Of a DNA stretch of 35,133 nucleotides, positions 1 to 35,133 are shown piece after piece; positions within the stretch are counted from its first letter, which is position 1, and each line of letters begins with the position of its first letter. Origin of the DNA: a virus (taxonomy: Duplodnaviria > Caudoviricetes); IMG/VR virus record IMGVR_UViG_3300032226_000124, positions 1 to 35,133 of that record. One strand, 5' to 3'. The position numbers were made by a program, and so were the translations under genes. Below the pieces are notes generated by a model. That model did not search any database and was not told the origin of the DNA. It was given only the letters and a program-made list of their open reading frames with translations.

Positions 1-1106
1 ATGCCCATCATCGGTACTGTGGTCAGTGCTAGGCTGTCTAAGTGGGCACGGATCTGAGCATCAATAGCCTTTTGCATATTGTAGCCCTTCTCAGCGATGC
101 CACGGCCCCAGAAGCGGTTAGGCATAGAGTCGTTCTGGAAGGCTACGATGGGGCGGTCTTCCATCATGTAGGGCGACAACTCAGCCTTAAGCAGGTGCTG
201 GTCATTGGCAATAACAACGATGCCCTCAACCAACTCTGTGTAGTCTGCTGCTTCGTTGCCAAACTCTTCTTGCTTTTTAGCAAACAGTTCAACAATCTCT
301 TCATCTGAGCCAGACTCGATCAGGTACTTCGGCACCAAGCCATAGTAGCGAAGCAATAGTACCTTGTCTTGCTGATACTCAACGTCTTCCTGTACAGGCT
401 CAATGTCGCTGTCTACAGCGGCCTGACCAAGGTTCTCAACCTTATTATAAACACCAGACTCCATACCAGCCACGACAGAGTGTAGCGACACATACTCTTC
501 TACCGCACAGCCCATAGCCTCTTCGATGCTGGTAGCGGTGGGGTCAATCAAGAAGTTCTTAGGATTGATGGCTTTGAGACCAACAACGAACTTAGGCACT
601 TCCTCAACACCGATAGCAGAAACACCCATCTCTACGATTGGGCGCATCGCTGGCCTTAGCACAGTCTTTTCTGCGATGGTAATCTCACCGATGCCGGTTC
701 CATAGACAGCGCCTAAGAGGACAATGTCTGAGACTGACTTGCGGACCTTCTGGTTCTTAAAGTCCTCATACATCTGGTTCTTGATCTGCTCTACATCGAT
801 TCTTTGCTGATCTTTTTGGTCATCAACGATGTCAAAGAACTTCTCACCACGACCAAAGATAGCCTCTTCGATCTCAGCGGTGTGGGACTCGATTGCCTGC
901 TGAAGGGCAGGGGTTACAAGCTGTGAACGCTCAGAGTCTCTTGTCTTGTCTTCTCCAGACCATATACCACGCCAAAGACGCTCATACTCTTTCCAGGACT
1001 CTAAATAGTTCTCATCCCGGTGGTTGCGCCACATAAGGCAACGAGATAAGACCCACTCAGTGATCTTAGCTTCTTTACCGTTGTATTCGTTTTCTTGCTC
1101 TTCCAT
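1..1106 (-). CDS. Portal protein, N-terminal part (runs off the left edge; absent from the ORF track)
   Basis: ATG at 1106 after GGAGAG, just downstream of the terL stop. The frame is open for 368 codons: MEEQENEYNGKEAKITEWV...YERLWRGIW...YGTGIGEI...NFLIDP...RFWGRGIAEKGYNMQKAIDAQIRAHLDSLALTTVPMMG. Motifs and position are typical of podovirus portals. Confidence 0.9.
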   Translation of the reverse strand, partial: MEEQENEYNGKEAKITEWVLSRCLMWRNHRDENYLESWKEYERLWRGIWSGEDKTRDSERSQLVTPALQQAIESHTAEIEEAIFGRGEKFFDIVDDQKDQQRIDVEQIKNQMYEDFKNQKVRKSVSDIVLLGAVYGTGIGEITIAEKTVLRPAMRPIVEMGVSAIGVEEVPKFVVGLKAINPKNFLIDPTATSIEEAMGCAVEEYVSLHSVVAGMESGVYNKVENLGQAAVDSDIEPVQEDVEYQQDKVLLLRYYGLVPKYLIESGSDEEIVELFAKKQEEFGNEAADYTELVEGIVVIANDQHLLKAELSPYMMEDRPIVAFQNDSMPNRFWGRGIAEKGYNMQKAIDAQIRAHLDSLALTTVPMMG

Positions 1107-1114
1107 GCTCTCTC

Positions 1115-2368
1115 CTAGTAGCCTGAAACGGCATCCATTGGTGTGTAATCGTCTTCCTCATAGTCTGAGGTGTACTCCGCAATCGCTATCTGGTCGATGT
1201 AGCTTAGGGCATCAATCAAGTCATCGTGGACCTGGGGGTTAGGGAAGTTCATCAGTTCATCGATGATTTCGCTATTCCAGGGACCCTCGTTGAAGGTAAT
1301 CTTCCCGTGCTCTAGTCTGCCCTGTAAAGACCAAGTGATTCTATCTGTCTTTTTCTTGTTTCCGTGTGTGAGGTCTTCAATACGGAAGTAACTGTTATAC
1401 TTACGCATAAGATCAGACAGATAAGGTAGAACGGCATTCTTTAATGCGCCTCTTTCGATGCCAACACAAACAGGCTCATAGTCACGGACCACATCAAATA
1501 TCTTCTGTGCGGTCTGCTTAATGTCCCACCTACCGTACTCTATATCTGCAACCCACCAACCCTCAGAGGTTACCTTGACTATCGCTATGGCTGACTGGTC
1601 TAGCCTCTTCTTCTTTGCAGTGGTAGCAGCAGCGACATTTTCGAAACCAGCCAAGTCTACAGCTACAAAGTAGCGACCATCCTTAGGCTCTTCATCGTCT
1701 ATCTTGATCCACTCTTCTTTGAAGATGCCACCAGAGGCAGCCTCAAACGAAGCCATAAACTCAGTCCTAAAAGCAAAAGAGGACATAGACTTCTTTGCAG
1801 CTTCAATCTCTTTTGGGTCAAGTAGCGGGTTATCAAAGCTGGTAAAGTGCCAACTCTTGTACTCTTTATCGTCATTCTTCTCACCGTAGTTGTACAACTC
1901 ATAGAAATGGTTGCGACCCATCGGTGTACCAATAAAGAGGGCCTTGCCCTTTAAATCTGCTAGTGCCGGTCTAAGGATCTGCTCAAACACTGAAGGCTTC
2001 ATGTCTGCGTACTCATCGAGCACCACAAACTTTAATGAGACACCTCGCATTGTCTCTGGCCTATCAGCGCCCTTTAGACTGATGACAGCACCGTTGACTA
2101 ACTTAATCTGCATATTGTTGACATGGGAGGATTCAATCACTGGGTTCCCAAGTTCCAACAACGTGAGCCACATAATGTCTCTGGCTTGCCCCTGCGTTGG
2201 GGCTACATACCACACATTGCCTCTGTCAGCCTGCAGTGCTTCTACAATGAGCATCCATGCAGCTAACCTAGACTTACCTGTTCTACGGCCTGCTGCGACC
2301 ACCTTAAACCTGCTCTGGTCATTCCACACCTGTTGCTGCCAAGGCAGTAGCTTAATGTCCAGATTCAT
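1115..2368 (-). CDS. terL: Terminase large subunit
   Basis: Walker A AGRRTGKS, Walker B VVLDE, GTP coupling motif, RNase H-like nuclease residues (AVDLAG, HDDLIDA). Confidence 0.96.
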   Translation of the reverse strand: MNLDIKLLPWQQQVWNDQSRFKVVAAGRRTGKSRLAAWMLIVEALQADRGNVWYVAPTQGQARDIMWLTLLELGNPVIESSHVNNMQIKLVNGAVISLKGADRPETMRGVSLKFVVLDEYADMKPSVFEQILRPALADLKGKALFIGTPMGRNHFYELYNYGEKNDDKEYKSWHFTSFDNPLLDPKEIEAAKKSMSSFAFRTEFMASFEAASGGIFKEEWIKIDDEEPKDGRYFVAVDLAGFENVAAATTAKKKRLDQSAIAIVKVTSEGWWVADIEYGRWDIKQTAQKIFDVVRDYEPVCVGIERGALKNAVLPYLSDLMRKYNSYFRIEDLTHGNKKKTDRITWSLQGRLEHGKITFNEGPWNSEIIDELMNFPNPQVHDDLIDALSYIDQIAIAEYTSDYEEDDYTPMDAVSGY

Positions 2369-2807
2369 AGTCTACGTCTTCAGCATCAATGGTGTCTGCC
2401 TCTACCTTGGCATCAGTGACACCAGAAATATTAATTGTGATGCCAGCTTTGCTGGCTGCGCCGTGCTTTTCAAAATAAGACAAAGGCAACAATCTATCGG
2501 CACACATCTTTAACATCGCTGCTTGGTCTTTATCAGTAGGGTCCAAGGCTTTGTTAATAATCGTTTGGATGATCGTGTCACCCTTTGTGGTCAATAGCCT
2601 CGCATGAAATTCTCTTATGCGTGCAGCCTCACCGGGAGGTCTTCCTAACACAGCCCTCTTTTTCTTTGCCTCAATAGCTGCCTTCTTCGGACGACCTGCA
2701 CCTCTAGGGTTCTTCTTAGGTAACACAGAAACCGTATTCTGTGTAGGCATAGAAGGGGCATCGGTGGAAGAAGACACAAGAACCATATCTTGGTCTTTTG
2801 TTTCCAA
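2352..2807 (-). CDS. terS: Probable terminase small subunit
   Basis: Directly upstream of and overlapping terL. Basic GRPK/GRPP motifs, C-terminal ITINISG plus acidic tail. TTG at 2807 follows a GGAGAG RBS; the track start is 2819. Confidence 0.7.
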   Translation of the reverse strand: METKDQDMVLVSSSTDAPSMPTQNTVSVLPKKNPRGAGRPKKAAIEAKKKRAVLGRPPGEAARIREFHARLLTTKGDTIIQTIINKALDPTDKDQAAMLKMCADRLLPLSYFEKHGAASKAGITINISGVTDAKVEADTIDAEDVDYESGH

Positions 2808-2923
2808 GTTTCTCTCCAATATAGATCAGCACAGAAAACACAAAACCTAAGGTTAGTTGTTAATGTATGTTTTTTTTAAGGCACAACCTAGTACTTGTTG
2901 TCTCAGTGCTATCAATATAGAGG

Positions 2924-2952
2924 ACTATAGCACATTTTTGCTGTTTTGTCAA
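2924..2952 (-). promoter_or_regulatory. sigma70-type promoter for the terminase/portal operon
   Basis: TTGACA-17 nt-TATAGT with extended -10 TG (TGcTATAGT). Confidence 0.8.
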
Positions 2953-3064
2953 GTCCTTTTTTTATTGCCTCGATGCTGGCTCTTCAGTGCCTGCTCAGGC
3001 CTTCGCAATGCACAGATTCCAGCACTGATTTTATTGACCTTCATAGGGAGTCTTTATATAAGAC

Positions 3065-3077
3065 TAAGTCATTGATT
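3065..3077 (-). promoter_or_regulatory. IHF-binding consensus
   Basis: AATCAATGACTTA matches WATCARNNNNTTR fully, in AT-rich context. Confidence 0.55.
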
Positions 3078-3224
3078 ATATTGATCTTTATTGCTGGTTA
3101 ATTATTGACCACTTATAAGTCTATTTTGCTCTTTTTTGTATCCTCCTTTCTTGCTAATTCTGCTTTTCTTGTATCTAAGCGGGTTCAACAATATTATCTG
3201 CATTGCCACTACCCCACCCCCCGG

Positions 3225-3267
3225 CTATGTATCTATGCAGATATCCATATATGCGTCTATGCAGATA
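3225..3267. repeat. Degenerate 8-bp tandem repeat next to a C-tract
   Basis: ctatgtat ctatgcag atatccat atatgcgt ctatgcag; exact 12-mer TCTATGCAGATA at 3232 and 3256; preceded by CCCCACCCCCC (3212-3222). Confidence 0.7.
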
Positions 3268-3288
3268 CAACGATGTTGCAGTGCAATA

Positions 3289-3304
3289 TGGCATGAATCT
3301 TGCT
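3289..3304 (+). promoter_or_regulatory. sigma54 (-24/-12) promoter motif, rightward
   Basis: TGGCATG-AATC-TTGCT versus consensus TGGCACG-N4-TTGCW; GG-N10-GC spacing exact. Confidence 0.65.
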
Positions 3305-3305
3305 A

Positions 3306-3321
3306 GGCAGTTATCGTGCCA
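3306..3321 (-). promoter_or_regulatory. sigma54 (-24/-12) promoter motif, leftward
   Basis: TGGCACG-ATAA-CTGCC on the minus strand; GG-N10-GC spacing exact. Confidence 0.55.
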
Positions 3322-3394
3322 GACTATGTTGGCTATGGTGCAATGCAGTATGTGTGGCGATGTTGCACCACAGCAGACCTACCTAGACCTAAGC

Positions 3395-3411
3395 TGCACC
3401 AAAGCTGTGCA
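3395..3411. promoter_or_regulatory. NtrC-like palindromic box
   Basis: TGCACCA-AAG-CTGTGCA, 12/14 match to TGCACCA-N3-TGGTGCA. Confidence 0.5.
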
Positions 3412-3533
3412 GACTTAGAATACCTGACCAGGTTTGTCAAGATAAGGGTTTTCCCTAGTATCTTCGATGGATCTTATGCGTTAAAGTAGAGTCTGAGTTA
3501 AACAATTAAACCACTAAAGAAAGGCACTACACC

Positions 3534-3719
3534 ATGAATAAGCATCAACAGAAACAGATAGAGATTCTCAAGGCACATCTAGCCATTGGCAACATTGATT
3601 CCGTAGCCATGGGTTTATCAGCCCTAATCAGATCAGCCATGACTAAGAAACAGTCTCAGGCCTTGATGCAAGTCGCTGAAGAGTTTGGTATTATTAATCA
3701 CCCTGAGTTCATTATCTAA
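3534..3719 (+). CDS. Early hypothetical protein (61 aa)
   Basis: First ORF of the plus arm; GAAAGG RBS. Confidence 0.75.
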   Translation: MNKHQQKQIEILKAHLAIGNIDSVAMGLSALIRSAMTKKQSQALMQVAEEFGIINHPEFII

Positions 3720-3738
3720 CCTAGAAAGGCAACACACC

Positions 3739-3981
3739 ATGACAAACCCAACATTCGAGCAGTTTATTGCATCTCGCTTTGAGTCTGACGACATAGTCTC
3801 CGATGTGCCCGAATACTGTTGCAACAAGGGCACTAAGGGCTTTGTGTATGCTTCTCATGGGGCAGTAATTGAGAAGACCTCAGACGGTCAATTAATGCTT
3901 ATGATTGAAAATACTTCAGAATTATCTGATAATCTGCAAGACCTAGAATCTAAACTGTTTAACTATCTACAATTAATCTAA
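3739..3981 (+). CDS. Early hypothetical protein (80 aa)
   Basis: ATG 3739 after GAAAGG; acidic protein. Confidence 0.75.
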   Translation: MTNPTFEQFIASRFESDDIVSDVPEYCCNKGTKGFVYASHGAVIEKTSDGQLMLMIENTSELSDNLQDLESKLFNYLQLI

Positions 3982-3993
3982 GGAGCAATAAAA

Positions 3994-4353
3994 ATGGAAA
4001 ACACTAAATACAATGGTTGGACAAACTACGCCACATGGCGGGTCAATCTTGAGATGTTTGACGGCATCAACCCAAGTGACTATTGGGTTATGGATGATGC
4101 AGACATTGAGTACACCTTGCCCGAATCTCTGAAAGAATGGGCAGAGTCTATAATCACGGACTACAAAACAGAGACCAATTTGGCGCAAGATTACGCTCTA
4201 GCATTTCTGTCTGATGTTAATTGGCGTGAAATCGCTCGGCATCTCATTGACGATCATTTAGAGAATTATGAGGAGAATGACGAATTGGCAACAGATGACA
4301 CTAGATCCTATGGAACACGCAACAAAGAGCAAGATTGCTCAGAGGAGGCCTAA
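3994..4353 (+). CDS. Conserved phage hypothetical protein
   Basis: AAGGAG RBS; YNGWTNYATW...VNWREIA motif pair that I recognise from phage early proteins. Confidence 0.8.
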   Translation: MENTKYNGWTNYATWRVNLEMFDGINPSDYWVMDDADIEYTLPESLKEWAESIITDYKTETNLAQDYALAFLSDVNWREIARHLIDDHLENYEENDELATDDTRSYGTRNKEQDCSEEA

Positions 4354-4355
4354 TT

Positions 4356-4532
4356 ATGAAATCATTAGACTATAAAGACTATCTCATCACCTTTGATCGT
4401 CACCATTGGGGAATTGAAGCATGGGCGATACCTGATCATGGTGAAACCATTCGCCACAAGTTTATCGGGTACACTAAAAAAGAAATGATTGATACAATGA
4501 AATCTTTAATTGAAAGCGAGACTCTAAAATGA
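4356..4532 (+). CDS. Hypothetical protein (58 aa)
   Basis: GAGGAGG RBS, ATG 4356; GYTKKE motif. Confidence 0.7.
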   Translation: MKSLDYKDYLITFDRHHWGIEAWAIPDHGETIRHKFIGYTKKEMIDTMKSLIESETLK

Positions 4533-4618
4533 CTATGTGGCAATATGCTAGTCTGGCAGCTTTATTATTTGGCTGTGCAGCCATAATCATGGTAATGAAG
4601 CCCTGGGATCTAGACTAA
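4529..4618 (+). CDS. Small hydrophobic peptide (29 aa)
   Basis: ATGA overlap with the upstream stop; MTMWQYASLAALLFGCAAIIMVMKPWDLD fills the gap exactly. Confidence 0.55.
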   Translation: MTMWQYASLAALLFGCAAIIMVMKPWDLD

Positions 4619-4637
4619 CTGAAAAGGAGTATTAAAA

Positions 4638-4823
4638 ATGACTGACGAACAAAAATCAGTAATTAGATGCGCTTATTTAGATATGCTTGGCGCTATTCAA
4701 GCGATGCGTCAATTGGATATGCACGCTCATGATTGGGAAGCCCACGAGCAGAGCATTGAAGAGATAGAGAAATACTTTCCCGATGTCATTGGATGTTTAA
4801 TTGAGGAGAATCAAAATGCCTAA
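4638..4823 (+). CDS. Hypothetical protein (61 aa)
   Basis: AAGGAG RBS; tight packing. Confidence 0.75.
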   Translation: MTDEQKSVIRCAYLDMLGAIQAMRQLDMHAHDWEAHEQSIEEIEKYFPDVIGCLIEENQNA

Positions 4824-5016
4824 ATATGAGGTTCCATTGCATTACACAGTATGGGTAAAAGTGGAAGCAGAGAATGAAAATGAGGCGTGGGATAGTGCCG
4901 GAGAATTTGGATCGGGTACGGAGTTTGAAATTAAAACTAAGTATTTGGTTAAAGAGGGATCTCCCGAAATAACTTTTACTGATACAGGAACACCCATGAC
5001 TATTGAGGAGAATCAA
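4800..5016 (+). repeat. Exact 15-bp direct repeat ATTGAGGAGAATCAA flanking one gene
   Basis: Copies at 4800-4814 and 5002-5016; each contains the RBS of the next gene. Confidence 0.85.
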
Positions 5017-5022
5017 CAATGA
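4816..5022 (+). CDS. Hypothetical protein (68 aa)
   Basis: GAGGAG RBS, ATG 4816; VEAENENEA motif common in small phage proteins. Confidence 0.75.
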   Translation: MPKYEVPLHYTVWVKVEAENENEAWDSAGEFGSGTEFEIKTKYLVKEGSPEITFTDTGTPMTIEENQQ

Positions 5023-5342
5023 AGCACAAACAATGCAACGCAGATCAAACAAACATGAGCAGTCTTAGAGGCTATGTCAACGCCACATATGACGAATTGT
5101 GTCGCTGTTTTGGTGCGCCAACGGTCTTTATTGGCGATAAGACCAATGCAGAATGGTTCATAGAATTCGAAGACGGTTCCGTCGCCACAGTCTATGATTG
5201 GAAGCTAGACCATATCCCTTTAGGGCCTTATCGATGGCACATTGGCGGGTTTGATGCCTACGCTGTTGCATCTGTCCACGAGGCCATGATAGAATCAAGA
5301 CTGTCTAACTTTACAGAAAAGCAGAGGGCACTATGTTACTAA
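5019..5342 (+). CDS. Conserved phage hypothetical protein (107 aa)
   Basis: GAGGAG RBS; FGAP..GDKT..EW..ATVYDWK..WHIGG pattern. Confidence 0.8.
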   Translation: MKHKQCNADQTNMSSLRGYVNATYDELCRCFGAPTVFIGDKTNAEWFIEFEDGSVATVYDWKLDHIPLGPYRWHIGGFDAYAVASVHEAMIESRLSNFTEKQRALCY

Positions 5343-5569
5343 CTAATAAAGAAGTAGTGGATATCCTAGACGACAGGCTAGATTACAGCGATTTTGGGAA
5401 TTGGTACGGCGATGAAGATGCATTGATCGAATTTGCCTACCATATCGTCAAAGCAGAGGATCAAAAAAGACTCCAATTAGCATATGAAAAGGATTTATTA
5501 AGAGATACCTATTTCAGCGAATCAATGGAAGCCTTTGATGCTCTATGTCTTAAAAAGGTGACACCATGA
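5333..5569 (+). CDS. Hypothetical protein (78 aa)
   Basis: Overlapping and coupled ORF with GAGGG RBS. Confidence 0.7.
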   Translation: MLLTNKEVVDILDDRLDYSDFGNWYGDEDALIEFAYHIVKAEDQKRLQLAYEKDLLRDTYFSESMEAFDALCLKKVTP

Positions 5570-5817
5570 GATGCCGGTCATGTAATGAGGCTTTAACCGA
5601 TTATGAGACCACGATCAGATCAGTTTACACCAGGGACTATCTCTCTATGTGCAAACAGTGCTTAAAATCGATTAAAACAGACCTTGTAGCCGTTGGTAAT
5701 GTTTCCTTGATGTCTGAGGCAGACGAAACAGACGAAGGCACAGAGAGCGATTTAGACCCATTAGCGGGTAATTTCGATATTGAGGACTATTCTGATGACC
5801 AATGGAGGGACAGATGA
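5566..5817 (+). CDS. Zn-finger-like protein with acidic tail
   Basis: CRSC...CKQC followed by a D/E-rich C-terminus. Confidence 0.75.
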   Translation: MRCRSCNEALTDYETTIRSVYTRDYLSMCKQCLKSIKTDLVAVGNVSLMSEADETDEGTESDLDPLAGNFDIEDYSDDQWRDR

Positions 5818-6404
5818 GGGTTTTAATTGCCTGTGAGTTTAGCGGGACTGTCAGAGATGCCTTTATTGCTAAAGGACATGATGCTATGTCTTGCGATTTA
5901 GAGCCAACAGAAAGCCCTGGCCCACACTATCAAGGTGATGTTTTTGATATAATCAACGATGGTTGGGATCTTATGATTGCTCACCCGCCATGTACACATC
6001 TTGCCGTTAGTGGTGCTAGGCACTTTGCCAAAAAGAGGCAAGACGGAAGACAACAACAAGGCATTGACTTCTTTATGGCTTTGGCTAATTGTGGTATTCC
6101 TAAGTATGCTATAGAAAACCCTATTGGGATCATGTCTAGTATTCACAGAAAGCCTGACCAGATTGTTCAGCCTTGGGAATACGGGCACAAGACAACAAAA
6201 GCCACTTGTTTATGGCTTAGGGGCTTGCCTTTGTTGAAGCCAACAAACATTGTTGAAAAAGGTGAGTTTGTTGTGTTCCCTAGTGGTAAGCGAATGTCTA
6301 AGTGGTATGCAGACTCAGCTAAAAACTCGCCAAAGGAACGGGAACGCATTCGTAATAAAACATTCCAGGGCATAGCAGACGCTATGGCAGAGCAGTGGGG
6401 ATAA
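5814..6404 (+). CDS. Short phage DNA cytosine-C5 methyltransferase-like protein
   Basis: Motif I-like VLIACEFSG, catalytic HPPC, ENP motif, QPWEYGH..K.TCLW; GGAGG RBS. Confidence 0.75.
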   Translation: MRVLIACEFSGTVRDAFIAKGHDAMSCDLEPTESPGPHYQGDVFDIINDGWDLMIAHPPCTHLAVSGARHFAKKRQDGRQQQGIDFFMALANCGIPKYAIENPIGIMSSIHRKPDQIVQPWEYGHKTTKATCLWLRGLPLLKPTNIVEKGEFVVFPSGKRMSKWYADSAKNSPKERERIRNKTFQGIADAMAEQWG

Positions 6405-6405
6405 G

Positions 6406-6422
6406 CTGGCACGATTCTTGCT
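6406..6422 (+). promoter_or_regulatory. sigma54 promoter motif upstream of the replication genes
   Basis: CTGGCACG-ATTC-TTGCT, a perfect match to YTGGCACG-N4-TTGCW, in an intergenic gap and oriented with the downstream genes. Confidence 0.75.
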
Positions 6423-6513
6423 ATTAAAGACTATATTGACTAAATAGTCTATTATGAAAGAATATTTTAAAATCTTTACTCTATAGAGAGACAATAAAGA
6501 AAGGTAGCACTCA

Positions 6514-6729
6514 ATGGAAAATGATGATCTAGAAAGAATTTATTGGTTTTGTGTTTCTGATTGTGTTGATCTTTTGGCTCATGGCTCTACTGACATTGAG
6601 ACCTTGTTAAACGATGTCTACGAAGCCCTGAAGCGCACTAAGCCAGAATCTGGTACTTGTGTTGCCCTTTTGGCAATCATTGACCGATTGGCAGAGGAAA
6701 GGACTAGGATCAATGCTAACTCAATCTAA
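6514..6729 (+). CDS. Hypothetical protein (71 aa)
   Basis: GAAAGG RBS; overlaps the primase start. Confidence 0.65.
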   Translation: MENDDLERIYWFCVSDCVDLLAHGSTDIETLLNDVYEALKRTKPESGTCVALLAIIDRLAEERTRINANSI

Positions 6730-8335
6730 AAACAGGTTTGTAAGGCATACTGAGTGCCCTGATTGTGGCTCTAGTGACGGCAGGGCAGTCTATTCCGATG
6801 ACAGCACTTATTGTTTTGTGTGCCACAAAGCCTCTAAAACGCTCTCAGAGGGCTTCTCTGACCAAGGAAGGGGTAAGGTACTACCTATGACTCAAAAACC
6901 TGTTGTAGAGCCTCTAAAGGGCATTAGCGGTCAATTCCTAAGCATACCTGAGAGGGGTATCACAAAAGCCACTTGTGAGGCTTATGGTGTCAGACAATCA
7001 GGGACAGAACATTATTATCCTTACTGTGATGACCGAGGTACTGAGGTGGCTTTCAAGGTCAGATCAGTGGCTGACAAGCAATTCAGGTCTCAGGGCAACA
7101 TTAAAGAGGCTACCTTGTTCGGGCAGAATCGTTACCCTGCCGGTGGTAAATATCTGACCATCTGCGAGGGCGAATTAGATGCCTTGGCGGCTTTTCAGAT
7201 GACAGGCTCTCTTTATCCTGTGGTGTCAATCAAGAATGGGGCACAGTCGGCTGTAAAGGACTGCCAAGCACAGTTTGAGTACATCGATTCATTCGAGACT
7301 GTGGTGCTTGCCTTTGATGCTGATGAACCCGGACAAGAAGCAGCCCTAGCCGTTGCTGACCTGTTTGGCAGTAAGGTAAAGATCATGAAGATGTCTAAGC
7401 CCTACAAAGATGCCTGCGATTATCTGAAGGACAACAAATCTGCTGACTTTGTGAAGGCATGGTGGGCAGCAGAGACCTATGTGCCTGATGGCATTGTTGC
7501 TGGCTCTGAGTTGTTTGAGTTAGTGATGCAGCCACTGCCAAAGGCTCAGGCGCACTATCCCTATGCTGGCTTAAACGACATGACCGGCGGTATCAGACAG
7601 CAAGAGATGGTTGTGGTCACTGCCGGCTCAGGTCTTGGTAAGTCGCAGTTTATCAGGGAAGTGATTTGGCAATTGCTCTGTGAGACCAAGGACAACATCG
7701 GGATTATGTTCTTGGAAGAGTCGGTCAAGCGGACAGCCTTGTCTCTGATGTCGCTAGCGATCAATAAGCCACTGCACTTGGCAGAAACTGAGGCCACTGA
7801 AGCATCTAAGAAGGAAGCCTTTGATAAGACCCTAGGCTCTAATCGGCTGTTCTTCTATGACTGTTTCGGTAGCACAGCAATCGATAACATCATCAATCGG
7901 GTTCGATACTTCACCAAAGGCTTAGACTGCAAGTACATCCTGCTAGACCATGTGTCTATCGTGGTGTCTGCTCAGGATCATGGTGACGAGCGCAAGGCAA
8001 TCGATGAGATCATGACTAAACTTCGGATGATTGTGCAGGAAACAGGGGTTGCCTTGTTTGTGGTGTCTCACCTACGCAGGCCAGAGGGTAAAGGCCATGA
8101 AGAGGGCGCAGCCACTAGTCTGTCCCAATTAAGGGGTTCAGCAAGTATTGGACAATTGGCTGATATGGTGCTAGGATTAGAAAGGTCAGCACAGCATGAA
8201 GACCCTATCGAGCGTAATACCACTAGGGTCAGGGTTATTAAGAACCGATACAGCGGAGAGACCGGCAAAGCCTGTGCAGTCCTGTATGACAAGCACACAG
8301 GCCGTATGAACGAGATTAACGAGGAGGCACTATGA
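6713..8335 (+). CDS. T7 gp4-like DNA primase-helicase
   Basis: Zn-binding CPDC...CFVC, TOPRIM EGELD and FDAD, SF4 helicase AGSGLGKS, LDH, LRGS, KNR. Likely start ATG 6713. Confidence 0.96.
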   Translation: MLTQSKNRFVRHTECPDCGSSDGRAVYSDDSTYCFVCHKASKTLSEGFSDQGRGKVLPMTQKPVVEPLKGISGQFLSIPERGITKATCEAYGVRQSGTEHYYPYCDDRGTEVAFKVRSVADKQFRSQGNIKEATLFGQNRYPAGGKYLTICEGELDALAAFQMTGSLYPVVSIKNGAQSAVKDCQAQFEYIDSFETVVLAFDADEPGQEAALAVADLFGSKVKIMKMSKPYKDACDYLKDNKSADFVKAWWAAETYVPDGIVAGSELFELVMQPLPKAQAHYPYAGLNDMTGGIRQQEMVVVTAGSGLGKSQFIREVIWQLLCETKDNIGIMFLEESVKRTALSLMSLAINKPLHLAETEATEASKKEAFDKTLGSNRLFFYDCFGSTAIDNIINRVRYFTKGLDCKYILLDHVSIVVSAQDHGDERKAIDEIMTKLRMIVQETGVALFVVSHLRRPEGKGHEEGAATSLSQLRGSASIGQLADMVLGLERSAQHEDPIERNTTRVRVIKNRYSGETGKACAVLYDKHTGRMNEINEEAL

Positions 8336-8643
8336 TATTCAACCTCAGAGGATATCAGAAATGTAAGCAGTTAGAAGAGTGGGGGGTTCCTCACAAAGAG
8401 GTACGAACAGGTATAGTTATCTGCGAAAAGATTATGATAGCTAAGAACCACAGCAGATGGAAGAAGTTAGGCAGTTTTGATTGGTATCCTTACTATGGTT
8501 TGCGAACTCTAATCGAAGCATTGTATGATGACTGCCTAGATCAGTATGCAGACAAACAACAAAAGAGTGGTAGGAAGTTCTTATCTGTACCGATTAGTCA
8601 CGAATGGAAACACAAACAGAAACCAAAGGAGAAGAACACATGA
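8332..8643 (+). CDS. Hypothetical basic protein (103 aa)
   Basis: ATGA overlap with the primase stop; GAGGAGG RBS. Confidence 0.7.
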   Translation: MIFNLRGYQKCKQLEEWGVPHKEVRTGIVICEKIMIAKNHSRWKKLGSFDWYPYYGLRTLIEALYDDCLDQYADKQQKSGRKFLSVPISHEWKHKQKPKEKNT

Positions 8644-8705
8644 CATCTGCACTACTGATAGGCTGTTTTGCTTTTATTTCATCAATACTGAAAGGTTTAA
8701 AATGA
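8640..8705 (+). CDS. Small hydrophobic peptide (21 aa)
   Basis: AAGGAG RBS; ATGA overlaps at both ends; MTSALLIGCFAFISSILKGLK. Confidence 0.55.
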   Translation: MTSALLIGCFAFISSILKGLK

Positions 8706-8953
8706 CTGAATATTCTTATGACTATTGGAACGATGCTGACTACGACACTATGGACTACTCAGCCGTGGAGCAGCTAGAAGAGCGCATCAAAGACCTTGAA
8801 GAGGTCAATGAAGAGTTGACAGCACAGATCAAGGTTGCCGTTAAACTGATTAGCAAGTTTAATCATCCTGAAGATTATGGGCACTTGCTCGACTCTGATG
8901 CAAAGCGTGAAGTAATGGACTTTCTAAAAATCTACGGAGATTATCTAAAATGA
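8702..8953 (+). CDS. Hypothetical coiled-coil protein (83 aa)
   Basis: ATG 8702 after GAAAGG; heptad-like LEERIKDLEEVNEEL. Confidence 0.7.
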   Translation: MTEYSYDYWNDADYDTMDYSAVEQLEERIKDLEEVNEELTAQIKVAVKLISKFNHPEDYGHLLDSDAKREVMDFLKIYGDYLK

Positions 8954-9195
8954 AACTAGAACTGGAGGTGGATACCTATGTTGGACTGGGCGATGGTGGT
9001 AATGTTGAGTGTCTTATTTTTACTGATGACAGCCCCATTCCTGCTATGACAGCAGATAAGAAGTTGGAAGCACTGACGCTGGAGTTCATTGAACTGCGCC
9101 AGGCACAGGGCAAGTTCTCGCCTGACCATGAAGCCCAAAGACAGGCACTCATGAACGCATTTGAAGACTGCCTAGCACTGCTGAAGCAAGCATGA
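8950..9195 (+). CDS. Hypothetical protein (81 aa)
   Basis: ATGA-coupled; GGAG RBS. Confidence 0.7.
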   Translation: MKLELEVDTYVGLGDGGNVECLIFTDDSPIPAMTADKKLEALTLEFIELRQAQGKFSPDHEAQRQALMNAFEDCLALLKQA

Positions 9196-9338
9196 GTAGC
9201 TGGCTTATCATTTTAACCGGCTGCATCTATGCCTACATTGCAGCAGAGCAGGGCATGAAGGGTAACATTGCTCTTCTGGTGGTGTATGCCGGTTATGCCT
9301 TTTCTAACGTAGGTCTTTATTGGATGGCTACAAAATGA
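9192..9338 (+). CDS. Small membrane protein (48 aa)
   Basis: ATGA-coupled; MSSWLIILTGCIYAYIAAEQGMKGNIALLVVYAGYAFSNVGLYWMATK has two hydrophobic segments. Confidence 0.7.
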   Translation: MSSWLIILTGCIYAYIAAEQGMKGNIALLVVYAGYAFSNVGLYWMATK

Positions 9339-9406
9339 CTAACTACCTGCTTTTTCTGTTATTTGTCATTATCTTCGCCCTTTGGCTGGCTTCTAAGGAG
9401 GATTAA
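9335..9406 (+). CDS. Small membrane peptide (23 aa)
   Basis: ATGA-coupled; MTNYLLFLLFVIIFALWLASKED. Confidence 0.55.
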   Translation: MTNYLLFLLFVIIFALWLASKED

Positions 9407-9652
9407 ATGTCTAAGCAACGAGTGTCTGGTGTGCCCTATGAGGTTGAACTTAGTCCCTACAACCCATTAGATTACATAAAAACTAAGGCTGACTTGGATG
9501 CTTATGTGTCTGCCTACTGTGCCGAGTTAGAGCGTGAGAACGCTACGATGAGGGCTAGGATGGAAAGGCTTGAGGATGAGAACCGCACACTAGATGCCTT
9601 GGTGTTCAAGTTAAACACAGAACTGATAAACCTGAAGAACACCATCAAATGA
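9407..9652 (+). CDS. Hypothetical coiled-coil protein (81 aa)
   Basis: AAGGAGG RBS; ELERENATMRARMERLE. Confidence 0.75.
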   Translation: MSKQRVSGVPYEVELSPYNPLDYIKTKADLDAYVSAYCAELERENATMRARMERLEDENRTLDALVFKLNTELINLKNTIK

Positions 9653-9837
9653 GTCCATGTAAAACAATTTGCAAAGTTGATCAAACAGGTGTATATTGTA
9701 TTGCCTGCTTTAGACTGATGTCAGAGATTGAGCAGTGGCCTACTATGGACGATACACAGAAGGCATTTGTGGTAGCAGCTTCAGAGTTAAGGAGGATAGC
9801 AAATGAAGCCGATAAGCGTTACAAGCGTAATAAATAA
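9649..9837 (+). CDS. DUF1289-like Cys-rich protein
   Basis: SPC..IC......C..C.R...EI..W signature. Confidence 0.75.
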   Translation: MSPCKTICKVDQTGVYCIACFRLMSEIEQWPTMDDTQKAFVVAASELRRIANEADKRYKRNK

Positions 9838-10009
9838 GAGTGGTGTCCTGACGTTGTACCTATTAACAGATGACGGCAAATTACTAAAGAAGAGCGAAGA
9901 TGAATCATGCTGGACAGAAGTCGATAGTTTTCCTGGACATAGAGACAAACTCCCAGTTGAGCCAGATCCACCTATGCGTAACAAAGGAACTAAGAAGCGG
10001 AGAAGTTAG
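9803..10009 (+). CDS. Hypothetical protein overlapping the polymerase 5' end
   Basis: Strong TAAGGAGG RBS; 68 aa. Confidence 0.6.
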   Translation: MKPISVTSVINKSGVLTLYLLTDDGKLLKKSEDESCWTEVDSFPGHRDKLPVEPDPPMRNKGTKKRRS

Positions 10010-11636
10010 ATGTCATCACAAGGCAGACACTTTATTAAAAATGTTAGAGGAACAACCACAAGTAGTAGCGCACAACGGAATCAGCTTCGACTTCCCAATC
10101 TTGAACAGGCTATGGAATACGAAGATAACTCCGTCGATGTGCATAGACACCCTAGTCATGTCAAGGCTGATGAGTCCAAACAGAGAAAGCGGACACAGCC
10201 TAGAAAGCTGGGGCAACAGGCTAGGAAGGAAGAAGATAGACTACAAGAGGGTATGGCACAGGATCAACAAACTCTCTTTTGATAAGAAGAGCACTCTACC
10301 GTTTGACCAGCCACACATGGGTTTGCTTGAGAAGTATTGCAGGCGTGATGTAGAAGTACTGGAGTTAACTTACTTTGAACTTTTAAAGGAGAAGGACAAT
10401 TATGGTTTCTCGGAAAAGAGTATCGAACTCGAACACAAAGTCGCAGCCATCATCTATAAGCAAGAGCGAAACGGTTTTAAATTCGATCTGCCAAAAGCTA
10501 TGGTACTTCTGGCAGGACTTAAAGATAAAATGGGCACAATTGAGGCATCCCTACAGTTCATCTTTCCTCCAATCACAACCGAGCGTTATTCAGAGAAAAC
10601 TGGAAAGAAACTCAAGGACGATATCGAGGTCTTCAACCCCGGCTCGAGGCAGCAAATCGCCAAGCGCCTCCAAGAGAAAGGTTGGAAGCCGACCAAGCAC
10701 ACCGAAAAAGGTCAAGTGATTGTCGATGAATCAACTCTTGCAAATGTTGATATTCCAGAGGCCCAAGCAATCGCAGAATACCTTTTGCTTCAGAAACGGG
10801 TGGCTATGGTTGAGTCGTGGATTGAGAATACGACAGACGACCACAGGATTCACGGTAAAGTCATCACCAACGGAGCAGTCACGGGACGAATGACACACCA
10901 CAGCCCTAACATGGCTCAGGTTCCTTCCGTGGGTTCTCCCTATGGTGAGGACTGCCGTGGCCTCTTCACCGTGCCAAAGGGCTATAAATTGGTTGGTGCT
11001 GATGCAAGCGGGTTAGAGTTGCGTATGTTGGCTCACTACATGAAGGATCAGGATTATGTTAAAACGGTCACGGAAGGTTCGCAGGATCTGGGAACTGATG
11101 TACATACCAAGAACCAGCAAGCTGCGGGGTTATCTACAAGGGCGCAAGCCAAAACGTTTATCTATGCATTCCTCTATGGCGCAGGGGCTACCAAAATCGG
11201 GTCGATTGTTGGTGGTTCAGCCAAGGAAGGGCAAAGGCTCATCGATTCTTTTCTTAGGAACACGCCAGCTTTGCAGGCTCTTCGCAGCACGGTTGACAAA
11301 CTCTCCGATAAAGGGCACTTACCGGGTCTTGATGGACGTAGGTTATTCGTTCGCTCCGAACACGCAGCCCTCAACACACTTTTACAAGGTGCTGGTGCGA
11401 TAGTGATGAAGCAGGCTCTGGTGTTCTTAGACGAGAGTATCCGTAGGAGCAACCTAGATGCCAAGTTTGTGGTCAATGTGCACGACGAGTTCCAGTTAGA
11501 AGTCAAGGAAGAACACGCACAAAGAGTAGGGTTTTTAGCAGTAGAGAGCATCAGAAAAGCAGGCAGGACCCTTAAACTACGCTGCCCCTTGGACGGCGAA
11601 TACAAGATTGGAGATAATTGGTGTCAAACGCACTAG
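9900..11636 (+). CDS. Family A DNA polymerase (T7 gp5-like, 3'-5' exonuclease plus polymerase)
   Basis: Exo I DIET, Exo II HNG..FD, Exo III YC..D; motif A DASGLELR, motif B KTFIYAFLYG, motif C VHDE. Confidence 0.97.
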   Translation: MNHAGQKSIVFLDIETNSQLSQIHLCVTKELRSGEVRCHHKADTLLKMLEEQPQVVAHNGISFDFPILNRLWNTKITPSMCIDTLVMSRLMSPNRESGHSLESWGNRLGRKKIDYKRVWHRINKLSFDKKSTLPFDQPHMGLLEKYCRRDVEVLELTYFELLKEKDNYGFSEKSIELEHKVAAIIYKQERNGFKFDLPKAMVLLAGLKDKMGTIEASLQFIFPPITTERYSEKTGKKLKDDIEVFNPGSRQQIAKRLQEKGWKPTKHTEKGQVIVDESTLANVDIPEAQAIAEYLLLQKRVAMVESWIENTTDDHRIHGKVITNGAVTGRMTHHSPNMAQVPSVGSPYGEDCRGLFTVPKGYKLVGADASGLELRMLAHYMKDQDYVKTVTEGSQDLGTDVHTKNQQAAGLSTRAQAKTFIYAFLYGAGATKIGSIVGGSAKEGQRLIDSFLRNTPALQALRSTVDKLSDKGHLPGLDGRRLFVRSEHAALNTLLQGAGAIVMKQALVFLDESIRRSNLDAKFVVNVHDEFQLEVKEEHAQRVGFLAVESIRKAGRTLKLRCPLDGEYKIGDNWCQTH

Positions 11637-11821
11637 ACGACTTTAAGGACCTTGGGGAGCCAGAGTCTGCTTTGATGATAGCGGTCATCAACGGGGCCAT
11701 CCATGTGGCCTACAGTAAAGATTTAACAAATAAATATGAAGAAATGCTTGACATACTAGAAACTGCCTGTATAATGATTTCTGAAGCAGCAGAACCGAAG
11801 TCTAACAAAATTACTCACTAA
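11621..11821 (+). CDS. Hypothetical protein (66 aa)
   Basis: GGAG RBS then GTG; overlaps the polymerase stop. Confidence 0.6.
   Translation: MSNALDDFKDLGEPESALMIAVINGAIHVAYSKDLTNKYEEMLDILETACIMISEAAEPKSNKITH
11748..11775 (+). promoter_or_regulatory. Consensus sigma70 promoter upstream of ssb
   Basis: TTGACA-16 nt-TATAAT. Confidence 0.8.
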
Positions 11822-11838
11822 CCTAAAAGGAGAATTAT

Positions 11839-12252
11839 ATGAGTGATGCAAAGCCGGTTACAGTTAAAGCCACCGTTATGTGGTGTAACCATAATAAACT
11901 CAACGAGATGTCTAACAAGTATCAGCTTGAGTTGACTAACCTTAGTGACAATGCAGTCAAGGCTCTTGAAGGTATTGGCCTGGAAGTACGCAAGCGTGAA
12001 GACAAGCCAGAGAAAGGCTTCTACATTACTTGCAAGTCTGTGCGTCAGATGGACAAGATTTTTGATAAGACTGGTGCTAGTCTGATCGATGTAGCCATCG
12101 GCAACGGCTCTTCAGGCACTGCTGTTGTCGGTACCTACGAGTGGGCTTTCAAGAACAAGAAAGGCCTGTCTGCTTCGTTGATCAAGATGACCATTGATAA
12201 CCTGGTCGCCTATGATGCCGAAGACGCTCCAGTAACGGAAGAAGCCCTGTAA
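11839..12252 (+). CDS. Single-stranded DNA-binding protein (gp2.5-like)
   Basis: Lies between polymerase and exonuclease; KYQLEL, IGNGS motif, acidic tail; AAGGAG RBS. Confidence 0.75.
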   Translation: MSDAKPVTVKATVMWCNHNKLNEMSNKYQLELTNLSDNAVKALEGIGLEVRKREDKPEKGFYITCKSVRQMDKIFDKTGASLIDVAIGNGSSGTAVVGTYEWAFKNKKGLSASLIKMTIDNLVAYDAEDAPVTEEAL

Positions 12253-12929
12253 TGATTGCTTTGGTAGACGGTGACATCGTAGCCTACACAGTAGCTGCTG
12301 GCTGTGAGGACTACGATGAGAAGACCGCCTTATCAAAGTGCTCAGAGTACTTGGAAGACTTAGTCTTTATACACGCTGACTGTTCTGATGCCGAAGGCTT
12401 TATTACCGGCTATGAGAACTTCCGTATCAGCATTGCAAAGACTAAGCCCTACAAGGGAACTAGGACACAGGACAAGCCAAAGCATTTAAACCTGCTTAGG
12501 GATTATCTGACTTCGGCTTGGGGGTTTTCTGTGGAGCAATATCAAGAAGCTGATGATGCCCTTGGTATTGCTGCCTATTCTATGGAACCTGAAGACTATA
12601 TCATTTGCACGACAGACAAGGATCTGAACATGATTCGTGGCTGGCATTATAATATGCGTAAGAATGAGAAGTTTTGGGTGGATGAAGATGACACCCTGTA
12701 TAATTTCTACACACAAGTCCTCACTGGGGACCGTGTTGACAATATACCGGGATTGCATGGAATAGGCCCTAAGAAGGCTGAGAAGATACTAAAGGGCTGT
12801 AAGACTGAAGACCAACTCTATGAGGCAGTATTGAAGGCTTATGACAACAATGAGGAATACTTATGCGAACAGGCGCAGTTACTATGGATACGAAGAAAGC
12901 CAAATCAACTTTGGAGAAAGCCCCGATAA
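12252..12929 (+). CDS. 5'-3' exonuclease (T7 gp6/FEN-like)
   Basis: DGD, YKGTR, EADD, DKD, GDRVDNIPG, GIGPKKA motifs. Confidence 0.93.
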   Translation: MIALVDGDIVAYTVAAGCEDYDEKTALSKCSEYLEDLVFIHADCSDAEGFITGYENFRISIAKTKPYKGTRTQDKPKHLNLLRDYLTSAWGFSVEQYQEADDALGIAAYSMEPEDYIICTTDKDLNMIRGWHYNMRKNEKFWVDEDDTLYNFYTQVLTGDRVDNIPGLHGIGPKKAEKILKGCKTEDQLYEAVLKAYDNNEEYLCEQAQLLWIRRKPNQLWRKPR

Positions 12930-13225
12930 TCTATATCGAGTGGGTGGATGCCGTAGCTGATGTCGAATGGCAAGAGAATGTCAAACCAGAAATCCATGCG
13001 TGTAAAAGCATCGGTTGGCTTGTTGGTGAAACAGAAGAAGCCATCTGTATCGCCTGCACGGTCAGCATGGAAAGCAGTAATGCCCGGATGCACATACCAA
13101 AGGCTTGGATTAAAAACAGAAAGGAAATCAGCTTTGAAGCCATCGTCAGCGAAAGCAAAAGGGCGAGTCCTGCAACAAGCCGTAAGGGACCTAATCTTAG
13201 CAAAGTTCAATCTAGAGCAAGATGA
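12884..13225 (+). CDS. Conserved phage hypothetical protein (start uncertain)
   Basis: IEWVDA...SIGWLV.ET...IP pattern; overlaps both neighbours. Confidence 0.65.
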   Translation: MDTKKAKSTLEKAPIIYIEWVDAVADVEWQENVKPEIHACKSIGWLVGETEEAICIACTVSMESSNARMHIPKAWIKNRKEISFEAIVSESKRASPATSRKGPNLSKVQSRAR

Positions 13226-13478
13226 TGTCCGTTCAGTTAGTATGGGCGCAACGGGGGAGGATCTGCTACTCAGTCCAGCAGCCAGACGGCAGTTGCCAAT
13301 TAGTCTGGAATGCAAGTCCAGAGCAAGTATCTCTGTTTACGGATTCTATGAACAAGCAAAAGCAAATGCAGGAGGATACGAGCCAGTTGTCGTCGTCAAG
13401 CAAAACAGAGATAAGCCCTTGGTTGTGGTAGATTGTGTTTACTTTTTTGAACTATTAAGGAGAGCCAGCAATGAGTAG
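13134..13478 (+). CDS. PD-(D/E)XK endonuclease / Holliday junction resolvase
   Basis: TTG start after AAGGA; KPSSAKAKGR, SMGATGEDL, ECK, YEQA. Confidence 0.82.
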   Translation: MKPSSAKAKGRVLQQAVRDLILAKFNLEQDDVRSVSMGATGEDLLLSPAARRQLPISLECKSRASISVYGFYEQAKANAGGYEPVVVVKQNRDKPLVVVDCVYFFELLRRASNE

Positions 13479-13770
13479 TTTTCGATTTATCTATGAAGGT
13501 GGTGACTTTGAAGATGAGGGCAACAGTCCTTTCCCATCAAAGACAATAATAGAGTCCTTCCATGAGTTCGCTGATGACCAGACATGGGAAACCATTCTGT
13601 GGCAGTTCTGTAAGTTTCTTGAGCACACCGGCTTTGAAGGTGTACGAAAGCGTGTAGTCATTGAAGGCCTACGCCATGAGTGCCTCTTCCAAGACTTCTT
13701 CAACAGGGAAGTTAATACTGATGAAATCTTAGAGGACTACATCGAAGCACTAAACAAGGATGACCAATGA
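13471..13770 (+). CDS. Hypothetical acidic protein (99 aa)
   Basis: AAGGAG RBS; F..FL...GF motif. Confidence 0.75.
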   Translation: MSSFRFIYEGGDFEDEGNSPFPSKTIIESFHEFADDQTWETILWQFCKFLEHTGFEGVRKRVVIEGLRHECLFQDFFNREVNTDEILEDYIEALNKDDQ

Positions 13771-14501
13771 AACTACTGATGCTTGATATCGAAACAAGCC
13801 CCAATACTGCACATATTTGGGGCCTTCGTGACCAGTACATCAGCCCAGACCATCTGTTAGAGTCCTCCTATGTTCTGTGTTGGGCTGCTAAGTGGTACGG
13901 TTCTAAAGAGGTTATGTTCTCTTCGGTGCAGGATACAAAGCCTAAGTTCATGCTTCGTAAGATACATGACCTGATCTCTGAAGCCGATGCAGTATGTCAC
14001 TACAACGGTACTCGCTTTGACATTCCTGTGCTGAACAAGGAGTTCCTGCTGCACCATCTAGCACCGCCTGCTCCGTATAAGCAGATTGACTTGCTAAAGG
14101 TAGTTCGCAAAGAGTTTCGTTTTGCAAGCAATAAGCTAGACCATATCGCACAGAGGCTCGACCTTGGCAAGAAGGCATCGCATGAGGGCTATCAACTCTG
14201 GGTTAAGTGCATGAACAAAGACCCTGATGCCTGGAAAGTCATGGAGAAGTACAACAAACAAGACGTTATTCTATTGGAGAAAGTCTATGAGCGTTTGCTC
14301 CCTTGGCTTGGTAGAAACCATCCTAATCGTAACCTGTATAATTCCACTGGATGCCCCACCTGCGGAAGTGCCAAACTACAAAAAAGAGGTTTTAGTTATA
14401 CGACCACAGGAACCTTCCAAAGATTCCAATGTACCCACTGTGGAACTTGGTCAAAGTCAACCAAAGCCGTAAAGGAACACGCTCATGTCACAGCAGCTTG
14501 A
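13767..14501 (+). CDS. DEDD/RNase H-like 3'-5' exonuclease with C-terminal Zn ribbon
   Basis: LDIET, YNGTRFD, YNKQDV; CPTCG...CTHCG. Confidence 0.85.
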   Translation: MKLLMLDIETSPNTAHIWGLRDQYISPDHLLESSYVLCWAAKWYGSKEVMFSSVQDTKPKFMLRKIHDLISEADAVCHYNGTRFDIPVLNKEFLLHHLAPPAPYKQIDLLKVVRKEFRFASNKLDHIAQRLDLGKKASHEGYQLWVKCMNKDPDAWKVMEKYNKQDVILLEKVYERLLPWLGRNHPNRNLYNSTGCPTCGSAKLQKRGFSYTTTGTFQRFQCTHCGTWSKSTKAVKEHAHVTAA

Positions 14502-14736
14502 AACATTAGCGGACTACATAAAGGCTAGGCAGATTGGTGGAAACCATTACAAGACACAGATCCAGCCTTGGGATGTCTTCCTAGATTGGCAGATGGACCC
14601 TTGGCTGTGTAATGTGATTAAGTATGTTCAGCGTCACGCTAAGAAGAACGGCAAAGAGGACCTTGAGAAGGCAAAACACTATCTTGAGTACGCTATCGAA
14701 AACTACGACAAGATAAAGGCTGTGTATTACAAATGA
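14485..14736 (+). CDS. DUF3310 (T7 gp1.7/SaV-like) protein
   Basis: QIGGNHY, NVIKYV.R..KKNG.EDL.KA.HY. Confidence 0.82.
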   Translation: MSQQLETLADYIKARQIGGNHYKTQIQPWDVFLDWQMDPWLCNVIKYVQRHAKKNGKEDLEKAKHYLEYAIENYDKIKAVYYK

Positions 14737-15641
14737 GTCAGCGTGATCTTGATAGGGCCTATGGTCTACTAAAAGAGGCTCAGTGGAGTAAGGGATTTAA
14801 CCTATATGAGTGCCGTGAGATTCGTAAGGTTAAGTTTGCCCTTGGAATGAAGACACCGCTGTCTAGGTCCATCATCTGGGAGCCAGGGTATGATGTTAGA
14901 GATAGACACCTGATAGTCACTAACGAGCAAGGCGTTGGCGACACAATCATGTTCTCTAGGTTCATACCTCTGCTTAAGAAGCTGCCAGTAAAGTCTGTTA
15001 GTGTCTATATGCAAAAGCCACTGATGAACCTGATAGCCTCGCTCGCTGGTGTCGATGGTGTCTTAACTGATGAGAACTGCCAAGTACCGGCAATGCGGGT
15101 CAAGGTGATGTCTATACCGGCTCTGTTGCTACAGTACAATGTGTTTCCTATGGACGATGGAGGCCCTGTCTATGGCAGTGCTGGCTACTTCAAGTTTAAA
15201 GGTGTTAAGAAGACTAGCCAGATAGGGTTTTGCTGGTACAGCGACAATGATTCATGGAACGCTAGTGCCAAAGTTATTCCTAGAAACTTAGCAGAAAAGT
15301 TCTATAATCAGTTGACAAAGAAGCACAAAGTGGTATCATTACAGATTCAGCCTGACTTTATGCCAGAGCACTTGGATGGTAGAAGTTGGCTTGAAACGGC
15401 TAAGAAGATACAGTCATTGAAGGCAGTCGTAACTGTTGACACTGGTGTAGCGCACTTAGCAGGAGCACTTGGGGTAAGGACATTGAACTTGGTTGGCTCT
15501 GCATCAAAGACAGGATGGTTTTACCTGCCTACTGATACAGACAAGACTACATGGTATGACTCAGTGGAACTTATACGTTATGAACCTTATACTAACTGGG
15601 AGGCAGGGCTTGATGAAGCACTGAAAAGATTATGTCGTTGA
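14733..15641 (+). CDS. GT-B glycosyltransferase (GT9-like)
   Basis: EQGVGDTIMFSRF and VTVDTGVAHLAGALG motifs. Confidence 0.82.
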   Translation: MSQRDLDRAYGLLKEAQWSKGFNLYECREIRKVKFALGMKTPLSRSIIWEPGYDVRDRHLIVTNEQGVGDTIMFSRFIPLLKKLPVKSVSVYMQKPLMNLIASLAGVDGVLTDENCQVPAMRVKVMSIPALLLQYNVFPMDDGGPVYGSAGYFKFKGVKKTSQIGFCWYSDNDSWNASAKVIPRNLAEKFYNQLTKKHKVVSLQIQPDFMPEHLDGRSWLETAKKIQSLKAVVTVDTGVAHLAGALGVRTLNLVGSASKTGWFYLPTDTDKTTWYDSVELIRYEPYTNWEAGLDEALKRLCR

Positions 15642-15796
15642 CGATTAGAGATATAATGGAGCGAATGAAGAAGTTAGACGAAATTACAATCTTGGAAGTG
15701 CTAGATATTTCTTCAGAAGAACTAATAGAGAAGTTTGCCGATAAGATAGAAGATAAATTTGATGAATTGGAGATTGATTTAGATGACACCCTATAG
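15632..15796 (+). CDS. Small acidic protein (54 aa; not in ORF track)
   Basis: MSLTIRDIMERMKKLDEITILEVLDISSEELIEKFADKIEDKFDELEIDLDDTL bridges the GT and RNR genes with overlaps. Confidence 0.7.
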   Translation: MSLTIRDIMERMKKLDEITILEVLDISSEELIEKFADKIEDKFDELEIDLDDTL

Positions 15797-17672
15797 CACC
15801 TTTATTGCCAAGAGCCGGTACAGCCGGTTCATCCCTGATCAAAACCGCCGAGAGCACTGGGACGAGTCAGTAGACCGTTACTTTGCTTTTATGTTTGACC
15901 ACCTAGACAAGAACTACAAGTGGAGTCCTAACAATGACCTACGCCTAGAGCTTATTAGTGCAGTCAAGAACTTAGAAGTGATGCCTTCTATGAGGGCTAT
16001 CATGACCGCAGGTAAGGCCCTTGACCGGGACAACACTGCTGGCTACAACTGTTCTTATCTACCCGTTGATGACCCTAAAGCCTTTGATGAGGCTATGTAC
16101 ATCCTACTCTGTGGAACAGGTGTAGGCTTTTCTGTGGAGCACAAATATGTCGATCAGTTACCTGAAGTGCCAGATCAGTTGTTTGATTCTCAAACTACTA
16201 TTTCGGTTGCAGACTCTAAGGAAGGGTGGGCTAAGGCATTACGCCAACTCATCGCTTTACTATACTCTGGGGAAGTGGCAAGATACGACCTTAGCAGAAT
16301 TAGACCTGCTGGAGCCAGGCTCAAAACTTTTGGAGGACGTGCCTCTGGTCCCGGACCTTTGGACGAACTTTTTAAGTTCACTATTGCCAAATTTAGAGGA
16401 GCAGTTGGTAGAAAACTTACATCAATCGAGTGTCATGATATTCTCTGCAAAATCGGGGAAGTTGTTGTTGTCGGTGGGGTACGCAGGAGTGCAATGATTT
16501 CTCTGTCGGACCTTGAGGATGACCGTATGCGGTCTTGTAAATCTGGAAACTGGTGGGAACAAAATGGACATAGGGCACTCGCTAACAACTCAGCAACTTA
16601 TAACTCTAAACCAGACATTGGACAGTTTCTCCAAGAATGGACTAGCCTCTACAACAGCCACTCTGGAGAACGGGGAATCTTCTCAAGAGAAGCAAGTAAA
16701 AGCCAAGCTGCAAAGAACGGCAGACGTGATTCTAGTTTTGACTTCGGAACAAACCCCTGCTCAGAAATCATCCTGCGCCCCTACCAGTTCTGTAATCTCA
16801 CGGAAGTGGTTGTACGGGCAGAAGATACTGTAGAGTCTCTTGCTAACAAGATCAGGATAGCAACGATTTTGGGCACATTCCAGTCTACGATGACGCACTT
16901 CCCTTACCTGCGTAAGGTGTGGCAGAAGAACACCGAAGAAGAGCGTCTCTTGGGTGTATCGTTGACGGGTATCTTAGATAACAAATGGATGGGAGAGGTA
17001 AGTGACAGCACTGCGAAGGCTCTTGAACAACTACGGAAAGTCGCCGTTGATACCAACTCTGACCTTGCAACATTGTTGGGAATTCCTAGGTCTGCTGCGA
17101 TTACTTGTGTCAAACCTAGCGGCACTGTCTCTCAACTTGTTGATAGCGCCTCTGGTATTCATGCTCGACATAGCCAGTATTATATTCGCCGTGTTCGTGG
17201 AGATAAGAAAGACCCTCTCTCGGCGTTTCTGACCTCTGCTGGTATTCCTGCCGAAGATTGCGTAATGCGACCAGACAGCACAGTAGTCTTCTCATTTCCG
17301 ATGAAGGCTCCCGAAGGAGCACGGTTGCGTGATGATCTAACAGCAATTGAGCACCTCGATGTCTGGATGATGTATCAGCGGCACTGGTGTGAGCATAAGC
17401 CATCTGTGACCATCTCAGTCAAAGAAGATGAATGGATGGACGTAGGGGCTTGGGTGTTTAGGAACTTCGATGAAATCTCTGGTGTATCCTTCCTGCCTTG
17501 GGCTGGTGGTACATACCGACAGGCTCCTTATGAGGAATGCAGTAAAGAGCAGTACGAAGAGATGCTCTCTAAGATGCCTAAAGATATTAAATGGGACGAC
17601 TTAGTCGAAGTAGAAGACAATGTCGAAGGTGCACAAACATTAGCCTGCGTTGCTGGGCACTGCGAGATCTGA
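15783..17672 (+). CDS. nrdJ: Class II adenosylcobalamin-dependent ribonucleotide reductase
   Basis: YNCS, GTGVGFS, GGVRRSA, NPCSEI, FCNL, VKPSGTVSQL, C-terminal CVAGHC; no nrdB gene in the window. Confidence 0.93.
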   Translation: MTPYSTFIAKSRYSRFIPDQNRREHWDESVDRYFAFMFDHLDKNYKWSPNNDLRLELISAVKNLEVMPSMRAIMTAGKALDRDNTAGYNCSYLPVDDPKAFDEAMYILLCGTGVGFSVEHKYVDQLPEVPDQLFDSQTTISVADSKEGWAKALRQLIALLYSGEVARYDLSRIRPAGARLKTFGGRASGPGPLDELFKFTIAKFRGAVGRKLTSIECHDILCKIGEVVVVGGVRRSAMISLSDLEDDRMRSCKSGNWWEQNGHRALANNSATYNSKPDIGQFLQEWTSLYNSHSGERGIFSREASKSQAAKNGRRDSSFDFGTNPCSEIILRPYQFCNLTEVVVRAEDTVESLANKIRIATILGTFQSTMTHFPYLRKVWQKNTEEERLLGVSLTGILDNKWMGEVSDSTAKALEQLRKVAVDTNSDLATLLGIPRSAAITCVKPSGTVSQLVDSASGIHARHSQYYIRRVRGDKKDPLSAFLTSAGIPAEDCVMRPDSTVVFSFPMKAPEGARLRDDLTAIEHLDVWMMYQRHWCEHKPSVTISVKEDEWMDVGAWVFRNFDEISGVSFLPWAGGTYRQAPYEECSKEQYEEMLSKMPKDIKWDDLVEVEDNVEGAQTLACVAGHCEI

Positions 17673-17673
17673 C

Positions 17674-17796
17674 ATGACAGTATTACTGCACATCATCGGT
17701 GGTTGTATGTTGGGGTTTGAATACGTTGATGACTTTGAAGAGGAACACTGTGTCGTCATTGACCTGTTCATCCTCAGAATAATGGTTTTTTGGTAG
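17674..17796 (+). CDS. Small hypothetical protein (40 aa)
   Basis: MTVLLHIIGGCMLGFEYVDDFEEEHCVVIDLFILRIMVFW, between nrdJ and the terminator. Confidence 0.6.
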   Translation: MTVLLHIIGGCMLGFEYVDDFEEEHCVVIDLFILRIMVFW

Positions 17797-17816
17797 TCTA
17801 GGGTGTAGTACTTAAC

Positions 17817-17841
17817 GGGCCTCTTCGGAGGCTCTTTTTTT
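17817..17841 (+). terminator. Intrinsic terminator where the two arms converge
   Basis: GGGCCTC-TTCG-GAGGCTC stem with cUUCGg loop followed by T7; the U-tract on the minus strand is poor. Confidence 0.88.
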
Positions 17842-18319
17842 ATTCTTTCTCGTACATCTCTCTTTCGTGCTTACGGCGTTTGACAAGGCCAGGGAGTTCC
17901 CTACCACCAGCCTTTGTCCATGCCATAAAAGCCTCCGCAGCGCCTTCAAAGTCGCCACGGTTGTGCTTCATGCGGATTGTTGACCTTTGTAGATTGCCGA
18001 GTCCAACATTGAAGCTAAAGCTGACCAATGCGTCAAAGCGGCCTTGGGTAAGTCCTTGAGGGCATAGTCTAAGCACGCCTCGTTCAAAGATAGCCAAGTC
18101 TGCTGCCAAGATTCCATTGACTTCGTCCATTGTGAGAGTTCGATCCCACCCATCAGGGATTGCAAGTCCTTTACGTTCATCTAATTTTACCTTTATATGA
18201 TTAGGGTCAATAACATGACCAACACCAACAGTCCACAATATAGCAGGACAGCGGTAGGGACGAAATCTAACTCCTTCATCCTTTTTGATGCCCTCTATAC
18301 ACTCTTTTGATACATTCAC
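17840..18319 (-). CDS. Endolysin, GH24 lysozyme
   Basis: E-X8-C-X5-T triad (EGVRFRPYRCPAILWT), FDALVSFSFNVG, GLVKRR. GTG start overlaps the holin stop. Confidence 0.93.
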   Translation of the reverse strand: MNVSKECIEGIKKDEGVRFRPYRCPAILWTVGVGHVIDPNHIKVKLDERKGLAIPDGWDRTLTMDEVNGILAADLAIFERGVLRLCPQGLTQGRFDALVSFSFNVGLGNLQRSTIRMKHNRGDFEGAAEAFMAWTKAGGRELPGLVKRRKHEREMYEKE

Positions 18320-18819
18320 TTCTTGCCCCACTGACGAGAACCAAACCAGAAAGCAATGATTCCTGACAGCAAAGCCATCTCATCTTCAGAGAAGATAACA
18401 TCCGTAGCTGCGATAAACTGCTCTACAGACATACTACCGAGGCCACCCTGTAATAAGAAGTAGGTTAGCCCGATATTGATTAAAACCAGTTCTAGCACAA
18501 AGATAAAGGTCACAGCAGGCCTTACGATGCCATTAAGATTAACAACCCACTTAGAGGCGTTGTTCATAATAGCCTTGTCGTGCTCTAAAGCGGCTCCCTG
18601 GCGGTCTGCATCGGTCTGGAGGGCAATCTGGTCAGTCCTAATCTCCTCGACCCTCTGCTGGGCTAAAAAGCCCCTCTCTGCCAGTGCTAGTTCACGCTCA
18701 GTCTGCATCTGGGCTAGTTTAAGTTCCTGAGCCTTGTCAGCCCTGTCTTGGAAGAAGTTCAGTACCTGTGGCAGTCCAGAGGCAAAGAAGCCGATAGCGG
18801 AGGATATAAGGGATAGCAT
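18316..18819 (-). CDS. Probable holin (3TM/GTA-holin-like)
   Basis: VRP.VT and IIAFWFGSR motifs, hydrophobic helices, adjacent to the lysozyme. Confidence 0.7.
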   Translation of the reverse strand: MLSLISSAIGFFASGLPQVLNFFQDRADKAQELKLAQMQTERELALAERGFLAQQRVEEIRTDQIALQTDADRQGAALEHDKAIMNNASKWVVNLNGIVRPAVTFIFVLELVLINIGLTYFLLQGGLGSMSVEQFIAATDVIFSEDEMALLSGIIAFWFGSRQWGKK

Positions 18820-18827
18820 AGGGTTCC

Positions 18828-19268
18828 TTAGGGTTTATAACCGACTACATAGGCAAAACTAACTAGCACCAAAGCAGCTAAGAAGCAATACAGCTTCAGT
18901 TCAGCCAGTTTCTTTAGGTCTCTGCCGTACTCATCAGTTAGGTTTTTATTGTCTTTTAGTATGCGCTCTTTAATGACTTCTATCTCAGCCCAGGCAGCAG
19001 GGCCGTACTTCTCGATGATGTCGTGTTTGAGTTCTTCTTCTATCTTCTTAATTTCGTAGACTCCACGCCATTCTTCAACGGCAGAGAACACAGAGGTGTC
19101 TTTGGGCCTGTTTAGCTGCTTCTTGCGGAAGGCGGCTCTGGCCTGCACATCAGCCTTGCCAAGGTCTTGGATGTCCTTGGTGACTGACTCCAGTTCCTTG
19201 CCTACCGCCAATGCCTCTTTGATGCCAGCGACAGCAGCCTTGGCAACTTGAGTGACTGGTTCGCTCAT
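18828..19268 (-). CDS. Coiled-coil protein with C-terminal TM helix (lysis-region hypothetical)
   Basis: LYCFLAALVLVSFAYVV at the C-terminus. Confidence 0.7.
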   Translation of the reverse strand: MSEPVTQVAKAAVAGIKEALAVGKELESVTKDIQDLGKADVQARAAFRKKQLNRPKDTSVFSAVEEWRGVYEIKKIEEELKHDIIEKYGPAAWAEIEVIKERILKDNKNLTDEYGRDLKKLAELKLYCFLAALVLVSFAYVVGYKP

Positions 19269-19269
19269 G

Positions 19270-21201
19270 TTACTGGCCTACTTCTGCTTCTAACCGCTGT
19301 AACTCTTCTTTCTCTGCATCTGTTAAGCCAACTGGCTGTGCCTTCTGTTCTGATCTAGCAGTTAGGTCTTCACCAGTGATACCCGCACGTTCAAAAGCCC
19401 CTGTAGCCTTTAGGAATAGATTCTTACCTATAGGTGTACCAGTTTGCTGAGACTTAATAATCCCCAGGGCGGCATTGGTGGCTTCGGGCGATGTTGCTGC
19501 TTTTGCCCAAAAACGAGGACCTAAAAGGATAGTGCCTCCAAGCAAAGCAGTCTTAACTGGGTTATCAGCGGCAACGCCCCTGGCTTCGTCACTGAGCACT
19601 AAAGCACCAACTGAACCAAGAGCACCAATGGTCTGTGCCTGTTGTGCAGCCAAGAACAGCGGAGCCGTAGCACTAGGCTGTACTTCTGACAGTCGAGCAG
19701 CTTCTAATAGAGTTTTAATACGCCCCTGCGTTGCCTTTGGCAATACTGCCTCAAATGTACGGCGAACTGTCTCATCGTTCTTAATCTTATCGCCTAGTTT
19801 GGCAAAAGAACCCTCAGACTTAAGAAGATTCTCAAGATACCCACGCTGTACTGACTCTAGTGTTTGCTGAACATTTAGTTTAGGATTTAACTGCTTTGCT
19901 CTTCCTAAAGCCTGTTTTGCCTCTTCCCAAGCAGTTACGTTACCGTTTTGGAAGATAGATTTACCAACAAACTCTGGGTCTTTATTAAGTAACTTTGATG
20001 CCGTATCTGAATACAAATCCTGAATACTATCCCTATAGAACTTAGAATAGAACTTGTATTGCTGTGCTAAATTACCAGACTGCTCTTCTGCAAGTCTTCC
20101 CTCAAACGGAATTGCGGTACCAGAAAACTTAGAACCGGCAACGTCCATTTGTTTCTCTAAGTCGCTTACTAACTTACTTAGACGAAATACAGTCTTAGAA
20201 TCTGGCTCTGAGGACCTTTTCAGATCACGAAGAGTTGTCTTTAGTGATGATGCTATATCGTGTGCCTGAGCAAACCCAATATTATCAGGCAACACATTTA
20301 TTGCTTCAATGTATCCACGCTCTTTAGAACCTAAAGTTAAACCACCAAGAGCATCAGCAGATTGTAGAACTTTTGTAGCATCTCCTTTGATACTAGAAAG
20401 AGATACAGGCTGCTGTGCAATCTTTGGTGCCTTATCTAAAGCCTCATAAAAAGGCCTAGTTAGGCTTTTAAGAGCATCATCGCCTTCTTGGATTGCCGTT
20501 GCAAACTCTTTACCAGTCTGTAGACTGTCATAAATTCTGTTAGATGTCTCATCAAGGGCTTTATTTTTAGCACTTGCAATAGCCTCAACATTCTTTTCAG
20601 CAGCCTTTTCAAACACAGGCTTACCAGTAAAGGAACCCCTAGCTAGCGACTCTTTAAAGCCAGCCCAAGAATCTTTAGTGGCTTGGAATGGTGTTAGTGT
20701 TCCACCGCCCTCTTGTAACAACTTCTGAGCAGCTACAATAGCGTCTTCTGGGGGTGTTCCAGCAAACCTTTTAGACAAGGCATCTTTTGTGATTTGAAAG
20801 GCCCTACCACCGGCACTAAACACAAGATTACCTATGCCGTCATAAGCAGCCTGCTCAACACCACCACGAATAATACCTAAAGTTGACCTAACAGATGGTG
20901 TAATACCTTCAATACCCATCTTTGCGGCTTCACCCGTAGCACCACCCAAACCAGCACCAATCATGCTACGAATAGCAGCAGACCCCAAACCAGCCCCATA
21001 TTCTACACCAGGAGCACTTCTTGTTAGCAAGCCTCCAGCAACACCGCCTATCATTCCACCTAATGATGGTAGGCTTTCCACAACCGCTTGTTTAAACTCT
21101 TCTCCGGGTGTTTTTGGCCTAGAGCCTCTGACCATAACAGAATCAGCAAGTTCTGTCTCAAGCCTTGTTAGTTCTTCTTGCTCTTGGGGTGTTAACGCCA
21201 T
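19270..21201 (-). CDS. Probable internal virion / DNA ejection protein (643 aa)
   Basis: Ala/Gly-rich helical sequence with GxxxG stretches; third of three genes after the tail genes. Confidence 0.65.
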   Translation of the reverse strand: MALTPQEQEELTRLETELADSVMVRGSRPKTPGEEFKQAVVESLPSLGGMIGGVAGGLLTRSAPGVEYGAGLGSAAIRSMIGAGLGGATGEAAKMGIEGITPSVRSTLGIIRGGVEQAAYDGIGNLVFSAGGRAFQITKDALSKRFAGTPPEDAIVAAQKLLQEGGGTLTPFQATKDSWAGFKESLARGSFTGKPVFEKAAEKNVEAIASAKNKALDETSNRIYDSLQTGKEFATAIQEGDDALKSLTRPFYEALDKAPKIAQQPVSLSSIKGDATKVLQSADALGGLTLGSKERGYIEAINVLPDNIGFAQAHDIASSLKTTLRDLKRSSEPDSKTVFRLSKLVSDLEKQMDVAGSKFSGTAIPFEGRLAEEQSGNLAQQYKFYSKFYRDSIQDLYSDTASKLLNKDPEFVGKSIFQNGNVTAWEEAKQALGRAKQLNPKLNVQQTLESVQRGYLENLLKSEGSFAKLGDKIKNDETVRRTFEAVLPKATQGRIKTLLEAARLSEVQPSATAPLFLAAQQAQTIGALGSVGALVLSDEARGVAADNPVKTALLGGTILLGPRFWAKAATSPEATNAALGIIKSQQTGTPIGKNLFLKATGAFERAGITGEDLTARSEQKAQPVGLTDAEKEELQRLEAEVGQ

Positions 21202-22355
21202 TACTGGCCTCCTTGTTTTTTCCGCAACTCATCTATCCGTCTTTGTTTGGCTTCACGCTCACTAATTTGCCTTTTAGCCTGGTCTATTGCTTTTTTACGG
21301 TTTTCAACAAAGTTAAACTTATTTAAATCACCACCACTAGCAACATATTCTTGAGCGCCCTGATTCTCAATCTCAGATGCTAATGCATCTGTACGAAGAC
21401 GCTTAGTAACAGTCCGTAAAGTATTAACAGTAAAGTTACCAGTTCCGATAGCCTCACGCAAGAATGCCAATTCCTTCTCAGACAACGCACCCGGAAGACT
21501 ACGAGCCTGTCCTTGCGCCAACTGGGCAAGTAACTGTTTTAATTGCTCTGTGTCCGATGTTCCAGTAACAGTGGCTCCAAAAGCCTCTGCAATCTGACCA
21601 ACACGCAACTTAGCATCTGATCCAAAGCCAGTAAACGCTGTATCTAAAACACGGTCAATAGAATTGGCTGTTTCAATTGTTTTAGCACCCTGAAGAGCAG
21701 CTTCTTCAACTTTACCAAGTTGTGTAGCTTTTCCTGGCAATGTTGCTTTTTCTGTTGGTGTTTGAGGAGGAGCACCGGCAGCGGCTTTTTTACGCTCTGC
21801 TTCATCACGTTCTGCTCTAAACCGTCTAGCACCCTCATCAGTACCAAAGTCTCGAATTAACTCATTTAGACGAGTACGATCAGCAATGGTTAGAGGCGCT
21901 TCTGTTTTCTCCCTAGTTGCCTGAGCCAAGGACGCTATACCAGCAGCCTTTCTCTGGAAGCCCTGCATCTGCTCAGCCTCTAACTTAGCGGCCTGTACAG
22001 CAGCTTGTTGAGCCAAGGTAGTTACACCCAATCTAGCCGCAGAGGAAGATAACTTCTTAAAGAAATCTGGTGAAGAGGCATCGCCACCTGAGGCATCTAA
22101 GGCTTCTTGGTAGGCTTGCTGTCCCAGCTGTGCCTGCTGTAGCCTTGGGTCCTGCACCGAGGGAAGCCCAAATAAAGTATTGACAACCCCACCCAAGGCA
22201 CTGCCTAACTGCTGACCAGCCCTAGCAGAACCAAGCAAGGTAATCTGCTGAGGGGTTAACTTAGCCTGCTCTAATAGATTACGCTCTCTTTCAGCATCAA
22301 TAGCCTGCTTAATTAGTTCGGGGTTATAAGAACCAAATAATGTTTGCTCTGCCAT
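21201..22355 (-). CDS. Probable internal virion / ejection protein (384 aa)
   Basis: Ala/Gln-rich, GALSEKE motif, gene position. Confidence 0.65.
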   Translation of the reverse strand: MAEQTLFGSYNPELIKQAIDAERERNLLEQAKLTPQQITLLGSARAGQQLGSALGGVVNTLFGLPSVQDPRLQQAQLGQQAYQEALDASGGDASSPDFFKKLSSSAARLGVTTLAQQAAVQAAKLEAEQMQGFQRKAAGIASLAQATREKTEAPLTIADRTRLNELIRDFGTDEGARRFRAERDEAERKKAAAGAPPQTPTEKATLPGKATQLGKVEEAALQGAKTIETANSIDRVLDTAFTGFGSDAKLRVGQIAEAFGATVTGTSDTEQLKQLLAQLAQGQARSLPGALSEKELAFLREAIGTGNFTVNTLRTVTKRLRTDALASEIENQGAQEYVASGGDLNKFNFVENRKKAIDQAKRQISEREAKQRRIDELRKKQGGQ

Positions 22356-22366
22356 TTCTATTTCCT

Positions 22367-23419
22367 TTAGTAAGGGCTGTAACCACCACTCATGTTTTCA
22401 AAGCCTGAAGATGATCCATAATAACCACCTGATGTGTCAATGTCTGGGTTATAGGCAAAACCGCTACCGCTACCTGTTCCCATTGGATAATATGGGGTTG
22501 CTTGGCTTATAGGTGCTGGTGCTTGTTTCTGACCAAAACCAAGTTGGTTAAAGAATTTGTCCATTAGATTCTGACCTGCTAACTGATTAGCGGCAATCTG
22601 ATATTGTCTTCCACCAAGTTGAGTTGATGCTGCTGCCATACCACCACGCAGGAGCGCTTCTCCGGCCTGTGCTCCAGCAGTAGCTGATCTGCCACCCAAC
22701 TGAGCACCAATATCCAGAGGTTGCTGACCTGCCTGCTCAAGCAACTGAGATAAACCAAACTGAGACTGGAATGGTGCTAATGCCGTTGTACCTAGTCTAG
22801 CGGCTTCTCCAAACAAACCAGTTCCGTAAGAAATACGATCTCTTGCCGCTTGCTCTGCCTGTGCAGCCAGTTGAAGGTCCTGTGTGCGCCTTGCAGTAGC
22901 CAATGCAGCCAACTCAGGCTGACCTACATCACCGATGTTGAGGCCTGCACGACCACGACCAAATACAGAAGCACCTAAGCGTTGCTCTTCACGCTGACGG
23001 ATAGGGTCAAGCATTGCATACTGTTCTTGCAAATACTTGCTACGGGCCTGCTCTGGGGTCTGTGCAAGATATTGTTGACCAAGACCAAACAAGGTCTGAG
23101 AAGGCGCTACAGCCTGTTCTGCAAGTCCTAGACTGTCTCCATAGAGGGTAGATAGCCTGTTTTGAAGAGCCTGTATCTCTGGCGATGTAGTATAACTAGC
23201 ACCGCTAAGACGGCCTTCAGGCCCATACTGGAACTGTGACTGTCCAAACCTAGTAGAGATACCTACAGGCCTAAACCGGGCTTCTTCGGCTGCTATTCTT
23301 GCAGCTTGTAATTGAGCCTGCGCTGCTTCTCTGGATGCGGCTGCTTGTTGTTTAGCTGCTGATCTAGAAGAAAGCCCTCCTATTATCGAACTTCCTATAA
23401 CGGCGGCTGCCATTGGCAT
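22367..23419 (-). CDS. Probable DNA transfer / pilot protein (350 aa)
   Basis: Hydrophobic Gly/Ala N-terminus followed by an Ala/Gln-rich helix, as in P22 gp7-like proteins. Confidence 0.65.
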   Translation of the reverse strand: MPMAAAVIGSSIIGGLSSRSAAKQQAAASREAAQAQLQAARIAAEEARFRPVGISTRFGQSQFQYGPEGRLSGASYTTSPEIQALQNRLSTLYGDSLGLAEQAVAPSQTLFGLGQQYLAQTPEQARSKYLQEQYAMLDPIRQREEQRLGASVFGRGRAGLNIGDVGQPELAALATARRTQDLQLAAQAEQAARDRISYGTGLFGEAARLGTTALAPFQSQFGLSQLLEQAGQQPLDIGAQLGGRSATAGAQAGEALLRGGMAAASTQLGGRQYQIAANQLAGQNLMDKFFNQLGFGQKQAPAPISQATPYYPMGTGSGSGFAYNPDIDTSGGYYGSSSGFENMSGGYSPY

Positions 23420-23423
23420 AATA

Positions 23424-23717
23424 CTACTCCTTAATTAAAACTTCATCAATGTTGTTAATGTCTGTTTCGTTGGTAGCATGGATACAGTACCAAACACAGT
23501 CCTCTAATGCTAAGACACCATGATGTTTATCGGCTTTGATATTAAAACAGTGCGGTGCTTCAATATCAAAAACTTCATCATCTACTACAACTTTTACCTT
23601 GCCTTTAGCAAGAATAGACAAATGGTCGTGCTTATGCTTGTGCTGAACAATCTGTGAGCCTTTAGGAAACAAGCATTCCTTAGCGTATAAGTTATCTGAA
23701 AAATGATGTGTAATCAT
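23424..23717 (-). CDS. Cupin-domain protein
   Basis: HHFS..LYAKE, HKHKHDH, H...ALED..W.CIH; ATGA-coupled start at 23717. Confidence 0.8.
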   Translation of the reverse strand: MITHHFSDNLYAKECLFPKGSQIVQHKHKHDHLSILAKGKVKVVVDDEVFDIEAPHCFNIKADKHHGVLALEDCVWYCIHATNETDINNIDEVLIKE

Positions 23718-24379
23718 GTTTTCATAATGTAGCAAAGAGCATAGTACGGGGGCAGGTTAGCATTAGTGCCCGAAGAACCTGTCGAGGCGTTAGTGGTAGC
23801 CACTGTAATACCAGTAACAGCACTTCCTGTGGCCCTATTACTTCCTTGCCCAAAAGAGGAACCTCCGTTTGCACCAGTAGATGCAGCAAAAGGCTGGTCC
23901 GCTAAATGAGTGTGGCCTGGATCAGTTACCGTAGAAGTTGCTGTGTGCGTGTGTGCCACAACAATTGCATTAGCAGAACCGCCTGTGTCTCCTACAGCGT
24001 AAGTAGACCCAGCACCAATAACAAACTTATCTCTTAAGTCTGGTGTTGAATTAGAGCCGTTACACAATACCCACCCAGTAGGTATAGCCGCAGCAGATCC
24101 TGACCAGATAATGATACCGCCACTAGGAAACGCTGCTGCTACTGCTGCGCTAACAAAGGCTGTACTAGCAATCTGTGTTGTGCTGGTCCCTGAAGCGGCT
24201 GTAGGTGCTAACGGCGTACCTGTAAAGGTAGGGCTGTTGCTGTCTGCCTTGGATGATATGGCAGAGGCAATGGCGGTGTATTCCGCATCAATCTCAGTGC
24301 CTTTGATAACCTTTGATGGATTACCAGTGCTGAGTGCGTCTTTAGATGCAAAGTTAGTTGCTTTTGTGTAATTGCTCAT
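23714..24379 (-). CDS. Short tail fibre/needle protein with collar domain
   Basis: P.G.I..WSG...IPTGWVLCNG..TPDLRDKFVIGAG; HTH repeats; PPYYALCYIMK end. Confidence 0.82.
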   Translation of the reverse strand: MSNYTKATNFASKDALSTGNPSKVIKGTEIDAEYTAIASAISSKADSNSPTFTGTPLAPTAASGTSTTQIASTAFVSAAVAAAFPSGGIIIWSGSAAAIPTGWVLCNGSNSTPDLRDKFVIGAGSTYAVGDTGGSANAIVVAHTHTATSTVTDPGHTHLADQPFAASTGANGGSSFGQGSNRATGSAVTGITVATTNASTGSSGTNANLPPYYALCYIMKT

Positions 24380-26241
24380 ACTGTTTTTCCTTGTGCGACA
24401 TAGACATCGATTTTCTGAATAGAAAGAGGATCACCATTTAATTCAGCTTCTAGTCCTAGTTGTAGGACAGCCCCGTTACCGCCTGCATTGATCTGGAACT
24501 GGTCTAGGACGACACCATTGGAGAATTCAGCAATGTTGTATTCTCCAACATTATACTCGTAAACTACGCCAGTGTCAAGTAATTTCGTCTCACTATTGTA
24601 ATTTTCTTTGTAATCGAAGCCCCATTTGATGGCTACAGCGTCACCAGAGCCTCCAATAACCACAAATCCTATCTTTTTAAGGACTTTTAAGGCTGTTGGG
24701 CTACCAAAGTCAAAGTAATTGGTGTAGTACTGGAGCCGGTAGGTAGAGGCGTTGTCTAGGTGTCCGTAGTACTTACCGATATATCCAGGCTTGCCTAACA
24801 GCAGTTCCTTGGATTGGTTAACAAACAAGGCCTTTGGATCAAGGCTATCCCAGATAGTGACACGGGCAGCGCCGTCCTGTAGAGCACCCCGCATATCAAA
24901 GCAATAGGTAACCTTGGTTGCTGGCAGGGTAAGCAGGTAAAAGGCATCTCGGTCATAATAGACAGACTTGATGGTGCTGGCTGTCTCTGAAGCCACTGCC
25001 GAAATAAGGTCATCACGGACATTCTTAGACAGGTCCCGCATAGGCAAGGACTTCTCTTGGATGACCCGCTGAAGGCTACGCACACCAGAGTCAGACAGGA
25101 AGACAATATCTGTGCCTGTGTTCTGGACAGAGTCTCTAGCAATACAGCCTACATTGGGGATAAAGTCTGCCAAGGCCAAGGAAGTGACATCTATGGGGTT
25201 GCTGTAGATAGCAATGTTGTTCCTACCAAAGATGATTAGGAAGCCGTTGTGGGCCGCTAGAGCGATAATCTGGTCATTGTTGGGGAACACAGAATTGATC
25301 GATAAAGAGCCTGAGTCACCGCCTTGGAAGTCAGAACCGTCCAAGAGCCTGCTAAAGTACACAGTCTGCCTGTCACCAACAAGGTCTGCCATCCAGATAC
25401 GACCATAGGCAGCTAAGGCACAGTTAGGTTTAAAGTCTGATGTAGAGTAGCCTGTCGGCAATGTTCCAATGTCGCCTAACTGCTGAAAGCCAAAAGAGCC
25501 AGAATGTGAGTGAGGATTAGCAATAGTGGTCACTGTGCTGGTCAGGGCATCACTGGCTGTATATCCAGTACCAGCGGTAGTAATAGTCACTGTTGCTACA
25601 CCTGTGCCACTTAAGGTGGCTACTGTAAACTTGGCATTACTGCCAGTGCCGCCAGCGATGGTCAAAACATCGCCAATATTGTAGCCAGAGCCAGCAGCAG
25701 TAACTGTTACTGTCGCTATTGGACCAGTACCGCCACCACCGCTAATCGTAGCCACAGAGAAGGTAGCACCAGTGCCCGGAGTAGGTAGGTTGTGGAAAAC
25801 CAGTACAGGGTGTCCTGTCTGCACCATATAGGCATGGGAAACAGCATCAGAACCGTCACCATAGGGCAAAGCTGCGGCTTGCCAGTTGTTGCCTGTTATC
25901 GTGTAAGACACATCGGCAGTGTTAGCCTGTGTCCTAACAGTCTTGGTAGTCATCGTTGTGGTGCCAGTAAACAACTTGTTATTACCGGCACTGATGGTCT
26001 GATTACCACCGACATCGATCATCTCAAAGATAAATTCTACAGCGTTAGCGGCACCTAAGTCTGTGTTTACTGCTGTGTTTACAGGTGTCCAGCCACGCCT
26101 AGCCCCAATACGACCATACCTATCGATGACACAATTCTGTGCCTTCAGAGCATAGCCTGAAGACAACTGAATACTGCTTTCTTGCGTGTTTAGGCCTAGA
26201 AAGCCCGGAGCAGCAATAGTAGCGGTCTGTATTCTTTTCAT
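24376..26241 (-). CDS. Tail nozzle / stabilisation protein (tail tubular B / P22 gp10-like)
   Basis: 621 aa, beta-rich; GCIARDSVQ..G.D..FLS..GVRSL; follows the adaptor gene. Confidence 0.75.
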   Translation of the reverse strand: MKRIQTATIAAPGFLGLNTQESSIQLSSGYALKAQNCVIDRYGRIGARRGWTPVNTAVNTDLGAANAVEFIFEMIDVGGNQTISAGNNKLFTGTTTMTTKTVRTQANTADVSYTITGNNWQAAALPYGDGSDAVSHAYMVQTGHPVLVFHNLPTPGTGATFSVATISGGGGTGPIATVTVTAAGSGYNIGDVLTIAGGTGSNAKFTVATLSGTGVATVTITTAGTGYTASDALTSTVTTIANPHSHSGSFGFQQLGDIGTLPTGYSTSDFKPNCALAAYGRIWMADLVGDRQTVYFSRLLDGSDFQGGDSGSLSINSVFPNNDQIIALAAHNGFLIIFGRNNIAIYSNPIDVTSLALADFIPNVGCIARDSVQNTGTDIVFLSDSGVRSLQRVIQEKSLPMRDLSKNVRDDLISAVASETASTIKSVYYDRDAFYLLTLPATKVTYCFDMRGALQDGAARVTIWDSLDPKALFVNQSKELLLGKPGYIGKYYGHLDNASTYRLQYYTNYFDFGSPTALKVLKKIGFVVIGGSGDAVAIKWGFDYKENYNSETKLLDTGVVYEYNVGEYNIAEFSNGVVLDQFQINAGGNGAVLQLGLEAELNGDPLSIQKIDVYVAQGKTV

Positions 26242-26900
26242 TAAATGGAACCCCAGATGAGTTCTTCAGGATAACGGTTAGCCTCAGCAGCTATGTGGTC
26301 TGATAGAGACTGGCGATACAACTCATAAGCCTCAGCACTGTTTAGACCGCTGTCCTCACCACGCTCATTCAAAGCCTTGGCATAGGCTAGGAAGATTACA
26401 GGCTCTGATGGAACCTTGATCTGTGTTGCAGCAGAGGTAAATTCTGCCTGTGGCTTGATGACGTTAAAGTAGATATTATAGACACCGTCAGGGATAGGAT
26501 AGAGGTCTACCTGTGTATCTCCGTTGGAGTCTACACCGTTAAAGTTATAACGATCAGGAGCACCTACCAAGACTGTGCCACTATTTAAGAACAACTCATC
26601 CATCTTCCTGGTTGTCTCATAGTTTAAGAACCAGTCAGACTCTGAGTTAATAACATCGATGACCTTAAACCGCTGACCAATACCAGTTAACACATAGTTA
26701 AACAGGTTAGCAGAGGTAGTCACCGTCAGTGTCTCAGACAGAGCATTCCAAGTATAAGCATCTTCAACCTGCCGTTTAGCATCGTTGATGAACCTACCAA
26801 TAAGTTTAGAATAGGCATTGTCAGTAACCGCAGTAACCTCTGGCTCACGCAAGCGAACCAAGGTTTCATTGACAAGTTCTAAGTAAGTTTTGTTTGCCAT
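26241..26900 (-). CDS. Head-tail adaptor (tail tubular A-like)
   Basis: TYLELVN..L.RLRE, YPIPDG motifs; position. Confidence 0.75.
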   Translation of the reverse strand: MANKTYLELVNETLVRLREPEVTAVTDNAYSKLIGRFINDAKRQVEDAYTWNALSETLTVTTSANLFNYVLTGIGQRFKVIDVINSESDWFLNYETTRKMDELFLNSGTVLVGAPDRYNFNGVDSNGDTQVDLYPIPDGVYNIYFNVIKPQAEFTSAATQIKVPSEPVIFLAYAKALNERGEDSGLNSAEAYELYRQSLSDHIAAEANRYPEELIWGSI

Positions 26901-27146
26901 TTAGCAATCCCATTTCTTTAGTGCTAAAGCCTTCCTTGTTGGCCTGCCCTTAGAATCCTTCATAGGCCCTGGAACACCACTCATACGGGCACAGAAAGAC
27001 TTCCTACGAGCAGCCTTCTTAGGAGACTTTGCAGCCTCTTTAGCAGACACAGGAGGCTTCAGGTTAGCGCCTTCCTTGTTCTTAAAGTATGCCCTGCCTT
27101 TGGCGTTTAAGCCACCTTCTGGGTTCTGATATACTTTCTTTACCAT
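26901..27146 (-). CDS. Small basic protein (81 aa)
   Basis: GGLNAKGR...RRKSFCARMSG...ALKKWDC. Confidence 0.8.
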   Translation of the reverse strand: MVKKVYQNPEGGLNAKGRAYFKNKEGANLKPPVSAKEAAKSPKKAARRKSFCARMSGVPGPMKDSKGRPTRKALALKKWDC

Positions 27147-27289
27147 TATTTCTTCGCAGTCTTCTTAGCTTGTTTAAAGGCCTTAGCAGTGGGAGCACCT
27201 TTTGAGCCGACCTTACGCATCTTCTCACCAGATCCCGCAGCTATCCGTTTACGCTTTGCATTGATGTTGGCATAGAGGCCGGGCTTCAT
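27146..27289 (-). CDS. Lys-rich protein (47 aa; not in track)
   Basis: [47 protein letters not shown]; stop/start overlaps on both sides. Confidence 0.75.
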
Positions 27290-27426
27290 TTCTTTGCCTT
27301 TGACTTTGCTTTACGAGCAGTAGACAGAGCAATTGCAATTGCCTGCTTCTGCGGTTTACCAGCCTTCATCTCTTTACGAATATTCTCAGAGACGGTCTTT
27401 TGTGAATAACCTTTTTTGAGTGGCAT
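27286..27426 (-). CDS. Lys-rich protein (46 aa; not in track)
   Basis: [46 protein letters not shown]. Confidence 0.75.
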
Positions 27427-27596
27427 TATTTCATCCTCTTTGCTTTTTTCTCTTTTGCTTCCATAGCCTTAGACTCTGAGCCTTCGTGCATCTTCATGCC
27501 CTTAGCAGATTTGTAGCCTTCTTTCTTGGCATAGGACTCGGCTGCTTTTTTACCTTTAGCAGTGTATGGGAACTTCTTCTTTCCGACCATTGGCAT
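27426..27596 (-). CDS. Lys-rich protein (56 aa)
   Basis: AAGGAG RBS; [19 protein letters not shown]... Confidence 0.75.
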
Positions 27597-27606
27597 ACTA
27601 TTCTCC

Positions 27607-27963
27607 TTAAACATTAAATTGTACTGCGCTCTTTGGTGTGATATCTAAAGTAACAATATAGGTAAAACTAGAACCAGTTTCAACTAACAATCTAATCTCA
27701 TCTCCTTCTTCAAGAACAACAGTTTCATTTGCATTACCACCAAACTGTAATGTTTTTTTAGCATCTACATTAACTGTATCCAAAATAGTTACTTCAGTAT
27801 TGTTGTGTTTATTATACCACCAAGCACTTACTGACTTATTACTTCCAAGATGATTAGATAGAAATAATAACTGCCAATACGCAGAGTTCTTTGTAGGAAC
27901 AGTGTATACCGTTGTTTTTGTATTTGGTGTTAAAGCACCACCAACACTAATCTTTCTGCTCAT
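27607..27963 (-). CDS. Small beta-rich virion protein (118 aa)
   Basis: VYTVP...VLEEGDEI; resembles the product of 30037-30396. Confidence 0.7.
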   Translation of the reverse strand: MSRKISVGGALTPNTKTTVYTVPTKNSAYWQLLFLSNHLGSNKSVSAWWYNKHNNTEVTILDTVNVDAKKTLQFGGNANETVVLEEGDEIRLLVETGSSFTYIVTLDITPKSAVQFNV

Positions 27964-27964
27964 A

Positions 27965-28132
27965 TTAACCTACTTTAAGAACTAAGCTGAGTAGTAGAAC
28001 TACGATGAAACCAGTAGTACCAAGAAGGATTTGTTCTAGTCTTTTAAGCCTAGCGTTGATGCCTGCATAGCGTTCGGCGCAGACTGCTTCATGGGTGTCA
28101 AGTTGGCCTTTAACTTGGTCTATTGGTGACAT
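27965..28132 (-). CDS. Coiled-coil plus TM protein (55 aa, XhlA/holin-like; not in track)
   Basis: MSPIDQVKGQLDTHEAVCAERYAGINARLKRLEQILLGTTGFIVVLLLSLVLKVG; GGAG RBS. Confidence 0.7.
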   Translation of the reverse strand: MSPIDQVKGQLDTHEAVCAERYAGINARLKRLEQILLGTTGFIVVLLLSLVLKVG

Positions 28133-28134
28133 CA

Positions 28135-28707
28135 CTATCTCCACTTAGGTCCTTCCATCCAGGCTACTAGCGAGTGTCTAGTGCCCTTGGTTACGGGGTT
28201 TACCTTATGAACTACAAAGGATGGAAACACTAAAACAGTTCCTTGTGTCTTAAGGTGTTCTTGTTTAGGGGCGCTGAGATGTAACGGCTGCATCTCAAAC
28301 TCCCCACCTTCATACTCTTCTGGGCTAGACAGTTGGCACACCAGAGATAACTTCCTGTGTACTTGTCTGCCATCATCCCAGTTTACATCATTGTGCCAAT
28401 TATAATAACCTTGGTCTTCTGCGTTGTACTCTGTAAACTGAATCTCATTTAAGTGCCACAACTCAGATCCAAAGGCATTATGATTGGCAATATGAAACAA
28501 ATTAGTTAGTTCGTGGTATAGCCAACCAAGGTCTTTATTGTCTCTATTGATCCATCTAACCTTACTTCTACGAATCTTGGTGTCTACATTAGAGCCTTGA
28601 AAACCTATTACTGCGTCCTGCGGTTCTATCTCTTTTGCTTGTTCTATTATAGTGCTACAAAGTTCTTTAGGATACCTCTGCTGCCACATCTGCCACATTG
28701 CGTTCAT
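28135..28707 (-). CDS. 2OG-Fe(II) dioxygenase (prolyl-hydroxylase/PKHD-like)
   Basis: HxD (WHND), RKLS, YEGG, FPS..H.V.PV..G.R.SLV.W. Confidence 0.9.
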   Translation of the reverse strand: MNAMWQMWQQRYPKELCSTIIEQAKEIEPQDAVIGFQGSNVDTKIRRSKVRWINRDNKDLGWLYHELTNLFHIANHNAFGSELWHLNEIQFTEYNAEDQGYYNWHNDVNWDDGRQVHRKLSLVCQLSSPEEYEGGEFEMQPLHLSAPKQEHLKTQGTVLVFPSFVVHKVNPVTKGTRHSLVAWMEGPKWR

Positions 28708-29066
28708 TCAGTAATTTCCACCCACGAAAGTGTGTTTTCATCCCATGAGTAACGCTTGCCGTCATCTGGGTAGGCAACAGGTGCGTCCCACAGGCAAGTA
28801 CCTTCGTTTAGCACCCATGAAGCATATGGCTTTGGAGGAATGAAAGCATCCCGACCCGCATCGTAGGTGTACCCGATACCAGCGTAGTTTTTACGAAAAG
28901 GAGTACCGCCTAACAAGTGAACACCACCACGAGTATTATAAGAAGTTTGCCGATAGGTATCACCAGTTCTGGCGCAGAGTTCTAATTCTTTACCGTCATC
29001 TTCTTGCCTACCAACTGTGACAAACACAACAGTTCCTAAGTTATCTAATTTAGCAAAATGACTCAT
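28704..29066 (-). CDS. Tail-fibre-associated protein (120 aa)
   Basis: QTSYN...FRKNYAGIGYTYD..RDAFIPPKPY.SW; follows the Gly-rich gene. Confidence 0.75.
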   Translation of the reverse strand: MSHFAKLDNLGTVVFVTVGRQEDDGKELELCARTGDTYRQTSYNTRGGVHLLGGTPFRKNYAGIGYTYDAGRDAFIPPKPYASWVLNEGTCLWDAPVAYPDDGKRYSWDENTLSWVEITE

Positions 29067-30037
29067 GAGAATGTTACCGTTTCAGAAGTCGTTGATGTTG
29101 CAGTTACTGTGTAAATTTTGAATCCACCAGATGTTGTAGAGGACTGAGTTACACCGCCTGAGAATGTTGCAGTACGAGTGTCAGGAATCTTGATAATAAC
29201 TACTCCTGAACCACCTGTACCGCCAGTTGATTGATTGTTACCACCACCACCAGAGCCTGTATTTGCCGTTCCAGCGGTTGAGCCACCACCAGGCCATTTC
29301 CCACCCGCACCGCCGCCACCTGAACCACCTGAACCAGCCGTTTGATTGAAAGTTGACCCACCACCGCCACCGGCACGGGTTACTGCACTTCCAGTAATAG
29401 AAGATGAAACACCATCTCCCCCTGCGCCACCTACTGTTGACTGCCCAGCCTGTCCGGCGGCTCCTGCACCGCCTCCACCGCCTGATTGAATGTTGTTGTC
29501 TGAACCAGCCCTATCCCTACCAGCGCCGCCAGCGTATCCTTGATTTGCAGTTCCAGAACCCCCAGCACCTGGGCTACCGTTTCTAGTTCCACCGCCACCC
29601 CCTGATCCACCAGTTGAGCCAGCTTCTGCGGTTCCGCTACTTCCATCGCCACCAGCACCACCGCCAGTAGAAGTTACGGTAGATAAAACACTATTACTTC
29701 CATCTGTTGCAAAAGCGCCTCCACCACCAACAGTTACGGTATAAGCAGTTGATATTGCAAGAGTTAATACGCTTTCAGCAGACGCACCGCCACCGCTAGT
29801 TCCAGCAGAGGTTCTGTATCCACCAGCGCCACCGCCACCGCCTCCATAACCACTACCATAGTTACCGCCACCGCCTCCACCTGCTATTACTAGATAATCA
29901 ACTGAAACTGTTTGTAAAGGCCATAGAGATCCTTTAATCGCCTCTAAAACCTCATTAAGAGAAAAGCGTCCTTTAGCGGATATGTTTGAAGTGGTATTTC
30001 TAACACCAACAACGCCGCCATTATGCCTACGGCTCAT
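29063..30037 (-). CDS. Glycine-rich fibre/adhesin protein
   Basis: DYLVIAGGGGG...GGSGVVII with many poly-Gly tracts. Confidence 0.8.
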   Translation of the reverse strand: MSRRHNGGVVGVRNTTSNISAKGRFSLNEVLEAIKGSLWPLQTVSVDYLVIAGGGGGGNYGSGYGGGGGGAGGYRTSAGTSGGGASAESVLTLAISTAYTVTVGGGGAFATDGSNSVLSTVTSTGGGAGGDGSSGTAEAGSTGGSGGGGGTRNGSPGAGGSGTANQGYAGGAGRDRAGSDNNIQSGGGGGAGAAGQAGQSTVGGAGGDGVSSSITGSAVTRAGGGGGSTFNQTAGSGGSGGGGAGGKWPGGGSTAGTANTGSGGGGNNQSTGGTGGSGVVIIKIPDTRTATFSGGVTQSSTTSGGFKIYTVTATSTTSETVTFS

Positions 30038-30396
30038 TAAGAAAGTTCCTCGTAAGAAACAATGATTTCAAGGTCGCCTGAAGAAGAGGCTAATGCTGTA
30101 ATCTTATCACCTTCTTCAAGATAAATAGGCTTACTAAGAATATCTAAAGTAGCATCTGCCGGTACTGTAACCGTGTGTGCTAACTCATATGAAGTAGTGT
30201 TATCAGCGTTGTAAAATGCTACAGTAGCGTCAGCATTATTAACTCCATCTACGTTAGATACATAGATTGCGTTAATCTTAAAAACTTTATTACTGGCTGC
30301 TGAGTTAGTTACAATGTCAGCCGATGAAGTAGTCAGGGCTGCTCCTGCTGTCTTGCCAGTAATAGTTGCTACGTTTACGATATTAGGTGCTGCCAT
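30037..30396 (-). CDS. Small beta-rich virion protein (119 aa)
   Basis: GGAGG RBS; MAAPNIVNV...YLEEGDKI...SYEE. Confidence 0.78.
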   Translation of the reverse strand: MAAPNIVNVATITGKTAGAALTTSSADIVTNSAASNKVFKINAIYVSNVDGVNNADATVAFYNADNTTSYELAHTVTVPADATLDILSKPIYLEEGDKITALASSSGDLEIIVSYEELS

Positions 30397-30397
30397 A

Positions 30398-31300
30398 TTA
30401 ACCTCCGAATACAATAGCCATAGCTATCGCTTTACCTGTTTGAAATGTTCCTGCTGGACCAGTCGGCCCTGTAGGTCCTGTCGGTCCAGTAGGCCCTGTT
30501 GGACCAGTTGGGCCGGTAGCACCAGCGGGACCAGTAGGTCCTGTCGGTCCAGTTGGTATAGTAAAGTCAAAGACTGCCGCAGAAGACGAGCCGCTATTAG
30601 TTACAGAAGCACTGCCACCAGCAGGGCCGGTAGTCGTAGTTCCAACAGCAATTGTTGCTGCTGTTCCTGTTGGCCCTGTCGGTCCGGGAGCACCAGTGGG
30701 TCCTGTTGTACCTGTAGGTCCTGTCGGCCCAGTAGGGCCTGTTGGGCCCGTCGGTATAGTAAAGTCAAAGACTGCGGCTGAAGAGGAACCACTGTTGGTT
30801 ACAGAGGCGCTACCGCCAGCAGGGCCTGTAGTGGTGGTGCCAACAGCAATCGTAGCTGCTGCTCCAGACGGACCTGTTGGGCCAGTAGGACCTGTGGGTC
30901 CAGTCGGGCCTGTAGGGCCGGGAGAGCCTGTAGAGCCGGTAGGGCCAGCCGGGCCAGTCGGTCCAGTTGGGCCAGTTGGTCCAGTAGAGCCTGTAGGACC
31001 TACCGGGCCAGGAGAACCAGTAGGACCAGTCGGGCCTGTTGGACCAGTAGTGCCATTAGGAATACCAAAGGACAGCGATACTGTCGTAGAGTTATATGCT
31101 ACAGTCGGCGTTGAGCCAGCAGGCAACGAAGAAGCCGCTACATCTAAATCAGTTGTAAAGTTAATTGTACTCTGAGCAGATGCCGCCGCCGCAGCAGCAC
31201 TCGCAGCAGACTGGTTAGCATAAGTAAGTGCTAACTGTGCTGTGTTTGCTTGATCGGCTGTTGCATCACCGGGACCACCGGGACCACGATATATCGCCAT
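30398..31300 (-). CDS. Collagen-like tail fibre protein
   Basis: Three (Gly-Pro-Thr)n-dominated tracts separated by a duplicated beta module; ends [11 protein letters not shown]. Confidence 0.88.
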
Positions 31301-31301
31301 G

Positions 31302-31604
31302 TTAGTACCAGATTGGAATATAACCGCTTGCGTCTGTTGACCAAGCCTTGGTTAGTGTAGCATCTTCATAGACATTAATGTAGTCGATGCCTGCGACTTT
31401 ACCTGTCGTACTAGCAAGAACATCTACAAACATAGCACCGGCATTGTCATAAGTGTTGTATTGTGCAGGTGCAGAACCTAATTTCTTTGTGGGAATGTAG
31501 TCAACCCAAGCAGTTAAGCCAGTAGTGCTTGCAAGCGAGTTTACGACCATTTTTGTTGTACCGTTTGCGGTTGCATAGGTAGTAGGGTAGCAGCGAGGTA
31601 TCAT
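31302..31604 (-). CDS. Hypothetical virion protein with internal repeat (100 aa)
   Basis: GAGGA RBS; LASTTG..A..DYI occurs twice. Confidence 0.7.
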
Positions 31605-31650
31605 TTTAGTCCTCTATGTTGTTTTCTTTAACACCCTCAACGAAGATGCT

Positions 31651-31672
31651 AAAGAAAAGCCTCCTAAGAGGC
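31651..31672 (-). terminator. Intrinsic terminator after the capsid/decoration genes
   Basis: GCCTC-TTAG-GAGGC followed by TTTTCTTT. Confidence 0.7.
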
Positions 31673-31685
31673 AAAACCGTAAGGT

Positions 31686-32000
31686 TTAGAATGCTGGGCG
31701 TACTACAATAAAATCTACAATAGCGGCAGCAAGATTTACAGCACCAGCAGTGTTATTTAGAACAGTCAGAGTAACCGTATTAGCAGCAGTTACTGCACCA
31801 GCGATAACGGTGTCTACAGTGTCAACAGCGATAGAGACACCCATAACGATGTCGCCAAGAGCAACGCCAGGCACTGTTACATCAACAGATGCAAATGTAC
31901 CAGAGCCGGTAGCAGCGTTGCCAAAGTCAACAGATTCAGAAACTGCCCACATCTCAGAGAACAAGCCCTGAAACTGGGAACGACCTTGAGAAACAGCCAT
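31686..32000 (-). CDS. Probable capsid decoration protein
   Basis: Directly after MCP; VTVPGVALGD, AANTVT, N.T...V.L pattern; AAGGAG RBS. Confidence 0.7.
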   Translation of the reverse strand: MAVSQGRSQFQGLFSEMWAVSESVDFGNAATGSGTFASVDVTVPGVALGDIVMGVSIAVDTVDTVIAGAVTAANTVTLTVLNNTAGAVNLAAAIVDFIVVRPAF

Positions 32001-32023
32001 AATAATCTCCTTAAGTGGTTAGA

Positions 32024-32051
32024 AGAGGGCCAGCCTTGTGAGCCAGCCCCC
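32024..32051 (-). terminator. GC-rich hairpin after MCP (weak terminator or stabiliser)
   Basis: GGGGGCTGGCT-CACAA-GGCTGGCCCTC pairs on the minus strand using G:U pairs; only a short TTCT tail. Confidence 0.45.
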
Positions 32052-32066
32052 GATTGTTATTCCTGA

Positions 32067-32981
32067 TTAGGCAGGAACAGCAAGAGCCACAGCAGAGGTA
32101 TCACGCAACTCACCAACACCGTAGAGCGTGTCAGCAGTCAACAGCGTACCAAGGTACTCTTGTTTGTACTGGGTCTGAACACGAACGCCAAGCTGGTCAA
32201 CCAGAACAAATGCCTCTGGGTGTGCCAACAGAGCAACACGGGTAGTCGTTGTCGTTGCTGTATCAGCGTTGGTCGTTACAAAGACCTTAACGCCGTATAC
32301 GTCACCAATCTGACCGTTACGGATGGTAGCGCCATCACCAATGAAAGCCTGCTCAGTAAAGCGAGCAAGACCCATCATGGTGTTGCGGGTCGAAGGAGGA
32401 ACGATCAAGAAACGTCCGTCCATCGGAACATCGCTGTCGTCCAAACGCTGGATTGCACGGCGAAGACCAGCATCCGTCAAAGCCGTACCTACGTTGGTGC
32501 CGTCAACATAAAACGTTGAGCCATCACCAGCAAGGTATGCTTTGTTGTAAGCTGCTGTGCCAGAACCACCCTGAGCACCACGACCAAGTTCGATCAGCGA
32601 TGTGTCGATACGGGTAGCAAGAGCGTAGCCAGCGTCATCCGTGTAGAAACGGCGCAGCGAGGACAGAGCCTGAACTTCAGCAAAGTCTTCGATCAAACGG
32701 CTGTACTCATAGTGCTGGTTAATCGTGACAGTCTTCTCAGTGCCACTCTCAGCAATCAGAGTAACCTGCGAAGAAGCAGTCTTAACAGCAGCAGAGCCAC
32801 GAGCAGGTGACGGGAAGTGCATAACATCTCCCTTCTTACCCTTCATGGACATCTTCTTGAACAGATTAGCTGCAACTAGATTCTTCTTGTAAGCAGCGAT
32901 GATTTCGTCAGACCATACCTCAGGAATAAAACCTGCGGTATTGACGGTGGATTGTACTACGTTATTGGTACCTAAAGGCAT
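32067..32981 (-). CDS. Major capsid protein
   Basis: FIPEVWS, KGD..H.P, GYALA..ID, LD..DVP.DGR, D.LYGV; follows the scaffold gene. Confidence 0.92.
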   Translation of the reverse strand: MPLGTNNVVQSTVNTAGFIPEVWSDEIIAAYKKNLVAANLFKKMSMKGKKGDVMHFPSPARGSAAVKTASSQVTLIAESGTEKTVTINQHYEYSRLIEDFAEVQALSSLRRFYTDDAGYALATRIDTSLIELGRGAQGGSGTAAYNKAYLAGDGSTFYVDGTNVGTALTDAGLRRAIQRLDDSDVPMDGRFLIVPPSTRNTMMGLARFTEQAFIGDGATIRNGQIGDVYGVKVFVTTNADTATTTTTRVALLAHPEAFVLVDQLGVRVQTQYKQEYLGTLLTADTLYGVGELRDTSAVALAVPA

Positions 32982-33010
32982 GATAAATTTCCTTTGTTAA
33001 AAGTGTTAAG

Positions 33011-33808
33011 TTATCGGACTCTGCCCTCTCGGTAAGCAGCCATGATTTCATTTTGCATCATGTCATACTTGTCAGGGTCCGTTTGCATGAGTTTAATAAT
33101 GTCTGCACGACGGTAAATCTTCTTAGAGGGTGCTTCATCACTGCCCGAAGACACTGTGGTAGTGGCTGCTTTTACGGCTTGGCTACGGACCTCTTTCTCT
33201 GCTGATACTGTCTGCTGTGCTGCCTGTTTGCGTTCTTTCCAAATAGACAACAACTCGTCACCAGCATCATAATCAAAAGAACGGTCTGCACGAACAAACA
33301 ACTCTGCCCTCACTTTGGAGGCTGCAACCCAATTCTGGAATGCAGGATCGGCAACAACTTCTTGAAAGTCAGGATGCCGTGCTTTTAGTTCGTTAAACGC
33401 CTTTGCCGCTGCCATCTCAGATGAGAGTTTTTCAGCCTCTCTAATCTTTGGATGGTTTTCAATCGCCTTCTCTACCGCACGTTTAGGATCAGCGAAGAAA
33501 TCAACTTCTTCGTCAGCTTCCGATTGCAGTTGCTGTTTTGTTGTAGTTTGGGTCTTGATGAAGTCATCCACAACACGCCGTAATTCACCAACTTCACTGC
33601 CTTGTCTGCCAATTAACTTCTCGGCTTCCATGTGCATCTGAGCAATCTCTTTGGCGCTTTTACCCCGATACTTTTCGGGAACGTCCTCTTCAGCTTGCTC
33701 TTGAACAACCGGCTCTTCTGCTTTCGCTTCTGGTTCGGCTGTGCTAATGTCAGTCATTACTTCGTTAGGATCTACTTCTTCAACGCCTTCTTCAATAAAA
33801 CTAGCCAT
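33011..33808 (-). CDS. Capsid scaffolding protein
   Basis: Acidic N-terminus, PEKYRGKS, coiled coil, ends AYREGRVR; directly upstream of MCP. Confidence 0.85.
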   Translation of the reverse strand: MASFIEEGVEEVDPNEVMTDISTAEPEAKAEEPVVQEQAEEDVPEKYRGKSAKEIAQMHMEAEKLIGRQGSEVGELRRVVDDFIKTQTTTKQQLQSEADEEVDFFADPKRAVEKAIENHPKIREAEKLSSEMAAAKAFNELKARHPDFQEVVADPAFQNWVAASKVRAELFVRADRSFDYDAGDELLSIWKERKQAAQQTVSAEKEVRSQAVKAATTTVSSGSDEAPSKKIYRRADIIKLMQTDPDKYDMMQNEIMAAYREGRVR

Positions 33809-33871
33809 CTATTGTCTCCCGTGCCTCAACAGCATTAAGAAAGAACACTTATTACGTTTGAGGGGGTTCTC

Positions 33872-34114
33872 TTATCCCTCCGAAATACCAACTTTACGTT
33901 CATACTTCATGTGCGACTCTCGCCGCTTCTCCCAGGCTCTGCTTGCAGAAGGAAAATCACCTGTGATGCCTTCTAAAGAGATTCTAGGAGCAGAGATAAG
34001 CCTTGTAGCGTCATTTGTACAGTGTGGGCACTGTATGACTGTTACTGACTCATCTACATACTTTTCGCTTATGTGCGCTTTGGCACAGCGGAATTCAAAT
34101 ATTCTTCTCGCCAT
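33872..34114 (-). CDS. FmdB-like Zn-ribbon protein
   Basis: FEFRC...H...CPHC...RLISAP. Confidence 0.75.
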   Translation of the reverse strand: MARRIFEFRCAKAHISEKYVDESVTVIQCPHCTNDATRLISAPRISLEGITGDFPSASRAWEKRRESHMKYERKVGISEG

Positions 34115-34337
34115 TTTGCAGTTCCTCGTAGGTTTGTTGTGACAAGTCTTTTAGACCAATGATGTAGTCTAAAATATCGACCTGTCCTTTTCTAAACTCT
34201 AGGGTCACTGCATCGCAGTTGCGGATGTTCTCGTACTGGGTACGCATCTCTAATAGGTCTTCTAGGAGTTGCGACCACGCTGTGGTGGTCATCATAGAAA
34301 GCCTGTCTTCGTAATACTGCTGTAATTCTGGTAACAT
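34095..34337 (-). CDS. Conserved hypothetical protein downstream of portal (80 aa)
   Basis: W..L...FRKGQ..IL motif; position. Confidence 0.78.
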   Translation of the reverse strand: MLPELQQYYEDRLSMMTTTAWSQLLEDLLEMRTQYENIRNCDAVTLEFRKGQVDILDYIIGLKDLSQQTYEELQNGEKNI

Positions 34338-34344
34338 TGTTGTA

Positions 34345-34373
34345 ATTCTACCACACTTTTCTTATTTTGTCAA
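34345..34373 (-). promoter_or_regulatory. sigma70-type promoter for the head operon
   Basis: TTGACA-17 nt-TAGAAT with extended -10 TG. Confidence 0.82.
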
Positions 34374-34401
34374 GCACTTTTTACCGCTTTTGTCAAGTTT
34401 T

Positions 34402-35133
34402 TTATTTTTGACGGGCAGCAACGACCTGAAGGTTAGCAATTTCCTTCTTAGTGTCAATATCTTTCTCTTTTAGTGCCAGATTTGCTACTTTTATACGTCT
34501 TTCAAACTCTGCGGTGGGGTTATTAGAGTCTGAGAGGTACTTAGAGGCGCTAGCAGCCAGCGAAGCCTGCAATTCTGCTGGTTTCAACTGCGTATCTACA
34601 GCCTCTGCCTGTGCTTTGGTCTGGTTTAGGAGCACTTCAGACTCAAGTTTGGCGTTTTGTAGCTGTGCATTCTGCATTTGTAGCTGCTGAACCATCTGTT
34701 GAGCCTGCTGTGCTTCAGGATTGGGCTGCGACATCTGATCCATCTGTGCAACAATCTGCTCACGGTTGTTCAAACCGCTGTTTTCGATGATGGCTCTGAG
34801 CACAATTGGCACAACAGGGCTATCTGGACCCAAGGTTTTGAGTAGATTCATAAACTGCATCTGCTCATACTCACGGGCGATGATGCCTAGATTGCTAGAA
34901 GCAATGAAATTGAAGTCCTGTGCAGGGTAGTTCTCTGGATCAAACTGCATAAACCGATAAGCAGACTTCTTTACAAACGGGATCAGGAACTGCTCTTGGA
35001 AGTTAACTAGGGTTCTCTTATTCTTCTTAATAATGGCTGAGAGGCCAGCGCTCATGCCAGCACCATCTGCTGTGGTGGGAGCAGGCATAGTCGAACTATC
35101 TACCGTGCCAGTAGCCATCAGCATCATCCGCAT
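34402..35133 (-). CDS. Portal protein, C-terminal part (truncated at the right edge)
   Basis: ATGTVDS...KRTLVNFQE.FLIP...QFDPE.YP...LGIIAREYE, with a Gln-rich coiled-coil tail; complements 1-1106. Confidence 0.9.
   Translation of the reverse strand: MRMMLMATGTVDSSTMPAPTTADGAGMSAGLSAIIKKNKRTLVNFQEQFLIPFVKKSAYRFMQFDPENYPAQDFNFIASSNLGIIAREYEQMQFMNLLKTLGPDSPVVPIVLRAIIENSGLNNREQIVAQMDQMSQPNPEAQQAQQMVQQLQMQNAQLQNAKLESEVLLNQTKAQAEAVDTQLKPAELQASLAASASKYLSDSNNPTAEFERRIKVANLALKEKDIDTKKEIANLQVVAARQK

Follow-up and report, generated by a model that had tools for sequence, protein, structure and literature searches.

Face-to-face sigma54-type sites in a hypervariable array of host-protein-type boxes between the terminase and early arms of a freshwater phage genome

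The non-coding ends of phage genomes are usually viewed as the location of packaging signals and early promoters. Sites for host proteins are also known from lytic phages, as for example the Spo0A boxes and Spo0J-dependent spore entrapment of phi29 and the CtrA sites of phages of the Alphaproteobacteria (PMC9437464). These cases, as that source presents them, include a segregation protein, and their regulator sites are linked to promoters and serve one regulator, whereas near-identical genomes differ in their set of regulators at the locus described here, and sigma54 holoenzyme is among the set. The pairs of DnaA boxes at the injection stop of phage T5 (bioRxiv 10.1101/866236) likewise place host-protein boxes in non-coding DNA that enters the cell early, and are proposed in that account to act on DNA entry and not on transcription, in a model that is itself hypothetical. 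T5 differs in having a conserved layout, a single protein and a long terminal repeat, whereas the boxes of many proteins are swapped here within ~250 bp.

The phage sites share with the bacterial RpoN promoters and silent sites described in PMC8743547 and PMC4591121 the TGGCAC..TTGC consensus, the GG-N10-GC spacing and the presence of NtrC-like and IHF-like boxes nearby, and occupancy without transcription is, according to these reports, common in bacteria. They differ from the bacterial sites in forming face-to-face pairs 3-8 bp apart, a pattern found in only 1 of 299 bacterial genomes of the class containing Vibrio, and in lying in an array that has no fixed enhancer-IHF-promoter order and in which number and direction vary among close relatives. 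The Zobellviridae two-arm podoviruses, which have short terminal repeats and are represented by VpV262, are alike in having arms on opposite strands, no RNA polymerase that could be found, the terminase near the junction and, in VpV262, face-to-face sigma54-like pairs just inside the left end; the likeness is one of gene order, and the phage described here differs from VpV262-type phages in that its TerL, capsid and primase matches among cultured phages are all less than 60% identical. A literature search to which subscription journals were mostly closed found no account of phage ends with sigma54 pairs or with mixed arrays of host boxes. What is new here is the swapping of alleles among near-identical phages, together with an exchange of sigma70 for sigma54 sites ahead of the primase gene.

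Setting and geometry of the sigma54-type pair

The window, by which we mean the whole stretch of DNA that was analysed, is an entire virus record of 35,133 bases (95% complete) from a freshwater habitat, and is classed as linear without end repeats. A replication arm with primase/helicase, DNA polymerase and class II ribonucleotide reductase occupies the plus strand from position 3534, the minus strand carries the structural arm and terminase, and the pair lies between the terminase and early arms (Table 1). The genome has the two arms, family A polymerase, primase/helicase and terminase at the junction that are expected of a Zobellviridae-like two-arm phage, and its gene order is the same as that of VpV262, whose terminal repeat sits at the equivalent junction. 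There is no close cultured relative by the TerL, capsid or primase matches. Elsewhere the window carries a glycosyltransferase family 9-like gene within the replication arm (14733-15641), a 2OG-Fe(II) oxygenase gene amid the tail genes (28135-28707), a tail-fibre-type gene with collagen-like 9-bp repeats (30398-31300) and, at 34349-34405, two TTTTGTCAAG repeats that resemble the TerS promoter at 2928-2961 and are likely to be leftward sigma70-type late promoters.

Table 1. Features of the terminase/early junction and of the region ahead of the replication genes
Feature	Position	Strand	Basis or remark
Large terminase (TerL)	1115..2368	-	phrog_2, E 4.5e-48
Presumed small terminase (TerS)	2352..2819	-	By position only; no PHROG or Pfam match
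Sigma70-type promoter upstream of presumed TerS, TTGACA-17-TATAGT, extended -10	2924..2952	-	24/28 clade sequences
IHF-type box left of C-run	3065..3077	-	Similar position in sister clade
C-run, conserved DNA to its left, hypervariable array to its right	3212..3222	.	Identity drop in 9 relatives
Modular array of host-protein-type boxes before first early gene	3223..3470	.	Map of 43 distinct arrays
PhaR/PhbF box TG[N]TGC[N]3GCAA, abutting the pair	3274..3286	+	Only exact copy in the genome; motif of PMC3206438
Rightward sigma54-type (-24/-12) site, left half of pair	3289..3303	+	2 mismatches to consensus of PMC8743547
Leftward sigma54-type site, right half of pair	3307..3321	-	2 mismatches to consensus of PMC8743547
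Second PhaR/PhbF-like box	3336..3348	+	One mismatch
NtrC-like box	3395..3411	+	2 mismatches to TGCACCAnnnTGGTGCA, consensus of PMC8743547
Unassigned recurrent box CCTGA..TCAAG	within 3423..3456	.	14/43 arrays, promoter-proximal array end
Unassigned recurrent box AGGGTTTTCCCT	within 3423..3456	.	28/43 arrays, promoter-proximal array end
First early-arm gene	3534..3719	+	No family match
Single perfect sigma54-type site before replication genes	6407..6421	+	Exact match to TGGCACnnTTnTTGC; not cited in the initial annotation
AT-rich block that follows the single site and contains short inverted repeats	6423..6513	.	76% AT vs 54% genome-wide
Primase/helicase	6659..8335	+	phrog_239, E 9e-182

The pair reads TGGCATGAATCTTGC-TAG-GCAGTTATCGTGCCA across positions 3289-3321, with its -12 elements 3 bp apart. 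Each half departs at two positions from YTGGCACRN4TTGCW, which we take to be the sigma54 consensus and which was used in the scan; the consensus published for RpoN is TGGCACnnTTnTTGC (PMC8743547). Single sites with at most two mismatches number 6 in the window against 2.7 +/- 1.5 in shuffled sequences, and each half by itself is unremarkable, whereas a face-to-face pair at this threshold arose in none of 200 dinucleotide shuffles (10 of 200 when three mismatches were allowed). The initial annotation had seen here two inverted -24/-12 motifs of sigma54 type, and both the sequence and the assignment hold: each half has the -24 GG and -12 GC at 10-bp spacing, and this GG-N10-GC spacing is kept in relatives, whose arrays contain 88 sites with the right spacer and between 0 and 4 for each wrong one. 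The transcription starts that it predicted, 3315 and 3295, both follow by counting from the -12 elements, and the enhancer-binding protein that it could not recognize is also missing from our searches, which detected no sigma54 activator (PF00158) in the 95%-complete record. The gap within pairs is 3, 4 or 6 bp in relatives and 3-8 bp in a set of 150 distinct pairs.

An artefact of assembly was rejected, in that a contig from the likely source run is identical over 2680-8300 and the pair is present in a second freshwater run, in which a contig of depth 396 spans 3217-3387 and the listed differences all fall outside the pair. Contigs from RNA runs make up small shares and do not extend over the pair, a result that is uninformative on its expression. 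A hairpin or cruciform was also rejected: the spacers lack complementarity, scoring 1.53 matches of 5 over the 150 distinct pairs where shuffled partners scored 1.70, and the array at 3223..3470 has no stable fold (z -1.04). Rfam gave no match to a structured RNA in 2800-6700.

Face-to-face pairs with the correct spacing occur in an estimated ~800 IMG/VR stretches (125 among the matches listed), compared with 9 for a control pattern with spacers one base shorter, and with ~210 back-to-back and 102 tandem arrangements; all of these patterns were restricted to gaps of 2-8, and stretches are not equal to species. In some other phages the pair is repeated up to four times in tandem. A scan for terminases took in 64 of the 77 large ORFs listed, belonging to 50 of the 80 long-flanked loci; in 29 of these 50 a TerL gene lies within 4 kb of the pair, and these TerLs belong to several PHROG families. 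Of 77 contigs, 12 carry the pair no more than 500 nt from an end, where 6.2 would be expected (p 0.016), an excess that assembly breaks could also produce. The sole bacterial match, L374 (G107:C177), lies close to one end of a 1.7-kb contig that contains a repeated block, and may be a binned phage fragment; the bacterial counts exclude two unpublished genomes, G041 and G143.

Among seven cultured phages that were compared, such an array is present only in VpV262 (NC_003907.2), where six sigma54-like sites, unannotated and including two face-to-face pairs, occupy 172-347, directly after the 138-bp left repeat and hence outside it. CTGGT..ACCA-type repeats come after these sites. The divergent gap of PA11 holds a single site, and those of RIO-1, ICBM1, LUZ24 and HTVC115P (first 4-9 kb) and of CW02 (whole) are without sites. 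BLAST comparison of two arrays with cultured phages gave chance-level matches only.

Hypervariable array to the right of the C-run

Relatives were collected as 80 TerL, 80 primase and 62 C-run loci. The C-run served as an anchor in 112 sequences including the window, from which 9 that fell outside the clade in a flank test were dropped; setting aside arrays with less than 300 nt to the right of the C-run left 43 distinct arrays. These alleles were taken from assembled metagenomes; they are mutually related, and some might be chimeric. In nine relatives with TerL at least 96% identical, the 60 nt to the left of the C-run are 80-100% identical, and the 200 nt to its right are 60-71% identical, as compared with a random baseline of 60%. 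Annotated left terminal repeats of RIO-1, LUZ24 and ICBM1 contain C-runs; we infer that the C-run of the window lies at or near the left genome end. A few contigs terminate 118-168 nt to the right of the C-run.

The pair is present in 26 of the 43 arrays, beginning 18-91 nt from the C-run; the 17 without it comprise 2 with unpaired sites in both directions, 9 with leftward sites only and 6 with no site. An array may hold from 0 to 7 sigma54-type sites, and the totals are 59 leftward and 29 rightward, so that there is no conserved orientation toward a transcribed gene. One array (L038) carries seven such sites in mixed orientation within ~200 bp to the right of the C-run. Even among the nine relatives with TerL at least 96% identical, the pair is found in five and missing in four, and L003, whose TerL is 99.3% identical, has HexR-like boxes and no sigma54 site. 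The sequence of the window's pair is unique among the 26 pair-bearing arrays, and appears to resemble the common allele in reversed orientation. Several alleles coexist in single sequencing runs. Judging from these sequence comparisons, the pair is likely to be one exchangeable unit in an array of host-protein-type boxes that varies between relatives, and since near-identical relatives swap it for other boxes, it is likely to belong to a docking array and not to a gene switch.

The other boxes are equally fluid. The patterns for IHF, LexA, DnaA, HexR, Fur and parS are those that we take, from general knowledge, to be the motifs of these systems. With loose patterns, the 43 arrays contain PhaR-like boxes in 33, NtrC-like in 30, SlmA-like 12-mers in 35 and IHF-like in 15, and more rarely LexA-like (8), DnaA (5), HexR-like (5) and Fur-like (4) boxes; SlmA, DnaA and parS boxes are all missing from the array of the window itself. 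The NtrC-like boxes are variable in number, lie to the right of the pair and are missing from 13 of the 43 arrays, and they do not form the conserved upstream enhancer of a bacterial enhancer-binding protein. In a set of 38 arrays, parS-like sequences were found in 7 and DnaA boxes (10 of them) in 3, and both were absent from 170 kb of flank. No matS-like site was present in the arrays scanned. The window's array also has no strong rightward sigma70 promoter, which makes activator-dependent early transcription plausible, and the two recurrent boxes at its promoter-proximal end (3423-3441 and 3445-3456; Table 1) are possible early-promoter activator sites; a survey of 40 bacterial genomes showed no enrichment of the AGGGTTTTCCCT box (3, against 4 for the control).

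A sister clade whose TerL is 69-70% identical has retained both the C-run and the IHF box, but its arrays are filled by DnaA, parS-like, Fur-like and LexA-like boxes, with no sigma54 site. In L053, one of its members, the array to the right of the C-run is occupied by four DnaA boxes, again without a sigma54 site, and a parS-like 16-mer with at most one mismatch was observed in L043, L045, L046, L047, L051, L056 and L057; the parS 16-mer occurs in literature that also mentions parS. Near 71 pairs on other contigs, DnaA, NtrC, Fur, PhbF, SlmA-like and IHF boxes are enriched from 5- to >100-fold. For this comparison and for that of the 38 arrays with their flanks, the p values overstate the case, since coding DNA makes up most of the background and the sequences are not independent of one another. 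No enrichment was seen for LexA-like boxes near unrelated pairs (p 0.11) or for Fur-like boxes in the arrays of the clade (p 0.16).

Two of the boxes could be followed into bacteria. The PhaR-type 16-mer occurs in 47 of 149 bacterial genomes, compared with 5 for a control, and in 4 of 10 hand-picked loci it adjoins phaR/phasin, thiolase, MaoC or PhaE genes, as expected in both motif and location of a PhaR/PhbF operator. The SlmA-like box resembles GTGAGTACTCAC, the type of palindrome reported as the SlmA-binding consensus (PMC3020112), although at position 3, for which E. coli SlmA favours a purine, the base in most phage copies is T or C. The SlmA-like 14-mer is present at least twice in 6 bacterial genomes, all of which have slmA, against 32 of 149 (p 7e-5), and a sigma54 DNA-binding domain was present in 4 of 5 genomes picked for slmA and a PhaR-type box. 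A 20-mer scan of genome contigs gave 15 scattered matches with no taxon signal. The content of the array suggests that the host is a PHA-storing proteobacterium, probably one of the Burkholderiales.

Single site ahead of the replication genes

A perfect sigma54-type site precedes the replication genes at some distance from the array (Table 1). It is intergenic and faces the genes that follow. All 68 primase relatives with at least 400 nt upstream (12 of the 80 being too short) retain it with no more than one mismatch, while its left flank, which is variable coding DNA, is not kept. In the sister clade, the equivalent slot after the same zinc-finger ORF is filled in 8 of 9 loci by TTGACA-17-TACCCT with an extended -10. 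The conservation of the site, together with the sigma70 promoter in this slot of the sister clade, makes it likelier to be a true promoter than the sites of the pair, and the alternation of sigma54 and sigma70 sites implies that polymerase loading is likely to be what selection keeps. The site is likely to be a replication-gene promoter or, with the AT-rich block that follows it, a promoter-plus-AT-tract site for origin priming, an arrangement known from the origin of T7. It is also likely to be an element separate from the pair, a functional polymerase-loading site for the replication module; in L033, which has the end array, no site of this kind was seen in the stretch examined.

The 71-aa ORF that follows the site (6514-6729) is present at 70 of the 80 primase loci and absent from all 12 loci of the sister clade. 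It is a candidate partner of the sigma54 site; family and Atlas searches gave no match, and the idea that it might be a phage-encoded activator was dropped. Both clades also conserve, immediately upstream of the promoter slot, an 83-aa ORF (5566-5817 in the window) with two CxxC motifs and an acidic tail, and a DNA methyltransferase-like gene (phrog_757, 5802-6404) lies between that ORF and the site in 2 of 80 primase loci.

Possible roles of the array

The reading that we favour, to which we would give a probability of roughly 0.45, is that the pair would serve as a silent two-way dock for host sigma54 polymerase and help to coat the end that is likely to enter the cell first. The left end would enter, and sigma54 holoenzyme would settle on one half of the pair as a closed complex. 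Given the size of the footprint of sigma54 holoenzyme, two halves with -12 elements 3-7 bp apart would be mutually exclusive, with one occupant at a time, and little RNA would be expected because the DNA that each holoenzyme must melt is the site of the other half. Depending on the allele, PhaR, NtrC, SlmA, DnaA, ParB or IHF might load alongside, and the resulting protein coat would retain the end in the cytoplasm until early transcription starts, and shield it from end-attacking nucleases or sensors. The identity of the bound proteins would then matter less than that several are bound. Protein loading fits better than promoter logic with a locus in which number, direction and partners are free and in which some boxes are of the chromosome-handling kind. 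Support for the silence of such a dock comes from E. coli, where most sigma54 sites are reported to carry inactive holoenzyme (PMC4591121); the same source describes the bound holoenzyme as no roadblock to transcription, so that a docked holoenzyme would perhaps be a weak shield.

PhaR, NtrC, Fur, LexA and HexR are physiological regulators, however, and their boxes would fit a decoy or a sensing role equally well. Replicated copies of the end might titrate sigma54 holoenzyme, PhaR, SlmA, DnaA, ParB, Fur and LexA, thereby freeing the genes for storage polymers and perturbing division and replication in the host. The near-consensus quality of boxes for so many regulators and their free order and number speak for such a decoy, and the polymerase-parking or decoy option of the initial annotation is supported; decoy sites are reported to regulate E. 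coli genes (PMC7826281) and extra parS sites to slow the growth of Burkholderia (PMC4948915). We consider titration unlikely all the same, in that a decoy would not need an end position, yet the arrays occupy the terminase/early junction; the one or two sigma54 sites of a phage genome would weigh little beside the 135 host sites mapped (PMC4591121); and a pair of which one half can be occupied would waste half its capacity. That the neighbouring boxes form a panel for host proteins, as had been proposed, is supported, but sensing is one reading only of a set whose SlmA, DnaA, IHF and ParB boxes belong to chromosome handling. A sensing panel would tune the early promoter to the nitrogen, carbon-storage or stress state of the host, delaying or speeding infection as proposed for CtrA sites. 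SlmA and ParB are, to our knowledge, not promoter regulators, most sigma54 sites face away from the early genes, and near-identical phages, the alleles of which coexist in single runs, differ in box identity, order and spacing; these points make a panel distinctly unlikely in spite of the location of the array directly upstream of the early arm, the frequency of NtrC-like and IHF-like boxes, and precedents in phage CtrA, Spo0A and LexA sites (PMC9437464) and in the 'repressive promoters' described for RpoN (PMC8743547).

Explanations built around the geometry of the pair fare worse. Were it inside a direct terminal repeat, each genome end would receive one inward-firing sigma54 promoter, and the 121-bp repeat of RIO-1 does begin with a C-run like that of the window, with the short distance from C-run to pair and the contigs that end nearby pointing in the same direction; but the VpV262 sites are outside its repeat, 17 of 43 arrays are pairless, TerS has a sigma70-type promoter of its own and no activator gene was found, all of which renders this reading very unlikely. 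An inverted geometry close to the packaging genes could also come from a hairpin in the DNA or from a palindrome to which a phage protein, for example TerS, binds. Such a reading is more improbable still when the non-complementary spacers and gaps of 3-8 bp are considered along with single sites that share the consensus, one of which alternates with a sigma70 promoter, and with the occurrence of the pair beside several TerL families. The initial annotation had also offered a mutually exclusive early/late switch worked by host enhancer-binding proteins, for which there are the location between two arms, the overlapping geometry and an NtrC-like box 74 nt away. This has become scarcely credible: the pair is missing in 4 of the 9 closest relatives, as it is in many other arrays, some of them without any site (including that of L003); leftward sites outnumber rightward ones two to one, and the leftward site would likely fire off the end of the incoming genome; TerS is provided with its own promoter in 24 of 28 sequences; and the tandem copies of other phages would be needless for a binary switch.

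The silent-dock reading can be extended, as a possible but doubtful generalization, to the view that many lytic phages dress the end that is injected first as host chromosome, and that in this clade the replication promoter or origin has passed from sigma70 to sigma54 with no recognizable activator encoded by the phage. The dressing cassette would consist of fast-evolving, swappable sites (self-locking sigma54 pairs and boxes for PhaR, NtrC, SlmA, DnaA, ParB and IHF), and would be a gene-free device for entry and counter-defence. The presence of the pair in hundreds of viral contigs and in VpV262, a cultured phage whose ends are mapped, makes the role of a silent sigma54 holoenzyme on phage DNA directly testable, and the sigma70-to-sigma54 swap before the primase gene poses a second testable question, namely how a sigma54 site could be fired or otherwise used by a phage for which no activator is known. 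A 250-bp hypervariable cassette of host-protein boxes, the content of which also points to the host group, would constitute a gene-free layer of the interaction between phages and their hosts.
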